In this document: piece by piece, positions 1-64,000 of the stretch | Numbering within the stretch: position 1 is the stretch's first letter | How the letters are laid out: each line of letters opens with the position of its first letter | From: Mytilus edulis | Taxonomy: Eukaryota | Length of the DNA stretch: 64,000 nt | Assembly (NCBI RefSeq): GCF_963676685.1 | Contig: NC_092351.1 | Span: 37,944,001 to 38,008,000 of the forward strand | Direction of reading: 5' to 3' | Program-made: the position numbers and the translations under genes | The notes under the pieces: generated by a model | What the model was told of the DNA's origin: nothing | The model's database searches: none | Seen by the model: only the letters and a program-made list of their open reading frames with translations

Positions 1-832
1 TATAGAACGTCCTTTAGTATATATATAATGTCCAGTCAACAGGGGATCGTGTAGACCGCCCAGTGAATGAACAACAAACAACAGGGGATCCTATAGAACG
101 TCTTATAGTGGATATATAATGTTGAGAAAACAGGGGATCCTGTAGACCGCCCAGGGGATACTGTAGAACGCCCTATAGTATAAACATGAACAAGAAACAA
201 CAGGGGACCCTATAGAACGTCCTATAGTAGATATATTATTTTGAGAAAACAGGGGATCCCTTAGACCGCCTAAGGGATCATGTAGAACGCCCTATAGTAT
301 ACACTTGAAAAACAAACAACAGGGGATCCTGTAGAACGTCTTATAGTAGATATATTATGTTGAGAAAACAGGGGATCCTGTAGACCGCCTAAGGGATCCT
401 GTAGAACGCCCTATAGTATACACTTGAAAAACAAACAACAGGGGATCCTGTAAAACGTCTTATAGTAAATAAATAATGTTGAGAAAAACTGGGGATCCTG
501 CAGACCGTCCAGGGGATCCTGCAGAACGCCCTATAGTATAAACATGAACAACAAACAACAGGGGGCCCTATAGAACGTCCTATAGTAGATATGTTATGTT
601 GAGAAAACAGGGGATCATGTAGACCGCCTAGGGGATCCTGTAGAACGCCCTATAGTATAAAATGAATGTAACAAACAACAGGGGGCCCTATAGAACGTTC
701 TATAGTTGATATATAATGTTGAGAAAAAACGGGATCCGACAGACCGACCAAGGGATCCTATAGAAAATCTTATAGTATAAACATGAAAAACAATCAATAG
801 GGGGTCTTATAGAACGTCATTTAATATATATA
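1..832. repeat. Tandem satellite array, ~119-120 bp unit with internal GGGGATCC(T)GTAGA(A/C)CG subrepeats
   Basis: The motif agaacgccctatagtata recurs at ~164, 283, 402, 522 and 641. Units are about 80-90% similar by eye. Confidence 0.95.
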
Positions 833-1310
833 TGTTGTGTACAAGTTGTAATGTTGTACAAATTATAATTTGTACAGAATTTTTGTACAAGTTATCAGTG
901 TTTTGTGACCTGCTGAACAAAAATGGATGATGCAAGCACACAGTATTATGCTCCGCATACTTCTGTCAATTTTTCACAACTTCATGATACAGTCTAATAC
1001 TGAGCATTGATACAAAAACATTATAAAACCACACAAAGATTTTGTATAGATATGAATATGGTATAAGGAAAAAAATAAAATTAGAATTTAAACCATTCAG
1101 GTATCCTCATTTCCAGTTTGAAGGCAATGATAATAGCACTAAATGTTAGGCTGACGTATATTTTTTTGAATTGAAAACATTACACTGGTTCATTTTATAA
1201 GTTAAACTTGTATCACCTGTTGCAAGAAGGTAGGTGTCAAAAAACTTATAACTTGTACAAAAACCCTGTACAAATTATAATTTGTACAAACTTACATCTT
1301 GTACACAACA
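833..1310. mobile_element. MITE with ~60-bp terminal inverted repeats inserted into a (TA)n tract of the satellite
   Basis: Starts TGTTGTGTACAAG..TTGTACAAATTATAATTTGTACAG and ends ..CTGTACAAATTATAATTTGTACAAA..CTTGTACACAACA. TA flanks both sides and the satellite continues in register after 1310. Confidence 0.85.
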
Positions 1311-1722
1311 TATATAATGTCCAGACAACAGGGAATCGTGTAGACCGCCCAGTGAATGAACAACAAACAACAGGGATCCTATAGAACGTCTTATAGCGGA
1401 TATATAATGTTGAGAAAAAAGGGGATCCTGTAGACCGCCCAGGGGATACTGTAGAACGCCCTATAGTATAAACATGAACAACAAACAACAGGGGACCCTA
1501 TAGAACGTCTTATAGTAGATATATTATGTTGAGAAAACAGGGGATCCCACAGACCGACCAAGGGATCCAGTAGAGAGTCATCTAGTATACACATGATAAA
1601 CAAACAGGGGATTCTATAGAACGTTCTATAGTTTATATATAATGTTTAGAAAACAGGGGATCTGGAGAACACGCCCTTTAGTATATACATTATAAACAAA
1701 CAATATGGGATCCTATATATAC
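1311..1722. repeat. Continuation of the ~120-bp satellite array
   Basis: Same unit and orientation as 1-832. Confidence 0.95.
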
Positions 1723-1962
1723 TTTTTCCCAAAATTACAGGGCCCATAAAGGGCATAAAATCAGATACAATTGATTTACATAATTGGTAACAACAACAAT
1801 TATAGAGGCATATACATATATATTTGGAATATAAGCATTGGTCAGAATCAAGCCAAAAACCACATATATATTGTGAATAAATGAAGAATAAAATTACATT
1901 ATATATGTATTTATTCTCAAATTGTTTACTTGACTTAGTGTCAGTTTTCATACCTGATCTCC
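1723..1962 (-). mobile_element. 3' end and UTR of a 5'-truncated LINE, separated from its body (17384-18152) by the Sola3-like insertion
   Basis: Removing 1967-17383 rejoins the minus-strand frame ...KLGCYIGDCFELR|RSGMKTDTKSSK. The piece ends in an atgccc..gggc motif and an A-rich tail against the satellite. Confidence 0.7.
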
Positions 1963-2548
1963 TTAAGAGGCTGTCCATTTGAAAACCAGGCAAGGGATGC
2001 ATAAATGTTGGCACATTAAATTTTCTTGAAATTAGTTTTTTTGCATTAAATGTCCTTGTCATTAGATGTAACAAATGGTGTGTATTTATTATTTGGATGA
2101 AAGTTTGATATAGTCTAAAAATTTGGGATGTTTTAGTACCTGGTTTTACCCTTTATGTCCATTGTAAAAGTGCAATTTTTAAAATTGTTTTTTTTTTGTT
2201 CCACATTTATTTGAAAGGTAAAAATTGTTTAAATAGTAAGATAAATGTGTAATTCATACTATTAAACTAAAAAAATATTGGGATCTACATTATTAGTGCC
2301 TATTTCTTTGTTTGAAATATATCATAAAACTAGTATCTGGATTACCTCCCTTTGAATACCAGTGGGAATATTTTCAATGAATATGTTATTTTGTCAATAA
2401 AATATTACAATTAATATTCTATCAATGATAATAAATTACAATATTGGGGAAAACACACAAAGACTGTGATAAAACTCTTTTTATTGAAAAAATAAATTAA
2501 AAAAATATATTTACTGCGGATTCATTTACTGCATTTGTATACAAGAAA

Positions 2549-5500
2549 ATGGAGGGAATAAATGACTCCTGCAGTTTCAGCAGGTTAGGAGATTGTTCTG
2601 GCCATATCATCCATTTTCTTGATTGCCAGAAAGATGTTGTTGCCCACCTTAGATATCTAAAAGTGTGTACTACAGGTTCAAATGTAAATGAGCAGGATCT
2701 GATACTGTATCGCGCCGGATTGTTTGATGTTGATGCAGCCTGCAGGCAATTACTACTGATTTGCCAAGCCCATAGAGATTCTCTTGGGACTTACTGGAAA
2801 ACAAACAGTTCGAAATGTGCCTATCCAGTCCATTCATCAAAGTGTAAAGGAGATAGAGCCATTGACTTTAAAACTTCAAAAGAACTATTTTTCTTGTATC
2901 AATCCTTGATACCTGTTGGAAGTGGTAAGTTACATGTAATTCAGGTTGTGCCCTTTCCCTAATATGTGTCTATTGCCCAAAGCCTACCAAGCTTACAGAA
3001 CAGGTACATGTACACATGCAGTATATAAATGTCAGACTCATTTCGACACCCAATTTATATGTCATTATATAAAACAAGCATCCAAATCAACATCTGAGTT
3101 TTGGCTCCTCAAATCAACATCCATTTTTGTGGAAATGCTGCAATGACATTTTGCATCGAATGACTTTATTTATGGCTTTTTTGTGTCTTTCAAAATATAA
3201 ATAAAATACAGAAATAATTGCAGGATAAAGACAATAATTGTCTAGTGTTTTTACAGAATATCTGCTGTATTTGTACCCGGCTCGAAACAGGTGTAATAGC
3301 TCGCTAAAAGCTCGCATACACCTATTTTCCTAGCCTTGTACAAATACAGCTGATTTTTAAAGACACTTAACAGTTATAGTCTATATCTATAATACTAAAA
3401 TTACGAAGTCCAATTTTTCAGCCGTCATCACGTAAAAACGACGAATCAAAGAATTCAACTTTATATATCACTAATATAGTACAAAGGTGTAGATTGAAAA
3501 TTACACCACTCCAGGCCCTTTTGTTTTCCACGTAATTAATATTGCCAATAATTAAGAAGTTCCGGGTCAAGTCCGATACCGATACCAATAGTATATTCAC
3601 CTGTTACCTATTACCTAATCTGTACGTTCCGCATCTGACAGGCGCACCACCAAACGGTGTATTCAGGGTTAATACCTATTGTAGTATTTTAATCAGTAAG
3701 ACTTTCTAAGATAACAAGACTAAAAATGAGGAACAGTTTTCAACTTGTTAGTGGGCATATACATGACGTAAAACAGCGAATCAAAGAATTCATCTTTAGT
3801 AAGTTAAAACTAATATAGGACAATGTTGTTGATTAAAAATACTCCATTCCAGGACCTTTTGTTTTCCAAATAATTAATATTACCAATAATTTATAAGTTC
3901 CAGTTCGACGGGTTCAAACAGAAAGATTTGAAAGCAGAGAAAAACTGTGTATCTTATAATCGGCATGACTTTATCAGATGACCATACTAATACTTAAACA
4001 AGGCTTGCGCATAGTTATATACCTTAATTCAGTCACGGACCCGCGATATCACGGGTGTGTTCTAGTATTAATATATATATGCAGTTAGGGAGCTACCATT
4101 TGATTTTTAAAGGGGGTTATGAAAATATTGTCCTGCATTTTTACAAGTTTATCTTATTTTTGTTGGCCCAGTTGCTCAGTCATCGTGCCTATTTTTTACT
4201 CCAAACTCCTGTCCTGTAATTTTTTTACCCAGAATTTCAATCCTACATGTACCTATAAATGTTTTTGTGGCAAGTGTGCAAAGGACAAAATCGCACACAA
4301 TACATAGAACATATACAAGTTATCAATGAATAGGGCCTTTATTCCTGTTCTCCATCTTGACATTCACCCGACGGTCTTCAACATTGAAAGAATAATTTTA
4401 CCCTACAAGATGGCCACTAGCATGACTAGGGTCCGCTGAAACAGTACTATTGATAAACATAACCATGTTCAGGTGCTTGCTCTCCCCCCACTGTGGCGTG
4501 CCTACTTGGATGATATGTGTGTACGGCATTTTTCAAGTCAAAAGCACCGGGGATACAAGAAAAAATGAAGTGATTTTAAAAGAAATTACCCCATAAACAA
4601 GCTTTGAAGCTACAAATGTTAAAAGCACTCAATGAATTTCAAAACTTGTAATTACGGGCAGGTTTGCCGATGCCAAATAAAATAATGTGTGTGTTTCCTA
4701 TTACATTGTACATGTACATCTTTGAAAAAAAGAGTAGGTACGTACATTTTGTACATGTATAATATAATAATACTTTATTTTCCGAAAGCAATACAACTTA
4801 TGTAGTTAGTGAGTCTAGGAGGGAAATCCTTACTTTTAAAAACAGTGCTAATGAAAAATGGCAAAACAAACTTTAAGGTACATGTACATGTAGGCTATTT
4901 TTAAGCTTAAATATAGGGAAGTACATTGTAGAGAACACATATATTTTTTATTTGACCTTTCACATACATTGTATTAGTCAATTACAGTCATATATTTCCC
5001 AACAAAAGACCAATACATGTACATGTACATATATAAAACGAAACAAAAATGATAGAAGGCACTTAGCACATTGAAATATAATATATCATTATCTATGATG
5101 AGTTTATTATATGTAAAAAATTAGAGCAGTTTTAAAATGTACGAAATGACACCAAAAAAAATGATGACTAGGCCAATATTTTGAAGAAATAAAAAAAATA
5201 TTAATAGCCATAGGAGGTCAAATTAATCAAAGAAAAAATGCACAAGTTGCAGATAAATGAACTCAATTTTTTTGTCTGTTTATGATTATTCCATATTCTA
5301 ATTACATGAATATCTTGACTGACTTGAAATTTCCCATCTGTCAGACCTGTTTTCTTCCCCTTTATTACATGTAAGTAAAATTCCGAATATTTTAATCTGG
5401 ATTTTACCAGGGCGTTTTTTTTTTAAATTTTATTTACATCCGATATAAATTTTTCCTTTGTTTATATTGGCCTTGTAAAATTTGTTTATCTTTTTTTTAA

Positions 5501-8500
5501 ACTTTTGCAGGAATATGTAAGCCATGTAGAACTTCTCACCCTCATGTGATTTCTACAAGGAGTCAAATGTACAGGACAACTTCATATGGTGATGATACAG
5601 AATCAATAGAACTTGCAAATTTAGGTATGATTTATATAAATTGTTGTCTACTCTACATGTATATAATTTCAGTTATCCAGTGAACATATATAGTGAACCT
5701 GTAAATTTATGAAAAGCTTTAAGAAAAGCTTATGGTCTATGCCATAATTTCTGGTATTCAGTGGATCTGTAAATTTATGCAATCTTACGTAAAACTTAGA
5801 TTCGAAATTGAAGTCAACTCGAAGTTCAAATCTTGAAATACAAAAAGCAAAGCTGCGTTATCATCTATATTTTCTGGTTCTTGCATCCGTCTGTCAGTTT
5901 GTCCGCCTATCCCGGATAAGTTTGAATTATTTAGTAAAGGAAGTTTGTTATGAAGTAAAAGTCTCACTAATTTAAAACCTAGTGCACACGTCCCTAATGA
6001 TGATAAGATTTTTAATCTGAATTTAAAGTTCGGACTAGAAGTTATTAACTCTACAATAAATTTTGAATAATTAGATTAAACTTTGGCCACGCTTAACCTT
6101 TGCTAATGCTCCTTTCACTTATTTTTTTAATATCTGCAGCATGATACTTTTATTTTATGAATTGTTTTGGTGTTTTTTAAGAAACTTTTTTATCATTCAC
6201 TTTCTTCATGAATAATTTTAATGCCAGGCTTTTTCTTGATTTTTAATTTTAAATTTAAACTATATATTATATATATATTTTTTCAACAGATATTTACCAT
6301 GAATTCGAAGATGATAAGGATGATTCTTGCAACAACAATACAAGTACCAAAAATTATGAATATGCCACAGAAAAAGAGGAACATTTCACCCTTGCCAGCT
6401 GCAGTCAGACTTCTGATTGTGGATGTTAGTAAATTAAGTACATTTTGTAATACAGAAAACCAAAAAGCTTGTTAATGAGAAAGTTTGGGGACACAATGAA
6501 TAAATGATTATGGTCCAAATAGCACAGTATGATACATTTCCCGGAGATGAAAATACCAAGAGACCAAACAGTCCTTTAAAGGGCTACCAAATTGTTTAAA
6601 AAAGAATCTGTTATTGTTATTTTTAGTCAACATTTATTTTTTAAATATCTCTCTGATTTTAAATTGTTACCTCTCTTCCCTGAATTACTCACAAAAATAC
6701 TATTGAAACAATTTATCAGAATTATATGATAAAGCGATTACATGTAATACAGGGCCTTTTCCATAACAGCCTGGGTATCATCCCTCGACCTATATTGGCA
6801 CTCAACTAAAGTCTCGGGGTGTTGTGTGGGTCACTGAATGATACCATGGCCAATATGGAAAAGACCATGTATATTAATCTACCGGTATGTATAAGAGCTG
6901 TTGTCTTTAAAAAAGGAAAAAAAATACTTTTTTGCAATTTCTAGCTAATTATATAATTTCATTAATTTGCAGTGTAAATCATAACAGATAATTAAAAACT
7001 TTTTGTTTCACTCTTGGGTAAATGAAAGGGTCATGAGATTTCTAATTTTTCCAGGTACGCAATTCAGGCTTTATAGAGCCTCTATTAATATTGGAGGATC
7101 CAGGGGGAGGGTTGTTGGGGTTGGAACCCCCCTTTTTTGGGGCGATCAATGCATTTAAATGGGGACATACAGTTGGAACCCCCTCTCCCCCTTTGTCCTT
7201 GGTTGGGAACCCCCTTTTTAAAATGAATCCGCCCCTGATTAATATTTATTGAAGAAATAACTGGTAAAATACCCAACAGAATAAAATATTCATATACATG
7301 TATTTATTTTCAGCTTATTTCTTTCCAACTCAAAGTACTGCCACGGTGAGCAGCCATGAAGAATGGGAACCTGAAATGTCTGGCTTAGAGAAAGTCAATG
7401 CTGTTATCAAACTTGTTTCTGATGGCTCTTTTCCACTATTGAGGTAATGTTATTTTTTGAAAAAGTTTTGGTCGTACATTGGTATCAGGTAGGCGTCGTC
7501 GTAGTGGTTGTCTTCTGAAGACATTTGGTTTTCGCATTCTAACTTTAGTAAAAGAAAATAAAAATCTATGAAAAGGAAGGTTGGGATTGATTTTTGGTCC
7601 CAACAGTGTACATGTAGAAATAAGGGGCCAAAAAGGTTTAAATTGAACATTATTTGGTTTCATCAAAAATTAAATTCTTAGGGTTCTATGATATGCTGAA
7701 TCTAACAATGTATTTAGATTTTGGATATTGGACCATAAAAGGTAAATGTCCAATTAAAGATTTTTAAGTTTTTTAAGTTGAAGTTCTTTGACCACATGCA
7801 CTCTGTGTCAGAAACCTACATTGTATGTTGTGTAAACTATTTAAAATCACAATCCAAATTCAGAGCTGTATCAAGCTTAAATGTTGTGTCCATACTTGCC
7901 CCAACCATTCAGGGTTCAACCTCTGGTCAAAATAAAGCTGCGCTCTGTGGAGCATCTGGTTTTACATGACTGCACAAAAAATGTATTTGTAACATTATAT
8001 TGCTGTCAGTCTATCATGTTAGTGTCATTGTCAGCATGGTCAATAGACATTTGGTTTCTAGACAATAACTTAAGTATTTATAAATGAATCTTTATGAAAT
8101 TTTACCAAGAGGTTCGGTGTCAAAAATGGTCTGAAAACAAAACTCAGTAATGCGCATCAGCACAGTATTGCACAACAGCAAGAAATCTTCAATTGAAAAT
8201 AAAACGGTACAAATCTTTTTACCAATTTCAATGGGCATTAATTAATTTCAAAATGCAAAAGATTAATATGTTCCATGTGATATGATCTTTCTTAATTAAA
8301 AACAAAATTAATCTTTTGACCCCATTTTCATGGTCCACTGAACATAGAAATTAAAAGTGTGAGTTTCAGGTTAAAGTTTTTGGTCAAGGTAGTTTTTGAT
8401 GAAGTTAAAGTCCAATCAACTTGAAACTTAGTACAAATGTTCCCTTGTGGTTGATCGTTTTACTGTTAAGGCCGAATAAGTTTTTTTTACCCAATTCCAC

Positions 8501-11500
8501 TGTCCATTGAACATGGAAAATGATAATGCGAGTGGGGCATCCGTGTACTTTGGACACATTCTTGTTGTCAATAGTATATGCTTGAAAATAACAGAAGAAT
8601 GATGTTTAAAACAATTTTTTAGATTTTGTAGCTTAGTTCATCATCCAAAATGGCTGCCAGCGGGAGACTTATTTTAACTTAGGACCCTATAGGAATTACA
8701 TACAAATGTCTCTTTTGAGAGAACCACTGAATGGATTGAAACAAAACATGGCATGAATGTTCCTTATGGGGTGCTGACTAAATGTTGTTAATTTTTATCC
8801 GATCCATCATTCAATAAGGGCGCCAGCAGGGGACTTAGTTTAACATATAAGACCCTACAGGAAATACATGCACATTTCATCTTTTAGAAAACCACTAAAT
8901 GGAATGAAACCAAACATGGTATGATTGATCCTTATGAGATGATGACCAAGTGATGTTACTTTGTAGCTTTATTCATCCCCCAAAATGGCTGCCAATGGGG
9001 GACTTACTTTAACTTAGGACCCTATAGGAAATACATACAAATTTCTTCTTTTAGAAAACCTTTTTATCGATTGAAGCCAAACATGACATGAATGTTCCTA
9101 ATGACTTAGTAATGTGGTGCTGACCAAGGGTTGTTACTTAGTTACTTGTACTTTTTTGTAGCCAATCCATCATCCAAGATGGCTGCCAGCAGGGAACTTT
9201 GTTTAACATAGGACCCTACGGATAATACATGCAAATGTTCTAATAATCTTATTAAAGCCAGGTGAGCAATTCTGGCTCTCATGTGCCTCTAGTTTTGCTT
9301 GTTATCTCTCTATTTACATGTATATAAGTTTCTTCTTATATTTCAGATCTCAGCTTACAATACCTTGGGAATCAGCGTCAAAAAGAACACAAAGTTATTA
9401 CTTGAAAAAAGCTGATGACTTGGTATTAGGAACTTTACAGCTGATTGCCCCAAACCAGTCAGACACCTTATTTAAGAGTATTGTCCAAAAGAACAAGACA
9501 GTTAACCTTGATTGTCCTGATAATTATCTTCCGTCTATGATTGCTGCATACCAAGAAGCAGATTCTCCATATCTTAAACGTCAAATTTTATCACTATTTG
9601 CAAGTAAATATTCTAAAGAGGCTTTATTGACCGCAATACCTGGTTTGACAAAACACAAGATAGAAGCTGCGAGAAAATATGGAAAGGTCAAAGAAACAGA
9701 ATTGCTAGATCAAGACCATAATATGACTGCCAAACTTCCCATCGAAAAAGTTCAGCATTTTGTAAGTTTTGTATCTCAGCCACAATATGTTCAAGATGTT
9801 GCATTTGGAGAAAGGATCCTTAAACTATCTACTGGACAAAAAATACATATACCTGATGTTGTTAGAACAGTAATAGGCAGTCGAATAATTTCATCTTACA
9901 AAGCATATTGTTCAGAATCAAACTTTGAACCGTTGGGAAGATCAAGCCTGTACAACATTTTGAAGCAGTGTTCAGCAAGTCAGCGTAAAAGCCTTAGTGG
10001 TTTAGACAATACAACAGCAGATGGTATAACATCTTTTGACAAGCTAATCAGTTTGACAGACAATATGGAGGATTTCACTCAAAATGAAGTTCATGATTTC
10101 AAGGTATTTTATTCAATATTTTTGGATACAGATGCCCTATAATTTGTCCTACCATATGTCTTAGTAAGATCCATATAACTCGTTTGCCCACCATAAAGGA
10201 ATGTTACTTTGTAGAACTTGTTTTCATGTGGACAGTAGCTGACCAATTCTCAAAGTTTTCTAGCAGTTATGAATGCGCTAAAAGAATATTTAAACCTCAT
10301 ACGGAAAAAATATCAAAATTTGCAATGAAAATATAAATATCAGATGTATAGGTATTTACAATCTTGTAACTTACATACGGTATGCTTTGAAAGTCCATGA
10401 TCTATCTTCACGGACAGTTCCAAGATCAAAGAACTCGTATGAGATTACATCTACATATATATGAAATTCTGGAAAAATTACATGTTTGCCCAAATCATAA
10501 CTTTATACATGTAATTGTTTGAACATAATAATAGAAGGATGAAACTATGTATGAATGTAGAGTAATTTTTTTACAGTGCAATTGTCAGTTTGTAATCACC
10601 AATGACTCACCATGCAGCATGTCATATTTCTAATGCATTTTACAGTTGTATAATTTTCATATGAATATAAAGCATGTTATACATGTATAAGGGATGATAT
10701 GAATACTTTTTTTTATCTTGCAGGACATTCAACGAAGATTACGAGCTTCAAAGCGGTATTTGTCTTGCGATTACAGATGGCATGTTGAAAAATCATCAAA
10801 AGTAGCTGATCATTGCATGCATTATGCTCTTAGTGATTCAAACGTAAAAGATTTACAAGAGAAATGTGATCATACACATGACGAATGTTGTGAACTGTGT
10901 ACAGATATGAGCTCTGTAATTGACGACCTAGAGCAGATTGTTATAGATGGAACATTTCCATCAGAAGAAATGAAAACTGAATATCTGCATGACTTCCAAA
11001 GCTGCAAGGAAAAAGTGTTTCAGTGGAAGCAACATGTATTGAGAACAGTCAGTCAAGAACAGGCAAAACATTTGGTTCTTGAGAATCTTCTTCCAAATGA
11101 AATTTTTATAGTTATGGATTGGGCAATGAAATTTCTTCCATGGTTTGACCGTGAAAAGCAAACTGATTTTTATGGTAAAAAGGGAATTAACTGGCATGTA
11201 AGTGTTGTATTATCCAGAGGTATTGATATGAAAATCAATACTGACTGTTATGTACATTTGTTTGACAGTATCCCCCAAGGATGGTATGCTGTTGCTTCAA
11301 TAATTGAGAGCTTATTAAACTGCATAAAAAGCAAAGATGAAACTAAAGATACAGTATATCTTCGTAGTGATAATGCCTCCTGTTATCACTGTGGACCACT
11401 GATGGCTGCTATTCCAGAAATTTCTCAAAGAACAGGATTAAACATTTCTCGGTACGATTTCAGTGAAGCTCAAAGCGGTAAGGATATTTGCGACAGAAGA

Positions 11501-14500
11501 ACTGCTCCAATGAAGATACATGCAAAACGGTTTGGAAATGAAGGTAACAATATTACAACTGCAGAAGAGTTGAAAAGAGCCCTTGAAAGTTATAGTGGTA
11601 TCATGAACACACATGTGTATGTTGCTGAAGTTGATTTTAGTGCACAGACTATGAAAAAATGTTCCATACCAAACATAAATATGTACAACAATTTCAGCTT
11701 TGAGATTGGAGGTCTTAGAATGTGGCAAGCTTATGATGTTGGCATAGGTGTCTTCATTTCATCTAGGGATTTGAAGAAGATGTCAAATGGAAAACAAGAT
11801 GAAACAAATCTTAAGGTGAGTAGAAATTTAAAACAAGCCAAGTGTATAGTATTATTTTAGGTTTAGACATGCAGGAAAAGCCCTTTTAATCAATAAACAT
11901 TCTGACAAAGTGTGTTTTTCTAACCAAACTAATCCTTTGACAAATAAAAATGTACCAAGTTCAAATGTAAATAACTTTTTTTTAATATCAAATCTATACA
12001 ATTGGCAAGGTTGATGGTAAATTGAAAGGCCCAAGTAAAAAATTGTATAACAACAAAATATAGTTATAATTTTTTGCCCTAGGTCTTCTCCTTTTCTAGA
12101 AACATGTTCAAGTTTAACATGGTATTACACTGTCATGCCTGTTATTTTTTACCCTTGAAATAAATTCACAAAAAAATTTGAATTTTAAAGAAAAAAAACC
12201 TGATCCTAATTTTAGAGTGGATGTAAAAGGAAGCACAATTTTTTTTTCCTTTTTGTCAAAGAACACTAATGAATTCATATTGAATAAGAAGTGTACAATG
12301 TTATAACTTTAAAATTACTACAACTTGTTTGTATTATTAATATTTTTGCTTGACTATATTGTAGATACTGGAAATGCCAAAAGTTACCAGAATAGGAAAG
12401 AGTAAAATAAGACCAAGAAAGAGCCTTAAGAGGAAGCACAGTGAAACAAATAATGAAAAGGTTTTCATTTTTTTTCTTATTTTTATGATACAATATGAAT
12501 AAATGAATAAGAAGATGTGGTATGAATGCCAATGAGACAACTCTCCATTTAATACACAATGTAGGTAAAGTAAGCTAGGATTTTTATCAAATCAGCTGTA
12601 AAGGACCCCAAAATGGCCAGTAAAAATCTTTTTCAAGCCAGGAAAACAACAACCTTATTATAACGTATACAAAATAAAAATGAACACACGAAAACAACAG
12701 ACTGAATTAGAAAAGGTTTTTACAAAATGCAGCAAGTTTGTATGTTTTAAGTTCATCTCCCTTTTGGACTCCTCAAATGTACATTTTACATGAATGTTGA
12801 ACTAAGTAATAATATATAAGCTTTAAAAGTCCAAAGTCTGCTCAAAGATCCTTTAACTTACTAAGGTAAATTTTACATGTTTAAAACTGAGTTAAATGTA
12901 AAATTTACTTTCTTAACTGTTATCACCTATATCAATTTTAGATAACAATATTGGAAATATGTGTTTATGATTAGTATATTTTTACAGGAAAGAAATGAAA
13001 CAGGAGATGTTGAAGACAATATAGAGGAAATAAATGAGGAGAACACAGAGGAAAATGCTGCTAGTCATGAACAGATGAATGAGGTAACAGATACATATAG
13101 ATTCTTACACTAAAACAAGTGTACTATGATAATTCTTCACTCGAGACAGTTAAATTTTATTATTTAAAGCGCAAGGCTTGCCGAGCCCTTTAAATAATAA
13201 AATTTAACTGGTGAGAGTGGAGAAATATCGTTATACAGGAGTTATAGTGTCGGAATCTGTTTCTCTAATGCTTTTTATCGTTCTTTTTCAAAGATTTTCA
13301 GAAAATTGTGTTCTTTATATGCGATGTCATCAGGCAAGGTCGCCTTTTTTCATGACGTCACAATAGGAAAATGGAGAAGAAAACAAAACATTTTGACGTC
13401 ATAATCAAATTTCGACTAATCATTTGCCGTGAACAGATTTTTCACTAGTGAGGAGAAATATTTTTCTCACACCGGTCAGGAAATGTGAAAATAGCACAAA
13501 AATTAGAGAAATACAATGTATATTCTTTTGTGGTTAACATCACTATCCTTTCATCTTGCAAAAGAAATTAAGGATGGACCAATCTATCTAGACTTTGACA
13601 ATATTGTTCATAGATATAAGAAGATGTGATGTGAGTGTCAATGAGACAACTCTCCATCCAAATAACAATTTAAAAAAGTAAACCATTATAGGTCAATGTA
13701 CAGCCTTCAACACAAAGCTTTGGCCCAAACCGAACAACAAGTTATAAAGGGCCCCAAAATTACTAGTGTAAAACCATTCAAACAGGAAAACCAAAGGTCT
13801 AATGTTTGTTTAGGTTTTATTAGTGTCCTGTGTTGTTAGTGTCTTTATACCCCCAAATAAACAAGTTTTCAGGGATATATATAGGAATCACCCTGTCGTC
13901 CCTCCATCTGTCTGTCCATCACATCTCATAAGTGCAACTCTTCCTTAGTATTGATGTAACTTCAAACAGTTGTAGTACACAACCTAAGGATGTGGACAAA
14001 GGAAAATATTTAAGGATGGAACTATTTTAAGGGAGATAATTGACTTTACTTAGTTAAATATACATCTAGCAATAAATGGCAACAAGTCTTGTTAGCGCAA
14101 TTACTCCTAAAAAGAATAAAATTGATGAAACTTTACCCAGTTGTACACAACCTGAAGATGTGCATGAAGGAGGATATTTCTGGTCTGATTTTTTTCAGGG
14201 GAGATAATTGAAATTACTTAAGTTTAAATACCCACAAATTCGTTCAAAGTATACATGTATGCATGATAGAGTGATTCAATTCTGCTGTTTTTTCACTTCT
14301 TTTATACAAATGTATTTTTTTTTCTTTTGCAGACTGATGACTATACTTGTGGTGAATGTGGTCTTACATTTGTTAGTCTACATGAATATAACATTCACCA
14401 GGACATTGGAAATCATAAGATCAGGCATGCTGATCGAGTAAAAACTTTTTGGAGTAGTAAATGCACTAACATAAAAGAGTCAATGACAAGTGTTTTTTCA

Positions 14501-14893
14501 AAAGCAACTGATGATCAGACACCACAGTCTAAAACACAATGTTCACTACATTCAGGATGGTCATTGAAAGGAAGAAGAATGAATAAGAGATTTAGCATAG
14601 CTGTAAAAGACTATTTACTTAATTTATTTATGGAAGGTGAACAAACTGGCCGAAAATATACTCCAACAGAGGCTTCCAAAAAAATAAGAGCAGTCAGGGA
14701 TGAAAATGGGAATAGGCTTTTTTTGCCAGAAGAATGGCTGAGCTCACAACAAGTACAGGGTTTATTTTCCAGATTTGTCAATCAATCTGGAAAAATTCCT
14801 AAAGAGGAATCTGATGATGAACTAAATGATGCTATTATAGAAATTACTCGTCAGGAAAATGAACTTGCACTAATTCATTCAATTTGTCAATGA
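2549..14893 (+). CDS. Sola3-type DDD transposase, 9 predicted exons, ~1118 aa, with an N-terminal Cys/His-rich region and a C-terminal C2H2 finger
   Basis: Exons 2549-2924, 5511-5624, 6290-6424, 7314-7443, 9347-10103, 10724-11815, 12365-12460, 12988-13083 and 14333-14893. All are GT-AG and phase-compatible, totalling 3357 nt without internal stops. Motifs: MDWAMKFLP..FYGKKGINWH, LRSDNASCYH, FSEAQSGKDICDR and YTCGECGLTFVSLHEYNIH. Confidence 0.82.
3234..3378. repeat. Long imperfect palindrome (hairpin end typical of the small Crypton-like elements in this window)
   Basis: ATAATTGTCTAGTGTTTTTA..CTGTATTTGTAC..AGGTGTA..AGCT/AGCT..TACACCT..GTACAAATACAG..TAAAGACACTTAACAGTTAT. Confidence 0.6.
3386..4065 (+). 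mobile_element. Non-autonomous Helitron-like element in transposase intron 1
   Basis: 5' A|TCTATAATACTAAAA. 3' hairpin CCCGCGATATCACGGG followed by CTAG|T. Internal ~140-bp duplication (~3425-3560 vs ~3762-3900). Confidence 0.7.
6746..6876. repeat. Degenerate long palindrome (hairpin element)
   Basis: TAATACAGGGCCTTTTCCATA..GGTATCAT pairs with ATGATACC..TATGGAAAAGACCATGTATATTA. Confidence 0.5.
7091..7237. mobile_element. GC-rich MITE family (GGCGGATCCAG...GGATCCGCCCCTG); second copy at 61891-62013
   Basis: Shared core GATCAATGCATTT(A/G)AATGGGGACATA(C/T)AGTTGGA and inverted GGATCC ends. Confidence 0.6.
7470..7965 (+). mobile_element. Degenerate HINE/Helentron-type non-autonomous element
   Basis: 5' (CGT)n-like microsatellite. 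3' hairpin GCTGCGCTCTGTGGAGCA followed by TCTGGTTTT. Confidence 0.45.
8590..9296 (+). mobile_element. 3' part of a HINE/Helentron-type element with ~170-190-bp internal tandem repeats
   Basis: The unit ..ATGGCTGCC..GGACCCTA(T/C)..GAAACCAAACATG repeats about four times. Ends CAGGTGAGCAATTCTGGCTCTCATGTGCCTCTAGTTTT. Confidence 0.65.
13099..13511. mobile_element. Small non-coding element with a terminal ~160-bp hairpin plus an internal/terminal inverted repeat (Crypton-like end structure)
   Basis: Hairpin AGATTCTTACACTA...TAGTGTCGGAATCT (13099-13258), immediately followed by GTTTCTCTAAT, whose complement ATTAGAGAAA ends the element at 13502-13511. Confidence 0.65.
13843..14215 (+). mobile_element. 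HINE-type 5' fragment
   Basis: TTTATACCCCC..GGGATATATATAGGAATCACCCTGTC followed by a (CTGT)/(CCAT) microsatellite and two ~170-bp subrepeats. Confidence 0.45.
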
Positions 14894-15836
14894 TTTTTGT
14901 CGAGCCTGCAACTTTTGTTGCAAAAAGCTCGAAATAGGGATAGTGATCCGGCGGCGGCAGCGTAAGCTAATTTAAAAGGTTTATATTTTGGAAGGTGAAC
15001 GACAAGGAGGCTTCATTCTTTGTATATACATTGTAGATGCCTCATGTCACAAAGTTTCTGTCAGTCACATGTCCAATGCCCTTGACCTCATTTTCTTGGT
15101 TCAGTGACCACTTGAAAAAAAAGTTCAGAATTTTTGTAATGTTGAATTCTCTCTTTAATATTATAAGTAATAGGATAACTATATTTGGTATGTGCATACC
15201 TTGCAAGGTCCTCATGCCCGTCAGACAGTTTTCACTTGACCTCAACCTCATTTCTTGGATCAGTGAACAAGGTTAAGTTTTGGTGGTCAAGTCCATATCT
15301 CAGATACTATAAGCAATAGGGCTAGTATATTTGGTGTATGGAAGGACTGTAAGGTGTACATGTCCAACTGGCAGGTGTCATCTGACCTTGACCTTATTTT
15401 CATGGTTCAGTGGTTATAGTTAAGTTTTTAAGTTTTGGTCTTTTTAACTTATATTTTATGCCAAAGGTCAACTATATTTGGTGTATGTAAATATATTATG
15501 ATCTATATGTCAGTCCCGCAGGTTTAATTTGAACATGACCTCAATTTTACGGTTCATTGCACAGTGTTAAGTTTTTGTGTTTAGGTCTATATTTCTTAAA
15601 CTATAAGTAATAGGTTAACTATATTTGTTGTATGGAAGCATTGTTAGCTGTACATGTCTGTCTGGCATGGCTCATCTGATCTTGACCTCATTTTCATGGT
15701 TCATTGGTCTTTGTTTAGCTATCATGGTTTATGTTAAGTTCATGTGACGTTGTATTAAAGCTTTATACTTAGGAATATCAACATAATAACAATAATTAGT
15801 AAAGAAGGCGAGACATTTCAGTGTGTGCACTCTTTT
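14894..15836 (+). mobile_element. HINE/Helentron-type non-autonomous element (same family as 50110-51227), inserted directly after the transposase stop codon
   Basis: TTTTTGTCGAGCC..AGCTCGA, (GGC)n, internal TGACCTTGACCTCATTTTCATGGTTCA repeats, and 3' GGCGAGACATTTCAGTGTGTGCACTCTT. Confidence 0.8.
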
Positions 15837-17383
15837 TCTTTTATGCTGGAACTAAAATATTTATTGCAATGTTTTGACCAACCTTTTGTGATATTCCTTT
15901 AGATTTACAGTTTGTTTCTGCTTCATAATTTTTATGTACATGTAGCCATCATGGTTCAAGATTTAAAAGTCCATGACACAAAATTCGAATATATATATAT
16001 TATATATGTATTTGCATGAATTATAGCAATGCATTAGGGTTTTAGCTGAGGTGCTACCAGACTATTGGGGATGGCGGATAGGGGTAAAGGTGTTAAAAAT
16101 TGTTTTCAACAGTTTATATTCCTGTCAAACCCTATAATTTACACTTACTTTGCTTGTTTTAATAAAAGGTCAAGGTTTCAATTACTAAACATGATAAAAA
16201 TAAAAATATTTCAGAAATTAGTTTTTTGAATGGAAGTTTTCTTGTGCACTATGGTACCATTTAGACTTTTATTGTTGTAAATTGAAAGACAAGAAACATG
16301 GAATAAATACTTGCACCTGTCTGCAAGTTTAAGGAGGTCATGGTTAAATTCTTAGTTTAAAAATTTGTAGTAAATGTACAGACAATAATTATTGCTGACG
16401 AAAATAGAATTTGTTGGGATTGGTCTTAGAAACGGGTATAAATGTGAAGTTCACGGATACTTTCCTTGCCTATTTTATTCTGTAATTTTTGCAATATTGT
16501 GTTCTTTCAACTTATCTTGAACATGTTGAACCTTATTTAAATATTAGATTGATCTATTGGAATAAAAATAAATCATTGCCATCACTATTTGCTTATTTGT
16601 GAGTTTGTGTGTAATTTAAATACATGATCATCTTGCATCGTGATCTTATATTATCCATGGAGAAATTGAGGCTGCACCAATGTTAAAATATATTAAACAG
16701 GAAAGCAGTTATTATTTTTTTAGTTACTGATACCCCTTTCATTAAGAATAATGAGATTTGACTTTATTAAAAGAAAAATATGCATGCATGTGTAGAAGTT
16801 TGATCTGGCAATAATACAGTTTGAAGCAGTTTTTTGAGCTGAGAGGGGTATGCTGTTCCGATTTTTTTAGCCTTACAGGAATGTGATCCCACTAAATTTT
16901 TTGTTCTTTTTATTAAAGAATATGATAATCTGTTAGCTCTATATGGTAAATTTCCAATATTTACCATGGATGGAATTCCAGAAGACTTCAAAAATGGTTG
17001 ATTTTGGCAAAATGAACAATTGGTGTTTTGGATGTCCTTATTAGGTGTTTTTTTTCCTTTGTCAATATATTGATTATAACAAGTAATTTATGGAATAGGT
17101 ACACTAAGGTGGATATTATCTTGTATCAATATAGTTAAGCTCTTTAAATTGTGATTAAGAAGAAATGTTGAATTGAAAACGTAGTAAAAATCAGTTTTTC
17201 TTGGCTGTTTCTAAGGCAAAAATGATGATGTTCGTGTTGCCATGGCAACCATGCACATTTTTTTCCGCAGACATTTTTTTTTTTCATTTCATGTCTTAAA
17301 TAGACCTCATGTAAAGTTTCATTGAAATCTGAGTCCCATGATGTGCCAACCATTGCCTGAGTTTTCCTTGGACAGCCTCTTAA

Positions 17384-18152
17384 TTCAAAACAGTCACCAA
17401 TATAACAGCCCAGTTTTTCCATAGAGTAACATTTTCTTGGGTCAAGAGCCATAAAAATTTAGAAGATTTATTTAAATTTATAAAATAATAACAATTGTTA
17501 GAAATGTCTTGGAAAAAAATCGTCCCTTTGAATATCATAAAGAGGGCATTCTAATAAAACATGAAGCTCATCTTCAACTTTACCGAATGAGCAATTAGAA
17601 CAAAGACGCTCAGATCTTTCTATATGTTTTTTTGAATATCTGTTTGTCTCAATTTTTAAATGAGCGCTTATTCTTAATTTACAAATTGACTGTCTTTTTA
17701 TGAAGTCCTGTAATTCTAAATATTTTTCTTTTTTAAAACATTTTTTTCCCTTTTTCGGAGTTAATGGTTTGATGCTTCGGTTTATTCCAAAATATAAAAG
17801 AACTTTTACATAGTTTATTTTTAACATACTGACATAAAAAACCAATTGATTGGTCAAAATTTGGTAATTCAATCTCTTTCTGAATATAATCTATACTATA
17901 GAATACTATGTATTTACATTAGAACTATGTAACTGTATGTTTACAACATATAAATGCATCAAATAATAATCCTTCTTTCAAACATTCCAGTCTATGACAA
18001 TATTTTAACATTGATAAAATTATAGTAAAATGCATAGGAAATCTACCAATCTCTGACATTACAGCTATATTACTTGACTTTCTGTTTGCACCAAGAATAT
18101 ATTTCATAAATTTGGTATGAGCTTTTTCAGAAGAATCCTGACCAAAAACTTG
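17384..18152 (-). pseudogene. 5'-truncated LINE ORF2 C-terminal fragment (post-RT region and CCHC-type finger), frameshifted
   Basis: KYILGANRKSSNIAVMSEIGRFP and KLRISAHLKIETNRY..RLCSNCSFGKVEDELHVLLECPLY are typical non-LTR retrotransposon C-terminal motifs. Confidence 0.85.
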
Positions 18153-18435
18153 TTCCTATAGAGAACGTTCTATACTATAGTAGATATGTAATATTCAGAC
18201 AACAAGGGATCCTGTAGAACGTCCTTTAGTGTATACATGATAAACAAACAATATAAGGGATCCTATAGAACGTTCTGTAGTAGATATATAAGGTTCAGAC
18301 AACAGGGGATCATGTAGAACAACCAGGGAATCCTGTAGAACGCCCTAACCATGCTAACAGTAGCTTTATTGTAAACCAGTAACAATGGTTCCTATAGAAC
18401 GTACAGCTATAGTAGAATGGTCAGACAACAGGGGT
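18153..18435. repeat. Distal, more degenerate part of the same ~120-bp satellite array
   Basis: GGGATCCTGTAGAACG and CAGACAACAGGGG motifs in the same orientation as 1-1722. Confidence 0.85.
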
Positions 18436-19254
18436 CAAATTACAGATTCGTTTCTTTAAACGCAGACCAGTTTAAACACTCTCTCACACCCCTGTAAAGC
18501 CTTAGTACGTGTAACATGTTTAACATGTGTAAGCTACATCTTTTTTCAATTTGCCTACCATTTGCCTACATAAAAATACTCTTTTAAACGGATAATAAAA
18601 ATATTATTAACTCCATAGTATATCCAAAGCCATGGGACCACGTGCATGTGACATTTGCAGGTCTTTACAACATAATTAAGGCACTAAATACTACTGTTGA
18701 TCATATCTATATGAAATGTATCATGTGTATTTTAAAAAGGAATCTGTATATATATTTGCACAATGATATATGCATGATATGCTACTGTAATGCGGTACAT
18801 TTTCCTTTTTTTTTCATGTGATAAAAAAATAAATAAAGCAAATTCACCGTGTTTCATGAAAGTTAATGATTTTGAATCGGTTTTTTTAATAGTTGTACAT
18901 GTTGAGAATATTCTATTTTTAGAATAAGTATTTTCAGAATCGTTTATAAATAGCCTATAAATAGAATATGCATAATTCATGAATCGTGACGTAGGGCGGT
19001 CTACGGGATCCCTTCTTCCGCTTACCTAATTATTTGGACTACTCAGTGCTTTCTTAAAATTATTTGAAATCAATGTGATCGTTTTCATGATGAACACTGA
19101 GCGAATAATGACAAGATAAATGTAATTTTATCCACTAAACTAAGTAAAATATAATCATAATAAATAACTTGTCGTTGAACTTAAAAATGATGATCGATGA
19201 ACAATCTGCTGATTCATATCGTATCATTCTAATGTTCTGACTTACTATGCTCGA

Positions 19255-19403
19255 GGGGGTCATGGATGCATGGATAGGACCTTTATCGGGACTCCGGGAT
19301 TGGGTGTTTTTAAGCTCGTGATTTCGGGATGTCGGGATTTACTTTATTTAAATTCGGGACCTCGTGATTTCGTGTTTTTAAACGGGCCGGGATTTCGGGA
19401 TCA
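19255..19403. mobile_element. Small MITE-like element with (TTTCGGGAT)-type internal repeats
   Basis: AGGGGGT...ACCCCCCT ends and about eight CGGGA(T/C)/CGTGAT motifs. Confidence 0.45.
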
Positions 19404-19732
19404 GGAACCCTCCTACCCCCCTCTATGTTGATGCTTTGTGAAAAATACAGAAATTTGACTTACCGGTATGCTACCATTATATTTGCCATCGTTAGAGTCA
19501 TGTCCAAAGCAGAATATTAATGAAACACATGCAATAATTCCTTCAAATCTTTATACTTTGTGCAAGAGAACGCCATGTTTAATGTTTACTGCACTGTGAC
19601 AAAATTTCAAATGACGTAATGCAGCCTGTGACGTCAAGTGTGATTCGCCGTGATCCGACGCGAAAACGAAGTTCGTTTGTTATTTACTCTATTATTGTAG
19701 TGATTTTTAATTTTTTTTTAAATTACCGATAA

Positions 19733-19861
19733 ACAGAATAAAGGACTTTTTGTTTTTGATACTGACTTTATCACAGAAAATATCAGGCTCGCCCTTCGGG
19801 CTCACCTGATATTTTACTGTGATAAAGTCAGTATCAAAAACAATAAGTCCTTTATTCTATA
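19733..19861. repeat. Near-perfect ~128-bp palindrome with a C(TTCG)G loop; end of a small Crypton-like element
   Basis: AGAATAAAGGACTTTTTGTTTTTGATACTGACTTTATCACAGAAAATATCAGG-CTCGCCCTTCGGGCTCA-CCTGATATTTTACTGTGATAAAGTCAGTATCAAAAACAATAAGTCCTTTATTCT. Confidence 0.85.
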
Positions 19862-21112
19862 TTTATTCCCATAATTTTCACTAAAACGTGGCATTATTCA
19901 CGTTATTTTACAATTATGAAATATTTACTAATGTCAATTTTTGTTTTAGAACCACAGTACTATTTTTGTCCTTTAAATGAAATCTAAATGTGTTTGTTTC
20001 GCCTTTTATTACAAAAATTGCTATGCGTATAAGCATAAATACTACACACTTGTGCGACGCCTTTTAGTTTTACTGAAAACTGCGCAGACTAAGAAATGTT
20101 TTTACAAGTGCAAAATGTTTTTTGATGGTAGATATCATTTTGTCAGAGAATTTCTTTTTTTTTTATTAGGTTCTTATAACATGCCAAAAATCTGTATATT
20201 TAATAGAGTTTAACATTAAATTAAGCGTTTTACTCTTAACAGACGTTTAACCAACCCCATTAACAGACCAATCGCCCATATAGCCGCATACTCAATATAG
20301 ATTAACCGACCAATCTCTCGGTTAGCCGAATGTCGGCCGTGTTATTGTGCTATGTATATTTATTCATACAGTTTGTTTATAACTTTGTAGACACCTTTGT
20401 GACAATTCAATAAAATAACTATCTCAAGATTATATGTCGACCTTCTTGTATGGCCATTGTGAGTTCAATCAACCTGTGATGTACACAAGAAAAACACCTA
20501 TTTTGTTTACAGATGGTTTTACCGATGTTTTTTATGTTATCAAATCATAACACCTATAATACATGTTCAGATATTAGAAATGTGATAGTATCGAGTACAC
20601 CTTTTGGATTGAAATATGGTGAGTGCGAATTCAATTGTAGTTAGTGTACAATGTTTGATAAGTGTACATTGTTTAATATCTTCATTATTTGAAAGTAGAT
20701 ATCCAGTGGACGATACGATTATCATACATTTTAGCTGATCATGATCATGACTAAAACGATACAACACCCTGTTGTGAAACTGAGTCAACGATCACCTAAA
20801 GGCAAGTTTGACTGAGAATCCCATCATATTTGCAAAACAAAGAATCTGATAAGGAAAATAAAAGCGTATAAATTTCACGCTTGTCTTGGTTAACCTTCAT
20901 CTATCTGTCGGTTAACCTCAGAACCATATTTTGAAAGACTGAGATGCAGATCGAATTACTTACTCAGTTATATGACCTAATGGGATCAAAAACTAAAGAG
21001 TAGCAAAACTTAATTCTAAGGTATACTCTACCTAGGGAGTTGAAAACTTATTATCTTAGTAACTTCTAAAGGTTATCATCGGAGACTGACAATCCAAAAG
21101 CAGCGGTATTCA

Positions 21113-21386
21113 CCGCAGGCGTTTTTGGAGTGGACCCCCTTTTTAAAATTTGGTTTTTACATTTTATTTGAAAATACTTTTTTTATAGTTCAACTTATTT
21201 CAACTTTCGGATAGAGGGAACATTTATTTTACTAATATTGTTAAATCGCATTGAAAAGATTTTGAACACCTTGAATAAGTAAAACTAAGTTAATATAAAT
21301 TGAAAATAAAAAAAATATTTTCAAATAAATTATGAAAACCAAAAATAAGGAATAAAAAAGGGGTGTCAATTCCACAAACCCTGTGG
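21113..21386. mobile_element. Foldback/MITE with imperfect long TIRs
   Basis: CCGCAGG..TTTGGAGTGGACCCCCTTTT pairs with AAAAGGGGTGTCAATTCCACAAACCCTGTGG. Flanks TATTCA/TATCCA may be a target-site duplication. Confidence 0.5.
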
Positions 21387-23863
21387 TATCCACCTATTGC
21401 TAAGTTAATGAACATTCTATTGAAAAATAGTTCAGAACCTTAAAAATTGACTCGTTTTCCATGATCTGGCATCAAGATTTGTTTTGCAATCAGACTATTA
21501 CAAGTTACTATTTCAATTTGAAACCTAAATGTGAAAAATATATTCATTTAGGTCACGGAAGACGCACCAATAAGTCGTTTAGTATATTATTATAGAGTTT
21601 GGTTTAGTTTCTAGAACATTATTAACTTTAATAAATGTATTAATACAGATTCCGGATTTACAGTTGTATGTATTATTAGCTAATTTGAAGCATGCATGTT
21701 TAACTTCGCCACATTCTTATTTGCTCCCCCCGGCACACATTGTGACAGGGGAATATTGATATGTTCACTTTGGTCTTCGTCTTGCCGGCAGTTAAACTAG
21801 CGCTTAAGTCAGGCGTACATTTTGCTGTGCGGGGTGTACAAGTTTACAGCCACGTCCGGTTATATTGTATATAACTTCAATTTAATCTCTCTTGTACAGA
21901 GAGTGTCACGTTCTCTGCACGTTAAAAACATGAAACTCGTCGAGGGGTTCGTAGGATAACTATTCTATATATCCTCATTTTTCAGTGGCAGTTAAAATTT
22001 CTCCTATCTTCATTTCGGACAACCTATACTACAAGACCTACCTATTGTATATATTGTTAATTTGTCCTGGAAGTATTTGCCACTTGACGTTTAGCAACCA
22101 ATAATAAATCAATCTTATATGTTTCTATTCTGAAACCGGAATATCGGTAGGTTCCGTTAGTTCATGTCCCTCGTATTCGTTTTTTCATTTATAAATTTGA
22201 AATATATTATGCCGTTTATTTCATCGTATGAGTTATTTCGGGCCTTTTACAGTTGACTTAATATGAATATTGAAGCAACCAACAATCAATCATTATATTT
22301 AGATATATGTAGTAAATCCAATGGTGACAGGTAGTAAAAGATAACGGATCCTTCAGAGTAAAGGAAGTTTCATGAAAGACACAAATGTATTTTGTATAAG
22401 AAACGTCGCACGCTACTGGTGTTACTTTGGTAAAATCACGGACAAGACACATTCATCTTATTAATTTTTAAACATAAAAATTGATATTATAAAGTGTTGT
22501 ATATCATTTTAAAGCTTTTAAACTCTTCTTTCAGATTATTGCAATTTTGTATATGTAACAGACCATTTTCATTAATTAAAACTCAATAAAATAAAACCTT
22601 TATTTTGCAATATGATTTCCTTGTCCCGCGTTACACTTTTAGTTTTGTGAAATTCTGAATACCGTAAAAAACATATAAATTTTATTACCAAACGATATAA
22701 AAGTTTGTCTAGAACAAGCAATTCATAATTGGGCGATGACGTAATGTCGATTTTTTTCTCTCGAAAAGACGGAAATATAAAAAAAAAGGGATCAAGATGA
22801 TACAAATTATTTGTCCCATGCACGAAAGGTTGCCGTAATTTTTGTTAAATTGTCTCAAAAAAGGAAATTTCAAAGTAATCCCCATGTCGAAAATAAATAA
22901 TTCTTATACTTGTATTTTGTAGAAAGATCACACTTTCGCCTCATGCAATAATCAGGATTTTTTAAAATAAATTCTTATTATTCGAGTTGAATAGCAATGT
23001 CCGACATTTTGTCCCCTTCAAACTAAATTAAACGTATGGTTACGTTTTCTGTTTTTTTTTCATGATGTTTATTTAATACAGTGCCATTCGCTACATAAAA
23101 CAAATTATAATGGATAAAAGTACAAAAAATTAGCTCTATTTTGATAATAAATTCCCATAAATTAAATATAATATACGAGATATCAGATAAAACTAAAATG
23201 TCCGATACAATGTCCCCACATACGATTTTGACGTTATTTTATAAAAATATACTTCTAACGTTCCGTCTAATTGTCATTATTGCGGTTTTCACAGACGATT
23301 TGGAATACGGCTATTTTATTTTGTTGCTTAATAAGAAAACTTTAAAATTAATTTTTTATGTGGAAGCTCTACCGATTCATAAAGAAGGGGTTGGGAGAGA
23401 TTTTCTCGCGGAACTGAAGTGTTTTCCGGACTATAATAGTCGGATCCGCTATAATACAAATTAATAGAAAAAAAACAGCAATAATAATTGTTCCCGTTAA
23501 TTCCCTTGCATATATTTGTACAGAACTAAGATGCTAGATATGCAGTAGTCCTTTCGCCTTTATTTGACATTCTGGAGTGCAAAGATGAGTGCATTTGCAG
23601 TGCATAGTATACCCATAAAAAAAGTAATCGATTGCCTTTATAATTAAAATGTATATAAAACAAATGGTTTCAATTCAAGTTACTTTTTTATTTTTAATTT
23701 GCTAATAAAACTAAAGCTTAACATCTTTTATCTAAGAAAAAACAATTAATCCTTTCTTAGGGAAAAAAAATCAATCCTTTAAAATTTATTGTAAAAAGCC
23801 ATCTGAACAACATGCATTCCAACGTTTTTATTTTGGCTTACGTCTTTGAGTGTGTAACGTTAG

Positions 23864-26367
23864 TTAACACATGACATCTAGGCAAAATTCCTTTGATCTT
23901 ACTGTGGTATAATCTGGATAATGCACGGGTCAGGTGTGCATTAACTACTTCAATAATTGCACAGGTCACGTGAACTTCACGTCCTGGCCAGATGTTTATT
24001 GTACAGTACTTTGCGTTTGTTGATTCCATTGCTACTACAGATATTTGTTTTTCTCCATTTTGTAAGAAATATCAAGTGGATACATGTGTCTATACTCGGA
24101 CATAAAAATCAGTCAATTGGTAAAACATCAGAATAGAAAACATACAAAACAAATGTAGTAGCATTACAATCAACACAATACAAGTCTAAATAAGATAAAG
24201 AACACACAGGTTGATTTAATACTAAAATTATTTTTCCATCAATATAAAAAAAATTGTCATTAAAAAAAAATGAAAATAAAGTATCATCGACATCTTCCTA
24301 TTATAGTCTTGATATGTAAGATATCAGTGTCACAACATGACACAATGAAAACTAAAAAAAAAACCCCGCTTTTTCATACATTTCTATGTACGGCTTAAAA
24401 ACAACTTAAAATAACAATTCAGTGTTAAAAATTGAAAACAAAATCTGTGAGGTTCACATCTTCGTTACAAAATTGAGCACGCAGTTTTGAAAAGAGCTGT
24501 TACTTGGCAATCCCCGATATTTTCCTTCTGGTTTTGAAACATTAAATGCATTTTCTGTATTTTCAATATTAAATTGCTCAGAAAGGATTGCACGAGTATC
24601 GGTTAATGGTTTGGGATTCTCAAGTTTTATCTGCTTATTAGATGGATTCAAAATGTTAGAGCATATTGTCTTCATGAGTGACCCTAATCTATTAGCACCC
24701 AGTATGTGGTCAAACTTAACAGAACCATCATATAAAACAGGTCTACGATAAAAAGGACTGCTAACCGATTTATCAATTTCGTATATTGCATTCATATACA
24801 TCTGATACGATTTTAGGGTCTGACAATCCTTCTCTAAATATTGTCTGACAGATTTTGGTGCAATATAGCGATGGTGTAGCCCTCCATTATAGGTTTTATT
24901 ATCCTTACCCCGGCATTCAATATAGTTTCCGTTATCATCTTCTCCTAATTGTATTTGAGAAATTTGCAGATTACGGTGTTCGTCACGACCACGTAGACCA
25001 AAATATTTACAGTTGTAGAAAAAAACAGTATGCAATAAACTTTCGGATGAATGATTACCAAACACAGACTTGTCCCACAATATTTCTTCCTGTTCAACTG
25101 AAATTGGATCTGCTTGTTTAACATTTATACCATGCCCATCTGATGTTAATTTCTTCATCTGTGCATCAAGTATTTGTCTAAACCTCAGAAAGTTAAGATT
25201 AGAAACACCGTGTGACCGCATTCCTCTTAGAAGTCCAGTTACAAGAAGATAAAGTGTTTTCGCTGGATATTTCTCTCCATTCTTTTTCCGAACTTCTACT
25301 ACAAATTTTCCTAAAATGCTGTTAATATCTTGAACAGACAAATCCTTCAGGTTTGGTATAATTAAACCACTACCAATTTTAGAATTCTTCCAGTCTTCAT
25401 AGACATTAACTGCCCATTGTGTGGCTTTCTTTGTGTTTTTGTTCTCAGCATCTTCAATAAGTGTATCAATTTCATTGTCTGTCATTTCTGCAAACCTTGA
25501 TTCGACTCCTTGTTCCTGATCTTTAGGTTCTTCATCCTAAAATAAGATAATATCACATAATTCAACACATGGCAGAGGCAAAATCCAGCAGTGGCAAATA
25601 TTTCATGAATGTTCCGGATGAGAACAATTAAACGATAAAACTAGTCGGAAGTTTCCGTAAATGATTATATCAAGGGTCTAAATAGCAGATCCAGAACTTT
25701 TTATTTAAGGGGGAGGGCTGACTGACCTAAAAGGAGGGGGCGCGCGTCATGCTTCAGTGATTCCCTATATAATCAACCATTTTTTTTCCACAAAAGAGGG
25801 ACCCGGGACTCCATCCCTTGGATCCGTCTATGGGTCCACACCTCAAATCATGCCATAATGGGTCTGCGCGTGGCAGATAATTCTAAAAAAAAAGACGTAC
25901 CTTGACATTTTGGATCTTTCCGTTTTCCGAAGGAACTTGCAACCATAGATCTAAGTCTAGTCCTAGGTCAAATGAAACAGCTGAGGTGTCGATTAAATCT
26001 CCAGATGCATTTTCATCCATCACATTACTAGGAAACTCTCCAAAAAAGTCCTCTATATTTACATTTCTCAGTTCCATTTCATCCTCCAATGTTTCTAATA
26101 CTTGTGATAAGATCATATCATCCTCCGATAATTCATGATGAAATCCACCCATTTCAACGTCTTGTTGGGCGGATGTGATTTATGCGGGAAAATTGTTGAC
26201 GTCATGTGTTAAAACAGTTATTGGCCAATCAAATCGGTATATGTTTTAATTTGCACAGCACGAGATGACCCATTAACCCGAACTCCTTCGTCGTTCGGGT
26301 TAAACAGGGTCACTCGAGCTGTGCAAATTAAATCCCATATACCGACTTGCTTGGTCAATAACTATAA
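23864..26367 (-). mobile_element. Crypton-like tyrosine-recombinase DNA transposon, copy 1
   Basis: Boundaries are defined by near identity with 28205-30098. No TSD. Terminal hairpin at 26215-26365 and 12-bp inverted repeat TTAACACATGAC (23864) / GTCATGTGTTAA (26201). Confidence 0.82.
24454..26152 (-). CDS. Crypton-type tyrosine recombinase (DUF3504/QRICH1/ZMYM-like), 2 exons, ~444 aa; open frame but C-terminal catalytic segment deleted
   Basis: Exons 26152-25901 and 25536-24454 (GT-AG, phase 0). Motifs: NTKKATQWAVNVYEDW, LGKFVVEVRKKNGEKYP and YFGLRGRDEHRNL. Lacks the ATRL..TGHRS..VRTY segment present in copy 2. Confidence 0.8.
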
Positions 26368-28204
26368 TGTGACACCAGTATCGTGCGACGTTTCATAAAA
26401 AAGACCATTCAAATATCTACTTGAGAGTCGGACTGCCTGAGTTCCTAGATTGAGGCTGTGACCCGAAGTACTATTTTGACATTCAAAATATGTTAAACTA
26501 CTAAGGAAACATATCTGCAAAACTTCACAGAACAAATGGGTATATTTATCCCTGATAGAAGATTGCTCAAATTTGGACTAAACCATTCGATTTACATTTA
26601 CTGGTCTGAATATTCAGGTATGGCAGATGTGTTGAGTGTGGGTAGTGGGGGAGGGGAGGGGTTTGGAGGATGCATAAAAAAAAAACGTTTAACAAATTTC
26701 CAGGCAGAAAATATGAGTACTAATCTTTCAATCTTTGAAAGTTTGCACATTTCTCTTCATGTTTGCTACATGTATGCTCAATGCTCCACCGCCTACGATA
26801 AATTCTAACCCCCCTTTTATCTATAACTTTGATTGCTCCTTGATATTTCCTTCCTTTCGATTACCTTTTATTTTTACCATTCTTAATTTTTTATGACCCA
26901 AGAAGTGTCATTGATGATTAATGTCCAACAGCAAGTATTACATGCATAACATACTAGTAGTAAAGTGATATGAAAACGAACATATGAATTCACAAGAACG
27001 AATAAATAACTATATATATATATATATAGATACTTATTTCTAATTCTTTAACTTGACAGGAGATTTAATCAACGTTGTCCCGCCCTCGGAGCATGCTACC
27101 ACAAGATTTGACTAAGTACACCAATATTGATTGAAAATAAAGTAATTTGAATATTATTCTACTTTCATAATACACACATTGAAAATACTTTCATGATAAA
27201 ATTTAAATGAAAATGAAAATGAAAGTGTGTATATCATTTAACCAGAGCACCCATTGATCTTTATTTAAATTTCACTGACTGTTTATTTTATTGATATATA
27301 AAGACATTTTATCAACAAAATCTGCAGTGTCAGCAATTTAAGTGTTATACATGATAAAAAGAACCGAAACTAGTGTATATCTGTACATAATAATGTATAA
27401 TTGATCGGGTTTTAAAAATAAATAATCTACGTGTCAAAGATTATTAAGCAACACGGATGTAAAATTGAAGAGAACGAAAGGAAAGTTAAAAGATGGGAAA
27501 GGTATTTATAATCTTTATTATAAGGCTTTAATCGGTGAAGTAATGTTGTTTATCGACTTTACTTTGTATTTTGTAGTAAATGTCCTCAGTTAATATCAAG
27601 TCACAAAGCAAATCATAATTAAAGTTAGAGGTTTGTGTACATTGAACACTCGCAAATATTAAAGATATCCAGTATTATATACTAGACATTGGTAGCGAAA
27701 CAAGACAAAGGGTATAGGTCAAAGAAACCACAATAAAACTAGTAGAAAGGATTTCTAGAGGGTAATCTATGAATGGAATATATTAGTAATAAGCTAGCGT
27801 TTCCATGCCAGTACATGTCAAACTCTGAATCGTGTTAAGTATATATTTAATACAGATAATACTTAAGAACTGCAGACGATACATAATCCTTGAATGGTTT
27901 TAGGGTTCATCTGCACATACAACAAGCACATGTAGGTCGGCTACATGTCACGAAAAAATAATATGCGCTTCTCTGTACTATATTGATACGATGGAAATGT
28001 ATTTCAAGAGACCTGTAGCGAACACACTCGTCAGATTCTTAAGCATCTATAATTCCGAGCATTATTTTTTTTTTATCGAAGATGTCCCTCGAATGCGTTA
28101 ATGACCAACTAATCAATAAATATATAGAGGTCGTGAAATATGGTGTTTCTAATATCCAGGAATTCTGCATTGCTATTAACAAACATTATTCAAAATGCCA
28201 GACT

Positions 28205-30098
28205 TTAACACATGACAGAGGCAAAATTCCTTTGATCTTACTGTGGTATAATCTGGATAATGCACGGGTCAGGTGTGCATTAACTACTTCAATAATTGCA
28301 CAGGTCACGTGAACTTCACGTCCTTGACAGATGTTTATTGTACAGTACTTTGCGTTTGTTGATTCCATTGCTACTACAAATATTTGTTTTTCTCCATTTT
28401 GTAAGAAATATCAAGTGGATACATGTATCTATACTCGGACATAAAAATCAGTCACTTGATAAAACATCAGAATAGAAAACATACAAAACAAATGTAGTAG
28501 TATTACAATCAACACAATACAAGTCTAAATAAGATAAAAAAAAAACACAGGTTAATTTAATACTAAAATTATTTTTCCGTCAATATAAAAAAAATTGTCA
28601 TTAAAAAAAATGAAAATAAAGTATCATCGACATCTTCCTATTATAGTCTTGATATGTAAGTTATCAGTGTCACAACCTGACACAGTGAAAACTAAAAAAA
28701 AACCCGCTTTTTCATACATTTCTATGTACGGCTTAAAAACAACTTAAATAACAATTCAGTGTTAAAAATTGAAAACAAAATCTGTGAGGTTCACATCTTC
28801 GTTACAAAATTGAACACGCAGTTTTGAAAAGAGCTGTTACTTGGCAATCCCCGATATTTTCCTTCTGGTTTTGAAACATTAAATGCATTTTCTGTATTTT
28901 CAATGTTAACTTGCTCAGGAAGGATTGCACGAGTATTTGTTAATGGTTTGGGGTCCTCAAGTTTTATTTGCTTATTAGATGGATTCAAAATGTTAGAGAC
29001 ATCTTTTAGCATAGAATCTGCAGGTCTTTTGTAGGTACGAACAGCCTTTTCACTCCTGTGACCTGTTCTATCCATTATCATCTGCTCACTGACTCCTGCT
29101 TGGTACAATCTAGTTGCAAGTGTTCTTTTCTTCATAGACATTAACTGCCCATTTTGTGGTTTTCTTTGTGTTTTTGTTCTCAGCATCTTCAATAAGTGTA
29201 TCAATTTCATTGTCTGTCATTTCTGCAAACCTTGATTCGACTCCTTGTTCCTGATCTTTAGGTTCTTCATCCTAAAATAAGATAATATCACATAATTTAA
29301 CACATGGCAGAGGCAAAATCCGGCAGTGGCAAATATTTCATGAATGTTCCGGATGAGAACAATTAAACAATAAAACTAGTCGGAAGTTTCCGCAAATGAA
29401 TGTATCAAGGGTCTAAGTAGCAGATCCAGAACTTTTTATTTAAGGGGGAGGGCTGACTGACCTAAAAGGAGGGGGCGCGGATCATGCTTCAGTGATTCCC
29501 TATATAATTAACCATTTTTTTCACAAAAGAGGGACCCGGGACTCCATCCCTTGGATCCGTCTATGGGTCCACACCTCAAATCATGCAATAATGGGTCTGC
29601 GCGTGGCAGATAATTCTAAAAAAAGACGTACCTTGACATTTTGGATCTTTCCGTTTTCCGAAGGAACTTGCAACCATAGATCTAAGTCTAGTCCTAGGTC
29701 AAATGAAACAGCTGAGGTGTTGATTAAATCTCCAGATGCATTCTCATCCATCACATTACTAGGAAACTCTCCAAAAAAGTCCTCTATATTTACATTTTTC
29801 AGTTCCATTTCATCCTCCAATGTTTCTAATACTTGTGATAAGATCATATCATCCTCCGATAATTCATGATGAAATCCATCCATTTCAACGTCTTGTTGGG
29901 CGGATGTGATTTATGCGGGAAAATTGTTGACGTCATGTGTTAAAACAGTTATTGGCCAATCAAATCGGTATATGTTTTAATTTGCACAGCACGAGATGAC
30001 CCATTAACCCGAACTCCTTCGTCGTTCGGGTTAAACAGGGTCACTCGAGCTGTGCAAATTAAATCCCATATACCGACTTGCTTGGTCAATAACTATAA
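28205..30098 (-). mobile_element. Crypton-like element, copy 2 (internally deleted)
   Basis: Near-identical to copy 1, including the intron, UTRs and hairpin (29946-30096). Inverted repeat at 28205 / 29932-29943. Confidence 0.82.
28791..29883 (-). pseudogene. Tyrosine recombinase pseudogene: core deleted and frameshifted, but the catalytic C-terminal segment is retained
   Basis: Exon 1 spans 29883-29632 and exon 2 starts at 29271. A deletion junction at ~29128/29129 shifts the frame. The downstream frame reads KRTLATRLYQAGVSEQMIMDRTGHRSEKAVRTYKR (H and nucleophile Y of tyrosine recombinases). Confidence 0.82.
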
Positions 30099-30636
30099 CG
30101 TAATCATGGACCCATATAGTTTAAGATGTAAAAATAAAAATTAATAGGTGTCAACATTGTACCTTTCTTTTCAATTCGACAATTCATATAGATAAAATGT
30201 ATTTGCAGTCAAAACCAAAAAAATAAAATAAGGACAAGTTGTATGATTGTCAATGAGACAACTACCTACAGGAATTAAAATGACGAAGATAAAAGCAAAT
30301 TATAGGTCAGCGTACGATATATTTTCAGCCGTCAACAATGAAAAATACATATCGTATAATTACCAATAAAATCTGAGCCTGTGGTGTTACAGTACAACAT
30401 ATGAACAAACTAAAAAATCAGTTTGCAAATGACTAAGCCCAATAGATCGGTATCGAGCAAAAACGAAAACCAAAAAGACTAAACTCAGTATAGACATAAA
30501 TGACCACTATATAAGAGTGCTTGCAGTTATTTAAAGCTGAATTAAAACCAATTACAACTAACAAAAACAAATCTTGTTTTTCGTAATTTCAGATAAGTAA
30601 TTTCAACTCATCAAATCTAAATTTACAAATTTTCAG

Positions 30637-31860
30637 AAAAAAGGAGGCAACACGAAGAAGCGACAAAAACATGACAACAATAAGTACGGAAAAAAGGAAA
30701 AATCTGACGAATTCGAACACGAGAACAAAAAGGAAGAGGAAAAAGAAAAGGAAAATGTAACCGTTTTTAGTACATGCTTTAGACGATTTAAAGGATTGTG
30801 TGTATTTTTGTTTTGTACACTGCCGCTGCTACCTTTTAAAATTGCATATATGGTAAGTAACATCAAGTATGGAAAATTGATGAAGCTGTAACTTTTATAT
30901 GGTGTCCGATTTTGTTGCTTTTTGTTCATTCTTCTGTCAATTAGTATATACAACTCATCTCTGACCAGTGACTAGATTTGGAGGAATGTAATACCTTCTA
31001 AAAATCCGAGTAAAATTATACATAAACTATTCTTGATTGAATTTATTTTGGTTTTCCAAGGCAAAACATCTATTCGAACCACTGTTATAAGCCCTTATAT
31101 GCGTAACAAAGGTACACACAATTCACTTAATGTTTAATGCGGAATTTGCACTTCAATGTTGCAGACATTTTTGTTGTTGAAAATGTTGAGTCAACAGCTA
31201 TCGTTAAAAATTTAAAAGCCAAAAATGTAAAAATAGCTAAAGACTTGATGAGCTAAATAACCACTAGGGACATACATAAATAGCATAAGTCACCTTAAGG
31301 TGAACATTGATAAGGTTAGTTGAAAATTGAATTTCTAAATAATTTGAAGCGGGCATCTGAAAATTTAAAAAAGGTATGTAATAAACCATGTTGGTTACAA
31401 AGTATTGAACTATACCCACAGGGACTAGAAGCGCGATATGGACCCAGTGTAAAAAATATAGAAACAACACCTTTAATTATCAGAATTTCAGCATCAAAAG
31501 GTACATTTGTGATATTATAAGGAACATTTCAAATGAAAACATCTTTTTTATCAGAAAAAAATATTATGACAAAACAGTCCTACACACAGCCCTCAAATTA
31601 AAAAGTTTTACAAAACTACTGTTTAGATAAAAACAACATAAAACCTAAGTGGCTGTCAACATTCCTTAAATGAAATTTGTCAAATTTGTTTTTTTATCAG
31701 TAAAATTAACATTACACAGGTTGGGTCGGTAACCGTCGGTTCAATTATCTTGCTAGCTACAGGGATAATTTCTGCCTCCTTTGTGATAAAACTGGTTTAC
31801 ATATAAAATGGCATTGTTTTTCATGACTTTTTATAAGGATGAAAAAGAAACCAACAGAAA
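30637..31860 (+). CDS. Putative upstream exons of the MIEAP-domain gene: charged region followed by hydrophobic (possible transmembrane) segments
   Basis: Exon 30637-30852 reads KKGGNTKKRQ..KEEEKEKENVTVFSTCFRRFKGLCVFLFCTLPLLPFKIAYM|gtaagt. Exon 31720-31860 reads VGSVTVGSIILLATGIISASFVI and needs a 1-nt correction near 31790 to continue NWFTYKMALFFMTFYKDEKETNR, ending in phase 2. Start codon not identified. Confidence 0.4.
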
Positions 31861-32416
31861 GTACCTGTTTGGTATACACATTTCAACTACATGTAGTTAT
31901 AATAAATAAGAATGTTTTAAATAGATTAAATTTTACATCAAAAATGCATGACAGTTGGTATTTTTAAAGTTCATCTTATCAGTTATTTTGCACTTTACAT
32001 GTATCACACATTTCAAGTTAATAAAATAAAGAAGAACAAAGGGAGGCGGAAAAATTAAGATAAAAGTTTCATTTAAATATTAATAATGAATTAAAAATCC
32101 ATAAATAAGGATTCACAATTTATTCTTTTAGTAAATTTCACTGAGGCTCTAGCAGAATCTCCTCCCACTCCACACACACATTCCTAAATAATAATGATCA
32201 ATAATATTTCAGGATAAATGTAACTGTCATGACTGTTTTTTTTATCATTTAGTCATCTGAGAATCAACATTCCAATTCTGAGCTGACCACACTTTGCAGT
32301 TACTCTTTAATGATTTGTGCTTTGCTGGAGAAGCTTGTTTTGTATTGACTTAAGCACCTCCTACCCTATTTGAATCACAACGTCCAGACTATAAAATCAA
32401 TGATTAAAATTTATTA

Positions 32417-32979
32417 AAAAGTCGTAAAGGTTCCGCGGAACCCAGTGTCTCGCCTACTTTTGCTGTCAATCGCAGGCTCAACAAAAATTTTAAAAACTTT
32501 AACATCAGAATATGTATTGTTTTCTGGCAGAAAAACTAAGTTCACTTACAGATAAATTACGGATAAAATGGATTTTTTTTTAACACAATTTACTTCTGGT
32601 TACTATCTTAATATGACCATAAATAAGCTTCTGTCTAAGTTTGGTACAAATCCAGGATAGTTTAAGAAAGTAATTAAAATTTTAAAAACTTTTAACCTCA
32701 GAGTGAATGTAATGTTACCCAGCAGAAAACTAAGTCCATTGATAAGTAAAATACGGAAAAAATGGAATTTTATTTTAACAAAATTTCCTTCTGGATACTA
32801 TCTTATCATCATAAACAATGTTCTGTCAAAGTTGGATACAAATCTAGGATAGTTCTAGAAAGTTATTAAAATTTTAAAAACTTTAACCACATTTTGCCAC
32901 CGTCGCCGACACCGACGATGACGGAATGTAGGATCACTATGTCTCGCTTTTTCGACTAAAGTCGAAGGCTCGACAAAAA
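32417..32979 (-). mobile_element. HINE/Helentron-type element on the minus strand with ~180-bp internal repeats
   Basis: Ends ..TTCGACTAAAGTCGAAGGCTCGACAAAAA (5' on the minus strand) and GGTTCCGCGGAACC-CAGTGTCTCGCC (3' hairpin). Confidence 0.7.
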
Positions 32980-33794
32980 GGGGGATTTTCCAGTTTAGGG
33001 ACAATTACTCAAAAGTGCTTTCATCAATTCTCAGGAAACTTTGGTGAATTGTCAATATCCATTGATGTAAGCTCCCTTTTGATTTTCATAAATTTCTAAT
33101 ATAACATTGAAAAGTAATTGAACTTTATTCTATGAAAATGTGATGGGCGTATCATGTGTTCATGGCGCAGCTATTTATTAATAATGTGAAATCTTCATCT
33201 ATGACAAAACTGTAGTCAGGTAGTGTTTACATTGTTGCGAATCATATTACTCCATCTTGAACATAGTTAAACTTTTTACAGATAAAAATTGAAACAATAA
33301 TATATTTAATTAAAAGTGACAAGTACTAAGTTAATACTAGCTTATCTGACATTTAATACTAGATGAAAGAGCGCTCCAGAAGAGCGAAAAATAGAGGGCT
33401 GTGTGGTGGACTGAAAATACAGAAGAATAACAAAACAAATAGGCACACATTAAAGTAATCCCAATTTGACTTGTTAAGATCATAAAGAAATGATGCACGA
33501 AGTTCGCTTGTTTAAATGAGCAGCTGTTTCAAACACATAATACCGATAACATTTTTCATTTTAGATTATGATTTGTATTTGGGCCAATTTTTGTACTATT
33601 TGTGGAAAATTTACAACGATGTTATTTAGGTAAAAAAAATAGAGTTAAGAATTTTTGATACTATAGATATATAAGAACATAAAGTTATAACTTGTTTTAT
33701 AATTTGTAAAAACTATCGGACAGGTGAGTTTCGACGAACGCCAACACATTCTTGGACTGAATAAGCACACAGTTAAACATATATCTAATTAGAT

Positions 33795-34135
33795 ATAAGG
33801 AGATGTGGTATATGAGTGCCAATAAGACAACTCTCCATCTAAGCCACAATGTGTTAAAGTAACCCATGATTGGTAAAACTATGGAATTCAGCACAGAGCA
33901 TAATTTGGTTCGCACCAAATAGCACACTGTAAGGGCCCAAATTATGACTAGTTTAAACCAATTCAAACAGGTAAACCAACTGTCTAATTTATATACCAAA
34001 AGAGAAACGAGAGACAATTATGAAGAAAAAAGACAACAAAAAACGACAAACACTGAACAACAGGTTGCTAACTTAGTACAGGTAAAAATGATGCAGCTGG
34101 TTAAAGCATTTTATCGGACAACCTTCACCTGAAAT
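33795..34135. repeat. Dispersed SINE-like repeat family (ATAAGAAGATGTGGTATGA.TGCCAATGAGACAACTCTCCA); other copies at ~12508, 13616 and 30240, and inverted at ~39270, 42235 and 60620
   Basis: The same motif is recognisable at seven or more positions in the window. Confidence 0.65.
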
Positions 34136-34607
34136 AACAGTGCAACATCACAACATAGAGACATACTATGAATTATCAAATAAAATTGCTTAACTCAATC
34201 AAAAGACATATTAATAAAAGCAAGTAAACATACACTGAACGAATACATTTGAGTGTTAGTTTAAATGAGCAGTTAATATAGGTTTTGTAAAGAATTCTTT
34301 TACAATGACGAACCTTTCATAAAATATTTTCGCCAGAAGGTTGTTTACCGATGAGAAAAATCTCATTCAAACAAAAATGGTCTTAGAAGTTATAAACCTC
34401 CTAAACCCCGAGAAAAATAAAGTATATAATAAAATGAATGAATTGCTAAAAAACAAAAATATATCAAATGTCATTTGGGGTTTGCGGGCTTTGGTGTACC
34501 TTTATGTGGACAGCTCTAGCTTAATTAGAAAGAGTTCCAGAGTGTATTAATTTTTTAATAATCGAATTCAAAGATTTGCGATACAACTGATACTTTCTGC
34601 TTTGTAG

Positions 34608-37600
34608 AAGTAAGAAAAAAGAAGACAAAAAGGAAACTCAGGAAGAAAATGCAGTTGTCAAGACCAGGTACATGTTCAAAATAATACACTCAACTTTGAA
34701 TATTCAATCATGCAGCAACTCAAACTAATTGCAGATTTAAATTTCTACTAATACAATATTTACATTCTAAATAATTACTAAAACAGATAACATATTCAAT
34801 ATATAACTTATTTATCAACATTACATATGTGTTTATAGTTCGGAGTCTCAGAAAAATTCACAGAAGAAGAAAAAACATGGACAAGGAAACAGACTACTCC
34901 CTAAAAGGTATTCTAATTAATGAATGTTGATAAAGAAATAATGGGATATTTGTACAAATAATATTAGTAATATTAGTAATGTAGTTGCCTCGGATATGTT
35001 TCAATTGTCTTAGCAAAATCGTGTTCACCTTCCTCATTAAGAAATGATTGAATGAAACATACCAATGAATTCTTGTCTGTGGTTCTCTGAAAGCAACATA
35101 TCATTTATTAAATTGTTTTATAAAAGAATCACCGAGTACTATTTGTCGTTGCGACAGCATAAAAATATCAAGTTTGGTAATCCAAGTAAACTTAAGACTT
35201 AACTTTTTATTCGTTTGTCAAAGGTTTATAGAAACAATATGAAACTGCTCATTCAAATCACCCCTTTGAATAGCTTGTTTAAACATTCAGGATGAAACAG
35301 GTTTCAATCTAATATGTCCACCATTTACAAAAAGTAGGGAATAATGTACAATGAATGCATCGTCTTGTATCTTGAAATCCGTTGAACGTAGACAAATCTG
35401 ACAAGAGACCAATGATCTGCAAATTGCTTTTTGTTTTAACCAAAACAGCCAAAGACGACGGCTTAGCATTATATCCAAATTCTGACATGATGTTTAATTT
35501 TTTGGGTTTTGTGATTATTTAAAAAAAATTAATAAGGAGACACTTTAAATGGCACACATGATTATCGAGACAAGGCCTACGAATAATGCTATGGACCTTA
35601 AAATTTTTGTAGGGATAATGGCTTCTAGAAAATTTGCATTTATAAAACCATATTTATTGAATATTTCTTAAATACACTTAAAGTGTGTGTGTCTGAGGGA
35701 CGGGGAGGGATCGCACATTTATACTAGATTAATGATGTTGCCCTTGGGATTCCCTTATCCCACCCTTTTCATGTGATTTATATTCTAAAACTGTTTACCT
35801 TTTCATATGTTGTGTAGGTACACAAATGTTTTTTTACCATATCGGTTGTGTTTCGTGTGTTGTGTTGGAAACGTGAAATACCAAAGTGTTAAAAGAGGGG
35901 GAAATGTGGTACGATCACCATTAAAGACGACGGACGAAGACTTTATTGACTTTTATATATTTCTGATAGTAACCCCATCCGTCTATTCACCTATTTTCAA
36001 GCGTTTCAATGTGATATATTCAAGAGGAATTTTTTCCCTATATAAATGTATACAGGAAAAAAAATCTGAGACGAGTGCAATCTCTACTTATTCAAAAATA
36101 TGTAATACATTCAAGATATTTTTATTTCTAAGCCCAAGCGAGTCGAATGGAAAGCTGAATCTAGTGGAGAAAGAGGAAGAGACAACATTAAAAAGGTAAG
36201 TCTTGTTAATCATCCTGTTGTGAAAAAGTAAAATAGCAAATATACCCAGGGAAAATCTTAAAACGGAAAGTCCCTTATCAAATGACAAAATCAAAAGCTC
36301 ATAAAAAAAATAAAAAAATAGATAAAAGTGAAAAATGGCAACGTCATTTTACAACAGGAAATATAATGCTTGCGATCGCAGTTTCGAAATCAGATTGAGT
36401 AATGTATTTTGTATAAAGTTATTTGTTTGGGAAATATATAAGTGAGTCTACTTGAATGATACAAAATTCTTTAAAAGTACGAGCTTATAATTGACCACTG
36501 GAGACGGATGCTAACTATTTGTTAACAATTCTGCTATATATAAAAAACAAATGATTTTCATTCATTGCTAAGTTTTTAACTAATAATTAAATCAACGAAA
36601 TATATTTTTCTCAAGTTCTGCATCTAAAAGCAAACACCATGTAAATTAAAGATATTTCTTTCAGTTTAAAAAAAATAAATTTAAAAAAAAAAGACCGAAA
36701 AGAAAATTATAACATTACAGATGTACAAAATCTTAAATGAGTTGCCGTATTTTGCAAGAAAAACATGAACTAAAAGACCATGCCTAATTATATATGTTCA
36801 TTATTCAAATTCAAATATTTTATTGGACAAGGCACATATGATACAATGCGTATTCCAATATACAAACACATTAAACATGACAATTTATGCAAATACAACA
36901 TAAAGAAAACATTTCAAGTACTAATTATATATATAATATCACAGTATTACACAGTATTATACTTATGGTAGACCAACTGACATTAGATTTTTATTACGAA
37001 GTTCAAAAGCTTGACTTAAATAATTACATATTTGTCTGGTGTCTGGTATTAGTATTCCTATCCATCATTCGCTTGGTTTGCTTATTTTATTTTTTTAATG
37101 GAAATTATGCATTACATAAAATTGAGAATGGAAATGGGGAATGTGTCAAAGAGACAACAACCCGACCATAGAGCAGACAGCAGCAGAAGGTCACCAACAG
37201 GTCTGCAATACAGCGAGAAATTCCCGCACCCGGAGGCGTCCTTCAGCTGGCCCCTAAACACATATATATATATATATACTAGTTCAGTGATTATGAACGC
37301 CATACTAAACTCCAAATTGTACACAAGAAACTAAAATTAAAAATAATACAAGACTAACAAAGGCCAGAGGCTCCTGACTTGGGACAGGCGCAAAATTCCG
37401 GCGGGGTTAAACATGTTTATGAGATCTCAACCCTCCCCCTATACCTCTATCCAATGCAGAAAAATAAACGCACAGCAATACGAACATTAAAATTCAGTTT
37501 AATAGAGTCCGAGTATGATGTCAGAAGATGTAACCAAAGAAAATAAACAAAATGACAATAATACATAAATAACATCAGACTACTAGTATTTAACTAACAT

Positions 37601-40600
37601 TCCAGCTCCAGACCTCAATTAAACTGATTGAAAGATTATATCTTCATCATATGAATATTAGGCACAATCCTTCCCGTGAGGGGTTTAGTATCATACCATC
37701 ATAACATATATGATGTGTTTAATTCCGATGCAAAGACCCTATAAGTGAATCAATATTAACGCCAAAATATGCAATCTTTAATGACCTGACAACAGTATCG
37801 TAACTATATCCCTTCTTAATAAGGTCTATTTAAAGGTTTTGTTAGCTAACTGAGGTGATTATTGACATTTTTGTGCTTTATAAAGAATATTTCTATAAAA
37901 TATTAGTTGTGAAATACCTGAACGTATAAGAAGTCTGCATGTTGAGCTATATTTACGAATGATGTCCTCATACCGATGATAAAATTTAGTAAATGATTTG
38001 ACTAGTTTGTGATATCGAAAACCCTGGTGTAATCATTTTTCAGTAATACATAAATTTCTCTGGTTAAAATCTAAAACATTGTTACATACACGAGCGAATC
38101 GTACAAATTGAGATATATAAACACCGTAAGATGGTGACAAGGGAACGTCACCATCTAAAAATGGATAATTAACGATAGGAAATGAGAAATCATCTCTTTT
38201 ATCATAAATTTTAGTATTAATCTTTCCGTTAATGATATAGATATCAAGATCGAGGAAAGGGCAGTGGTCATTGTTAGTATTAGCTTTATTTAAAGTAAGT
38301 TCAACATGATAAATTTCTTAAGTGTACATACGGAAGTCGTCCTTATTGAAAGCCAAAATATCACTATGTATAAGTCACTAGTCCAAGCTGTCAAGCATTT
38401 TGTATTTCATCTCTCAATAATATTTAAATAACAAAACAGGAATATGGCTAAATGTGTTGAAATCTGTCATGCTCTTTTTGTTTTTAATCCCACACTAATT
38501 TTAGAAGTTCGTGTCCTAACTGTTGGCCTCAACGGTAAGTGATGAACGGTAAAACATAATTATATTGTTATGATAACAAAATGAGAATTTGATACCTTTC
38601 AATAGTCACTCTCGTTATTAAATTTTGATTAAAGTTATCAACCGACCAAAGGCTCGTCTTTTAATATATTGAATTTAACTCTAGAAGTTATCAAGAATTA
38701 AAACTCGTTATGAAACTTATATTTTCAGAATTACACTACACGAGGAAGGACTTAAAACTACGGAGTCACAGAAAAATAGTGCGTTGAACAGGTACATGAT
38801 ATTTATGCCTATAATGTTCAATAAATTAAATTATGTCGATTTATGGCTGTCTAAGAATAATAATTTGAACATGTTTATTTATTTTATTCTTAAAAATGTC
38901 CATTTCGATTATCGGTCATAGATGTGCAACTTTAATTGAGAAGCAGCAAGAGGAAATGGTTTAGGTTTTAAATTCTTTTAAGCGAACAAAATAAAGTATC
39001 TGGATTCACTGATTTGAAAGGATATGATTTAGTGTTTCTACGAATGCTTGTAAAACAGTCGGATGATATAAAGATGATATTAGAAACTCCCAAATATAAG
39101 ATAAAATAACAAGTTTTGAAAAAAACCCCGAAAAGACGAAAGAACAAAAAAGTTCATAAAACACTACATAGAACATTGAAGAGAAACAAGAACACCAACA
39201 AAGACTGAGAGTGATTATTGTGCTCAATATTAAGAAATTAAAATCAAGTGTAATGCATACACTAGTAATTTTTGGAGCCCTTTACAGCTTGCTGCTCGGT
39301 GTGAGCCAAGGCTCTGTTTTACAGGCCGTACCTTGACCTATAATGGTTTACTTTATAAATTGTTACTTGGATGAACAGTTGTCTCGTTGTCACTCATACC
39401 ACATATTCATAAAACTAATGACGTATCAAATTATCTGAATACGTCGATTTATACATTACTTTTGTCTTAAAAATACTTATATCCATTAGTTATGATACGT
39501 TAATTGTTCACGTCCACGATATTTGGACTCTTGTGTGTTTCAGTAGTTGTTTCATTGGCAATCATACCACACCTCCTTATTTTCATAAGGCTTTACAAAA
39601 CGTATCCACCATAAAATCGGTATCAAATATTCATACGATTGATTATTCGTTGTTATAAACCACTTGACAATCTTATAAACCAGGTATTTGTCATTCCCAC
39701 GTTTAATATTCATGACTAGTTTAGGTGTTGAGTCTTGGCGTGATTTAAGAAAAAGTTATTTTTAATCAGGCTGTATGGTTTGTGTATGATAGTCTCTTTA
39801 CACATCATTTTAACCTTACACGATATGATAAATCCATATTTTAAATATTAAAGTTGGTTTAATTGTAAATTATCAAAACATACATCCCATGCAAATTGTT
39901 TTAAAGAGTAAAAGAAATTGAGACACAACTGAATTCGACAGACAAAGAGAAGAATGCAGCCTTAAAAAGGTAATGTTTCCCAGTCATTTCGAATTTAGAA
40001 GAGTTTCACAATTGGTTGCAAGATAAATTTTTTGGAATTCCAACGTTTCAATATAGGCATCAGGAAATGTTTTATAACCGTTATGATTTATTTTGTCAGA
40101 AACATTTGAAAATGCTTTTCCCCCGATTTTTACACAAACAGCTTTGTTTATTTAAAGTTTGACTGGTTTTAAAAAGGCAACAGTAGTATACCGCTGTTTG
40201 AAAGTAATATATCGATCAAGAGAAAATAAATCCGGGTTACAAACTAAAACTGGTATAAACACTTCAACTTTAAGAGGAAAACAATGTAACAACAGAAACA
40301 CTGATAACAACTGTCATTTTCCGGATTTGGTTCATTGTATTTTCAATTATTTTTTGCCAGCAAGAAGAGAGATTTGAATTGTTGGCCAGAATTGCAGTGT
40401 ACATCGTCGACTGTAATATTTGTCATGTGATTAATATTTCTTGTCAGTTCTTTATAGGCACTTTACCAAATTGTCTGTCATTAATAGATGACGAAAACAA
40501 AAACTTTATATTGAATTAGGTTTAGAAACTCTGGAGAATAGACGTAATAAACATAAGCTTATACTATTCTATAAAATATTAAATGGGATGACACCTGCAT

Positions 40601-43600
40601 ACTTATATGAGTTAGTCCAGCCATATCTTCCCAGACAAACTCCTTATACTTTGAGGAATGAAAATAACACTTTTCATCCGCCTCTTGCTAGAACTAGCTC
40701 TTATTTTAGTAGTCTCATTCCTTCCACCATAAGACTTTGGAATAGTCTTCCTTTGAGTTTACAAAAATCCCCAAGTTTGGGTATATTTAGAAGTGGACTG
40801 GAAAAGTTTTATAGGACTGATGATATATTTAAACCTTTCAACTATGGGATAAGGAAACTTAATATAAGTCATTGTCAACTCAGAAATAATGCTAGCAACC
40901 TAAAATCTCATCTGTTTAATCAGTTCTTATCAGAGAACACTGTTTGTGTAAACTGTAATCACCCTGTTGAGGATAACAAACATTTCTTTTTCATTTGCCC
41001 TAAGTACAATGATGTAAGACAGATCCTTCTTGATTCCATTAACTCCATTGCTGATAATGTTGATTTAAATATTGAGTTATTACTTTTTGGAAACAGATTA
41101 TTTTCATTTGATATGAATATTGCTATTTTTAAATCTGTCCATAAATATATCAGTGACACTCATCGTTTTGTTTAAAACTTACTTATTTTTTATTTCATTT
41201 TTTTTTTTTTTTTTTTTCCGTCTACACTTAAACATTAATTCATTTTATCCACTAAGCAAGCTTAGTGTCTCTTTCAAGCCATATATGTATATATATATAT
41301 TTCTAATGACTTATAAAGGATATTTGCATGTTTCAAGGTTCTTGAATACATGATGAGTAATTGCCTATATATACTTTGCATTTAGTAAGTAACATTGTAA
41401 ACATTTATTTTTTCGTGTGTGCTGATAAGTAGCATGCATGTTCCACTATATTGCATTATTTTTAATACAGTTGTTATAATTGAATTATACCTTGAACATG
41501 TAATATGGAGAGAGCTTTTATAGGCTGTGCCTGTTGCTCAATCCTTTTCATATCTTAATGAATAAAATATGTTTAAAATCAAATTAAGAGATGTAAAACG
41601 CATAAAAATCAAAGCATTTTGAACAAACTTCAATGTTATTTAGGTACACCGATTCTACATTTATATTTTGATGATTAGTTTATTTTTTCACAGCATATGG
41701 GTTTTTTACTTGTTCATTTGACACCTAATTTTACGTTTTCAATGGAAAGAATATCATTTCAAAATCAAGAAGTTGTTTCTTTTAATGACGAGATAATCAC
41801 GTATTATATATTACAAACTTTAAGAATTATACTTTTAGCTGATATTTTGTCTTAATTCTGACAGGTTTGTCAAAAATAGAGAAGCATATTAAATCAACAG
41901 CATTGAAGGGAAGAATATTATGTTTTTTTCAGCTATTGTTTTTTAATAAATATTGTCATAATATTCCATTTAATCAATTCATTCATAGAGTCACAGAATT
42001 CGAACAGAAATTGAAAGCTGCAGAATCAGACAAAGGAGATGCATTGAAAAAGTATGTTGCTTACGATGGTTAGAATAAACACTGCCTCACAGATGTGCGA
42101 AACCCCAGATCAAATTAAACTGGAAGTAGCATTTACCTCACTATGAACCACCATATATCTCTTTAATTTGTAGTATAAAATCCACCGGATTATTAATGTT
42201 GTCCATAAAAGTGAATAAAATTAGATCCATGGTTTCGTGTTGAAGACCGTACGTTGACCTGTTATGAAATAGAGAATGCAAACTTTTACAAATTGTGACT
42301 TGGATGGACAGTTGCCTAATTTGGCATTAATAACACATTTGTTTTTATATATTTATAGTCTTGATATAGAAATATCTAAAGAGGATAGAAAAGATCATTG
42401 GGTGTATATGCTTGGATTTACCTTCATACAAGTGTTCTTATAGTCCTTCATTTTACCATATTTCCGAAAACTGCTTGATATAAACGGCCTAATTTATGTA
42501 AAATGAAAATGAACGGAAAAAAAAATATGTAACACATTAACAAACGACAACCACTGAAGTACAGGCTCCTGACTATGGACAGGCACATACACACAGAATG
42601 TGGTTGGATTAAACATGAGAGTGGGATCCCAACCCTCCACTAACCTAGGACAGCGGTATAAAAACAATACAACATAAGAACGAACTATAAATAAAAACAA
42701 TACAACATAAGAACGAACTATAAAGATCAGTTGAAAAAAAGCTTAACTCATGATATGGACAAAAACACAAGAGGACGTGACCGGGTACTTGTAAATCCCA
42801 ACAACAAAAAGACACTAATATAGATCTGAAAGTTAACCGACAGATAGTTCAAAGTCACTAACAACTACTTAAAAAAATCATGCATTTTAGACTAAATTAT
42901 CAATCAAAGAGGTATTAACCATTTAGAGCTCTCAATGTCTATTGTGTTATAATTTTGGTACGTGGTTGCTTTTCGGTGTACACGACAATGCCGATGTGTT
43001 TGCATTGAAAGATTAAGTAAAGATTTATTATTTATATTAGGTTTGTTCTGATTTGCTTTTTATATACTGTTTTTTTGTAGAATAAAGGAACTTGAGGCTA
43101 ACATGAAATCGACAGAGAAAGAGAAGTTTTCAGCTGTAAAAAGGTAGTTTATACAAATCATTTGAAAATAAGAAGGAAACATCGTAAAAGACATTTTCCA
43201 GATTACTAGTAGATATACCTCAAATAACATATAGTAAATATAATAATATATCCAATAACCACTCAATCTTCCAAAATACTAAATAGTTTTATTAACTTGA
43301 TGAAGGTTACATGTATGATACCTTTCAAACTTTATGAATTATACTTCTGGCTTGATATGTTTTTCTAATTTGATAACCAACACAGATATAGGAGTATAAC
43401 GTTTTGAATCAGGATTTTGTTTGTTTAATAAATTTTATTGAAATATCCTTTGAAATGAATACATTAACAGAGTGAAAGATGTTGAACAGAAGTTGAAAGC
43501 CACAGAAACAGACAAAGAAGATGCTCTGAAAAAGTATGTTATGTAAAATAGTTACTGCAAATACCGCTTCATGCTCAACTTGATAAAGCTGTTTTTATTG

Positions 43601-46600
43601 AGCTTAATTTTGACTAATATATATAGCCATACTCAACTTTAAATAGGAAATATTTTAAAGTAATTTCAAAAAGAGAATATTTGTACAATCTGGCCAAAAA
43701 AATTTCTTTCTGACATATAACATAGGGCACATGTGTTGTTTATCTATTTTTGTGAGTAAGTGAAAACAATTTGAAAGCACTGTTGAACTTAACATGATAC
43801 TAGTAGATCAGCATTTGTGTCACGAGAATAAATTTTCAGCCATTTATGGATGTAAAGAATAAGGGATAGTTAAAAAATATATCGGTCATTTATTTAAAAA
43901 AAAAACAAAAAAAAAACGAAATCTACCTGTATTTGTTATTGATTGGAGACATTTTGTTCATCAGATCTGTTTATCAAGTTGATGATTACCTTTCAAAATA
44001 AACAAAGAGTTGTTATGTTGTATCTTAACGGGTTCAAAGTAACAGCATAAGTACTGAACTCTTAAACACATCAAACGAAATTCACACACTTTACGTATTA
44101 TACTTAAAGCGTATACTTTGTCTAACTCTGCCCCCTAATACACCACTGAAGAGACAATAATTGTCGAAATGCGTATATGTTCAATAAAAGTACTACCAAT
44201 AGGTCAATACCTCTGATGTTTGAATGTAAGTTACAAAGCTAGGGTATCAACCGCCCAGTAACCAGAAATTCGTTACTGACATAATTGTCTGGTTGAGTTG
44301 TTTTGTTTTCAAGTTTTAGAATTTATTTTAAAGCAAGAGTTATAATATCATATCCAATCAATCCATTAACAGAGTCAAAGATGTTGAAACGAAATTGAAA
44401 GCTAGTGAATCAGCCAAAGAAGATGTTTTGAAAAAGTATGTAACTAATTAAAGATAGTTAGAGTGAACAATTGTTCACAGCTGTTTTGAACACCAAATGA
44501 CCGAAAGTTGAAAATTGTTTTGCATCCCTATTAATTAACAAATATATATTAAATGTAATTGTATAACACTTACCGGAATGAATGGTTTCGAGAAAATAAA
44601 TCCAAAAACGTATCACCATGCTTATGTTAACCTCCTTTTCATATGATCATAGTACAGGCTGTTTTTGACCGACTTTGTATTTGGTTGCCACCTTTTGTTT
44701 CATGTGGAACAGGATCTGTTTACCCTTCTGGAGCTACTGCGATCACCTCCAGTTTTTTGTGGGGTTCGTGTTGCTTAGTCTTTAGTTTTCTATGGTGTGT
44801 CTTCTGTACTATTATTTGTCTTTTTTATTTTTAGCGTTGTAAATTTATTTTCGATGTATGAGTTTGACTGTCCCTCTGGTATCTTTCGTCCATCTGTGAT
44901 ATCTTTTACTCATAGACAGATACACCATGTGCTTATGTGAGAGTCATGTAAACGCTGTTTCTTTTTGGGGGAAATCAGTTGTTTTATATATATTTAATTC
45001 TTATAATTATTGACGTTTGTCCATTAACAGATTAAAAGATATCGAACAGAAATTAAAAGCTACAGACTCTGACAAAGAGAATGCTTTAAAAAGGTATGTA
45101 GTTAAAGATCATTCAAACGAACACTGCTTTACATATCTCGAGCTTTGAGTGTTTCTGATGAAGTTAAACCCAGAAAAGCGCTTCGGATGCATCTAATATA
45201 TATACTGTAAACCAACTTATTTTCGCAAATACTTTTTTTTCGCGTTTAGTCCTTTCTAATACACTTCGCGGCGATTTAATTTCACGATTATATAATTTAT
45301 TTGATGTAGTTAGATAGGAAAAGATCAAAGTTATACATATTCGCGACTATTTAAATTCGCGTTATTTTTCTCCTCGCGAAAGTCGCGAAATTAAGTCTCT
45401 CGCGAAAATTAGTTGGTTTACAGTATATGTCGGACGTCCATGAAATTTAATATAATAAGTATCATATCAAATCTTTAAGATCCACTAAGATCATGACAAC
45501 TAACGTTTCTAACATATGATATGCTCTTTGGCAATATAATTCATACACAAAAATAATTTTTAAAGATATAATGTCAACATTAATTTTGTCATTATAACAG
45601 TTAAAAAAATGCATCGGTGCTTGTCATGTAAATGCGGTTCTTTCTTTTAAGTAATGGTTTGTTTAATATATATTATTTTAGTATTCGATGTCAACTTAAC
45701 ATGTTTTATAAAATTTTGTACTTACGAAATTGGCTGTACCGAGTCTGGAATATTGTTTTCCATCCGTTCGATGTGTTTAAGCTTTTGCTTTTGCCATTTA
45801 GTAAGGGACTTTCCGATTTGAATAGTATCTTACGATTCGGTATTTTTGATATTTTACTTTTCATATTACATATATATTAGAGTGATATTAATGTTTATAT
45901 TTGTTCTGACTTAATTAACAATATACTTCTTATACTTTTGTTTTTGATAGAATAAAAGAATGTGAGGCAAAACTGAATTCTATCGAAAAAGAGAAGACTT
46001 TAGCGTTAAAAAGGTAATTAAACTTCCAAAGTATGTGTATATTAGATAATAAAAAGAGTGACACATACACCAAAAGCGGGACAAGTTGATCGACAACATA
46101 TTTGTTTTAGATTAGTGAATTGATATATCAACTGACAACCGGCATTACAATGGCTAGTATGGCTACAAATTGTGCAAACGTACGTGTTATTGTGTACTCA
46201 TTTGATGCAGATGTCCAACAAAAACTTCTTCAAGGACAAAAAGCAAAACTCATTTACGAAGTTCTCTAATTCTATGGACGACTTCAAACTTGATTATTGT
46301 CAACTACTACCCTTTTCTCCGCCGTATCATCCCTCTAACTGATTAAATGGGGTTTACAGTTTTTATATTGATAAATTTACTCAATGTTATGGAGTTTTTA
46401 GATCTTTAGATACAAGAGAATACGTAGTAATCTAATTTGTGAGCTTACTATTTGCTTCGTTATTCCTATTCTGGATGGTGAATTTTTAACTGAGCGTAGA
46501 TTTGAAAAAAAAAGTAAAAACACAAAAATACTGAACTCCGAGGAAAATTCAAAAAGGAAAGTCCAAAATCAAAAGGCAAAATCCAAAATCAAACGAATGG

Positions 46601-49600
46601 ATAACAAATTTCATATTAAATTGAGACTAGTGATGCAAGCATAACATGAGATCTTATCATCTTGACGTTTATCGGTTCGCTCTTGTGCAATCATGCAAAT
46701 CAAATCACGTTTTGTTTTACACCTTGGTTTGCTCTCAATCGATTTTTGAGATATGAACAGCGGGAAAATTGTGTCATCTTAATCATACTTTGGCACAAAG
46801 GTAGATGAACTTTAGTTTATAATCAGTTTTGTGTCAGTGTTGTGGTGTAAGTCGAAGGCTATCACAATTGTTACTTGATGAATATTTTGTGAATGATCTT
46901 TCATTCACTGATGTAAAACTTTTAAATACAAAGCAATTTAAATACATACAGCAAGGATTTTTGAAGTACATCGGATGAACACGTTTTTGTTGTGAAATTT
47001 GTATAAAAAACACAGTTGCTAGTGAATTAGACACCCTATATATCGTTCTATGGCCTTTTAAAAATTACATCTAAAACTCCTAAAAGGTGTCTTGATCTTT
47101 ATTGTTTTTAAAAGCATGACACATTTCCACCCAAAATATACTTGCACTTAAGATTTATACTCATTTTTTCTTTCAAACAAACTTATACAAAATCCGAAAT
47201 TCAAATTTATTCAAGGATTAAAATGATTTCTTTGATGCAAACACTTGTTTGATAATAGTAAAAGTATAACAATAACTTTCATTTATTCATTAATAGAGTC
47301 AAAGATTCCGAACATAAATTGAAATCTACAGAATCAGACAAGGAAGATGCTTTGAAAAAGTATGTTACTTAATGTAGATAGTAAAACGCTTCACCGCTGT
47401 GTTAAATGCCAGATCAGACTGGAAGTAGTATTTTACATAACCATTTATCATCATGCGATATCGAAGTTCAAAACTAACGGCACAATTAACTGTTGTATTT
47501 ATAGAAAAATAACCAATGTATCAAAATAAATACAACAAGATTATAGAAAAAAATCAAAGATACCAAGCTTACAATTTAGAAGGCTGTATGTGCCATGCAT
47601 CTGTCACAACATGATACACGAGTGTGCTCAAATCAAACAGTTAGAAGTTAAAATCCATAACAAGGTTAAAGTAAATTGCAAACTGTATTTCCAAAAAAGT
47701 TGTGCCACATCTTTCTTTGTCAGCTAATGCCCAATTTATTTAGATGTATTTCGTAAGTATAGTATATCCTTGTTTGTGGAGAGCTTTATTTTTTTTATAT
47801 AACTTCTTCATTATTCGAAACAATTTGTTACTCTGAAGTTCTTTTACGTTTTTCCTCCTAAAAATAAAAGTAGAAAACGACTTCCACAAAAATATGGTCA
47901 ATAATTTTCAAACATAGTTCATGAAAGTCTGACATTTTGAAAAAATATAAAAACTCTAAAAACGAGACAATCACAATACGGTGTACAAATAAAAAAAGAC
48001 ACAAGAATTTCAAGTTTTTTTTTTAGTAAATTTGGCATTAGGGGAAGAACGTTTGATTTTCTTGGTGGAAGTGGATAAATATTTGAGGATTAACTATTTG
48101 TTTTATGTTGCTTCGCATGTTATTTTTCGAGACGATAATTCATTTCTCAAACAGAATCATTTCCTGCATTTGTGTTTGAAGGATAAAATTTCCATCCTGT
48201 TTTAGTCATGGCATCTATTTTACGCTTTTACAAGGCCAGACTATTCATTTTCAAAATCAAACGAACATAACCCTCGAAAATAAAAAAAAGTCGTGCCCTT
48301 ATGATATTAAAATAATTTCATATCTCTTTTAGACTTAAACAATACATGGATGCAAATGCATTCCTTCAGAGAGAGCATACAAATGCATTGGAAAGGTAAT
48401 ATTAAATATACATATGTTTATTACATATAATACCATAACGGATTTTGTTTTGTAAATATACAATATACTACGATGCACTGTAATGGATGCCAAAATTGTC
48501 TCTTTACTTACAATGTAGTATTGCAAGTGATATCAAGTGTTGCACGAAATAAATTTCTGTTAGTATGATACTATCTACTCTAGATTTAGGGATATAGGAA
48601 TAGTAAACATTCCAAAGATCAATAAAGTAATTTTCTTCCCTTTACACTGGGGTGTATTCGTCTTATTTTGTGGACAAATGATGTACCAATTTCAAGTCGA
48701 GAATATTGCAGTTTATGTTCTTTTTTAAAATGATTTAAAAAGATAAGAAAAATAGCAATAGTATATATTGGGTGAGTATTCTAGCTCTGGTAGTGATGCT
48801 ATACGACAATTAAGTAATTTGTCACTGCTGCCTCCTTTTCAAACACGAAAGTTATGCGACTTAAATTGACCATGACGCCACAATCTATAAAACAATCCAT
48901 TAACACTATAATGCATAAATGCATTAACATAGTATGCGTTTTTCCATGAAAATGCACTATTGATTAATATACAGTGTTCACTCGACTTCTTAGAATAAAC
49001 GTTTCATGATACAATATTTCAGAATAACAGAAGCTGAACAAAGTGTACGTGTGCTGTCTCAGGAAAAGTCGGATGCTTTAACAAGGTGGGTGTAACAGGA
49101 AGTCTTAAAATTCCCTTTGAATTATTTTTGTAACAAAGATTAAAAAGAAAATCACAAAATTTTTAGACAGCTCATAAAAACGTTACCAACACACCAACAT
49201 AAGAAGAAAACAGATTCACAACCAACATAAGAAGAAAACAGATTCACAAAAAAAGATCAAACACTTGCAAGTCATAAACCAGGCATCTTGAATTGTTACA
49301 AGCAAACAATATGATTCGTGCCAAACTAGTTTTATGTCCACACTACGGAAAGCTAGACGAGGTAGCAGCAAGAATTGAAGAAAGTAAACATTTATGAAAC
49401 GATGAAAAACAAGACAAGACTATAAGTTGTATATTTCTTATGAAAGTTTACAAAAGTAACAAAATGTAAAAAAAATAGAGCTAGATTCGTTTAATTTATA
49501 TTTCTGGATAAAGTGCCTGACATTATCTCTCTATTTTAAATGTAATCCATATCGTAAATCTCTATTGCCCTTTTAAAAGCAAAAGATCATGCATAAGATA

Positions 49601-52600
49601 TCACGATATATAAAATGACTGCGAACTAAGAAATAGATGATACAGAAGTTTAAAGAGTTAAGACGTCTTCCTTTATACGTTAAAATTCAATTCAGCGTTT
49701 CGACCAAAATGCATTGTTCATATTTATATCACACATCATCATAATCACCATCATCGTCTTTTTATGTTTGGTGGACGTAAATTACAAAACTCAATAGGAC
49801 TGGTATTCGAATATGAACCGTCGGTGATTCTTTTATTTGCGGACTTATTATGGTTTGATACGGCCTTTATTTACAATTCTGTACCAATTTCTCTAGAATA
49901 ATTAAAGGGAGTGATAATTAACTTTAACCTTCACGTTCCAATATACAATGTAGTGAGTGTGTCTATTCATTGAAAACTGCAAAGATTGTCACAATAATGA
50001 TCGCATCTATCCATGTTAATTTAAAATATGGATACTTCACGTTTTAGTTTGCTGTGTTGTGTTTTGATAATTGTTGTTTGTCGTTTCGTTTTATGTTATG
50101 GCATTGTCATTTTTGTCGAGCCTGCAACTTTTGTTGCAGAAAGCTCGACATAGGGATAGTGATCCGGCGGCGGCGGCGGCGGCTACGGCGGCGGCGGCGG
50201 CTACGGCGGCGGCGTTAGCTCACTTCTTAAAAGCTTTATAATTTAGAAGGTAGAAGACCTGGATGGTTCATACTTTATATATAGATGCCTCATGTTACGA
50301 ACTTTCCGTCAGTCACATGTCCAATGTCCTTGACCTCATTTTCATGGTTCAGTGACTACTTAAAAAAAAAGTTAAGATTTTTTGTAATGTTAAAGTCTCT
50401 CTTATTATAAGTAATTGGATAACTATATTTGGTATGTGCGTACCTTGCAAGGTTCTCATGCCCGTCAGACAGTTTTCACTTGACCTCGACCTCATTTCAT
50501 GGATCAGTGAACAAGGTTAAGTTTTGGTGGTTAAGTCCATATCTCAGATACTATAAGCAATAGGTCTAGTATATTTGGTGTATGGAAGGACTGTAAGGTG
50601 TACATGTCCAACTGGCAGGTGTCATCTGACCTTGACCTCATTTTCATGGTTCAGTGGTTATAGTTAAGTTTTTGTGTTTTGGTCTGTTTTTCCTATACTA
50701 AATGCAATAGGTCTACTATATTTGGTGTATGGAATGATTGGAAGGTGTACATGTCCAGCTGACAGGTGTCATCTGACCTTGACCTCATTTTCATGGTTCA
50801 GTGGTCAAAGTTAATTTTTTGAGTTTTGGTCTATTTTTCTAATACTTTATGCATTAGTCAACTAAATTTGGTGTATGGAAATATTTTATGATCAATATGT
50901 CTGTTACGCAGGTTTTATTTGACCTTGACCTCAGTTTCACGGTCCATTGCTAAGTGTTAAGTGTTTGTGTTTTGGTCTGTTTTTTTTTAATTTATAAGCA
51001 ATAAGTCAACTATATTTGTTGTATTGAAGAATTGTAAGCTGTACATGTCTGTCTGGCACGGTTCATCTGACCTGGACCTCATTTTCATGGTTCGTTGATC
51101 AATGTTTGTTTTCTTTGATTAATGTTGAGTTTATGTGGCAGTTGTAATAAAGCTTTTTATTAGGTCTATCAACATAATATCAATGATTAGTAAAGAAGGC
51201 GAGACATTTCAGTGTGTGCACTCTTGTATTTCTTTTATGTTCTTTTTTGGTATCCTTAGCCTCACATTTTTAGTCTGCTTTCATACTTTCACATGCATCT
51301 TACACATTGATAATGGAGATCGCTTATAACCAAACCGTACAACTAAAAAGATAACTTCAGTAAACCAATGGATTTGCAATAAAATATCAGAAAAGTTCGT
51401 GTGTGTCAAATTTCTATTAAGATTGGAGTCTATATCATCTGCCACGTACGGAATACAACCCACAACCGCAGAGTTGACAGGACAGTGATTAAATACTTAC
51501 ACCAACTGGTCCACTGATCTGCGATTGCTTTCTAAACTTTGATACATGATGTTTTATCTTGTCATTTCCACAAAAGTGTCATCACCGACATTCAACGGAT
51601 TTTTTTATTTACCTAATGCAGCTTGGTGTGTGTATCTAGTGGAGCGAGAAATGTTGACTACACCTGATAAATCAGTGTTCAGCTACGGTTAATGGTTGGT
51701 TTCGCAATTTAGAAAATCTTCAGTTTTTCTGTGTAGGTTTTTGTGGACTGCGTACTGAGTCTGATTGCCACATTAGTATCTTAAACTCCTTTCTTCGTTT
51801 CTTACTTGCATATCACATTCTATACATGTATCTTTAAAAATTTTATAAATTATCTTAAATATCTAACTGCATATATGGGTCATGGAAAATAAAGCAAAAT
51901 TAATGTTCAACATCAATTTTATTGTTATAGACTGAGTGACATTATGGGAACAAAGCTACGAGACAACAACCCTGCAATCACAGACCTAAATGATCCGAAT
52001 CGACCAATGAAACTTGGAGATCAGTTTAGTGAATTGTACGAAAACGAATGGACGGATGCATTTTCAGACATAATGGATTGTACAAATCTTAAATTATCAG
52101 AAATAGAGACAATTGATGTGCTTTTGAACATACTTAAGGTGACATTTTTTTATTTTGTTTTGTCAAAACCAAATGTCAAAGACATTTATTTTCTAATTGA
52201 TTAAAAAGTCACTGCAATTGAAGATAAAAGATAACAATATTGTAAATAACAATTTGTAAGAAGAACCTGGCTGAAAAAATAGATTGAAAACATGCATTTG
52301 ATAAATAGTTTTTTTTTTTAACATGAATCTGATTTTTTTTCTAGACATGAATCTGTTTTTTTTGTAGACATGAATCTGGATTTTTCTAGACATGAATCTG
52401 GTTTTTTTTCTCACATACTATAGGTATTGTAACATCGAAGGAGTTATTATATCAAACTGATCGATGTTAAGGTTAGTGTTTAAAAAGGTTATTCATTTTT
52501 ATTGATTTTCATGTCTTAGAACTGGATTCATATTTGTAGATTTTTATTTGAAATAACGTAGCAAGCGCACAAATATTATGATCGAGTGCATTTGAACAAA

Positions 52601-54793
52601 CAACTTTTGTTCCTCTATGATTTATATTCTATCAGAATTAAGTATTCATATTTTTTTCTTTTGTAGGAAATTTATAATATATGTTTGGAGGATATAGAAG
52701 AACAGTTATCAGGGCATAAAAAACTTGTACATGTATGTTATCCGTATTCTTATTTCTTCATCGTATAAAAATTATTTATGATCGTCTGTCAAACAACCAC
52801 AAACTAAGAGGTTTTTATTTGACTATTTGTGTAAATAGTTCAACTTCATCAACATATATTCATCAAGAAATAGATATTGTTGTCAATTGAACTCTTTTTA
52901 ACGTCTTGAGCGTGCACTACTAACTTCCGAATTATGATGAAAACATATATTACAGACATAGAAGAATAGTCCGTAGAGAAACAGAAAGTTCAACGGAGCT
53001 TTAAAACGATCCCAGCTAACGTAAAATATAATTTGAAAAATTGGGTCCGTGAAACACAGAATAAAGCAATATTAATTGCGCTTACTACTTTAGAAATAAG
53101 TAATAACCTGGTGATACATTAACCTTATTATTTGTCAGTGCAAATTTGTGCATCTCGTGTATAGCGTGATTGTCTTCTGTTATTGGTGTTATTGGCTTTA
53201 ACGGCTTAAAATTGTTTTTTAGGGTTTCAGTGATGACGAAATTGAACCATTCTTAAAAACAGCAAAAGAATCAGTGAAAACAAATGCCGCAAATTATATT
53301 CCTCTTCTATCCAGAGTAAGTTGGTCTAAAATAATGCAATGTGTGCACTGAATATTATTCATTGAACAGATAATTCAAAATTATATATAATTCGTTTGCA
53401 TCTGTCATTATTTATGTTTTTTCTTTGCTCGTGTTTAACATAACATGTGTTTACCTTTTCCATATTAAGACAGTCATTTTTCTTGTTGTGGAAAGCCGGG
53501 GAATAATAATAGATCCAAAGAGTTTCGGATGGAGTACAAAAAAGATTGAAAAGCATTGTCAGTTACGATAAGAGCCGAATGCATCTTTTCACTGTCGATA
53601 CCTTACAGTTAACAGACCAACCAGTTAAACCACATGGTTATCGAGGCCACTTCAAATAGTAAAATAATATTATCAATCAAGATTCACTTGCCCGATATTA
53701 AAGAATTACACATATAGGTTATTGTGCTGATCGAAGTGTCGACATAAATACCAATAATGTAGTATCATTTTTATAAATTTCCTTTTTACAAAACTTCGAA
53801 TTTTTCGAAAAACTAAGGATTTTCGTATCCCAGCCATAGATTACCTAAGCCGTATTTGACACAACGTTATGGAATTTTAGATCCTCAATGCTTTTCAACT
53901 TTGTACTTGTTTGGCTTTATGAATATTTTGATATGAGCGTCACTGATGAGTCTTATGTAGACGAATCGTGCGTCTGGCATACTAAATTATAATCCTAGTA
54001 CCTTTGATAACTAATTATAGACGTATGCAAATCTAGATTTAGAGGTTGATAATGACTTCAAGTCAAAGATTTTGTGACTAGAACGACAAGTTTAGTCCTC
54101 TTCAAAGTCTAGAAATGTATCATTACTTTACAGCTTATAGTTTTTTTTATCAGTACTGGTGTTAAAGAATCATGAACAGCTAGGAATACTATATATTACC
54201 TTTTTCAATAAATACAATCAATAAGAAATTCTGTAAAATGTTCATGCAAAGAAAAGCCATTAATTGCATAACTATTGAATGATGATAAGCTTAAATAGAG
54301 TTTACCAGCACATATCTTTCACTTTAGGTATATACGAGGCAAGCTATAGAAGCTCTTGTGGGTTTCTGATTTTTTAAATGAACAAATTTTTTAGAGAGAA
54401 ATAAGAAGATTGATTTGAGTTTAATGTATATTAAAAAAATCTACTCGTTCTCAAGTACTTTTGATCTGTAATTCATTATATTTCTGTCTTACTTTTCAGA
54501 AAATAATTAGCAGTACATCAACCTGTAAAATAGTAGCTAAATATAAAGATTTCAGTTTCAAATATATAGAAAATTGTGTGAAAATTTGTTACTTCGCAGC
54601 AGTTCAAAACCCGCCTATGGTGATAGATTTTGAACCTGGACAAATGTTTGATAAACAATCATATAGAGAATATACCAGATCAGGCACCGTTGTGGAGTAT
54701 TTAGTCTGGCCAGTCTTATATTTACATAAAGGAGGTCCGATTCTATCTAAAGGTGTTGTGCAACCAAAAGAGGAAAATAATAGTAATAAGTAG
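34608..54793 (+). CDS. Coiled-coil protein with a C-terminal MIEAP (mitochondria-eating protein/SPATA18-like) domain; 5' end uncertain
   Basis: Exons 34608-34667, 34839-34907, 36133-36195, 38505-38534, 38729-38791, 39907-39969, 41989-42051, 43081-43143, 43471-43533, 44373-44435, 45031-45093, 45951-46013, 47297-47359, 48333-48395, 49023-49085, 51931-52138, 52667-52732, 53223-53315 and 54500-54793, all GT-AG and in frame. Motifs: LRDNNPAITDLNDPNRPMKLGDQFSELYENEWTDAF and VQNPPM..FDKQSYREYTRSG..YLVWPVLYLHKGGPILSKGVVQ. Confidence 0.85.
37113..38036 (-). mobile_element. Penelope-like retroelement-derived fragment (degenerate RT C-terminal region plus 3' sequence); related pieces at 59850-60285 (+) and 63935-64000
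   Basis: The minus strand at 38036-37730 translates approximately HQGFRYHKLVKSFTKFYHRYEDIIRKYSSTCRLLIRSGISQ. The Penelope-like assignment is from memory of the motif. Confidence 0.55.
40495..41578 (+). mobile_element. 5'-truncated LINE (CR1/L2-like) 3' fragment in an intron; ORF remnant to 41175 plus 3' UTR
   Basis: KLYIELGLETLENRRNKHKLILFYKILNG..RTSSYFSSLIPSTIRLWNSLP..HCQLRNNASNL..CVNCNHPVEDNKHFFFICPKY. AATAAA at ~41561. Confidence 0.85.
44141..44180 (+). ncRNA. Degenerate minimal hammerhead ribozyme (350-bp repeat family)
   Basis: CACCA-CTGAAGA-GACAATAATTGTC-GAAA-TGCGTA-TA, followed by decayed family sequence (AGGGTATCAACCGCCCAGTA). The 3' arm of stem I is mutated. Confidence 0.5.
45148..45190 (+). 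ncRNA. Degenerate minimal hammerhead-like motif (third family)
   Basis: GTGTTT-CTGATGA-AGTTAAACCCA-GAAA-AGCGCT-TC-GGATGC. Palindromic stem III; stem II is poorly paired. Confidence 0.45.
45205..45423. mobile_element. TA-flanked MITE (Tc1/mariner-type signature) with TTCGCG repeats
   Basis: TA|CTGTAAACCAACT...AGTTGGTTTACAG|TA. Confidence 0.8.
50110..51227 (+). mobile_element. HINE/Helentron-type non-autonomous element with (GGC)n and ~145-bp internal tandem repeats
   Basis: Same termini and body as 14894-15836, with one extra internal repeat. Inserted in a T-rich site. Confidence 0.82.
53735..54012 (+). repeat. Partial retrozyme-like unit with a mutated hammerhead (53937-53980)
   Basis: GCGTCA-CTGATGA-GTCTTATGTAGAC-GAAT-CGTGCG-TC-TGGCAT. 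Homologous to 58516-58893. Confidence 0.7.
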
Positions 54794-55349
54794 TAAACTC
54801 TATGCTACAAATTTAATAGTTAAACTATTATTGTGTGCAATGTCATTGATGTCGTTGGTGCCTTTGATCCTTAGAAATAATCTATAATACATATCTGTGA
54901 TTTAATATTAAAAGTATTATTTTTATATTCTTCTGGGAATATGTTTCCACTTTAAAATCTTATTGTACCAAATGAACACATATATTAGTTAAAATATCCA
55001 TACGATGAAAATTTTAAATGTTTAAATCATTGATGATTTTAATGCATTCAAAGGTCACATGCAATAGTTAGTGTAATGTATAATACCTAAACATGTAGTT
55101 TTAATCTATGAAATGTACCTCAGTTTGTAGTTTGACAACGATGATATCAATGGATATTAAATTGCATTTCTCTTTTGTCAATATGTTGTTATTAGATTCC
55201 ATGACAGAGTGTTCTACAATTCAATATATTTTTTTTAACAACAGAAATAAATAGTTATTTCAAATATTGGCTTGTTATAATCCTCCAGGAGTCCAAGCTC
55301 TTCCTGATGTTCCCTGTTACAATCCACTAATCGCTCAGGGCAGTGATAA

Positions 55350-57290
55350 GTTAAAAATACATATTACATTTTGTACATCAAATATATATTAAATAATATC
55401 ACTTAATCACTTAATATGACTACTCATATGTTTTCTAATAGTTGCTAAAACATTACTTTTAATTTTTAAACATACTCTTCTATTGAACTCATTGAGAAAA
55501 ATTGAGAAAACATTGACATTTTTTGTCTTTTGATCAGATATGCAGTAGGCTTTGTAAATTGAAAAACCCACAATTATAAAAAAAAATAATAATAGTGAAA
55601 GTCAAAATATTCTTCTTCAGAAGTTTTATATCCAAAAACTAAGTGTCTTAGTTTTATCTGAAAAGTAATTTTACTGTTCTTTAAAACTTCATTTCTTTTA
55701 TTCCAAAAAAGTTTTAAATACGGACACAGTATAAAGAAGTGATCATAGTCTTCTTCTAGTGTACAAAGATTACAAGAATTATTGTTTACAATTTTCAACC
55801 TGCATAAAAGTTTCTTTGTAGGTAGAATACGTTGTAGTTATTTCCATCTAAAAATTCTATTTACTGTTAAATATCTGAAAAAAAAATGTATATAAATAGT
55901 TTTGATATAACACATCATCTATATCAAATATAAGCAGTCATTTGTTTGGTCCAATAGCTGGTTCAATATTTTTATTTATCAGAGACTTATATAAAAGTTT
56001 ATCTGTTAATGCTTTTAATTTTATTGGTAAACCATCCAATATAAATTGGTTTCTTTTTATATTAACAATACTTTTTATAGAATTTTCCGATTTTTAAATT
56101 GCTGCCCAGTCTTTTTAAAAAGATTTCTTTACTAAATTAATTTTAGCTATCCAGTTTGATTTATTTTTTAGTTTATTTAAAAGGTTGTCTTGAGAAATAC
56201 AGCCTTTTTCATCTATGATATCATTTATGTAAATAAGATCGCTTTTAATCCAATTTAATAAAAAAAACTATAGCTTTATTTTCAAATTTAATAAATTTAT
56301 TGTTCCATAATATTTGTTTTCTTATATCTGTAAATGTTTCTGGTTGTTTTGTTAGACCTCCACCAGTTAATTTCCAACATTTGATAATATCTTTGTAAAA
56401 ATCTGGGATGTTTTCAATGCTTCCGTCTGTCTTATCCCCACTGTTTGTTTGAAACACTAATCAGTTTGACCCAAAATTATAAAAAAAAGTGTTGAGGTAT
56501 AACTGTCCACCCTCCTTCACAATCATTTACTAGTCTTTTTACCCACATAGCTTTCGAAGCAGTGAAATAACTTCTTATATCTATCATATCCAGTCCCCCC
56601 TTTTCATATGGATCAATGATTGAATTTCTTTTTATTTCATCTGGTTTATTATCCAAAACAAGTTTACAACAACGTGTTTCTATTTCTTTTAAATATATCT
56701 CTGGAACTCTGCAAGCAGACCCACAAAAGTAAAAATGGGCACAATTAATGTTTTAATTATCATTTTTTTTCTAAAAATAGTAACCCCTCTGTTTTCTTTC
56801 TGTTTAATTTCAGTCCGGAATAAGAACCAACAATTTCAATTTAATTCATAGCTACTTGAACATCATATTTAGAACAACAAAACATAACGTAGTATCATCT
56901 GCCATAATTCCCACAGATTAAAAAAATAATAACGCAGATAAAGGACACCCTTGACGTATACCTCTTGTGTTTTAAAAGACCTCAGATATCCAACCGTTAT
57001 TCATTACACATGTTTTAATATCGCTATATAAAGTCTTAACCCATCTTATAAAAGATTCATTTAATCCAAAATGTTTTAAAACTGAAAACATAAAATTCCA
57101 TTCTAGAGAGTCAAACACTTTAGAAAAACCAACAAAGACTACAGCCCCCTCAATTATGTATAAGTCAGTGAAATTAATAATATCTTGTATCTGTCTAAAT
57201 TAAAACCAATAAATCTGTTTTTAACATATCCAGTCTGATCTTCTTTAATAAGTTTTGGTAAGATTTTTTTCAATCGTTGTGCTATATTTG
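55350..57290 (-). pseudogene. Degraded L1/Tx1-like LINE ORF2 (RT domain to C-terminal zinc finger)
   Basis: Minus-strand motifs EDQTGYVKNRFIG, DSLEWNFMF, GIRQGCPLSA (~56965), MADDTT (~56905), GGLDMID and CNLCTLEEDYDHFFILC. Many stops and frameshifts. Confidence 0.85.
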
Positions 57291-57480
57291 AAATAAATAT
57301 TTATTTATGTTGTTAAAAAAACACCTAAATAATTCAATATATTACTTGTCGTCCGTTGATGTTTACAAAAATTATGCTACTGTAGAAACAATCTGACATA
57401 ATATTGAAACCCCGAATTATGATAAGAATAATATTTCTTTATTTGAACGAAGTAATAAAATGAACGGTACCAATTTTCTT

Positions 57481-57524
57481 GCACCAAATGCGCATTTCGA
57501 CAATACATGTCTCTTCAGTGATGC
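57481..57524 (-). ncRNA. Minimal type I hammerhead ribozyme (AUU cleavage triplet)
   Basis: Identical to 57831-57874 except for C>U at the cleavage position. Confidence 0.8.
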
Positions 57525-57830
57525 TCGTGGCCCAAATATTTGAAATCCAAAGCTTATATAAAAGATGAAGAGCTATAATCCAAAAGGTCCAAAAAGTATA
57601 GCCAAATCCGTGAAAGGAATCAGAGCTTTGGATCAGGGAGATACATTCCTAAATTTATGATAATTTCTAATATTTTGTAACAGCTATTTTAATTACACCA
57701 AAAAATCCGTATTTTCATGCCAGTACCGAAGTACTGGCTACTGGGCTGGTGATACCCTCGGGGACTAATAGTCCACCAGCAGAGGCATCGACCCAGTGGT
57801 AGTAATGAAATTAACGGTACCAATTTTCTT

Positions 57831-57874
57831 GCACCAGATGCGCATTTCGACAATACATGTCTCTTCAGTGATGC
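57831..57874 (-). ncRNA. Minimal type I hammerhead ribozyme with an intact core
   Basis: GCAUCA-CUGAAGA-GACA(UGUAU)UGUC-GAAA-UGCGCA-UC-UGGUGC: 6-bp stem I, 4-bp stem II, palindromic stem III, AUC cleavage triplet. Confidence 0.85.
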
Positions 57875-57889
57875 TCGTAACATGTAACA

Positions 57890-58011
57890 TGCTCTTCAAC
57901 TTTGTACTTGTTTGGCTTTATACATATTTTGATATGAGCATCACGGATGAGTCTCATGTAGACGAAAAGCGCGTCTGGCGTACTACATTGTAATCCTGGT
58001 ACCTTTGATAA
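57890..58011 (+). repeat. Partial unit of the second retrozyme-like family with a mutated hammerhead (57938-57981)
   Basis: GCATCA-CGGATGA-GTCTCATGTAGAC-GAAA-AGCGCG-TC-TGGCGT. Confidence 0.65.
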
Positions 58012-58515
58012 GTATTAACCGTTGACATAAAGCTATAATATTAATCTATGAGGCCTTAAATATATAAAGAGCCATCAGTAATTATCTTCCATACCTTATA
58101 GTAAAATGAAAAGAACATTTTAAGCAATATATAAGAAGTATAGAAAAAAAACAAATTACATAGAAATACAAAACAACTTCTGATTCATGCAAAGGATATA
58201 TAAAGGGGAAAACTTTTTGTGTGTTGACCATGGTAATTCAAAGCAGCCACAACAAAAAGCTAGGATGAAAGTCCGTTGATGTTTACAAAAATTAAAGAAG
58301 AATTTTATCTGAACACAAAAATTACCAAGGAACGACAATTTGATTGCTAAAATGGGTGTTTTTTACAGGATTAATTGATATCGTCGAAAAACTAAAAGAT
58401 GAGTTTGATTCAGACAAAAAAACATAACCCCCTTGAAGTTTAAGGGTTGCTCCCTAAGATAGATGAGTTCTTTCCTTTTAAAGCACATGTGCAAATTTTA
58501 ATAATTTGTCACGTT

Positions 58516-58893
58516 TTGATAACTTTTTACACCGATGGGTCGATCCCCACTGCTGGTGGACGTTTCGTCCCCGAGGGTATCACCAGCCCAGTAGTCATGT
58601 TCAGCACTTTGGTGTTGACATGAATATCAATTATGTGCATAATGGTCATTTTTATTAATTTCCTGTTTACAAAACTTTCAAGTTTTCAAAAAAATATGGA
58701 TTTTCTTATCCCAGGAATAGATTACCGTAGCCAAATATATTTGGCACAACTTTTAGAAATTTCGGGTCCTTAATGCTCTTCAACTTTGTACTTGTTTGGC
58801 TTTATAACTATTATGATCTGAGCATTACTGATGAGTCTTATGTAGACGAAACGCGCGTCTGGCGTATTAAATTATAATCCTGGTACCTTTGAT
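58516..58893 (+). mobile_element. Retrozyme-like monomer (~375 bp), second family
   Basis: Bounded by TTTGATA. Shares GGGTCGAT..CTGCTGGTGGAC..GTCCCCGAGGGTATCACCAGCCCAGTAG with the 350-bp family and contains a hammerhead. Confidence 0.7.
58822..58865 (+). ncRNA. Minimal type I hammerhead ribozyme with an intact catalytic core
   Basis: GCAUUA-CUGAUGA-GUC(UUAUGUA)GAC-GAAA-CGCGCG-UC-UGGCGU. GUC triplet; stem I weakened. Confidence 0.78.
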
Positions 58894-59849
58894 ACATTGT
58901 AACTATTTGACGTTCCAATTTTGAAATAAACTGGAATAGTTTCTAACGTTTATCATAAAAATAGAAATAGATAAGAAAACATGCTAGCTATAACTGTTAC
59001 AATTTTATTACAAACTAGTTTGGCGTATAATAACAAATAATGTCATATTAACACCATACTATTAGTAAACAACGAGAATCAACAGAGTATTATACTGGTG
59101 TGGTGCCTTCCGCACAGCAGATGCGATAACGAAATTAAGAAACGGGATATAAGCAGATATCGAAAAAAGGAATAACAAAAATATCGAACTCCAAGACAAG
59201 TTCAAAAAGGTTATTTAAAAAAAACCCCTGACAAAATCAAACTCTAATCAATCAAAGAAACAAGTGAAAAACAACTATCGCATTCCTATTGTTGGTTAAA
59301 CCTGGTTTTATAGCTAGCGAAACCCTGTACTTAATTGCACGACAGTTTTTTTCATAGTTCTATTATATTAAGATACTGGACAAACAAACCAACAGACATT
59401 ACACATCTATATGAAATATTATACATATTTATTACCAAAGTAATTTCCTTTTGCATTTCGATACTTTTATTATTGCACAAACCATGTGTTCTTTGACCGT
59501 CCATGACTAGCTTTCAGTAACTGCAAGTACTCTCAAAGCATATTTTCGTGTTAATTTGACTAGCAATGCATTTGTGTTGTTTAATGTTTATTTGAAAGTG
59601 TTATATCTCGTCTCACAATTTTTATATATACCACCTTTGATGTTTAGTGTTTGGTTAAATACATTTTTACTTCTGTTCTCTTACTATGAATAAACAAAAA
59701 ATATTTGTGTCTTATGAGTCGAAAAATGTATTCTTGGGCTGTCCTTGACGTTGAAATACATCTTGGGATGTGTTTTAGTTCATTTAAGTCTTTGATGCAT
59801 TTTATTAATTGTTTTGGGCTTTTAACTACCTTGTAGATTTTGTGTTTTT

Positions 59850-60285
59850 AGCAACGTATCAGATTTTGACGAAAGCAATCTATATGTTGTACTGAAAAAT
59901 TATTACACCAGGGTTTAACAAACTAGTCAAAACTTTCACTTAATTTCATCATCGGTTTGAGGACATCATTCGTAAATATAAATCAACATACAGACATCTT
60001 ATACGTTTAGGTATTTCACATCCAATCTTTTATGGTAATATTTTTTACAAAGCACAAAAATGTCGGCAAAAGGTACTAAACCTTTAAACAGACTTTAAAA
60101 TTAAGAAGGGATATAGCTACATGTACGATACTGTTGTCAGATTATTTAAGATGGCATATTTTGGCTTTAATATTGATTCACTTATAAAGGGAATTTGCAT
60201 CGGAAATAAGCACATTTATTCGATAAATCAGTTGTTGGCATGATACGGGTAATGTTCTTCTCATTTAAGTTTGTTACATCGGACT
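59850..60285 (+). mobile_element. Penelope-like retroelement-derived fragment, inverted relative to 37500-38036
   Basis: KLLHQGF..NKLVKTFT*FHHRFEDIIRKYKSTYRHLIRLGISHPIFYGNIFYKAQK. Confidence 0.55.
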
Positions 60286-61469
60286 CGGACCACTCGGAAT
60301 GGACAACATCTGTCATATTCCTGACTTAATACAGTCATTTTCAAATGTAGAAAATGGTGGCTTGAACCAAAGTGTCATGGTTGTCTTTCTGTATGATATC
60401 AATTAACATCTCACCCCTTATTTTATTCATTGTAAGTGAGAAGGTTGGTGTACCTATTAAAACAAGTTTAAACCCGCTGCAGTTGTTTGCACATGACGGA
60501 AGTCAGGAACCTGATGTTTGGGGGTTGTAGTTTGTTGATGAGGTTTAAGTGTTTCTCATTTCTCGTTTTTTATGTATGGATTAGACCGTTTGTTTTACTG
60601 TTTGAATTGTTTTACACTAGTCATTTTTGGGGGCCCTCTAAAGCTTGCTGTTCGGTGAGAGTAATTCCTCCGTGTGAAGACCGTACGTTGACCTATAATG
60701 GTTTTCCTTTGGCAAATTGTGACTTGGATGGAGAGTTGTCTCACTGGCACTCATACCATGGCCACATCTTCTTATATCTATGAAATATACAAGCACGAAA
60801 AAAAAATTATCAAATGAGTGTGGATCTTGGGAGAGTTTTTTTTTTTATGTCAAATGTTTTGAGTAGTGTATGTCTTTGAAAGTTTTATTTTATGTCTGTA
60901 CTGTTTTCTTTTTGGTATGTACTGCTATTGTCAATTTTCTTTTAGGTAATATGCACGTTTTTTAAACTTTTATTCAGTTGTTAACTTAATTATTAATCAG
61001 AGTGCAAAAGTTTTGTCATACGCTGTATAGCTTAGAGTTTTATTTTCAAAGTTCTCAAATATATGAACATCACTATAGATCACTATATACAAATGTATAT
61101 ATATAGTTTATTAGTAACTGCGGAATCCGATGTGAATTTAAGAATGGATGTAAATTGGGTACCTTCATCATTACAAAATCATAGATCATTCGGAGGCGGT
61201 TCAAACCAATTATTCTTTGGATTCAAAATTAAGTTGGCGGAACTATATCAGGATATATACATGTATCTACAAAATAAACATGGTCATGACTGATTTTTCT
61301 TTCTGGATCATAAAAAACACAGGTGAAATACTCAGTGTAAAATAGGTAAACTGAGTTTACAGACACTCTCATTTACGATCATATCCTTTAAAGCATATTT
61401 TTATATTTCTAAGTTGTCCTTACCATAATTATAAACAAGTCTTCTTTGCGTTACTTATGTCTGTTTTAA

Positions 61470-61849
61470 GGATGTCTGCTTGTCATGTTTTGGAATTTTT
61501 GTCAGATTTTCGAAATCCTCTGGTTTTATCCATTTGAATGCCTTAAAATTTTTTGTCCATGAACCCCCATTTTTCTTTTTATAAATCTTTAACATGTATA
61601 ATTATAAGCCATTTGTAAAAGTCTTATAAAATCTTATTTATTTTTTCATAGTATTTGATGATTTTGACTGGTCAATGATAAAGCTATGAAAAGTCAAGAG
61701 AGAACTTTTCCCCGCCAAATTTCTAATGGCTATTATCTCGAAAACAAACACATTCACCCCTATATTTTTTTATTCCTCAATTAATCCCCTATCAATATAT
61801 ACTAGTTTTATGAAAAGTTATTTATTTTGAAACTGAGCGCCAAACATCC
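61470..61849. mobile_element. TTAA-flanked MITE (Kolobok-like termini)
   Basis: TTAA|GGATGTCTG...CAAACATCC|TTAA. Confidence 0.6.
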
Positions 61850-62700
61850 TTAAGTTTACTACGCGGCGGTTACGTTTATATTGTAACTCATTGGCGGATC
61901 CCGATGAGAAAAGGGGGGGGGGGGGGGGGGGTTGTCCGGGGTTGGAACCGATCAATGCATTTGAATGGGGACATATAGTTGGACCCCCTTTTAAAATAGC
62001 TGGATCCGCCCCTGTAATTTGATACTGAAAAGCCTTTATCTAACACTCAGCTAGATATTTCTTTATATACGTTTAGTATCAACCATGACTCAATTTCCAT
62101 TAGTCAATTTATTTTCCTGGCACTGAAAGAATGGAAAATGGTGCTTTTGTTTTCTTTGTTTCATCTAGGAACAGTATACTATTCAATATATTATATCGGA
62201 CATTTATAGTCTGGTACAAAGTCTTCAGCATGAAACTCTGGGTGGTGCTCCTCTATCAATGGAAGTAAATACACGAAACAGAACTAGAGATGTTTTGAAA
62301 ACTTAAAAGTGAAAGTAGAAGTTTTTTTACATGACGTGTCTATCTAAGAACTTATACTGACAACTATTAGTTCATTTGTAAAGGTATTTGTTAACATATA
62401 TAAGAAGCACAGAGACTCAATAGCGGATATATCTTTAAATAATTTTAATCATTCTCATTTAATTAGCTCGTATACTTTTCCTGTCTACCGAGTTTTCATT
62501 TTAGTTGGCGCCATTATTTGTACTAGAATGTGCCCAGCCGTTTACTATCCATGAACGTAAACTGAAAAAAACAACAGATATGGAGTTGCAATATGTCCAT
62601 GAGACCAGTGGCAGATCCTTGAATTTTCATATTTGGAAAAAAGGGGGGATGGGCCGGGTGGCTAACATGCAGTGGCTCAGGTCATGCTTCGGTAATTCCA

Positions 62701-63935
62701 TTTTTAGCTCACCTGGCCTAAAAGGCCAAGTGAGCTTTTCTCATCACTTGGCTTCCGTCGTTGTCCGTCGTCTGTCGTCCGTCGTCGTTAACTTTTACAA
62801 AAATCTTCTCCTCTGAAACTACAGGGCCAAATTAAATCAAACTTGGCCACAATCATCATTGATGTATCTAATTTAAAACTTGTGTTTTTTTACCCGACCA
62901 ACCAACCAAGATGGCCGCCACGGCTAAAATAGAACATAGGGGTAAAATGCAGTTTTTGGCTTATAACTCAAAAACCAAAACATTTAAAGCAAATTTGACA
63001 AGGGGTAAAATTGTTAACCAGGTCAAGATCTATCTGCCCTGAAATTTTTAGATAAATCAGACAACCCATTGTTGGGTTGCTGCCCTTAAATTGGTAATTT
63101 TAAGGAAATTTTACTGTTTTTGGTTATTATCTTGAATATTATTATAAATGGAGATAAACTGTAAACAGCAATAATGTTCAGCAAAGTAAGATTTACAAAT
63201 AAGTCAACATGACCAAAATGGTCAGTTGACCCCTTTGGGAGTTATTGCCCTTTATAGTCAATTTTTAACCATTTTTCGTAAATCTCCATGATCTTTTACA
63301 AAAATCTTCTCCTCTGAAACTACTGGGCCAAATTAATCCAAACTTGGCCACAATCATCATTGATGTATCTTATTTATAATTTTTGTTTTTTGACCCGGCC
63401 AACAAACCAAGATGGCCGCCAGGGCTAAAAATAGAATAGGTTAAATGCAGTTTTTGGTTATTACTCAAAAACAAAAGCATTTAGAGCAAATCTGACAAGG
63501 GGTAAAATTGTTTATCTGGTCAAGATCTATCTGCCCTGAAATTTTAAGATGAATGGGACAACCTGTTGTTGGGTTGCTGCCCCTGAATTGGTAATTTTAA
63601 GGAAATTTTGCTTTTTTTGGATATTATCTTGAATATTATTATGGATAGAGATAAACTGTAAACAGCAAAAATGTTCAGCAAAGTAAGATTTAAAAATAAG
63701 TCAACAGGACCAAAATGGTCAATTGACCCCTTTAGGAGTAATTGCCCTTTATAGTCAATTTTTAACCATTTTTCGTAAATCTTAGTTAACTTTTACAAAA
63801 ATCTTCTCCTCTGAAACTACTGGGCCAAATTTTACCAAACATAGCCAGAATCATTATTAGTCTATCTAGTTAAAAAATTGTGTTTTGTGACCGGGTAAAC
63901 CAACCAAGATGGCCGCTAAGGCTAAAAATAGAACC
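62701..63935 (+). mobile_element. HINE/Helentron-type element with ~500-bp tandem internal repeats; 3' end missing
   Basis: TTTTTAGCTCACCTGGCCTAAAAGGCCAAGTGAGC followed by a (CGT)n-like microsatellite. The unit start TTTTACAAAAATCTTCTCCTCTGAAACT occurs at ~62794, 63294 and 63792. Confidence 0.8.
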
Positions 63936-64000
63936 CTGCCGCATTTTTGTGCCTGTCCCAAGTCAGGAGCCTCTGGCCTTTGTTAGTCTTGTATTGTTTT

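Follow-up and report, generated by a model that had tools for sequence, protein, structure and literature searches.

An intact 15.4-kb Sola3 transposon in a Mytilus mussel, with other repeats lodged in its introns

A stretch of 64,000 nucleotides of Mytilus edulis (contig NC_092351.1, positions 37,944,001 to 38,008,000; hereafter the window) holds a multi-exon, transposase-like gene that lies between short inverted ends and is interspersed with other repeats. This raises the question of whether some 15 kb of DNA move as one unit that transports older repeats or whether the gene is under selection, as a preliminary description drawn from the sequence had offered as alternatives. We find that window positions 1967-17379 are an intact Sola3 DNA transposon of 15.4 kb, and that both propositions hold together. 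The features are collected in Table 1.

The TTAA at either end of the element had been described as a perfect duplication. All five examined paralogues of the host repeat that flanks the element are empty sites, with a single TTAA at the join, so that the duplication of the window copy is a true target duplication; the copy splits a young, multi-copy host repeat. In other copies, 11 of 13 termini likewise adjoin a TTAA. The window copy ends in GAG..CTC, and one 10-bp block common to both ends lies inward of the TIR (on the left side at ~2007-2016). Comparing the terminal 400-1500 bp of the two sides gave no inverted match longer than ~50 bp. The TIRs are therefore short and patchy, as had been stated; their departure from other Sola3 does not extend to this genome, where short TIRs are the rule. 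Sola3 elements are TTAA-specific and usually have GAG..CTC termini; their TIRs typically measure several hundred bp, although exceptions exist and this length is not a defining feature. Since the long-TIR trait is absent here, we file the element as a short-TIR variant of Sola3.

Table 1. Features of the window copy and the evidence for each (positions in the window; TSD, target site duplication).
Feature	Position	Strand	Evidence
Left TSD, TTAA	1963..1966	.	sequence; lone TTAA at 5/5 empty paralogues
Left TIR	1967..1999	+	11 bp perfect, 25/33 bp matching ungapped
Exon 1 (aa 1-125), Cys/His-rich N-terminus	2549..2924	+	splice model, RNA joints
Hairpin, 31-bp arms, candidate repeat	3257..3357	.	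partly missing, different ends, in C6a and C6b/C11a
Helitron-like passenger with 3' hairpin followed by CTAG, in window copy only	3389..4075	+	copy comparison
Exon 2	5511..5624	+	splice model, RNA joints
Exon 3	6290..6424	+	splice model, RNA joints
GC-rich MITE-like passenger	7103..7238	.	common to older copies C6b, C11a
Exon 4	7314..7443	+	splice model, RNA joints
HINE-like passenger (putative class), starts ~10 bp past exon 4 donor	7457..7961	.	genome repeats
HINE-like passenger, gained in young clade	8271..8561	.	copy comparison
Old passenger, 168-bp tandem units	8590..9295	.	99% to C6a and C10, 91% to C6b
Exon 5 (aa 252-504), helical, probably DNA-binding	9347..10103	+	splice model, RNA joints, predicted structure
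Exon 6 (aa 505-868), invariant C/H cluster C535, C552, H556, C560, C563 and RNase H-type core D636, D720, D761	10724..11815	+	profile, predicted structure, protein alignment
Exon 7	12365..12460	+	splice model, RNA joints
Short high-copy repeat, family of 13610-13801	12507..12582	.	genome repeats
Exon 8	12988..13083	+	splice model, RNA joints
416-bp hairpin passenger, gained in young clade	13095..13510	.	99% to C6a
High-copy repeat	13610..13801	.	absent from oldest copy C8b; in C6b and young clade
Probable further old passenger, pair of 92-bp matches spaced 168 bp	13972..14231	.	self-comparison
Exon 9 (aa 933-1118), weak C2H2 finger match aa 936-957, stop codon	14333..14893	+	Pfam, splice model, RNA joints
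939-bp HINE-like passenger, 147-bp units, in T run directly after stop	14894..15832	.	empty site in C6b, C8b
Right TIR	17347..17379	-	end comparison
Right TSD, TTAA	17380..17383	.	sequence; empty paralogues

The gene comprises nine exons and eight introns, all GT-AG, which splice into a stop-free frame of 1118 aa. Transcript contigs (runs X7 and X1, the latter only guessed to be RNA) cover all eight junctions: seven appear as GT..AG joints, and at the exon 2/3 junction two neighbouring pieces of a single contig meet. The protein of NCBI model P0087, whose gene is annotated as uncharacterised, differs from the 1118-aa product at one residue. The RNA check of the junctions called for earlier thus confirms the uninterrupted nine-exon frame. 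Annotated proteins nearly identical to this one occur in three species of Mytilus. For exons 1 and 3, other donor sites would also keep the frame, and the RNA joints ruled them out. Expression of the transposase looks low: raw RNA run X24 gave two reads on each of junctions 6 and 8, and the other of the two raw runs, X21, gave no junction read.

The three Asp residues of the core that had been singled out as candidate catalytic residues are kept in 77 (D636), 76 (D720) and 77 (D761) of 77 aligned proteins. In the predicted structure (pLDDT 79.8) D761 starts the helix after the fifth strand, and the best Foldseek matches of the predicted fold are retroviral integrase cores (E 2e-4). Alignment and model point to a DDD catalytic triad in an RNase H-type fold, as looked for in a Sola transposase.

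The Sola superfamily, with its Sola3 group, was reportedly described by Bao et al. in 2009. Repbase classifies by transposase similarity (PMC4455052, excerpt), and the similarity of the core places the element in Sola3: aa 627-757 run gap-free along the RNase_H_Sola3 consensus of 131 positions (profile from the supplement of PMC5751038, excerpt), and 52 of 105 compared positions are identical (24 in positions 1-42, 28 in positions 69-131) in an unscored by-eye reading against the Sola3 consensus alone. No transposase family of Pfam matched exons 1, 5, 6 and 9 up to E 1, as is expected for Sola (PMC5751038, excerpt). Seven of the eight upper-case consensus positions are identical in the element, and the spacing from first to second Asp is 84 in both, so the proposed Sola3-like identity is borne out. 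Kolobok and piggyBac are the other two TTAA-specific groups, and it is scarcely conceivable that the element belongs to either. The TTAA duplication and RR..YY ends match Kolobok as described (PMC9587614, excerpt), but the same excerpt defines Kolobok by a C/DxxH between the second Asp and the last acid and by a second protein, KolX; the element has CxH at 724-726 and no C/DxxH after the second Asp, and KolX was not seen, the ORF list holding no second long ORF. As to piggyBac, DDE_Tnp_1_7 (PF13843) was unmatched up to E 1 in exons 1, 5, 6 and 9, and the ungapped fit to the Sola3 profile speaks against both groups.

Copies of the element lie on five chromosomes with unrelated flanks. A second intact copy, C6a (16.6 kb, 1117 aa), keeps every splice site and, together with the young fragments C10, C4 and C14, occupies four chromosomes other than that of the window copy. 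These fragments are 0.3-1.5% apart and the youngest copies 0.3%, while older copies diverge by 5-10%. The copies hold identical passenger junctions, and mapping on the family tree shows that passengers accumulated step by step; one is private to the window copy. Two coding-intact copies were recovered among the places found, the others having truncations or deletions, and a 207-bp non-autonomous derivative exists. C6a has no TTAA at its right end and C10, C4 and C14 keep one end each, so that a perfect duplication pair is confined, among the young copies, to the window copy; a search of ~26.7 kb upstream of C10 did not recover the 5' part that this fragment lacks. Segmental duplication or gene conversion might also yield such copies, and shared passengers would then be no proof of whole-unit transposition. 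The irregular right flank of C6a and the one-ended fragments would suit this explanation, yet homology stops at the TIR/TTAA in every copy having an end, the window copy splits its host repeat with a TTAA duplication, and the shared sites are tree-like, 15 joining C6a with C10 against 1 and 1 for the alternative groupings; the explanation is largely refuted and we consider it very improbable. Since the same older repeats sit in introns on several chromosomes, cut-and-paste movement with passengers aboard is likely. The unit that moved measured between ~14.7 kb and 16.4 kb, the respective lengths of the window copy and of C6a once the private insert of each is subtracted. The suggestion that the element still moves as a 15-kb unit is upheld for a 15-16-kb unit with passengers, and for "still" the copies 0.3% apart attest very recent movement.

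At least eight other repeats had been noted in the introns or just after the stop codon; we found nine stretches repeated elsewhere in the genome, ~3.9 kb in sum, none of them in an exon. C6a, C10 and C4 hold an extra 665-bp MITE (TAA duplication) within the HINE-like passenger 8271-8561, after position 8371. Genome searches scored the best 40 candidates, which a closer free passenger copy could escape; at this depth, 8590-9295 is 99% identical between Sola3 copies vs 81% to the best free copies, 14894-15832 is 98% to C6a vs 92%, 13095-13510 is 99% to C6a vs 96-97%, and the 665-bp MITE is 99-100% between Sola3 copies vs 98%. Copies elsewhere that carry the same intron passengers, which the preliminary description proposed to look for, therefore exist (98-99% vs 81-97% for the best free copies among the 40 scored). 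Its impression that many passengers are decayed fits 8590-9295 and 14894-15832, and does not fit 13095-13510 or 3389-4075, whose best free copies among the 40 scored are 95-99% identical over its two parts. This last passenger, which we take to be Helitron-like from the end structure of Helitrons, had been counted as co-transported and was found in no other copy.

Between the window copy and C6a, mismatches occur at 18 of 3354 exon positions and 146 of 11267 non-exon positions (p 1e-4), and the 12 synonymous and 6 non-synonymous changes (binomial p 2.5e-5; dN/dS ~0.13) indicate that the ORF is under purifying selection. A domesticated host gene, selected for a cellular role, could show the same dN/dS and would agree with the annotation as an uncharacterised gene; but the gene is multi-copy at unrelated sites, has intact ends and a 207-bp non-autonomous derivative, and is inserted in a young multi-copy repeat, and we give domestication almost no chance. 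None of the three outcomes set beforehand as speaking against a mobile Sola3 (a non-Sola protein, unsupported junctions, a single-copy locus) occurred.

Exons make up 26% of the target, and none of the gains lies in them (0/8 dated gains, P 0.09; 0/14 gains, P 0.015). We rejected exon avoidance as proof of selection, the P for the dated gains being ~0.09 and the copy having been chosen for its intactness. It is weak evidence because the copy was picked intact, nine insertions in defective copies missed exons too, and HINEs favour T runs (PMC4067079, excerpt), which are twice as dense in the element's introns. The clean exons are largely guaranteed by picking an intact copy.

We hold with considerable confidence that the element is an intact Sola3 whose spliced 1118-aa DDD transposase likely releases it by cutting at the short inverted termini and reinserts it at TTAA sites, together with the lodgers of its introns and 3' tail. 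The integrase-like fold and DDD triad suggest cut-and-paste chemistry; copies would be gained, and internal deletions would arise, by gap repair. Insertions into introns would be spliced out and thus ride free. In a genome with about two coding-intact copies, lineages with broken exons would stop founding new ones, and it may be this small number that lets selection act. Alternatively, the family was active until recently and is now immobile, the intact copies being fresh relics. This is unlikely: the two coding-intact copies among truncated or deleted ones and the few raw RNA reads on exons would fit it, but the youngest copies are 0.3% apart, spliced transcripts exist and three Mytilus species have annotations of almost the same protein. 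The signs of current activity of the transposon are indirect: its ORF is intact, its RNA is spliced and copies differ by 0.3%.

The locus provides a dated case in which a DNA transposon spreads other and older repeats that travel in its introns: one passenger, whose free relatives match it at only 81%, now stands on three chromosomes at 99% identity. Repeat copies transported in this way would be mis-dated in repeat landscapes, and large elements of this kind would be fragmented by automatic annotation. The case also bears on the size limits of cut-and-paste elements (PMC6431247, excerpt), and an intact Sola3 transposase with defined ends is now available for assay. Somewhat more speculatively, and at less than even chances, mussels may harbour a lineage of giant short-TIR Sola3 for which length is nearly cost-free, long-lived under purifying selection with one or two functional copies in each genome, growing in size as by a ratchet through HINEs and MITEs and acting as ferries that re-spread long-dead repeats. 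If so, the window copy would combine a live transposase specific for TTAA with ends of 30 bp and a natural load of 15 kb, and would be suited to a first direct test of Sola3 chemistry.

The element belongs to a known transposon family, of which it represents a large form with short ends, and its mechanism is not new. It resembles the Sola3 group in the gap-free 131-position core, the Asp spacing of 84, and the TTAA and GAG..CTC generally ascribed to the group; it differs in its patchy TIR of ~30 bp, against the usual several hundred bp, and in its 15.4 kb with eight introns and about one quarter of other repeats. Sola elements measure mostly 2-9 kb, some more than 15 kb, with TIRs of 11-1124 bp, subgroup unstated, and a 4-bp target duplication (PMC10741241, excerpt). 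A curated bivalve library holds Sola1 and Sola2 consensus sequences and no Sola3 (PMC10294476, excerpt), and our literature search, which had subscription journals and Repbase Reports outside its scope, returned no paper on Sola3 with intron passengers or on mussel Sola3 that are large and have short TIRs. Four other Sola3 families (B, C, D and E) of the same genome measure 12.3-16.3 kb, have TIRs of 24-30 bp, hold 1.5-3.6 kb of other repeats each and show TTAA at 10 of 12 ends in six copies. Their proteins are 27-47% identical to that of the window element over matched stretches, with fewer core introns at other positions; C and D share its GAG..CTC ends, whereas B and E have CAC or GTG. The element is thus unexceptional in this genome, large size and short TIRs being the rule for its Sola3. 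Kolobok, which also occurs in mussels, shares the TTAA duplication and RR..YY ends, but its C/DxxH signature and second protein are absent from the element, whose transposase fits Sola3 (PMC9587614, excerpt). Finally, red-algal EnSpm elements (16-20 kb) and Pack-MULEs likewise hold large cargo between TIRs, in a review in which 'Sola' does not occur; they carry extra genes, whereas the cargo of the window element consists of non-coding repeats within introns (PMC6431247, excerpt).

The window element is a real variant of Sola3, with short terminal inverted repeats (TIRs) and a load of cargo, an assignment that is well supported. A Pfam search matched the window protein to no transposase family, and its 81 homologues are mostly unnamed, molluscan or cnidarian. 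The three Asp residues proposed as catalytic in the preliminary description, D636, D720 and D761, are conserved in 77, 76 and 77 of 77 aligned homologues, and the predicted structure (pLDDT 79.8) shows an RNase H-type core, for which retroviral integrases are the best structural matches (E 2e-4). Sola3 reportedly (Bao et al. 2009) has a TTAA target and GAG..CTC ends, and the window element has both. TTAA is also common to Kolobok and piggyBac, but the window protein bears the protein signature of neither. The Sola3 assignment, likewise made from the sequence, is borne out by the core: aligned by eye, without a score, to the published Sola3 profile (PMC5751038, supplement), residues 627-757 fit gap-free, with 52 identities among the 105 positions covered of 131 consensus positions, and the first-to-second Asp spacing is 84 in both. 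An oyster (Saccostrea) protein, P0002, is 62% identical to exon 6, whereas the other Sola3 families detected in this genome reach at most 44% over long matches; this closeness may reflect either old vertical descent or horizontal transfer.

At the ends of the window copy the first 11 bp are identical, 25 of 33 positions match and a 10-bp block lies further in, beyond which no longer inverted match between the ends was found. The right flank is part of a young multi-copy repeat (seven of the best 40 matches scored are at 100%, window included), and in all five other loci compared, which lack the element, left and right flanks meet at a single TTAA; the TTAA duplication, described as perfect, is thus genuine, and the element inserted into this repeat. 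The host repeat has 119-bp tandem units and two short ORFs, presumably resembling the end of a non-LTR retroelement, for which Pfam gave no match.

A genome search with exon 6 and both element ends revealed further copies at several chromosomal sites, named here after their chromosomes. TTAA adjoins 11 of the 13 termini of these copies, and homology ends there. Young copies (window, C14, C6a, C10, C4) differ by 0.3-1.5%. According to distances and shared sites, the copies form the tree ((window,(C14,(C6a,C10,C4))),(C6b,C11a)), with older copies at 9-10%; C14 is set outside C6a and C10 in part because it lacks the 850-bp insert. The right end of C6a (L033:8495-8520) is without TTAA; 5 bp on, 8 bp of the element's terminal sequence recur in inverted orientation and make a short hairpin spanning the junction, which may be left over from aborted excision and repair or may be coincidental.

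Window element, host repeat, passengers and related copies (window positions)
Feature	Position	Size or strand	Remarks
Sola3 element, window copy	1967-17379	15,413 bp	TTAA on either side
Host repeat	1-1966, 17380-19000		split by Sola3
Host-repeat ORFs	17498-17890, 17925-18155	minus strand	
Passenger	13610-13801		gained after C8b split off
Passengers	8271-8561, 13095-13510, 14894-15832		gained on young-clade branch; empty sites in C6b
MITE		665 bp	TAA duplication; common to C6a, C10, C4
MITE		850 bp	8-bp duplication; common to C6a, C10
Passenger	3389-4075		only in window copy
Insert		177 bp	only in C6a
C6a	on C6	16,557 bp	second complete copy; intact 1117-aa frame, every splice site retained
C10 copy	on C10		5'-truncated; exons 4-9 intact
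C4, C14 copies			deleted fragments
C6b, C11a, C11b, C11c, C8b			older copies, defective
C5 copy		207 bp	miniature

Sequence in nine parts of the window copy, adding up to roughly a quarter of the element, has further copies elsewhere in the genome. When the best 40 candidates per search were scored, identity among Sola3 copies versus the best free copy was 99% versus 81% for 8590-9295, 98% versus 92% for 14894-15832, 99% versus 97% for 13095-13510 and 99-100% versus 98% for the 665-bp MITE. Being closer between Sola3 copies (98-100%) than to any scored free copy (81-98%), the shared passengers offer direct sequence evidence of having been copied together with the element, in line with the transport of repeats first suggested. 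Losses also happen, since a 181-bp stretch of C6b and C8b is absent from the young clade. Three passengers begin no more than 14 bp from the end of an exon (14894, 1 bp; 13095, 12 bp; ~7457, ~10-14 bp), a post hoc observation on few cases that T-rich sequence there may explain. One arm (3238-3304) of the hairpin at 3257-3357 is absent from C6a and from C6b/C11a with differing breakpoints, which suggests repeated hairpin deletion. The C10 copy carries a 2548-bp non-coding insert (G000:C10:9915727-9918271; 11-13-bp TIRs, 3-bp duplication) inside the 416-bp passenger, after the equivalent of window 13325. Elsewhere, the 665-bp MITE family forms tandem arrays of period ~1407 bp (C9:56896884-56922198, C13:45694772-45698251).

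The gene has nine exons, all GT-AG, and the uninterrupted 1118-aa frame originally read. Transcript runs X7 (long-read library) and X1 (presumed RNA) contain seven junctions as joints and exon 2/3 as adjoining contig pieces; raw RNA reads support two junctions with 2 reads each in run X24 and none in X21. NCBI proteins P0087 (Mytilus galloprovincialis, 1118 aa) and P0089 (M. edulis) share 1117/1118 residues with the window protein, and an M. trossulus fragment matches it at 98%, which identifies the host as a Mytilus mussel. The suspected selection on the gene is real and purifying: of the coding changes between the window copy and C6a, 12 are synonymous and 6 are not (dN/dS 0.13, p 2.5e-5), dN/dS against C10 is 0.14, and mismatches affect 18/3354 exon sites versus 146/11,267 in non-exon DNA. 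No passenger lies in any exon, as had been noticed, but this adds little as evidence, given 0 of 8 dated gains (P 0.09) and a window copy picked as intact.

Beyond the observed structure, splicing, target duplication, copies at many sites, shared cargo and purifying selection, the transposase would bring the two short ends together, cut out a 14.7-16.4-kb unit and insert it at TTAA. Gap repair would refill donor sites, interrupted repair leaving deleted copies. About two coding-intact copies per genome would provide scant transposase for defective copies to borrow, so that only clean-exon lineages would continue; intron insertions would be spliced from the mRNA, those behind the stop would be harmless to it, and both would travel along.

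In the literature covered, Repbase and subscription journals lying outside, we found nothing on a mussel short-TIR Sola3 lineage or its cargo; a bivalve survey tallies 64 Sola3 ORFs with no curated Sola3 consensus (PMC10294476). Core intron positions vary among the five Sola3 families of this genome, a break near aa 126 being common to four, which suggests intron gain or loss within Sola3 transposons. The four other families sampled (B-E) have the same build as the window element: they are 12.3-16.3 kb long with 24-30-bp TIRs, contain 1.5-3.6 kb of other repeats and have TTAA at 10/12 ends. The window element is therefore typical of a mussel lineage and no one-off; its TIRs are short and patchy, as described, but not peculiar. 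A review (PMC10741241) gives lengths of >15 kb for some Sola elements and Sola TIRs down to 11 bp, subgroup unspecified, which makes this build less surprising.

What the first reader, a model, noticed from the sequence alone, without database searches (positions are those of the whole stretch)
24454..29883. Two adjacent recombinase copies with reciprocal deletions
Seen: copy 1 keeps the DNA-binding region and first catalytic Arg motif (FGLRGRDEH) in an open 444-aa frame but jumps from KTICS to NILNPS (junction ~24660, CTCTA shared with copy 2). Copy 2 has lost that core but keeps KRTLATRLY..TGHRS..VRTY (29000-29128). Together they rebuild nearly the whole enzyme. The short stretch with the expected N-H-S motif is absent from both. 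Neither copy can derive from the other, so both descend from a recent intact master, and two insertions 1.8 kb apart in the same orientation suggest local hopping. Copy 1 could make a DNA-binding, catalytically dead protein (a possible repressor), resembling how domesticated DUF3504 genes such as ZMYM2-4, QRICH1 and KCTD1 lost catalysis.
Basis: partly seen in the sequence, partly recalled or inferred. Interest (0 to 1): 0.72.

Follow-up and report, generated by a model that had tools for sequence, protein, structure and literature searches.

The report
Broken Crypton pair with splinted ends
These are two separately inserted, broken copies of a young jumping-gene family that has intact copies elsewhere in the genome, so their complementary look is likely coincidence; the family's ends, however, carry a built-in inverted copy of their own junction that is predicted to fold in single-stranded DNA and may show how these untested animal transposons move.

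Summary
Both copies belong to a young CryptonA (DUF3504 tyrosine recombinase) family with five intact copies elsewhere. Copy 2's 800-nt deletion is shared by 9 genomic copies (a dispersed non-autonomous subfamily), and its catalytic stretch is out of frame. Copy 1's 174-nt deletion is unique; it has a second, 24-nt deletion and drifts neutrally (11 non-synonymous, 4 synonymous changes). The two are not sisters (2.25% apart; each closer to distant copies) and inserted independently, so local hopping, reciprocity and domestication are not supported.

Two side results are more interesting. (1) Relatives insert next to each other far above chance: 9 of 96 gaps under 6 kb against 0.2 expected, 7 of them independent insertions. 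(2) In 6 of 7 diverged families, the far end's first 9-14 nt recur, reverse-complemented, 3 nt inside a long terminal hairpin. Joining the ends would extend that hairpin across the junction, like a DIRS ICR or CTX attP(+). Insertion is at N|WTA without duplication. A folded-single-strand mechanism is inferred, not shown. This scan noted a similar idea before in another genome (e1-9582103).

The parts
23864..26368 (-). Copy 1: near-full-length CryptonA copy with two private deletions; last base C>T and a 2-nt gain near the far end
24454..25536 (-). Copy 1 exon 2 (360 aa open, catalytically truncated)
25901..26152 (-). Copy 1 predicted exon 1 (84 codons, acidic); predicted intron 25900-25537, GT..AG
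   Evidence: splicing not seen
24660..24661 (.). Junction of the 174-nt deletion; removes 58 aa with H312, K315/R316, H338 and Y347 of exon 2 (three C-terminal helices); unique in the genome
25188..25189 (.). Junction of the 24-nt in-frame deletion at the start of helix 122-141 of the core-binding domain
26201..26212 (.). Inverted copy of the far end (12 of 12 nt), 3 nt inside the hairpin, copy 1
26216..26363 (.). Terminal 148-nt hairpin, copy 1
22392..23863 (.). Host of copy 1: 1.5-kb high-copy repeat with terminal inverted repeats; its last 30 or so nt continue at 26369-26402
26369..28204 (.). Spacer: mostly single-copy host DNA with diverged paralogues 80-87 kb upstream; 4 nt at 28201-28204 are absent from the empty site
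28205..30099 (-). Copy 2: member of the 800-nt-deletion non-autonomous subfamily, both ends intact
29128..29129 (.). Junction of the 800-nt frameshifting deletion, shared by 9 genomic copies
28998..29128 (-). Orphan catalytic stretch (KRTLATRLY..TGHRS..VRTY), out of frame with the start
29632..29883 (-). Copy 2 predicted exon 1; exon 2 starts at 29271
29932..29943 (.). Inverted copy of the far end, copy 2
29947..30094 (.). Terminal hairpin, copy 2 (-54.1 kcal/mol, z -14.3, 0 of 200 shuffles as good)

Best explanation
Two separately inserted, internally deleted copies of a young CryptonA tyrosine-recombinase transposon family lie 1.8 kb apart: copy 2 is one of nine copies sharing one 800-nt deletion and is likely moved in trans by intact copies elsewhere, copy 1 is a one-off that likely decayed after insertion, and their complementary look is likely coincidence. 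SHOWN: intact 510-aa masters exist; each copy's nearest relatives lie elsewhere; each sits in its own target; the element runs TTAAC...TATAAC and goes in at N|WTA with no target duplication; relatives neighbour each other far above chance; the far end's reverse complement lies 3 nt inside the terminal hairpin, family by family. INFERRED mechanism: recombinase from intact copies joins the two ends head to tail. On the joined top strand the hairpin extends by 12 bp across the junction, with a 3x5-nt internal loop at the joint, and forms the recombination site. One strand exchange needs only about 3 nt of likeness (the element's TTA against the target's WTA), and host replication or repair finishes the insertion. 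Recombinase bound at resident ends would bias new insertions towards existing relatives, which would explain why these two unrelated derivatives are neighbours.
For: Masters: 5 copies with 426-aa stop-free exon 2 and all motifs; Pfam DUF3504 2.9e-18 and Phage_integrase 4.2e-7, both above cut-off; Cre-like fold, E 3.5e-8. Copy-2 junction 9 hits, copy-1 junction 1 hit. Internal deletions are routine: three multi-copy deletion subfamilies (9, 3 and 9 copies) and several singletons among 42 copies, one (L013) losing the same catalytic stretch as copy 1. Tree of 38 of the 42 copies: copy 2 in the 800-deletion clade (UFBoot 93), copy 1 with intact L002/L003. Empty sites: 8 of 11 host-repeat paralogues continue directly across copy 1's site; copy 2's site is empty in a paralogue and in run X8; seamless empty sites for L071, L098, L107, L122. 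Right flank: T at +2 in 26 of 29 family copies and 30 of 30 MITEs, left flank unconstrained. Clustering: 9 of 96 gaps under 6 kb, null mean 0.20, maximum 4 in 100,000 draws; 7 of the 9 are independent insertions with different flanks, several end to end. End rule in 6 of 7 autonomous families with unrelated end sequences; a natural head-to-tail junction folds as predicted, -61.5 kcal/mol; a head-to-tail joint also stands in run X8.
Against: No intermediate, strand or activity was observed. Family F7 fails the end rule and F5's far end was not found; in F8 the match (9 nt) lies within the hairpin arm. The sister MITE keeps a G/A mismatch between far end and internal copy rather than a compensatory change. 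Clustering weakens to p=0.016 (for 6 or more) if only 10% of the genome is accessible, and only 100 of 328 ends were listed. The empty-site joints in reads have sides of 27-30 nt, and copy 1's could come from paralogues of its host repeat. Local copying does occur in a related family (L163/L164, identical, 11 kb apart). The canonical second Arg is Lys (H-S-G-K).
Confidence: 0.82

Rival explanations
1. One reading: both copies hopped locally from one recent master, and copy 1 is becoming a domesticated DNA-binding repressor like ZMYM/QRICH1/KCTD1.
For: Copy 1's two deletions are both in frame and its 444-aa frame is open; proximity is above chance; identical neighbouring copies exist elsewhere (L034/L038, L163/L164); a truncated protein could still bind ends (inference).
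Against: Not sisters; copy 2's deletion is genome-wide; neutral substitution pattern; core-binding helix clipped and QRICH1 profile score falls below cut-off, 33.2 to 30.7 against 30.8; the listed contigs of X8 and X10 carry the 24 nt that copy 1 lacks; domesticated DUF3504 genes are conserved over very long times (PMC3212892).
Confidence: 0.05
2. Same history, but transposition uses the classical double-stranded circle (Goodwin model). The hairpin and the inverted end copy are simply repeated recombinase-binding sites, and clustering reflects permissive regions rather than self-targeting.
For: It is the published model (PMC3212892; PMC13565253). A short TTA/WTA likeness also fits double-strand recombination. 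Copy 1 sits in an unrelated repeat, not in a relative's end. An inverted junction copy would also be a binding site in duplex DNA.
Against: It does not explain the fixed 3-nt register between inverted copy and hairpin across unrelated end sequences, a 90-170-nt stem at one end only, one-sided target likeness, or the sharp gap distribution (nine gaps at 1.3-5.2 kb, the next at 43.6 kb) with end-to-end insertions.
Confidence: 0.4
3. The pair is an assembly artefact (one element duplicated).
For: No long read spanning the locus was available; some family pairs elsewhere abut gaps or are 99.6-99.8% duplications.
Against: 39 differences in 1732 nt, different deletions, different nearest relatives; spacer at single-copy depth in four runs; a contig of an independent run spans the 800-nt junction without a gap (X16, 28760-29181).
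Confidence: 0.02

Closest known systems
CryptonA elements and their non-autonomous derivatives (Kojima & Jurka 2011, PMC3212892; parts 1-3 of 7, passages and supplement rows seen)
   Same: Single DUF3504/YR gene, no RT or DDE domain, no TIR pair, no target duplication, abundant deletion derivatives with intact ends.
   Different: That paper found no terminal repeats in animal Cryptons ('n.d.' in the two supplement rows seen); here the ends, the target rule N|WTA, a terminal hairpin and an inverted end copy are defined. Second catalytic Arg is Lys.
DIRS-1 internal complementary region (PMC7192593, passages seen)
   Same: Internal inverted copy of both adjacent ends, trinucleotide at the junction matching the target, reported preference for pre-existing copies, YR integration.
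   Different: DIRS is a retrotransposon with RT and inverted LTRs; here there is no RT, introns are kept, and the far-end match is only 9-14 nt, fused to a terminal hairpin.
CTX phage attP(+) and integron attC folded single-strand sites (PMC4246890, passages seen; attC from search listing and recall)
   Same: About 150 nt, two inverted halves that fold into a YR site; likeness to the target needed on one side only.
   Different: Bacterial, demonstrated, fixed dif or attI target; here eukaryotic, self-encoded recombinase, loose target, and no known source of single strand.
Domesticated DUF3504 genes ZMYM2-4, QRICH1, KCTD1
   Same: Sequence and fold likeness (QRICH1 chain E 1.3e-6; rank 1); loss of catalytic residues.
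   Different: Those are ancient, conserved, expressed genes; copy 1 is young, single, still inside its transposon ends, and drifting neutrally.

Membership tests
CryptonA | Encodes a DUF3504-type tyrosine recombinase as only recognisable domain | tested here: met
   Pfam on exon 2 of intact L002; fold; exon 1 has no Pfam hit
CryptonA | Catalytic tetrad R-H-R-Y in autonomous copies | tested here: inconclusive
   R190, H312, H338, Y347 present in 5 copies; the H-x-x-R position is Lys with an adjacent Arg, as in two other families of this genome
CryptonA | Interspersed, multi-copy, with sharp ends and empty sites | tested here: met
CryptonA | No TIR pair, no TSD; at most a short repeat reflecting target likeness | tested here: met
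   Seamless empty sites; TTA inside far end against WTA outside hairpin end
CryptonA | Groups with CryptonA rather than CryptonI/V in a YR phylogeny | not tested
   No reference Crypton proteins were fetched; assignment rests on the DUF3504 match, which PMC3212892 ties to CryptonA
Non-autonomous derivative (copy 2) | Internal deletion shared by dispersed copies with intact ends and no coding capacity | tested here: met
Domesticated DUF3504 gene (copy 1) | Purifying selection | tested here: not met
   11 non-synonymous, 4 synonymous, dN/dS 0.71; small numbers
Domesticated DUF3504 gene (copy 1) | Fixed at an orthologous locus | tested here: inconclusive
   Empty-site joints in 2 of 4 runs, but the host is a repeat; joint table truncated
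Domesticated DUF3504 gene (copy 1) | Expressed | tested here: inconclusive
   No listed RNA contig across copy 1's junctions or the intron; runs are shallow contigs of other animals
DIRS | RT/RNaseH, gag and inverted LTRs | tested here: not met
   2.7-kb element with one gene
Folded single-strand YR site (attP(+)/attC-like) | Recombinase acts on the folded strand | not testable with these tools
   Only folding and covariation shown

The most novel reading that the evidence does not exclude
Animal CryptonA elements carry a miniature DIRS-like complementary region fused to a long terminal hairpin. The joined ends fold on one strand into an attP(+)/attC-type site, integrate by a single strand exchange at N|WTA, and home towards resident relatives. 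This would make them the first eukaryotic DNA transposons that use a folded single strand as a tyrosine-recombinase substrate, and it gives a rule for predicting Crypton ends.
Probability: 0.4. Interest if true: 0.8.

Novelty: new member of a known kind. Interest (0 to 1): 0.45.

Why it matters
The pair itself is ordinary decay of an active family. The family matters because Crypton transposition has not been shown experimentally (PMC13565253) and animal Crypton ends were reported as featureless (PMC3212892). Here are intact young masters, exact ends, a target rule and a covarying end architecture that makes a sharp test: break the inverted copy, then rescue it by changing the far end. It would also link Cryptons mechanistically to DIRS elements and to bacterial single-strand integration.

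Tried and rejected
Reciprocal recombination: it would give a deletion plus a duplication, not two overlapping deletions. Deletions as spliced introns or microhomology events: 1-3 nt microhomology only. A target containing TTAAC with a TAAC duplication: refuted by empty sites lacking it. Donor-derived coupling bases: sister copies do not share left flanks; the 4 extra nt beside copy 2 stay unexplained. Composite element carrying the spacer: the spacer has only local diverged paralogues. Blind prediction of far ends for F5 and F7 failed. RNA runs X15, X16, X20 gave no splice joint and are too shallow to mean absence; small-share runs were not used to name a host. Of the 9 close gaps, 2 (L193, L195) are duplications with flanks and were dropped from the independent count; one listed end 140 nt from another (one perfect palindrome) was dropped before counting. 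Literature searches returned no paper whose listing or read passages describe this end architecture in Cryptons. Repbase entries, subscription papers and bioRxiv supplements could not be seen and may describe it; I recall Repbase noting hairpins in Crypton-related Eulor repeats, unverified. PMC12810828 (passage search) held nothing relevant. The host guess (a mussel-like bivalve) is inference from size and composition only.
Full report
OBSERVATION. Window 23864-26368 and 28205-30099 are two copies of one element, both with the gene on the minus strand. Against an intact copy (L002, 2695 nt), copy 1 lacks 174 nt at 24660/24661 and 24 nt at 25188/25189; copy 2 lacks 800 nt at 29128/29129. The large deletions overlap by 43 nt. 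With a predicted GT..AG intron, copy 1 gives 444 aa, copy 2 only 137 aa because its deletion shifts the frame, and intact copies 510 aa.

WHAT THE ELEMENT IS. Exon 2 of L002 matches DUF3504 (2.9e-18), QRICH1 (5.8e-8) and Phage_integrase (4.2e-7), all above cut-off. An AlphaFold model from a 19-sequence alignment (mean pLDDT 75, tail unconfident) matches QRICH1 and Cre (E 2.8e-8, 3.5e-8). Five copies have a stop-free 426-aa exon 2 with R190, H312, H338 and Y347; the H-x-x-R position is Lys. My motif matcher failed on 14 of the 42 copies, so these were judged. Copy 1's large deletion removes the three C-terminal helices, and its small one clips the start of helix 122-141. This is a CryptonA-type element as described in PMC3212892 (parts 1-3 of 7 read; passages; supplement rows).

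HISTORY OF THE PAIR. The copy-1 junction occurs once in the genome and the copy-2 junction nine times, on five chromosomes and one unplaced contig; the unplaced one repeats L034's flank, so there are 8 sites. Among 42 copies there are three multi-copy deletion subfamilies (9, 3, 9) and several singletons; L013 has lost the same catalytic stretch as copy 1. Copies 1 and 2 differ at 39 of 1732 sites. Copy 2 is 0.69-0.81% from five subfamily members; copy 1 is 1.44% from L002. In a tree of 38 copies (four truncated ones left out) copy 2 sits in its subfamily clade (UFBoot 93) and copy 1 with L002/L003. Copy 1 interrupts a 1.5-kb high-copy TIR repeat; 8 of 11 paralogues read straight across the site. 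Copy 2's site is empty in a paralogue 80 kb away and in one contig of run X8 (side 27 nt), both lacking 4 nt that lie left of copy 2. Copy 1 has 11 non-synonymous and 4 synonymous changes: compatible with neutrality (p=0.53) and unlike the 6:18 between active subfamilies (p=0.007). Of four DNA runs, three show the master-type joint and two a joint skipping copy 1, which may come from host-repeat paralogues; tables were truncated. Three RNA or RNA-guess runs showed short family contigs but no splice joint and no listed copy-1 junction. So the copies are independent insertions and their complementarity is incidental.

WHY ARE THEY NEIGHBOURS? An exact 19-nt end pattern has 328 hits, 100 listed. 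After dropping one palindromic double hit, 9 of 96 gaps are 1.3-5.2 kb and the next is 43.6 kb; random placement gives 0.20 (maximum 4 in 100,000 draws), and placement in 10% of the genome gives 2.0 (p=0.016 for 6 or more). Two of the nine are duplications with flanks. Seven are independent insertions of relatives 76-93% alike or of different subfamilies, including head-to-tail and head-to-head contacts within 0-6 nt. Two more close MITE pairs found are local duplications (L196, L197). A related family shows two identical copies 11 kb apart in different flanks, so true local copying occurs too. DIRS-1 is reported to prefer pre-existing copies (PMC7192593 passage).

ENDS AND TARGET. Copies begin TTAAC and end TATAAC. 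The flank after the hairpin end is W-T-A (T at +2 in 26 of 29 family copies and 30 of 30 sister MITEs); the other flank is free. Four further empty sites are seamless. The last 150 nt form a hairpin (z -14.3). Three nt inside it lies the reverse complement of the first 12 nt of the far end. In six other DUF3504 families of this genome whose far ends could be set from shared boundaries (25-47% protein identity, unrelated end sequences), five repeat the rule: exact matches of 12, 10, 10 and 9 nt, and one of 13 of 14 nt, all starting at far-end position 1. Cross-family matches are 4-9 nt. F7 fails, and F5's far end was not found. A natural head-to-tail junction in the genome folds into the hairpin extended by 12 bp with a 3x5 loop at the joint, and a head-to-tail joint is present in run X8.

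MECHANISM (inferred). Intact copies supply recombinase; ends join head to tail; the joined strand folds into the recombination site; one exchange tests about 3 nt of the target; the host completes the insertion. Precedents: the DIRS ICR and junction trinucleotide (PMC7192593 passages) and CTX attP(+) (PMC4246890 passages). The rival is the double-stranded circle model, which is untested for Cryptons (PMC13565253 passage); how a single strand would arise is unknown.

NOVELTY. Passages of PMC13465315, PMC5753468 and PMC8969392 describe Crypton ends only as short direct repeats or as poorly conserved. An unchecked note of this scan on another genome proposes a similar single-strand reading; I had noted mine before that look-up. 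Look-ups by sequence and by genome were empty.

VERDICT. Observation confirmed; interpretation partly supported. The pair is ordinary (about 0.15 alone). The family-level end rule and clustering raise the interest to 0.45.

Noticed in passing
L073:3406-4713 and L097-L126: A 1.2-1.6-kb sister MITE family with the same ends, hairpin and target rule; 328 exact hairpin ends genome-wide include it.
   Followed up: yes
L163:1269-7065 and L164:1267-7063: Two identical 5.8-kb copies of a related Crypton family 11 kb apart in different flanks: a likely true local copy event.
   Followed up: partly
L034 and L038: Identical 800-deletion copies 15 kb apart, inverted; one abuts an assembly gap but has its own right flank.
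   Followed up: partly
L075, L196, L098: Crypton or MITE copies inside local inverted or tandem duplications (99-100%), two with filled and empty target side by side; could be resolution products or assembly effects.
   Followed up: no
window 25559-25590 and 29293-29324: The predicted intron holds a direct copy of the element's far end, and further on a piece of a very high-copy repeat (25746-25790).
   Followed up: no
window 28201-28204: Four bases beside copy 2's far end are absent from both empty sites; copy 1 has a changed last base and a 2-nt gain near its far end.
   Followed up: partly
L002 exon 2 residues 312-316: H-S-G-K in place of H-x-x-R, shared with two other families here, while a third has H-S-L-R.
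   Followed up: partly
window 22392-23863 and 26369-26402: 1.5-kb repeat with about 37-nt terminal inverted repeats, at least 40 copies at 95-99%; class not determined.
   Followed up: partly
window 9207-14893 (+): Three long open frames (311, 385, 207 aa) with no Pfam match above cut-off; possibly exons of an unclassified transposase.
   Followed up: no
window 54425-54793 (+): Exon matching MIEAP, PF16026, E 3e-12.
   Followed up: no
L010 and L020/L074: Family copies interleaved with gag-like frames of a retroelement (label recalled, not tested); L074 is split by a 5.5-kb insertion.
   Followed up: no

What the first reader, a model, noticed from the sequence alone, without database searches (positions are those of the whole stretch)
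23864..26367. Crypton-like element ends encode an internal complement of their own circle junction plus a 150-bp hairpin
Seen: the left end is TTAACACATGAC (A) and the right end is ..TTGGTCAATAACTAT (B'). Internally, 26201-26228 reads GTCATGTGTTAA-AAC-AGTTATTGGCCAA (A' directly followed by B). This is close to the reverse complement of the sequence formed by joining the right end to the left end. B..B' folds into a ~150-nt hairpin directly upstream of the recombinase ATG. Copy 2 has the same layout and neither copy has a TSD. Known: DIRS tyrosine-recombinase retroelements use an internal complementary region to bring their ends together, and integron integrases recombine folded single-stranded attC hairpins. 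Inference: this RT-less element may excise or circularise through a folded single-stranded intermediate. I do not know whether this has been described for this family.
Basis: partly seen in the sequence, partly recalled or inferred. Interest (0 to 1): 0.85.

Follow-up and report, generated by a model that had tools for sequence, protein, structure and literature searches.

The report
Crypton transposon ends form attC-like hairpin
A mussel (Mytilus edulis) Crypton DNA transposon, and at least four other families in the same genome, carry next to a long terminal hairpin an internal sequence complementary to their own joined ends, a layout not reported for Cryptons that resembles an integron gene cassette and hints at recombination of folded DNA.

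Summary
The element is a CryptonA-type tyrosine-recombinase (YR) DNA transposon of Mytilus edulis. Copy 1 spans window 23864-26368, one base longer than reported, and two empty paralogous sites show it has no target-site duplication.

Its layout is: A (TTAACACATGAC, at base 1) ... gene ... A' (exact complement of A), AAC, a 148-nt hairpin B..B' (z = -14.8), ATAAC. Joining the right end to the left end would complete one long imperfect palindrome with a 3 x 5 nt asymmetric internal loop at the crossover point (AC^TT).

The same layout, with different sequences, occurs in three further coding Crypton families (39-49% protein identity) and in one abundant non-coding family. In one family I predicted the left end from the sequence beside the hairpin before fetching it, and the prediction held.

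Targets mimic the element's first four bases. The element's own version is always kept at the left junction and never appears at the right.

Papers from 2011 to 2026 say animal Cryptons have no terminal structure.

The mechanism is inferred, not shown: I read the structure as an attC-like or CTX-like folded site with exchange of one strand. No circle junction was found, but only assembled contigs were available.

The scan noted the same idea on another piece of this genome (s1-834733).

The parts
23864..26368 (-). Copy 1 of the Crypton family F1 (2505 bp). The gene is on the minus strand. The copy is defective.
   Evidence: Ends were defined by 28 insertions and two empty paralogous sites. Genome-wide matches stop at these ends.
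23864..23875 (+). A box, TTAACACATGAC, starting at the first base of the element
   Evidence: Identical in 26 of 30 left ends. It is the exact complement of 26201-26212.
24454..25535 (-). Exon 2 of the recombinase (DUF3504/QRICH1 domains). It has an in-frame 174-nt deletion near 24661 that removes H-R-H-Y.
   Evidence: Pfam match. Comparison with the full-length 409-aa exon 2 of L003.
25536..25900 (-). Intron (GTACGT...AG). It contains two very high-copy short repeats.
   Evidence: Read from the sequence. 84 + 17 + 409 aa = 510 aa, the length of database protein P0001. Depth peaks.
25901..26152 (-). Exon 1 (84 aa, acidic), with the ATG at 26152
   Evidence: ORF. An RNA-library contig covers 25887-26153.
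26201..26212 (+). A' box, GTCATGTGTTAA, complement of the left end
   Evidence: With the spacer and B it forms a 23-mer found 341 times in the genome.
26213..26215 (+). Internal spacer s1 (AAC), 2 nt shorter than the terminal spacer
   Evidence: The same +2 difference holds in families F46, F48 and F39.
26216..26363 (+). Imperfect 148-nt hairpin. B is 26216-26228 and B' is 26351-26363.
   Evidence: Fold z = -14.75. The consensus structure is kept in 18 copies.
26364..26368 (+). Terminal spacer s2 (ATAAT here, ATAAC in other copies). The crossover lies immediately 3' of it.
28205..30099 (-). Copy 2 of F1 with the same ends (A 28205-28216, A' 29932-29943, hairpin 29947-30094, ATAAC 30095-30099). 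The middle of its gene is replaced.
13095..13511 (-). Non-coding element of family S with the same layout in other letters: A 13502-13511, A' 13260-13269, hairpin 13099-13258, tail 13095-13098

Best explanation
This is the cis-acting recombination site of a CryptonA tyrosine-recombinase DNA transposon.

Shown:
- The mobile unit runs from TT... to ...AC and makes no target-site duplication.
- Its right end is [A'][short spacer][long hairpin B..B'][spacer 2 nt longer].
- Its left end is the A box, starting at base 1.
- Joining the ends would therefore complete one long palindrome, with an asymmetric internal loop exactly at the crossover point.
- This layout is kept in five families although the box sequences differ.

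Inferred:
- The recombinase recognises the site in folded form, as a single-stranded hairpin or an extruded cruciform. A:A' and B:B' would be its two binding arms, as in the R and L boxes of an integron attC site or the folded attP(+) site of CTXphi.
- It cleaves one strand at AC^TT.
- It exchanges that strand with a target whose next four bases resemble the element's own first four.
- Replication resolves the resulting junction.
- In an integrated copy, the same A:A' pairing would bring the two ends together on one strand for excision.
For: 1. Layout conserved without sequence conservation. Ends come from many copies in each family.
- F1: TTAACACATGAC / GTCATGTGTTAA-AAC-hairpin-ATAAC.
- F46: TTAACCTATAGC / GCGATTGGTTAA-AAC-hairpin-ATAAC.
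- F48: TTGTAACATAAAT / ATTTATATTACAA-ATTT-hairpin-TAGTAC.
- F39: TTAGAACATA / TATGTTCTAA-GTTT-hairpin-ATATAC.
- S: TTTCTCTAAT / ATTAGAGAAA-C-hairpin-ATAT.

2. The A/A' complementarity beats 5000 of 5000 interior windows in each of the four families tested, F1, F48, F39 and S.

3. A blind prediction held. The F46 left end was predicted from the bases beside its hairpin before it was fetched. It was found as predicted, and 26 of 39 copies start exactly there.

4. Stems of 90-250 nt are kept in six families with unrelated sequences. That is far longer than a protein footprint.

5. The junction-side spacer is exactly 2 nt longer than the internal one in all four coding families.

6. The F1 target 4-mer is W-T-A-W, with T at position 2 in 28 of 28 insertions. 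It mimics the element's TTAA. The left junction is element-type in 27 of 28. The right junction is never element-type, apart from one tandem pair. A classical 6-8-bp heteroduplex overlap that segregates at random predicts about 50:50.

7. One S copy sits inside another S copy's hairpin, at GATA|TTTCTCC. This shares 9 nt with S's own joined ends.

8. The only conserved parts of the abundant non-autonomous derivatives are the two ends. The right-end module starts about 10 nt before A'.

9. The layout matches attC box for box (PMC5027507).
Against: - No circular or single-stranded form was observed. The runs available were assembled contigs, which drop rare forms, and no right-to-left joint was listed.
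- Within F1 there is almost no covariation: 1 compensated pair of 57. Some copies carry uncompensated A or A' changes (L009/L010, L028, L002). These are probably decay after insertion.
- The strand asymmetry of folding is weak. The bottom strand folds better in 5 of 5 families, but by only 0.4-5.2 kcal/mol.
- No eukaryotic tyrosine recombinase is known to use single-stranded substrates.
- In F39 all four boxes share the 7-mer AGAACAT. That equally fits ordinary duplex half-sites.
- Four further families could not be resolved: F47, F33, the L035 family and F68.
Confidence: 0.5

Rival explanations
1. A classical double-stranded mechanism. The excised double-stranded circle carries an ordinary core site at the junction (B'-spacer-A). 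The internal A'-spacer-B is a second, inverted, non-cleavable copy that loads or regulates the recombinase. For example, it could autoregulate the promoter, which must lie within the 215 bp between the ATG and the element's end. On this reading the long palindrome is a by-product of having two inverted sites.
For: - Tyrosine recombinases normally act on duplex sites made of inverted arms around a spacer (Kojima & Jurka 2011).
- In F39, A, A', B and B' all contain AGAACAT or its complement ATGTTCT, as half-sites would.
- The internal site lies 49 nt upstream of the ATG.
- The terminal motifs TTAAC and CTATAAC are conserved in sequence between F1, F46 and F47. That points to recognition by protein.
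Against: - It does not explain why 90-250 nt between B and B' stay complementary in every family while their sequences turn over.
- It does not explain the constant 2-nt asymmetry.
- In F1, A and B' are not inverted copies of one another.
- The one-sided inheritance of the bases beside the crossover is not what a 6-8-bp heteroduplex overlap gives.
- If duplex sites were recognised, the internal copy should be a hot target. Yet 341 internal copies are intact.
Confidence: 0.3
2. A replication or priming structure. The element moves as, or through, a single-stranded circle, and the hairpin mainly serves as the origin or primer site for complementary-strand synthesis. The internal complement would be a relic shared with the ancestor of DIRS elements rather than part of the recombination site.
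For: - DIRS elements, whose recombinase is related, have an internal complementary region used in replication (PMC13465315).
- Long hairpins act as complementary-strand origins in single-stranded DNA replicons (general knowledge).
- The hairpin is the most strongly retained module in non-autonomous copies.
Against: - The element has no reverse transcriptase and no Rep protein.
- A' abuts the hairpin foot and pairs exactly with base 1 of the element. This ties it to the crossover point, not to priming.
- Target mimicry of the A box is a property of recombination.
Confidence: 0.12
3. Chance, or a different kind of element. Either it is a piggyBac-like TTAA element with 8-bp inverted repeats (CACATGAC...GTCATGTG) that has an unrelated palindromic MITE beside it, or the complementarity is a coincidence.
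For: The left end starts with TTAA, and TTAA reappears at the end of A'.
Against: - All 28 insertions include the hairpin and end at ATAAC.
- Empty sites show no TTAA duplication.
- The encoded protein is a tyrosine recombinase, not a DDE transposase.
- Five families repeat the layout with other letters.
- The shuffle and window controls rule out chance.
Confidence: 0.01

Closest known systems
CryptonA elements (Goodwin, Butler & Poulter 2003; Kojima & Jurka 2011, PMC3212892)
   Same: - The single gene is a DUF3504-type tyrosine recombinase with an intact catalytic set in full-length copies.
- There is no reverse transcriptase, there are no terminal inverted repeats, and there is no target-site duplication.
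- Abundant non-autonomous derivatives exist.
- A circular intermediate is presumed.
   Different: Published descriptions give animal Cryptons no terminal repeats at all. Terminal repeats are 'n.d.' (not detected) in the 2011 supplement. [quoted passage not shown] Here a defined terminal architecture is conserved across families. The 4-6-bp terminal direct repeat of fungal Cryptons is present only as a degenerate match (TTAA against WTAW).
Integron gene cassette and its attC site (PMC5027507, PMC2727003)
   Same: - The order of parts is the same: [TTRRRY]-gene-[R'' RYYYAAC][L''-stem and loop-L'] against [A]-gene-[A'][B-stem and loop-B'].
- A:A' corresponds to the R box, the unequal spacers to the unpaired central spacer, B:B' to the L box, and the long stem to the variable terminal structure.
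- Structure is conserved while sequence is not.
- The unit begins with TT.
- The target shares only a few bases with the site.
- The junctions look as if one strand was exchanged.
   Different: - The host is a eukaryote, and the recombinase is of the Crypton/DUF3504 type, not IntI.
- The element carries its own recombinase and inserts genome-wide rather than at an attI site.
- The crossover lies at the edge of the A box rather than one base inside the R box.
- The stems are longer.
- Use of single strands is not shown here.
CTXphi and other phages integrated by XerCD through a folded attP(+) site
   Same: Two inverted site copies about 100 nt apart fold in one strand into a hairpin with an unpaired centre. 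One strand is exchanged and replication finishes the job.
   Different: CTXphi uses host recombinases and a single chromosomal dif target, and its genome is single-stranded by nature.
DIRS1-type retrotransposons: inverted terminal repeats plus an internal complementary region (PMC13465315)
   Same: The recombinase family is related. An internal stretch is complementary to the joined ends and lies just inside the right terminal structure.
   Different: - DIRS elements have RT/RNase H/methyltransferase genes and inverted repeats at both ends. Their internal complementary region is thought to act during reverse transcription.
- Here there is no RT, both repeat arms lie at one end, and the complement abuts the hairpin foot.
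IS200/IS605 (IS608) guide sequences (from my own knowledge)
   Same: A short sequence at the foot of a subterminal hairpin base-pairs with the cleavage site, so DNA rather than protein specifies the end.
   Different: IS608 uses an HUH transposase, 4-nt guides and hairpins at both ends.

Membership tests
Crypton (CryptonA) | Encodes a tyrosine recombinase of the DUF3504 type as its only protein | tested here: met
   Pfam: DUF3504 at 2e-17 and QRICH1 on window exon 2. DUF3504 + QRICH1 + Phage_integrase on the 510-aa P0001. No other long ORF is present.
Crypton (CryptonA) | Catalytic residues R..H-x-x-R..H..Y | tested here: met
   They are present in full-length copies (L003: GLRGRDEH, NHSGKRTLATRLY, TGHRS..VRTYKR). 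They are absent from window copy 1, which has a 58-aa deletion.
Crypton (CryptonA) | No terminal inverted repeats and no target-site duplication | tested here: met
   28 insertions and empty paralogs
Crypton (fungal type) | Identical 4-6-bp direct repeats at both termini | tested here: not met
   The left end is TTAA. The bases after the right end are WTAW, identical to TTAA in only 2 of 28 insertions.
DIRS retrotransposons | Reverse transcriptase/RNase H (and methyltransferase) genes | tested here: not met
   No such ORF or Pfam hit
DIRS retrotransposons | Inverted terminal repeats at both ends plus an internal complementary region | tested here: not met
   Both palindrome arms lie at the right end. 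Only the internal complement has a counterpart.
Integron cassette / attC | Imperfect hairpin with R box, unpaired central spacer, L box and variable terminal structure, with the crossover beside the R box | tested here: met
   Folds of the joined ends in four families, compared with PMC5027507. This is a resemblance in layout only.
Integron cassette / attC | Recombined as a folded bottom strand by an IntI integrase at attI | not testable with these tools
   No raw reads and no biochemistry were available. The recombinase is not IntI. Insertions are dispersed.
piggyBac | DDE transposase and TTAA target-site duplication | tested here: not met
   The empty site has no TTAA. The protein is a tyrosine recombinase.
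IS200/IS605 | HUH (Y1) transposase | tested here: not met
   Pfam shows only tyrosine-recombinase domains.

The most novel reading that the evidence does not exclude
Animal Cryptons transpose through a folded single strand. The internal complement splints the two ends of one strand so that the recombinase can cut it out as a single-stranded circle. The completed hairpin then serves as an attC-like site that integrates by exchange of one strand, followed by replication. This would be the first eukaryotic counterpart of integron and CTXphi recombination. It would also suggest that the internal complementary region of DIRS retrotransposons descends from a Crypton recombination site.
Probability: 0.35. 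Interest if true: 0.9.

Novelty: new variant of a known kind. Interest (0 to 1): 0.72.

Why it matters
Cryptons are the least understood order of eukaryotic DNA transposons. No Crypton has been shown to move in a test system. Their ends are described as featureless, which makes them hard to annotate and leaves their mechanism to analogy.

What this finding offers:
- **An annotation signature.** The conserved terminal architecture reads TT-[A] ... [A']-spacer-hairpin-spacer+2-AC. It gives a rule for finding Crypton ends and their very abundant non-autonomous derivatives. In this genome at least three of these families each have 1,900 to 3,800 candidate matches (S, F48, F46).
- **A testable mechanism.** It makes a concrete hypothesis available: a folded-DNA substrate and exchange of one strand.
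- **A link across domains of life.** It connects eukaryotic tyrosine-recombinase elements with bacterial systems that recombine folded single strands, and with the internal complementary region of DIRS elements.
- **Living material.** Crypton-A is among the most active DNA transposon groups in oysters today (bioRxiv 10.64898/2026.02.10.705023), so material for experiments exists.

Tried and rejected
**Readings rejected**
- piggyBac-like reading (TTAA duplication, 8-bp inverted repeats): rejected by the empty sites and by the protein type.
- 'A...A' bound a shorter element and the hairpin is a neighbour': rejected, because all copies and all families include the hairpin.

**False lead, corrected**
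- A first left end for family F46 (L073:765, CATAAAACT) did not fit the layout. It turned out to be an insertion breakpoint in the second copy. The true end was then found and fits.

**Tests that gave little**
- Covariation within F1: too little variation, 1 compensated pair of 57.
- Strand bias of folding: same sign in 5 of 5 families but small. I do not rely on it.

**Families and copies left unresolved**
- F68 (L070): A' reads GTCATGTATTGA, but the left end of the only copy is lost.
- Copies with variant A' boxes (L071, L072): no matching A within 2.8 kb upstream, so no test was possible.
- F47: the right end has a hairpin and the same AACTATAAC terminus as F1. The left end was not found.
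- F33 (L069): the palindrome lies 65 nt inside the right end, the gene points toward it, and the left end lies outside the locus.
- The L035 family was not bounded.

**Circle junction**
- No right-to-left joint was listed among the joints shown (13 more were not shown). All 24 runs were assembled contigs, so this is no evidence either way.
- The junction-like 23-mer occurs twice in the genome, as tandem copies.

**Limits of the tools**
Exons were searched by reference, and the spliced 510-aa protein used was the database entry P0001.
Full report
**What is in the window**

The stretch 23864-26368 is one copy of a 2.5-2.7 kb repeat that has at least 40 coding copies in this 1.37-Gb genome. A 100% identical 510-aa database protein identifies the genome as Mytilus edulis.

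The minus strand carries a two-exon gene:
- exon 1: 26152-25901
- intron: 25900-25536
- exon 2: 25535-24454

Its product matches Pfam DUF3504 and QRICH1. The full-length database protein also matches the C-terminal catalytic part of Phage_integrase. Full-length genomic copies such as L003 keep the R, H-x-x-R, H and Y motifs. This is therefore a CryptonA-type tyrosine-recombinase (YR) transposon.

Both window copies are dead. Copy 1 lacks 58 aa that include H-R-H-Y, and copy 2 (28205-30099) has its middle replaced. I searched exons by reference and did not join them myself. The spliced protein I used is the database entry P0001.

**Checking the observation**

- A (TTAACACATGAC) lies at 23864-23875.
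- Its exact complement A' lies at 26201-26212.
- AAC follows, then a hairpin at 26216-26363. Then come five terminal bases.
- As single-stranded DNA the hairpin folds at -54.1 kcal/mol against -14.9 for shuffles (z = -14.75).

The ends are exact.
- In 28 independent insertions the left flank is unrelated up to the T of TTAAC, and the element ends ...CAATAACTATAAC.
- Copy 1 sits inside another repeat. Two empty paralogs of that repeat read ...aacgttag|gtgacacc..., and contigs of other individuals show the same joint.
That base is C in most copies and T here.

**The layout is a family-level character**

The genome holds many Crypton lineages at 29-68% protein identity to this one. I bounded four more families from several copies each. 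In the orientation 'A box left, hairpin right' they read:

| Family | Protein identity to F1 | Left end (A) | Internal site and right end |
|---|---|---|---|
| F1 | - | TTAACACATGAC | GTCATGTGTTAA-AAC-[148-nt hairpin]-ATAAC |
| F46 | about 46-51% | TTAACCTATAGC | GCGATTGGTTAA-AAC-[hairpin]-ATAAC |
| F48 | 48% | TTGTAACATAAAT | ATTTATATTACAA-ATTT-[about 100-nt hairpin]-TAGTAC |
| F39 | 39% | TTAGAACATA | TATGTTCTAA-GTTT-[about 90-nt hairpin]-ATATAC, with an empty paralog |
| S (non-coding, window 13095-13511, thousands of copies) | - | TTTCTCTAAT | ATTAGAGAAA-C-[160-nt hairpin]-ATAT |

- **Not chance.** In each of F1, F48, F39 and S, no interior 25-nt window out of 5000 matched the sequence beside the hairpin as well as the true left end does.
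- **Blind prediction.** For F46 I predicted the left end from the bases beside the hairpin before fetching that DNA. The fetched end is 10/12 complementary, and 26 of 39 copies start exactly there. An earlier apparent F46 left end that did not fit turned out to be an insertion breakpoint.
- **Common features of the four coding families.** Each element begins with TT and ends with AC. Each has a terminal spacer exactly 2 nt longer than the internal one (5/3, 5/3, 6/4, 6/4).
- **Joined ends.** Folding the right end joined to the left end extends each hairpin through A:A' across an asymmetric internal loop.

**Further anatomy**

- The internal 23-mer A'-AAC-B occurs 341 times in the genome. A joined right-left 23-mer occurs twice, both as tandem copies.
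- Contig depth is 30-50 times higher over the right-end module than over the gene, and about 10 times higher over the left end. Other members share the right end only from about 10 nt before A'.
- F48, F46 and F33 also have large non-autonomous families that keep only the ends.
- The four bases after an F1 insertion are W-T-A-W, resembling the element's own TTAA: T at position 2 in 28 of 28, A at position 3 in 22 of 28. F48 behaves likewise.
- The left junction always carries the element's version, with one exception at one base. The right junction always carries the target's version.
- One S copy is inserted in the hairpin of another S copy at GATA|TTTCTCC. This shares 9 nt with S's own joined ends, ATAT|TTTCTCT.

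**How it most likely works**

Shown: a conserved cis structure in which the joined ends and an internal site are mutual complements on either side of a long stem, with the crossover at AC^TT beside an asymmetric loop.

Inferred: the site is used in folded form. Four considerations favour this.
- Stems of 90-250 nt stay complementary while their sequences turn over completely between families. A protein footprint cannot demand that.
- The 2-nt asymmetry sits at the crossover. This resembles the unpaired features that define attC sites (PMC5027507).
- Part for part, an integrated Crypton equals an integrated integron cassette: [TTRRRY]-gene-[R''][L''-stem-L'].
- The one-sided inheritance of the bases next to the crossover is what exchange of a single strand followed by replication gives. 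A classical 6-8-bp heteroduplex overlap should give both outcomes about equally.

In an integrated copy, A:A' pairing on one strand would place the two ends side by side on the internal 'splint'. This offers a route to excision as a single-stranded circle.

None of this was observed directly. The only reads available were assembled contigs, which cannot show rare circles.

The main rival is an ordinary duplex mechanism with a second, inverted, non-cleavable site copy that may regulate the adjacent promoter. The shared AGAACAT half-site in all four F39 boxes and the sequence-conserved TTAAC/CTATAAC termini of F1, F46 and F47 fit it. It leaves the long stems and the constant asymmetry unexplained.

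**Comparison with what is known**

Papers on Cryptons state the following.
- Animal Cryptons have no terminal repeats (PMC3212892 section 8; 'n.d.', not detected, in its supplement).
- A short direct repeat is their only terminal feature (PMC8969392).
- They lack conserved structural features (PMC12130899).

Full-text searches for Crypton together with 'hairpin', 'circular' or 'internal complementary region' found no description of this layout. Repbase reports could not be searched.

The element is a member of CryptonA. It only resembles attC, CTXphi, DIRS and IS608 in the logic of its site.

**Limits**

- Within-family covariation is nearly absent.
- Strand bias is weak.
- Four further families were not resolved (F47, F33, the L035 family and F68).
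- The scan had noted the same idea on another piece of this genome (s1-834733) and flagged the small S element (s1-839070). I tested the second.

Noticed in passing
window 25519-25619 and 25721-25821: Two short stretches inside the Crypton intron have enormous depth in Logan contigs of three Mytilus species: about 1e4 and 1e5-4e5, against about 100 for the gene. Hundreds of contigs have loose ends there. This looks like a very abundant short repeat nested in the intron.
   Followed up: no
window 23690-23863 plus 26369-26395: Copy 1 is inserted near the end of another dispersed repeat (at least 129 candidate copies, 95-99% identical). Its uninterrupted copies served as empty sites.
   Followed up: partly
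window 23864-26368 and 28205-30099: Two defective copies lie 1.8 kb apart in the same orientation, with different deletions. Copy 1 lacks the catalytic H-R-H-Y block and copy 2 lacks the middle of the gene. An RNA-library contig (X15, record 17) shows the copy-2 type of join.
   Followed up: partly
L019:2540-2542 (G000:C1:6303192-6303214) and G000:C8:5761570-5761592: These are the only two places in the genome where an F1 right end abuts an F1-type left end (...ATAAC|TTAACACATG...). In L019 the second element is a 1.3-kb non-autonomous relative. The right arm of its inner hairpin has been converted to the exact complement of the left arm.
   Followed up: partly
L044:419-835 (G000:C5:20792300-20793400): One S element is inserted inside the hairpin of another S element, at a sequence that shares 9 nt with S's own joined ends.
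   Followed up: yes
L069:2802-3155 (G000:C1:10657800-10662800): A Crypton family at about 33% identity has its 116-nt palindrome 65 nt inside the right end, and the gene points toward it. A 354-nt end module is shared with a large non-autonomous family, and there are about 190-bp tandem repeats near the other side. The layout is not resolved.
   Followed up: partly
L036:4226-4373, L042, L043: Family F47 ends with the same AACTATAAC as F1. Its hairpin has an extra outer stem (ACCAAATTAAAAA / TTTTTAATTTGGT) across a TTTGA x CAC loop, which looks like a complete junction-type palindrome kept inside the element.
   Followed up: partly
window 1-1700 and 18180-18350: Tandem arrays of a repeat of about 119 bp, seen in the repeat scan. 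They are unrelated to the finding.
   Followed up: no

Follow-up and report, generated by a model that had tools for sequence, protein, structure and literature searches.

A family-A retrozyme insertion in Mytilus edulis shares a hairpin and an end register with Naiad Penelope-like elements

Two hammerhead ribozymes lie 350 nt apart on the minus strand of a 64,000-nt stretch of the Mytilus edulis genome (the window), which raises the question of whether this locus is a source of small RNA or a copy left behind by a mobilizing enzyme. We consider it probable (roughly 0.7) that the locus is a 5′-truncated, slightly decayed and probably silent insertion of a retrozyme family, here called family A, and that this family is likely copied by a Naiad reverse transcriptase (RT) recognizing a hairpin at 57740–57797.

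The whole insertion occupies 57451–57878 on the minus strand. Read from 57878 to 57451, it comprises 42 nt of a preceding unit, 5′-truncated at monomer position 309, followed by one full monomer and a 36-nt 3′ tail. Both hammerheads are held in a 78-nt direct repeat (57451–57528 and 57801–57878; 96% identity), and their cores start at 57868 and 57518. The original prediction of two type I hammerheads on the minus strand, with a spacing of 350 nt, CUGAAGA/GAAA cores and a palindromic stem III, was borne out for both ribozymes. Each ribozyme runs from stem II (GACA/UGUC with a UGUAU loop) through GAAA and the palindrome AUGCGCAU to stem I (GCAUCA/UGGUGC), and the CUGANGA and GAAA core, stems I–III and an NUH site (AUC or AUU) are those of a type I hammerhead. 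The predicted cleavage positions are after 57837 (AUC) and after 57487 (AUU), which delimit a 350-nt monomer from 57836 to 57487. The upstream ribozyme (57828–57878), cut at 57837, has lost the 5′ arm of its distal stem I by truncation and in its predicted fold pairs with the flanking sequence and is thereby misfolded. The downstream ribozyme (57478–57528) carries the rare AUU site at 57487. The Penelope-type tail (57451–57486) is the fixed 3′ end of the family and stops just before the position of the hairpin in a next unit. Within the monomer, the bulged hairpin of 58 nt (57740–57797, minus strand), a putative RT binding and start signal that is common to the 5′ end of Naiad Penelope-like elements (PLEs), is followed by a second element on the same strand (57716–57738) composed of a UUCG hairpin (57719–57738) and an AUG (57716–57718) that aligns with the start codon of Naiad N3. 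Four features had been missed previously: the 36-nt tail that reaches 57451, the AUU cut site, the loss of part of the upstream ribozyme through truncation at 57878, and the two pieces of the sister family (57889–58019 and 58516–58894).

The ribozymes had also been described as minimal forms that cleave as dimers, which is not supported. Two base pairs closing a GCGC loop can form in helix III, and judged from the sequence the ribozymes therefore differ from the minimal dimer-dependent hammerheads of PLEs, in which helix III is absent or has one pair. A two-pair helix III is the invertebrate type, which cleaves as a monomer (PMC7229834, PMC7761336). In PMC7229834, a cloned mussel genomic repeat with a single ribozyme cleaves co-transcriptionally (kobs ~0.1/min), and the dimer requirement is tied to amphibian ribozymes. 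The duplex of the 8-nt palindrome was calculated at −12.4 kcal/mol, so that a dimer is still possible. When folding was compared with shuffled sequences, the isolated ribozyme was no better (z 0.2) and the monomer was modestly structured (z −2.3). U17 slows hammerhead cleavage. The AUU site still conforms to the NUH rule (PMC3884650), and no passage on the cleavage rate of AUU versus AUC was found in the literature searched.

Standard searches gave little at this locus. Rfam returned no match at the gathering score over the whole window, the A ribozymes and the hairpin included; at E ≤10 over 57400–58950, the sole Hammerhead_1 match was the ribozyme of a neighboring sister-family B copy (26.2 bits; cut-off 34). 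Tandem Repeats Finder did not report the 350-nt unit. A 33-nt core pattern of family A gave 4,017 matches in the mussel's own 1.37-Gb genome and 0 in the reversed control, and the hammerhead pattern is therefore not due to chance. A shorter pattern through the AUC site gave 4,921 matches; among 4,955 counted copies, the cut site was AUC in these 4,921 and AUU in 34 (0.7%). The sister family B gave 6,701 exact core matches with a unit of ~355 nt, and its majority sequence aligns to that of A across the whole monomer. Tandem arrays exist at a spacing of 350–351 nt. Units within an array differed by a median of 0% (28 pairs) versus 3.7% between loci (1,298 pairs), as would result if a single template had been copied repeatedly or units had been duplicated locally, and all 12 multi-unit loci shared at least one variant. 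The units are non-coding tandem repeats within 150–450 nt, with one ribozyme each, a GC content below 50% and no LTR, as in non-LTR retrozymes. The published M. galloprovincialis Rtz 375 (PMC4918200 Additional file 11) matches the B/C sister family by eye, and through this homology and the alignment of A to B the earlier assignment to non-LTR retrozymes of the mussel type stands. The locus alone is ordinary, since the mussel retrozyme family to which it belongs is already published and has thousands of copies.

To describe the ends of the insertions, 123 of 156 loci were kept after overlapping, duplicate and array-cut loci and one earlier-examined set had been dropped. Among the A pieces with at least 85% identity, from loci chosen for carrying a ribozyme, 96 of 102 ended +27 to +42 past the cut site, mostly at +33/34, and the 5′ ends were spread over the monomer. 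Family-B ends fell near +38 to +45. Measured from the start of the hairpin, the ends of contexts that stop lay within −4 to +1 in 22/25 cases for N3, 14/18 for N2, 10/12 for N1, 89/102 for A and 25/39 for B, where the contexts are distinct sequences and not strictly independent loci. A tail together with 5′ truncation is the pattern of PLEs (PMC8557442), and the tail of an anole PLE has been explained by internal initiation of reverse transcription (PMC11167929). Retrozymes were also found inside older retrozyme copies at ~5 of the 123 loci (L101, L103, L144, L151 and L044), which suggests a target preference.

A protein search identified the three intact Naiad families of this genome, N1–N3, which have 56–64% mutual identity and show the N-terminal GIY-YIG, CxC and DKA. 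Many open frames of ~1,000 codons occur across the three families, and N3 has many identical intact copies. The units of N1–N3 contained no canonical hammerhead core. The A locus gave no Naiad protein match and is thus not an autonomous Naiad PLE, which would have an ORF with an N-terminal GIY-YIG and an RT. A profile built from A and B matched, at monomer positions 29–98, one of 30 GIY-YIG loci (of 150 matches), and this locus was an intact Naiad frame; the profile also matched just before the first AUG in all three Naiad families. N3 was the closest of the three, matching monomer positions 14–132 (tail, hairpin and AUG) with an E value of 7.5e-21 and the hairpin at 55/64 nt. Over 14 sequences, 95.5% of the hairpin cells were paired (33–53% in slid controls) and 8/22 pairs changed on both sides (1/500 shuffles), in an alignment whose rows were hand-picked (9/20 low-GC metagenome hits), from which N1 was left out because of a 21-nt insert, and whose invariant core partly reflects the search itself, since this core had served to find 9 of the 14 rows. 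RNAalifold returned the same hairpin fold. Eight published consensuses in the supplement of PMC8557442 (Naiad_CGi, Sglo, Pmar, Mcor, Mgal, 1_Skow, 1_Pfla and Cmel) have the hairpin at their start or close to it, and the start of N1 resembles that of Naiad_Mgal. The A family and the Naiads thus have a common sequence and structure at the insertion end, and the fixed tail and truncation occur in the same register in a genome with intact helper ORFs, as expected of a Naiad dependant.

Among 29 hairpin hits in metagenome contigs, 4 loci were beside Naiad ORFs, 5 loci were 81–89 nt after a hammerhead core and 9 were GC-rich chance hits. The metagenome loci L259, L266, L270, L271 and L273 belong to a different retrozyme family, with another hammerhead (~343-nt spacing in L259) and the same hairpin. 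Assignment of the hairpin to HDV-like or twister ribozymes was rejected by eye against the consensus of these ribozymes. The 3′ UTR of Naiad N2 holds a decayed B-type body with a dead ribozyme (L246 397–643 and 4952–5198; L244, L245, L247 and L248), and this body was probably captured as an insertion and is now carried along with the Naiad.

On the basis of these sequence comparisons, the Naiad RT would probably bind this hairpin in the retrozyme RNA and begin to copy next to it. Tandem copies elsewhere would be transcribed, as the presence of family RNA suggests, and their hammerheads would excise 350-nt monomers that a host ligase would close into circles, as described for mussel retrozymes (PMC7229834). 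The Naiad protein would then nick AT-rich DNA, bind the hairpin and start the cDNA 1–4 nt before it, ~33 nt past the cut; we infer this step from the end positions and homology, and a precedent is described in PMC11167929. Backward copying through the junction over a variable length would account for the fixed 3′ tails, the irregular 5′ ends and the arrays of similar units, and the copy at 57451–57878 would have run 1.2 turns and mutated since. The template would be a circle or an uncut multimer, because copying would begin 33 nt into the monomer and proceed backward across the ribozyme; we favor the circle.

The RNA data were four runs from two studies, of which 6–18% of each was read, from individuals other than that of the genome, and circles and tandem transcripts look alike in such short reads. 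The depth was ~100–400 in the unit versus ~0–1.5 on the unique flanks. Compared with the majority sequence of 52 monomers, the A copy at 57451–57878 has 10 differences in 427 sites (2.3%; the median monomer, 1.7%). Most of its variants are rare among the 52 monomers, and those at 57685, 57634, 57631 and 57533 are private. The reads carried the family alleles at 57685 (280/280, 106/106, 270/273 and 43/43 in the four runs; first mate on the plus strand) and at 57533 (481/496 in one run). Assuming the usual library strandedness, a bias toward the ribozyme-sense strand was clear in two of the four runs, weak in one and absent in one; no accumulation of reads at the cut site was recorded in these runs. 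The retrozyme family is expressed as RNA on the ribozyme strand, and the 57451–57878 copy, which showed no sign of expression in these other individuals, is probably silent. At the cut nucleotide 57487, the family letter was found in 97/238 (X22) and 238/309 (X21) reads with the first mate on the plus strand and in 125/128 and 142/147 reads, respectively, on the other strand, and X23 and X24 had no such gap; this could be due to the survival of slowly cleaving variants in RNA, to an artefact at the junction or to the way reads were assigned between the two copies.

The proposal that transcription through the locus could release a 350-nt monomer found no support in these data, given the flank depth, the family alleles in the reads and the weakening of both ribozymes. 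It is unlikely that 57451–57878 is itself an active source in which read-through transcription yields a monomer that becomes a circle: both catalytic cores are intact, AUU lies within the NUH rule (PMC3884650), and the downstream ribozyme and the circle junction can fold stems I and II, but the nearly empty flanks, the family alleles of the reads and the predicted misfolding of an upstream ribozyme without its distal stem I arm speak against it. A different question is which RNA the Naiad enzyme would copy. That an uncut linear multimer is the template and the circle a stable by-product is a tentative, rather unlikely alternative. Ribozyme-dead RNA of an anole PLE inserts equally well and uncut RNA is its main substrate (PMC11167929), and a linear multimer explains the fixed tail equally well; by contrast, mussel retrozyme RNA is mostly circular (PMC7229834), array units are often identical with common variants, and the AUC site is kept in nearly all counted copies (4,921/4,955).

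Animal retrozymes in general have been proposed to be mobilized by, or derived from, hammerhead-bearing PLEs of the Penelope/Neptune type with a C-terminal endonuclease, and we regard such a helper as very doubtful for the present family. PLEs of this kind, with intact frames and a minimal hammerhead, do occur in the genome, one young A copy (L157) lies head-to-head with one of them, and Xenopus retrozymes resemble pLTRs (preprint 10.64898/2026.07.22.740005). Against this, the pLTRs and ORF starts at 20 loci had no similarity to A or B except for adjacent insertions, the L157 junction is a single case, and among the 30 GIY-YIG loci, most of which did not cover a 5′ end, the hairpin occurred in the Naiad locus only. 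At L157 (5370–7762; G000:C1 near 41.707 Mb), the young A copy directly adjoins, at a TA-rich site, 31 nt of inverted Neptune-type pLTR and a 5′-truncated copy of the same PLE, possibly by co-insertion or a template switch. L161, L162, L164 and L168 hold Neptune-type PLEs of one family, whose frames are intact or nearly so and whose pLTR contains a hammerhead with the variant core CCGAUGA. The Neptune-type PLE beside L107 was rejected as a parent of A and B, with which it has no sequence in common. Spread as a DNA satellite by unequal crossing-over, with the hairpin a passive relic of a Naiad ancestor, would agree with the long arrays and their high internal identity; it is highly improbable in view of the dispersed, 5′-truncated state and single end position of most copies and of the hairpin pairs kept across families. 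Lying immediately ahead of the Naiad AUG, the hairpin could instead have a role in translation or transcription.

A 10-nt linker (57879–57888, no strand assigned) forms the head-to-head junction of the A copy with a family-B piece, B1 (57889–58019, plus strand), which is 5′-truncated, has a mutated core (CGGAUGA) and a tail, and is 6.9% diverged. B1 is probably older than the A copy because its divergence is 6.9% versus 2.3%, and the same difference (Fisher p 0.023) disfavors twin priming in one joint event. A second family-B copy of about one monomer (58516–58894, plus strand; 7.2% diverged) has its hairpin in the 58540–58600 region and its hammerhead at 58822–58865. The idea that the sequence between them (58020–58515) is a mobile insert which interrupted a single B element was rejected; this sequence is mostly unique, and each B piece has its own tail. 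An exact 24-nt duplication (57351–57374 and 58271–58294, 920 nt apart) flanks the A/B junction. Head-to-head junctions numbered 7 in 123 loci, and 3 of the 7 read as nested insertions. At L076 (1117–1342), A and B are head-to-head with tails outward and both are ~97% identical to their own majorities, and this locus is the most promising candidate for two-template priming that starts from both strands of the DNA. Elsewhere in the window are an old A-like remnant with a decayed hammerhead and hairpin (44142–44339, plus strand), a further B copy (53736–54017, plus strand; 7.1% diverged), and decayed C-terminal fragments of PLE proteins at 37913–38362 (minus strand; 38–44% to Naiad N1–N3) and 59853–60230 (plus strand; by eye like a related family). 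A broken LINE reverse-transcriptase fragment with a weak RVT_1 match (E 0.049) lies at ~56000–57290 on the minus strand, and we take it to be L1/Tx1-like by its motifs.

The literature searched contains no report of mussel retrozymes sharing a hairpin or an end register with Naiads, although closed supplements and subscription papers could hold one, and the words “hairpin” and “stem-loop” are absent from the main text of PMC8557442. The published papers, in the parts consulted, leave open the enzyme that mobilizes animal retrozymes and its recognition signal. With Naiad N3 named as a helper, a signal of 58 nt and a start nucleotide that can be predicted, retrozyme mobilization becomes open to a direct bench test; together these would also provide Naiads with their first cis-acting RNA element in the literature searched, as well as a small tag for reverse-transcribing circular RNA. 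There are roughly even odds for a broader reading in which mussel retrozymes are viroid-like circles parasitizing hammerhead-free Naiads: a Naiad 5′ hairpin and start-codon remnant would have been fused to a ribozyme, the RT would dock on the hairpin and roll round the circle from a fixed start, and the hairpin would be an undescribed motif across the published Naiads of several invertebrates that sets where these telomerase-related enzymes begin.

Among known systems, the non-LTR retrozymes of M. galloprovincialis are similar in being tandem and dispersed repeats of 350–390 nt in two type I families with thousands of copies, no ORF and a low GC content, and the same hairpin is present in the published Rtz 375 (PMC4918200). 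PMC7229834 describes two related ribozyme families, 350–390-bp repeats and abundant circles in that species; it differs from the present analysis in naming PLEs as candidates only, and its available text gives no fixed end or recognition signal. Vertebrate retrozymes are described as non-autonomous PLE derivatives that depend on PLEs (preprint 10.64898/2026.07.22.740005); that preprint derives the Xenopus retrozymes from hammerhead-bearing pLTRs, and the part of it consulted mentions neither mussels nor tails and draws no link to Naiads. The Anolis Poseidon PLE PAc (PMC11167929) also has an internal RT start downstream of a hammerhead, which explains its tail, and a protein-binding region near the ORF start; PAc, likened here by description and not by sequence, is autonomous and has a C-terminal endonuclease and a protein-assisted ribozyme. 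The Naiad PLEs (PMC8557442) share with the retrozyme the 5′ hairpin and AUG region, the register of the 3′ end, 5′ truncation, a tail of 30–40 nt and inverted neighbors, and they differ from it in that they encode an EN-RT protein of ~1,000 aa and are without canonical hammerheads, whereas the retrozyme has a ribozyme and no ORF.
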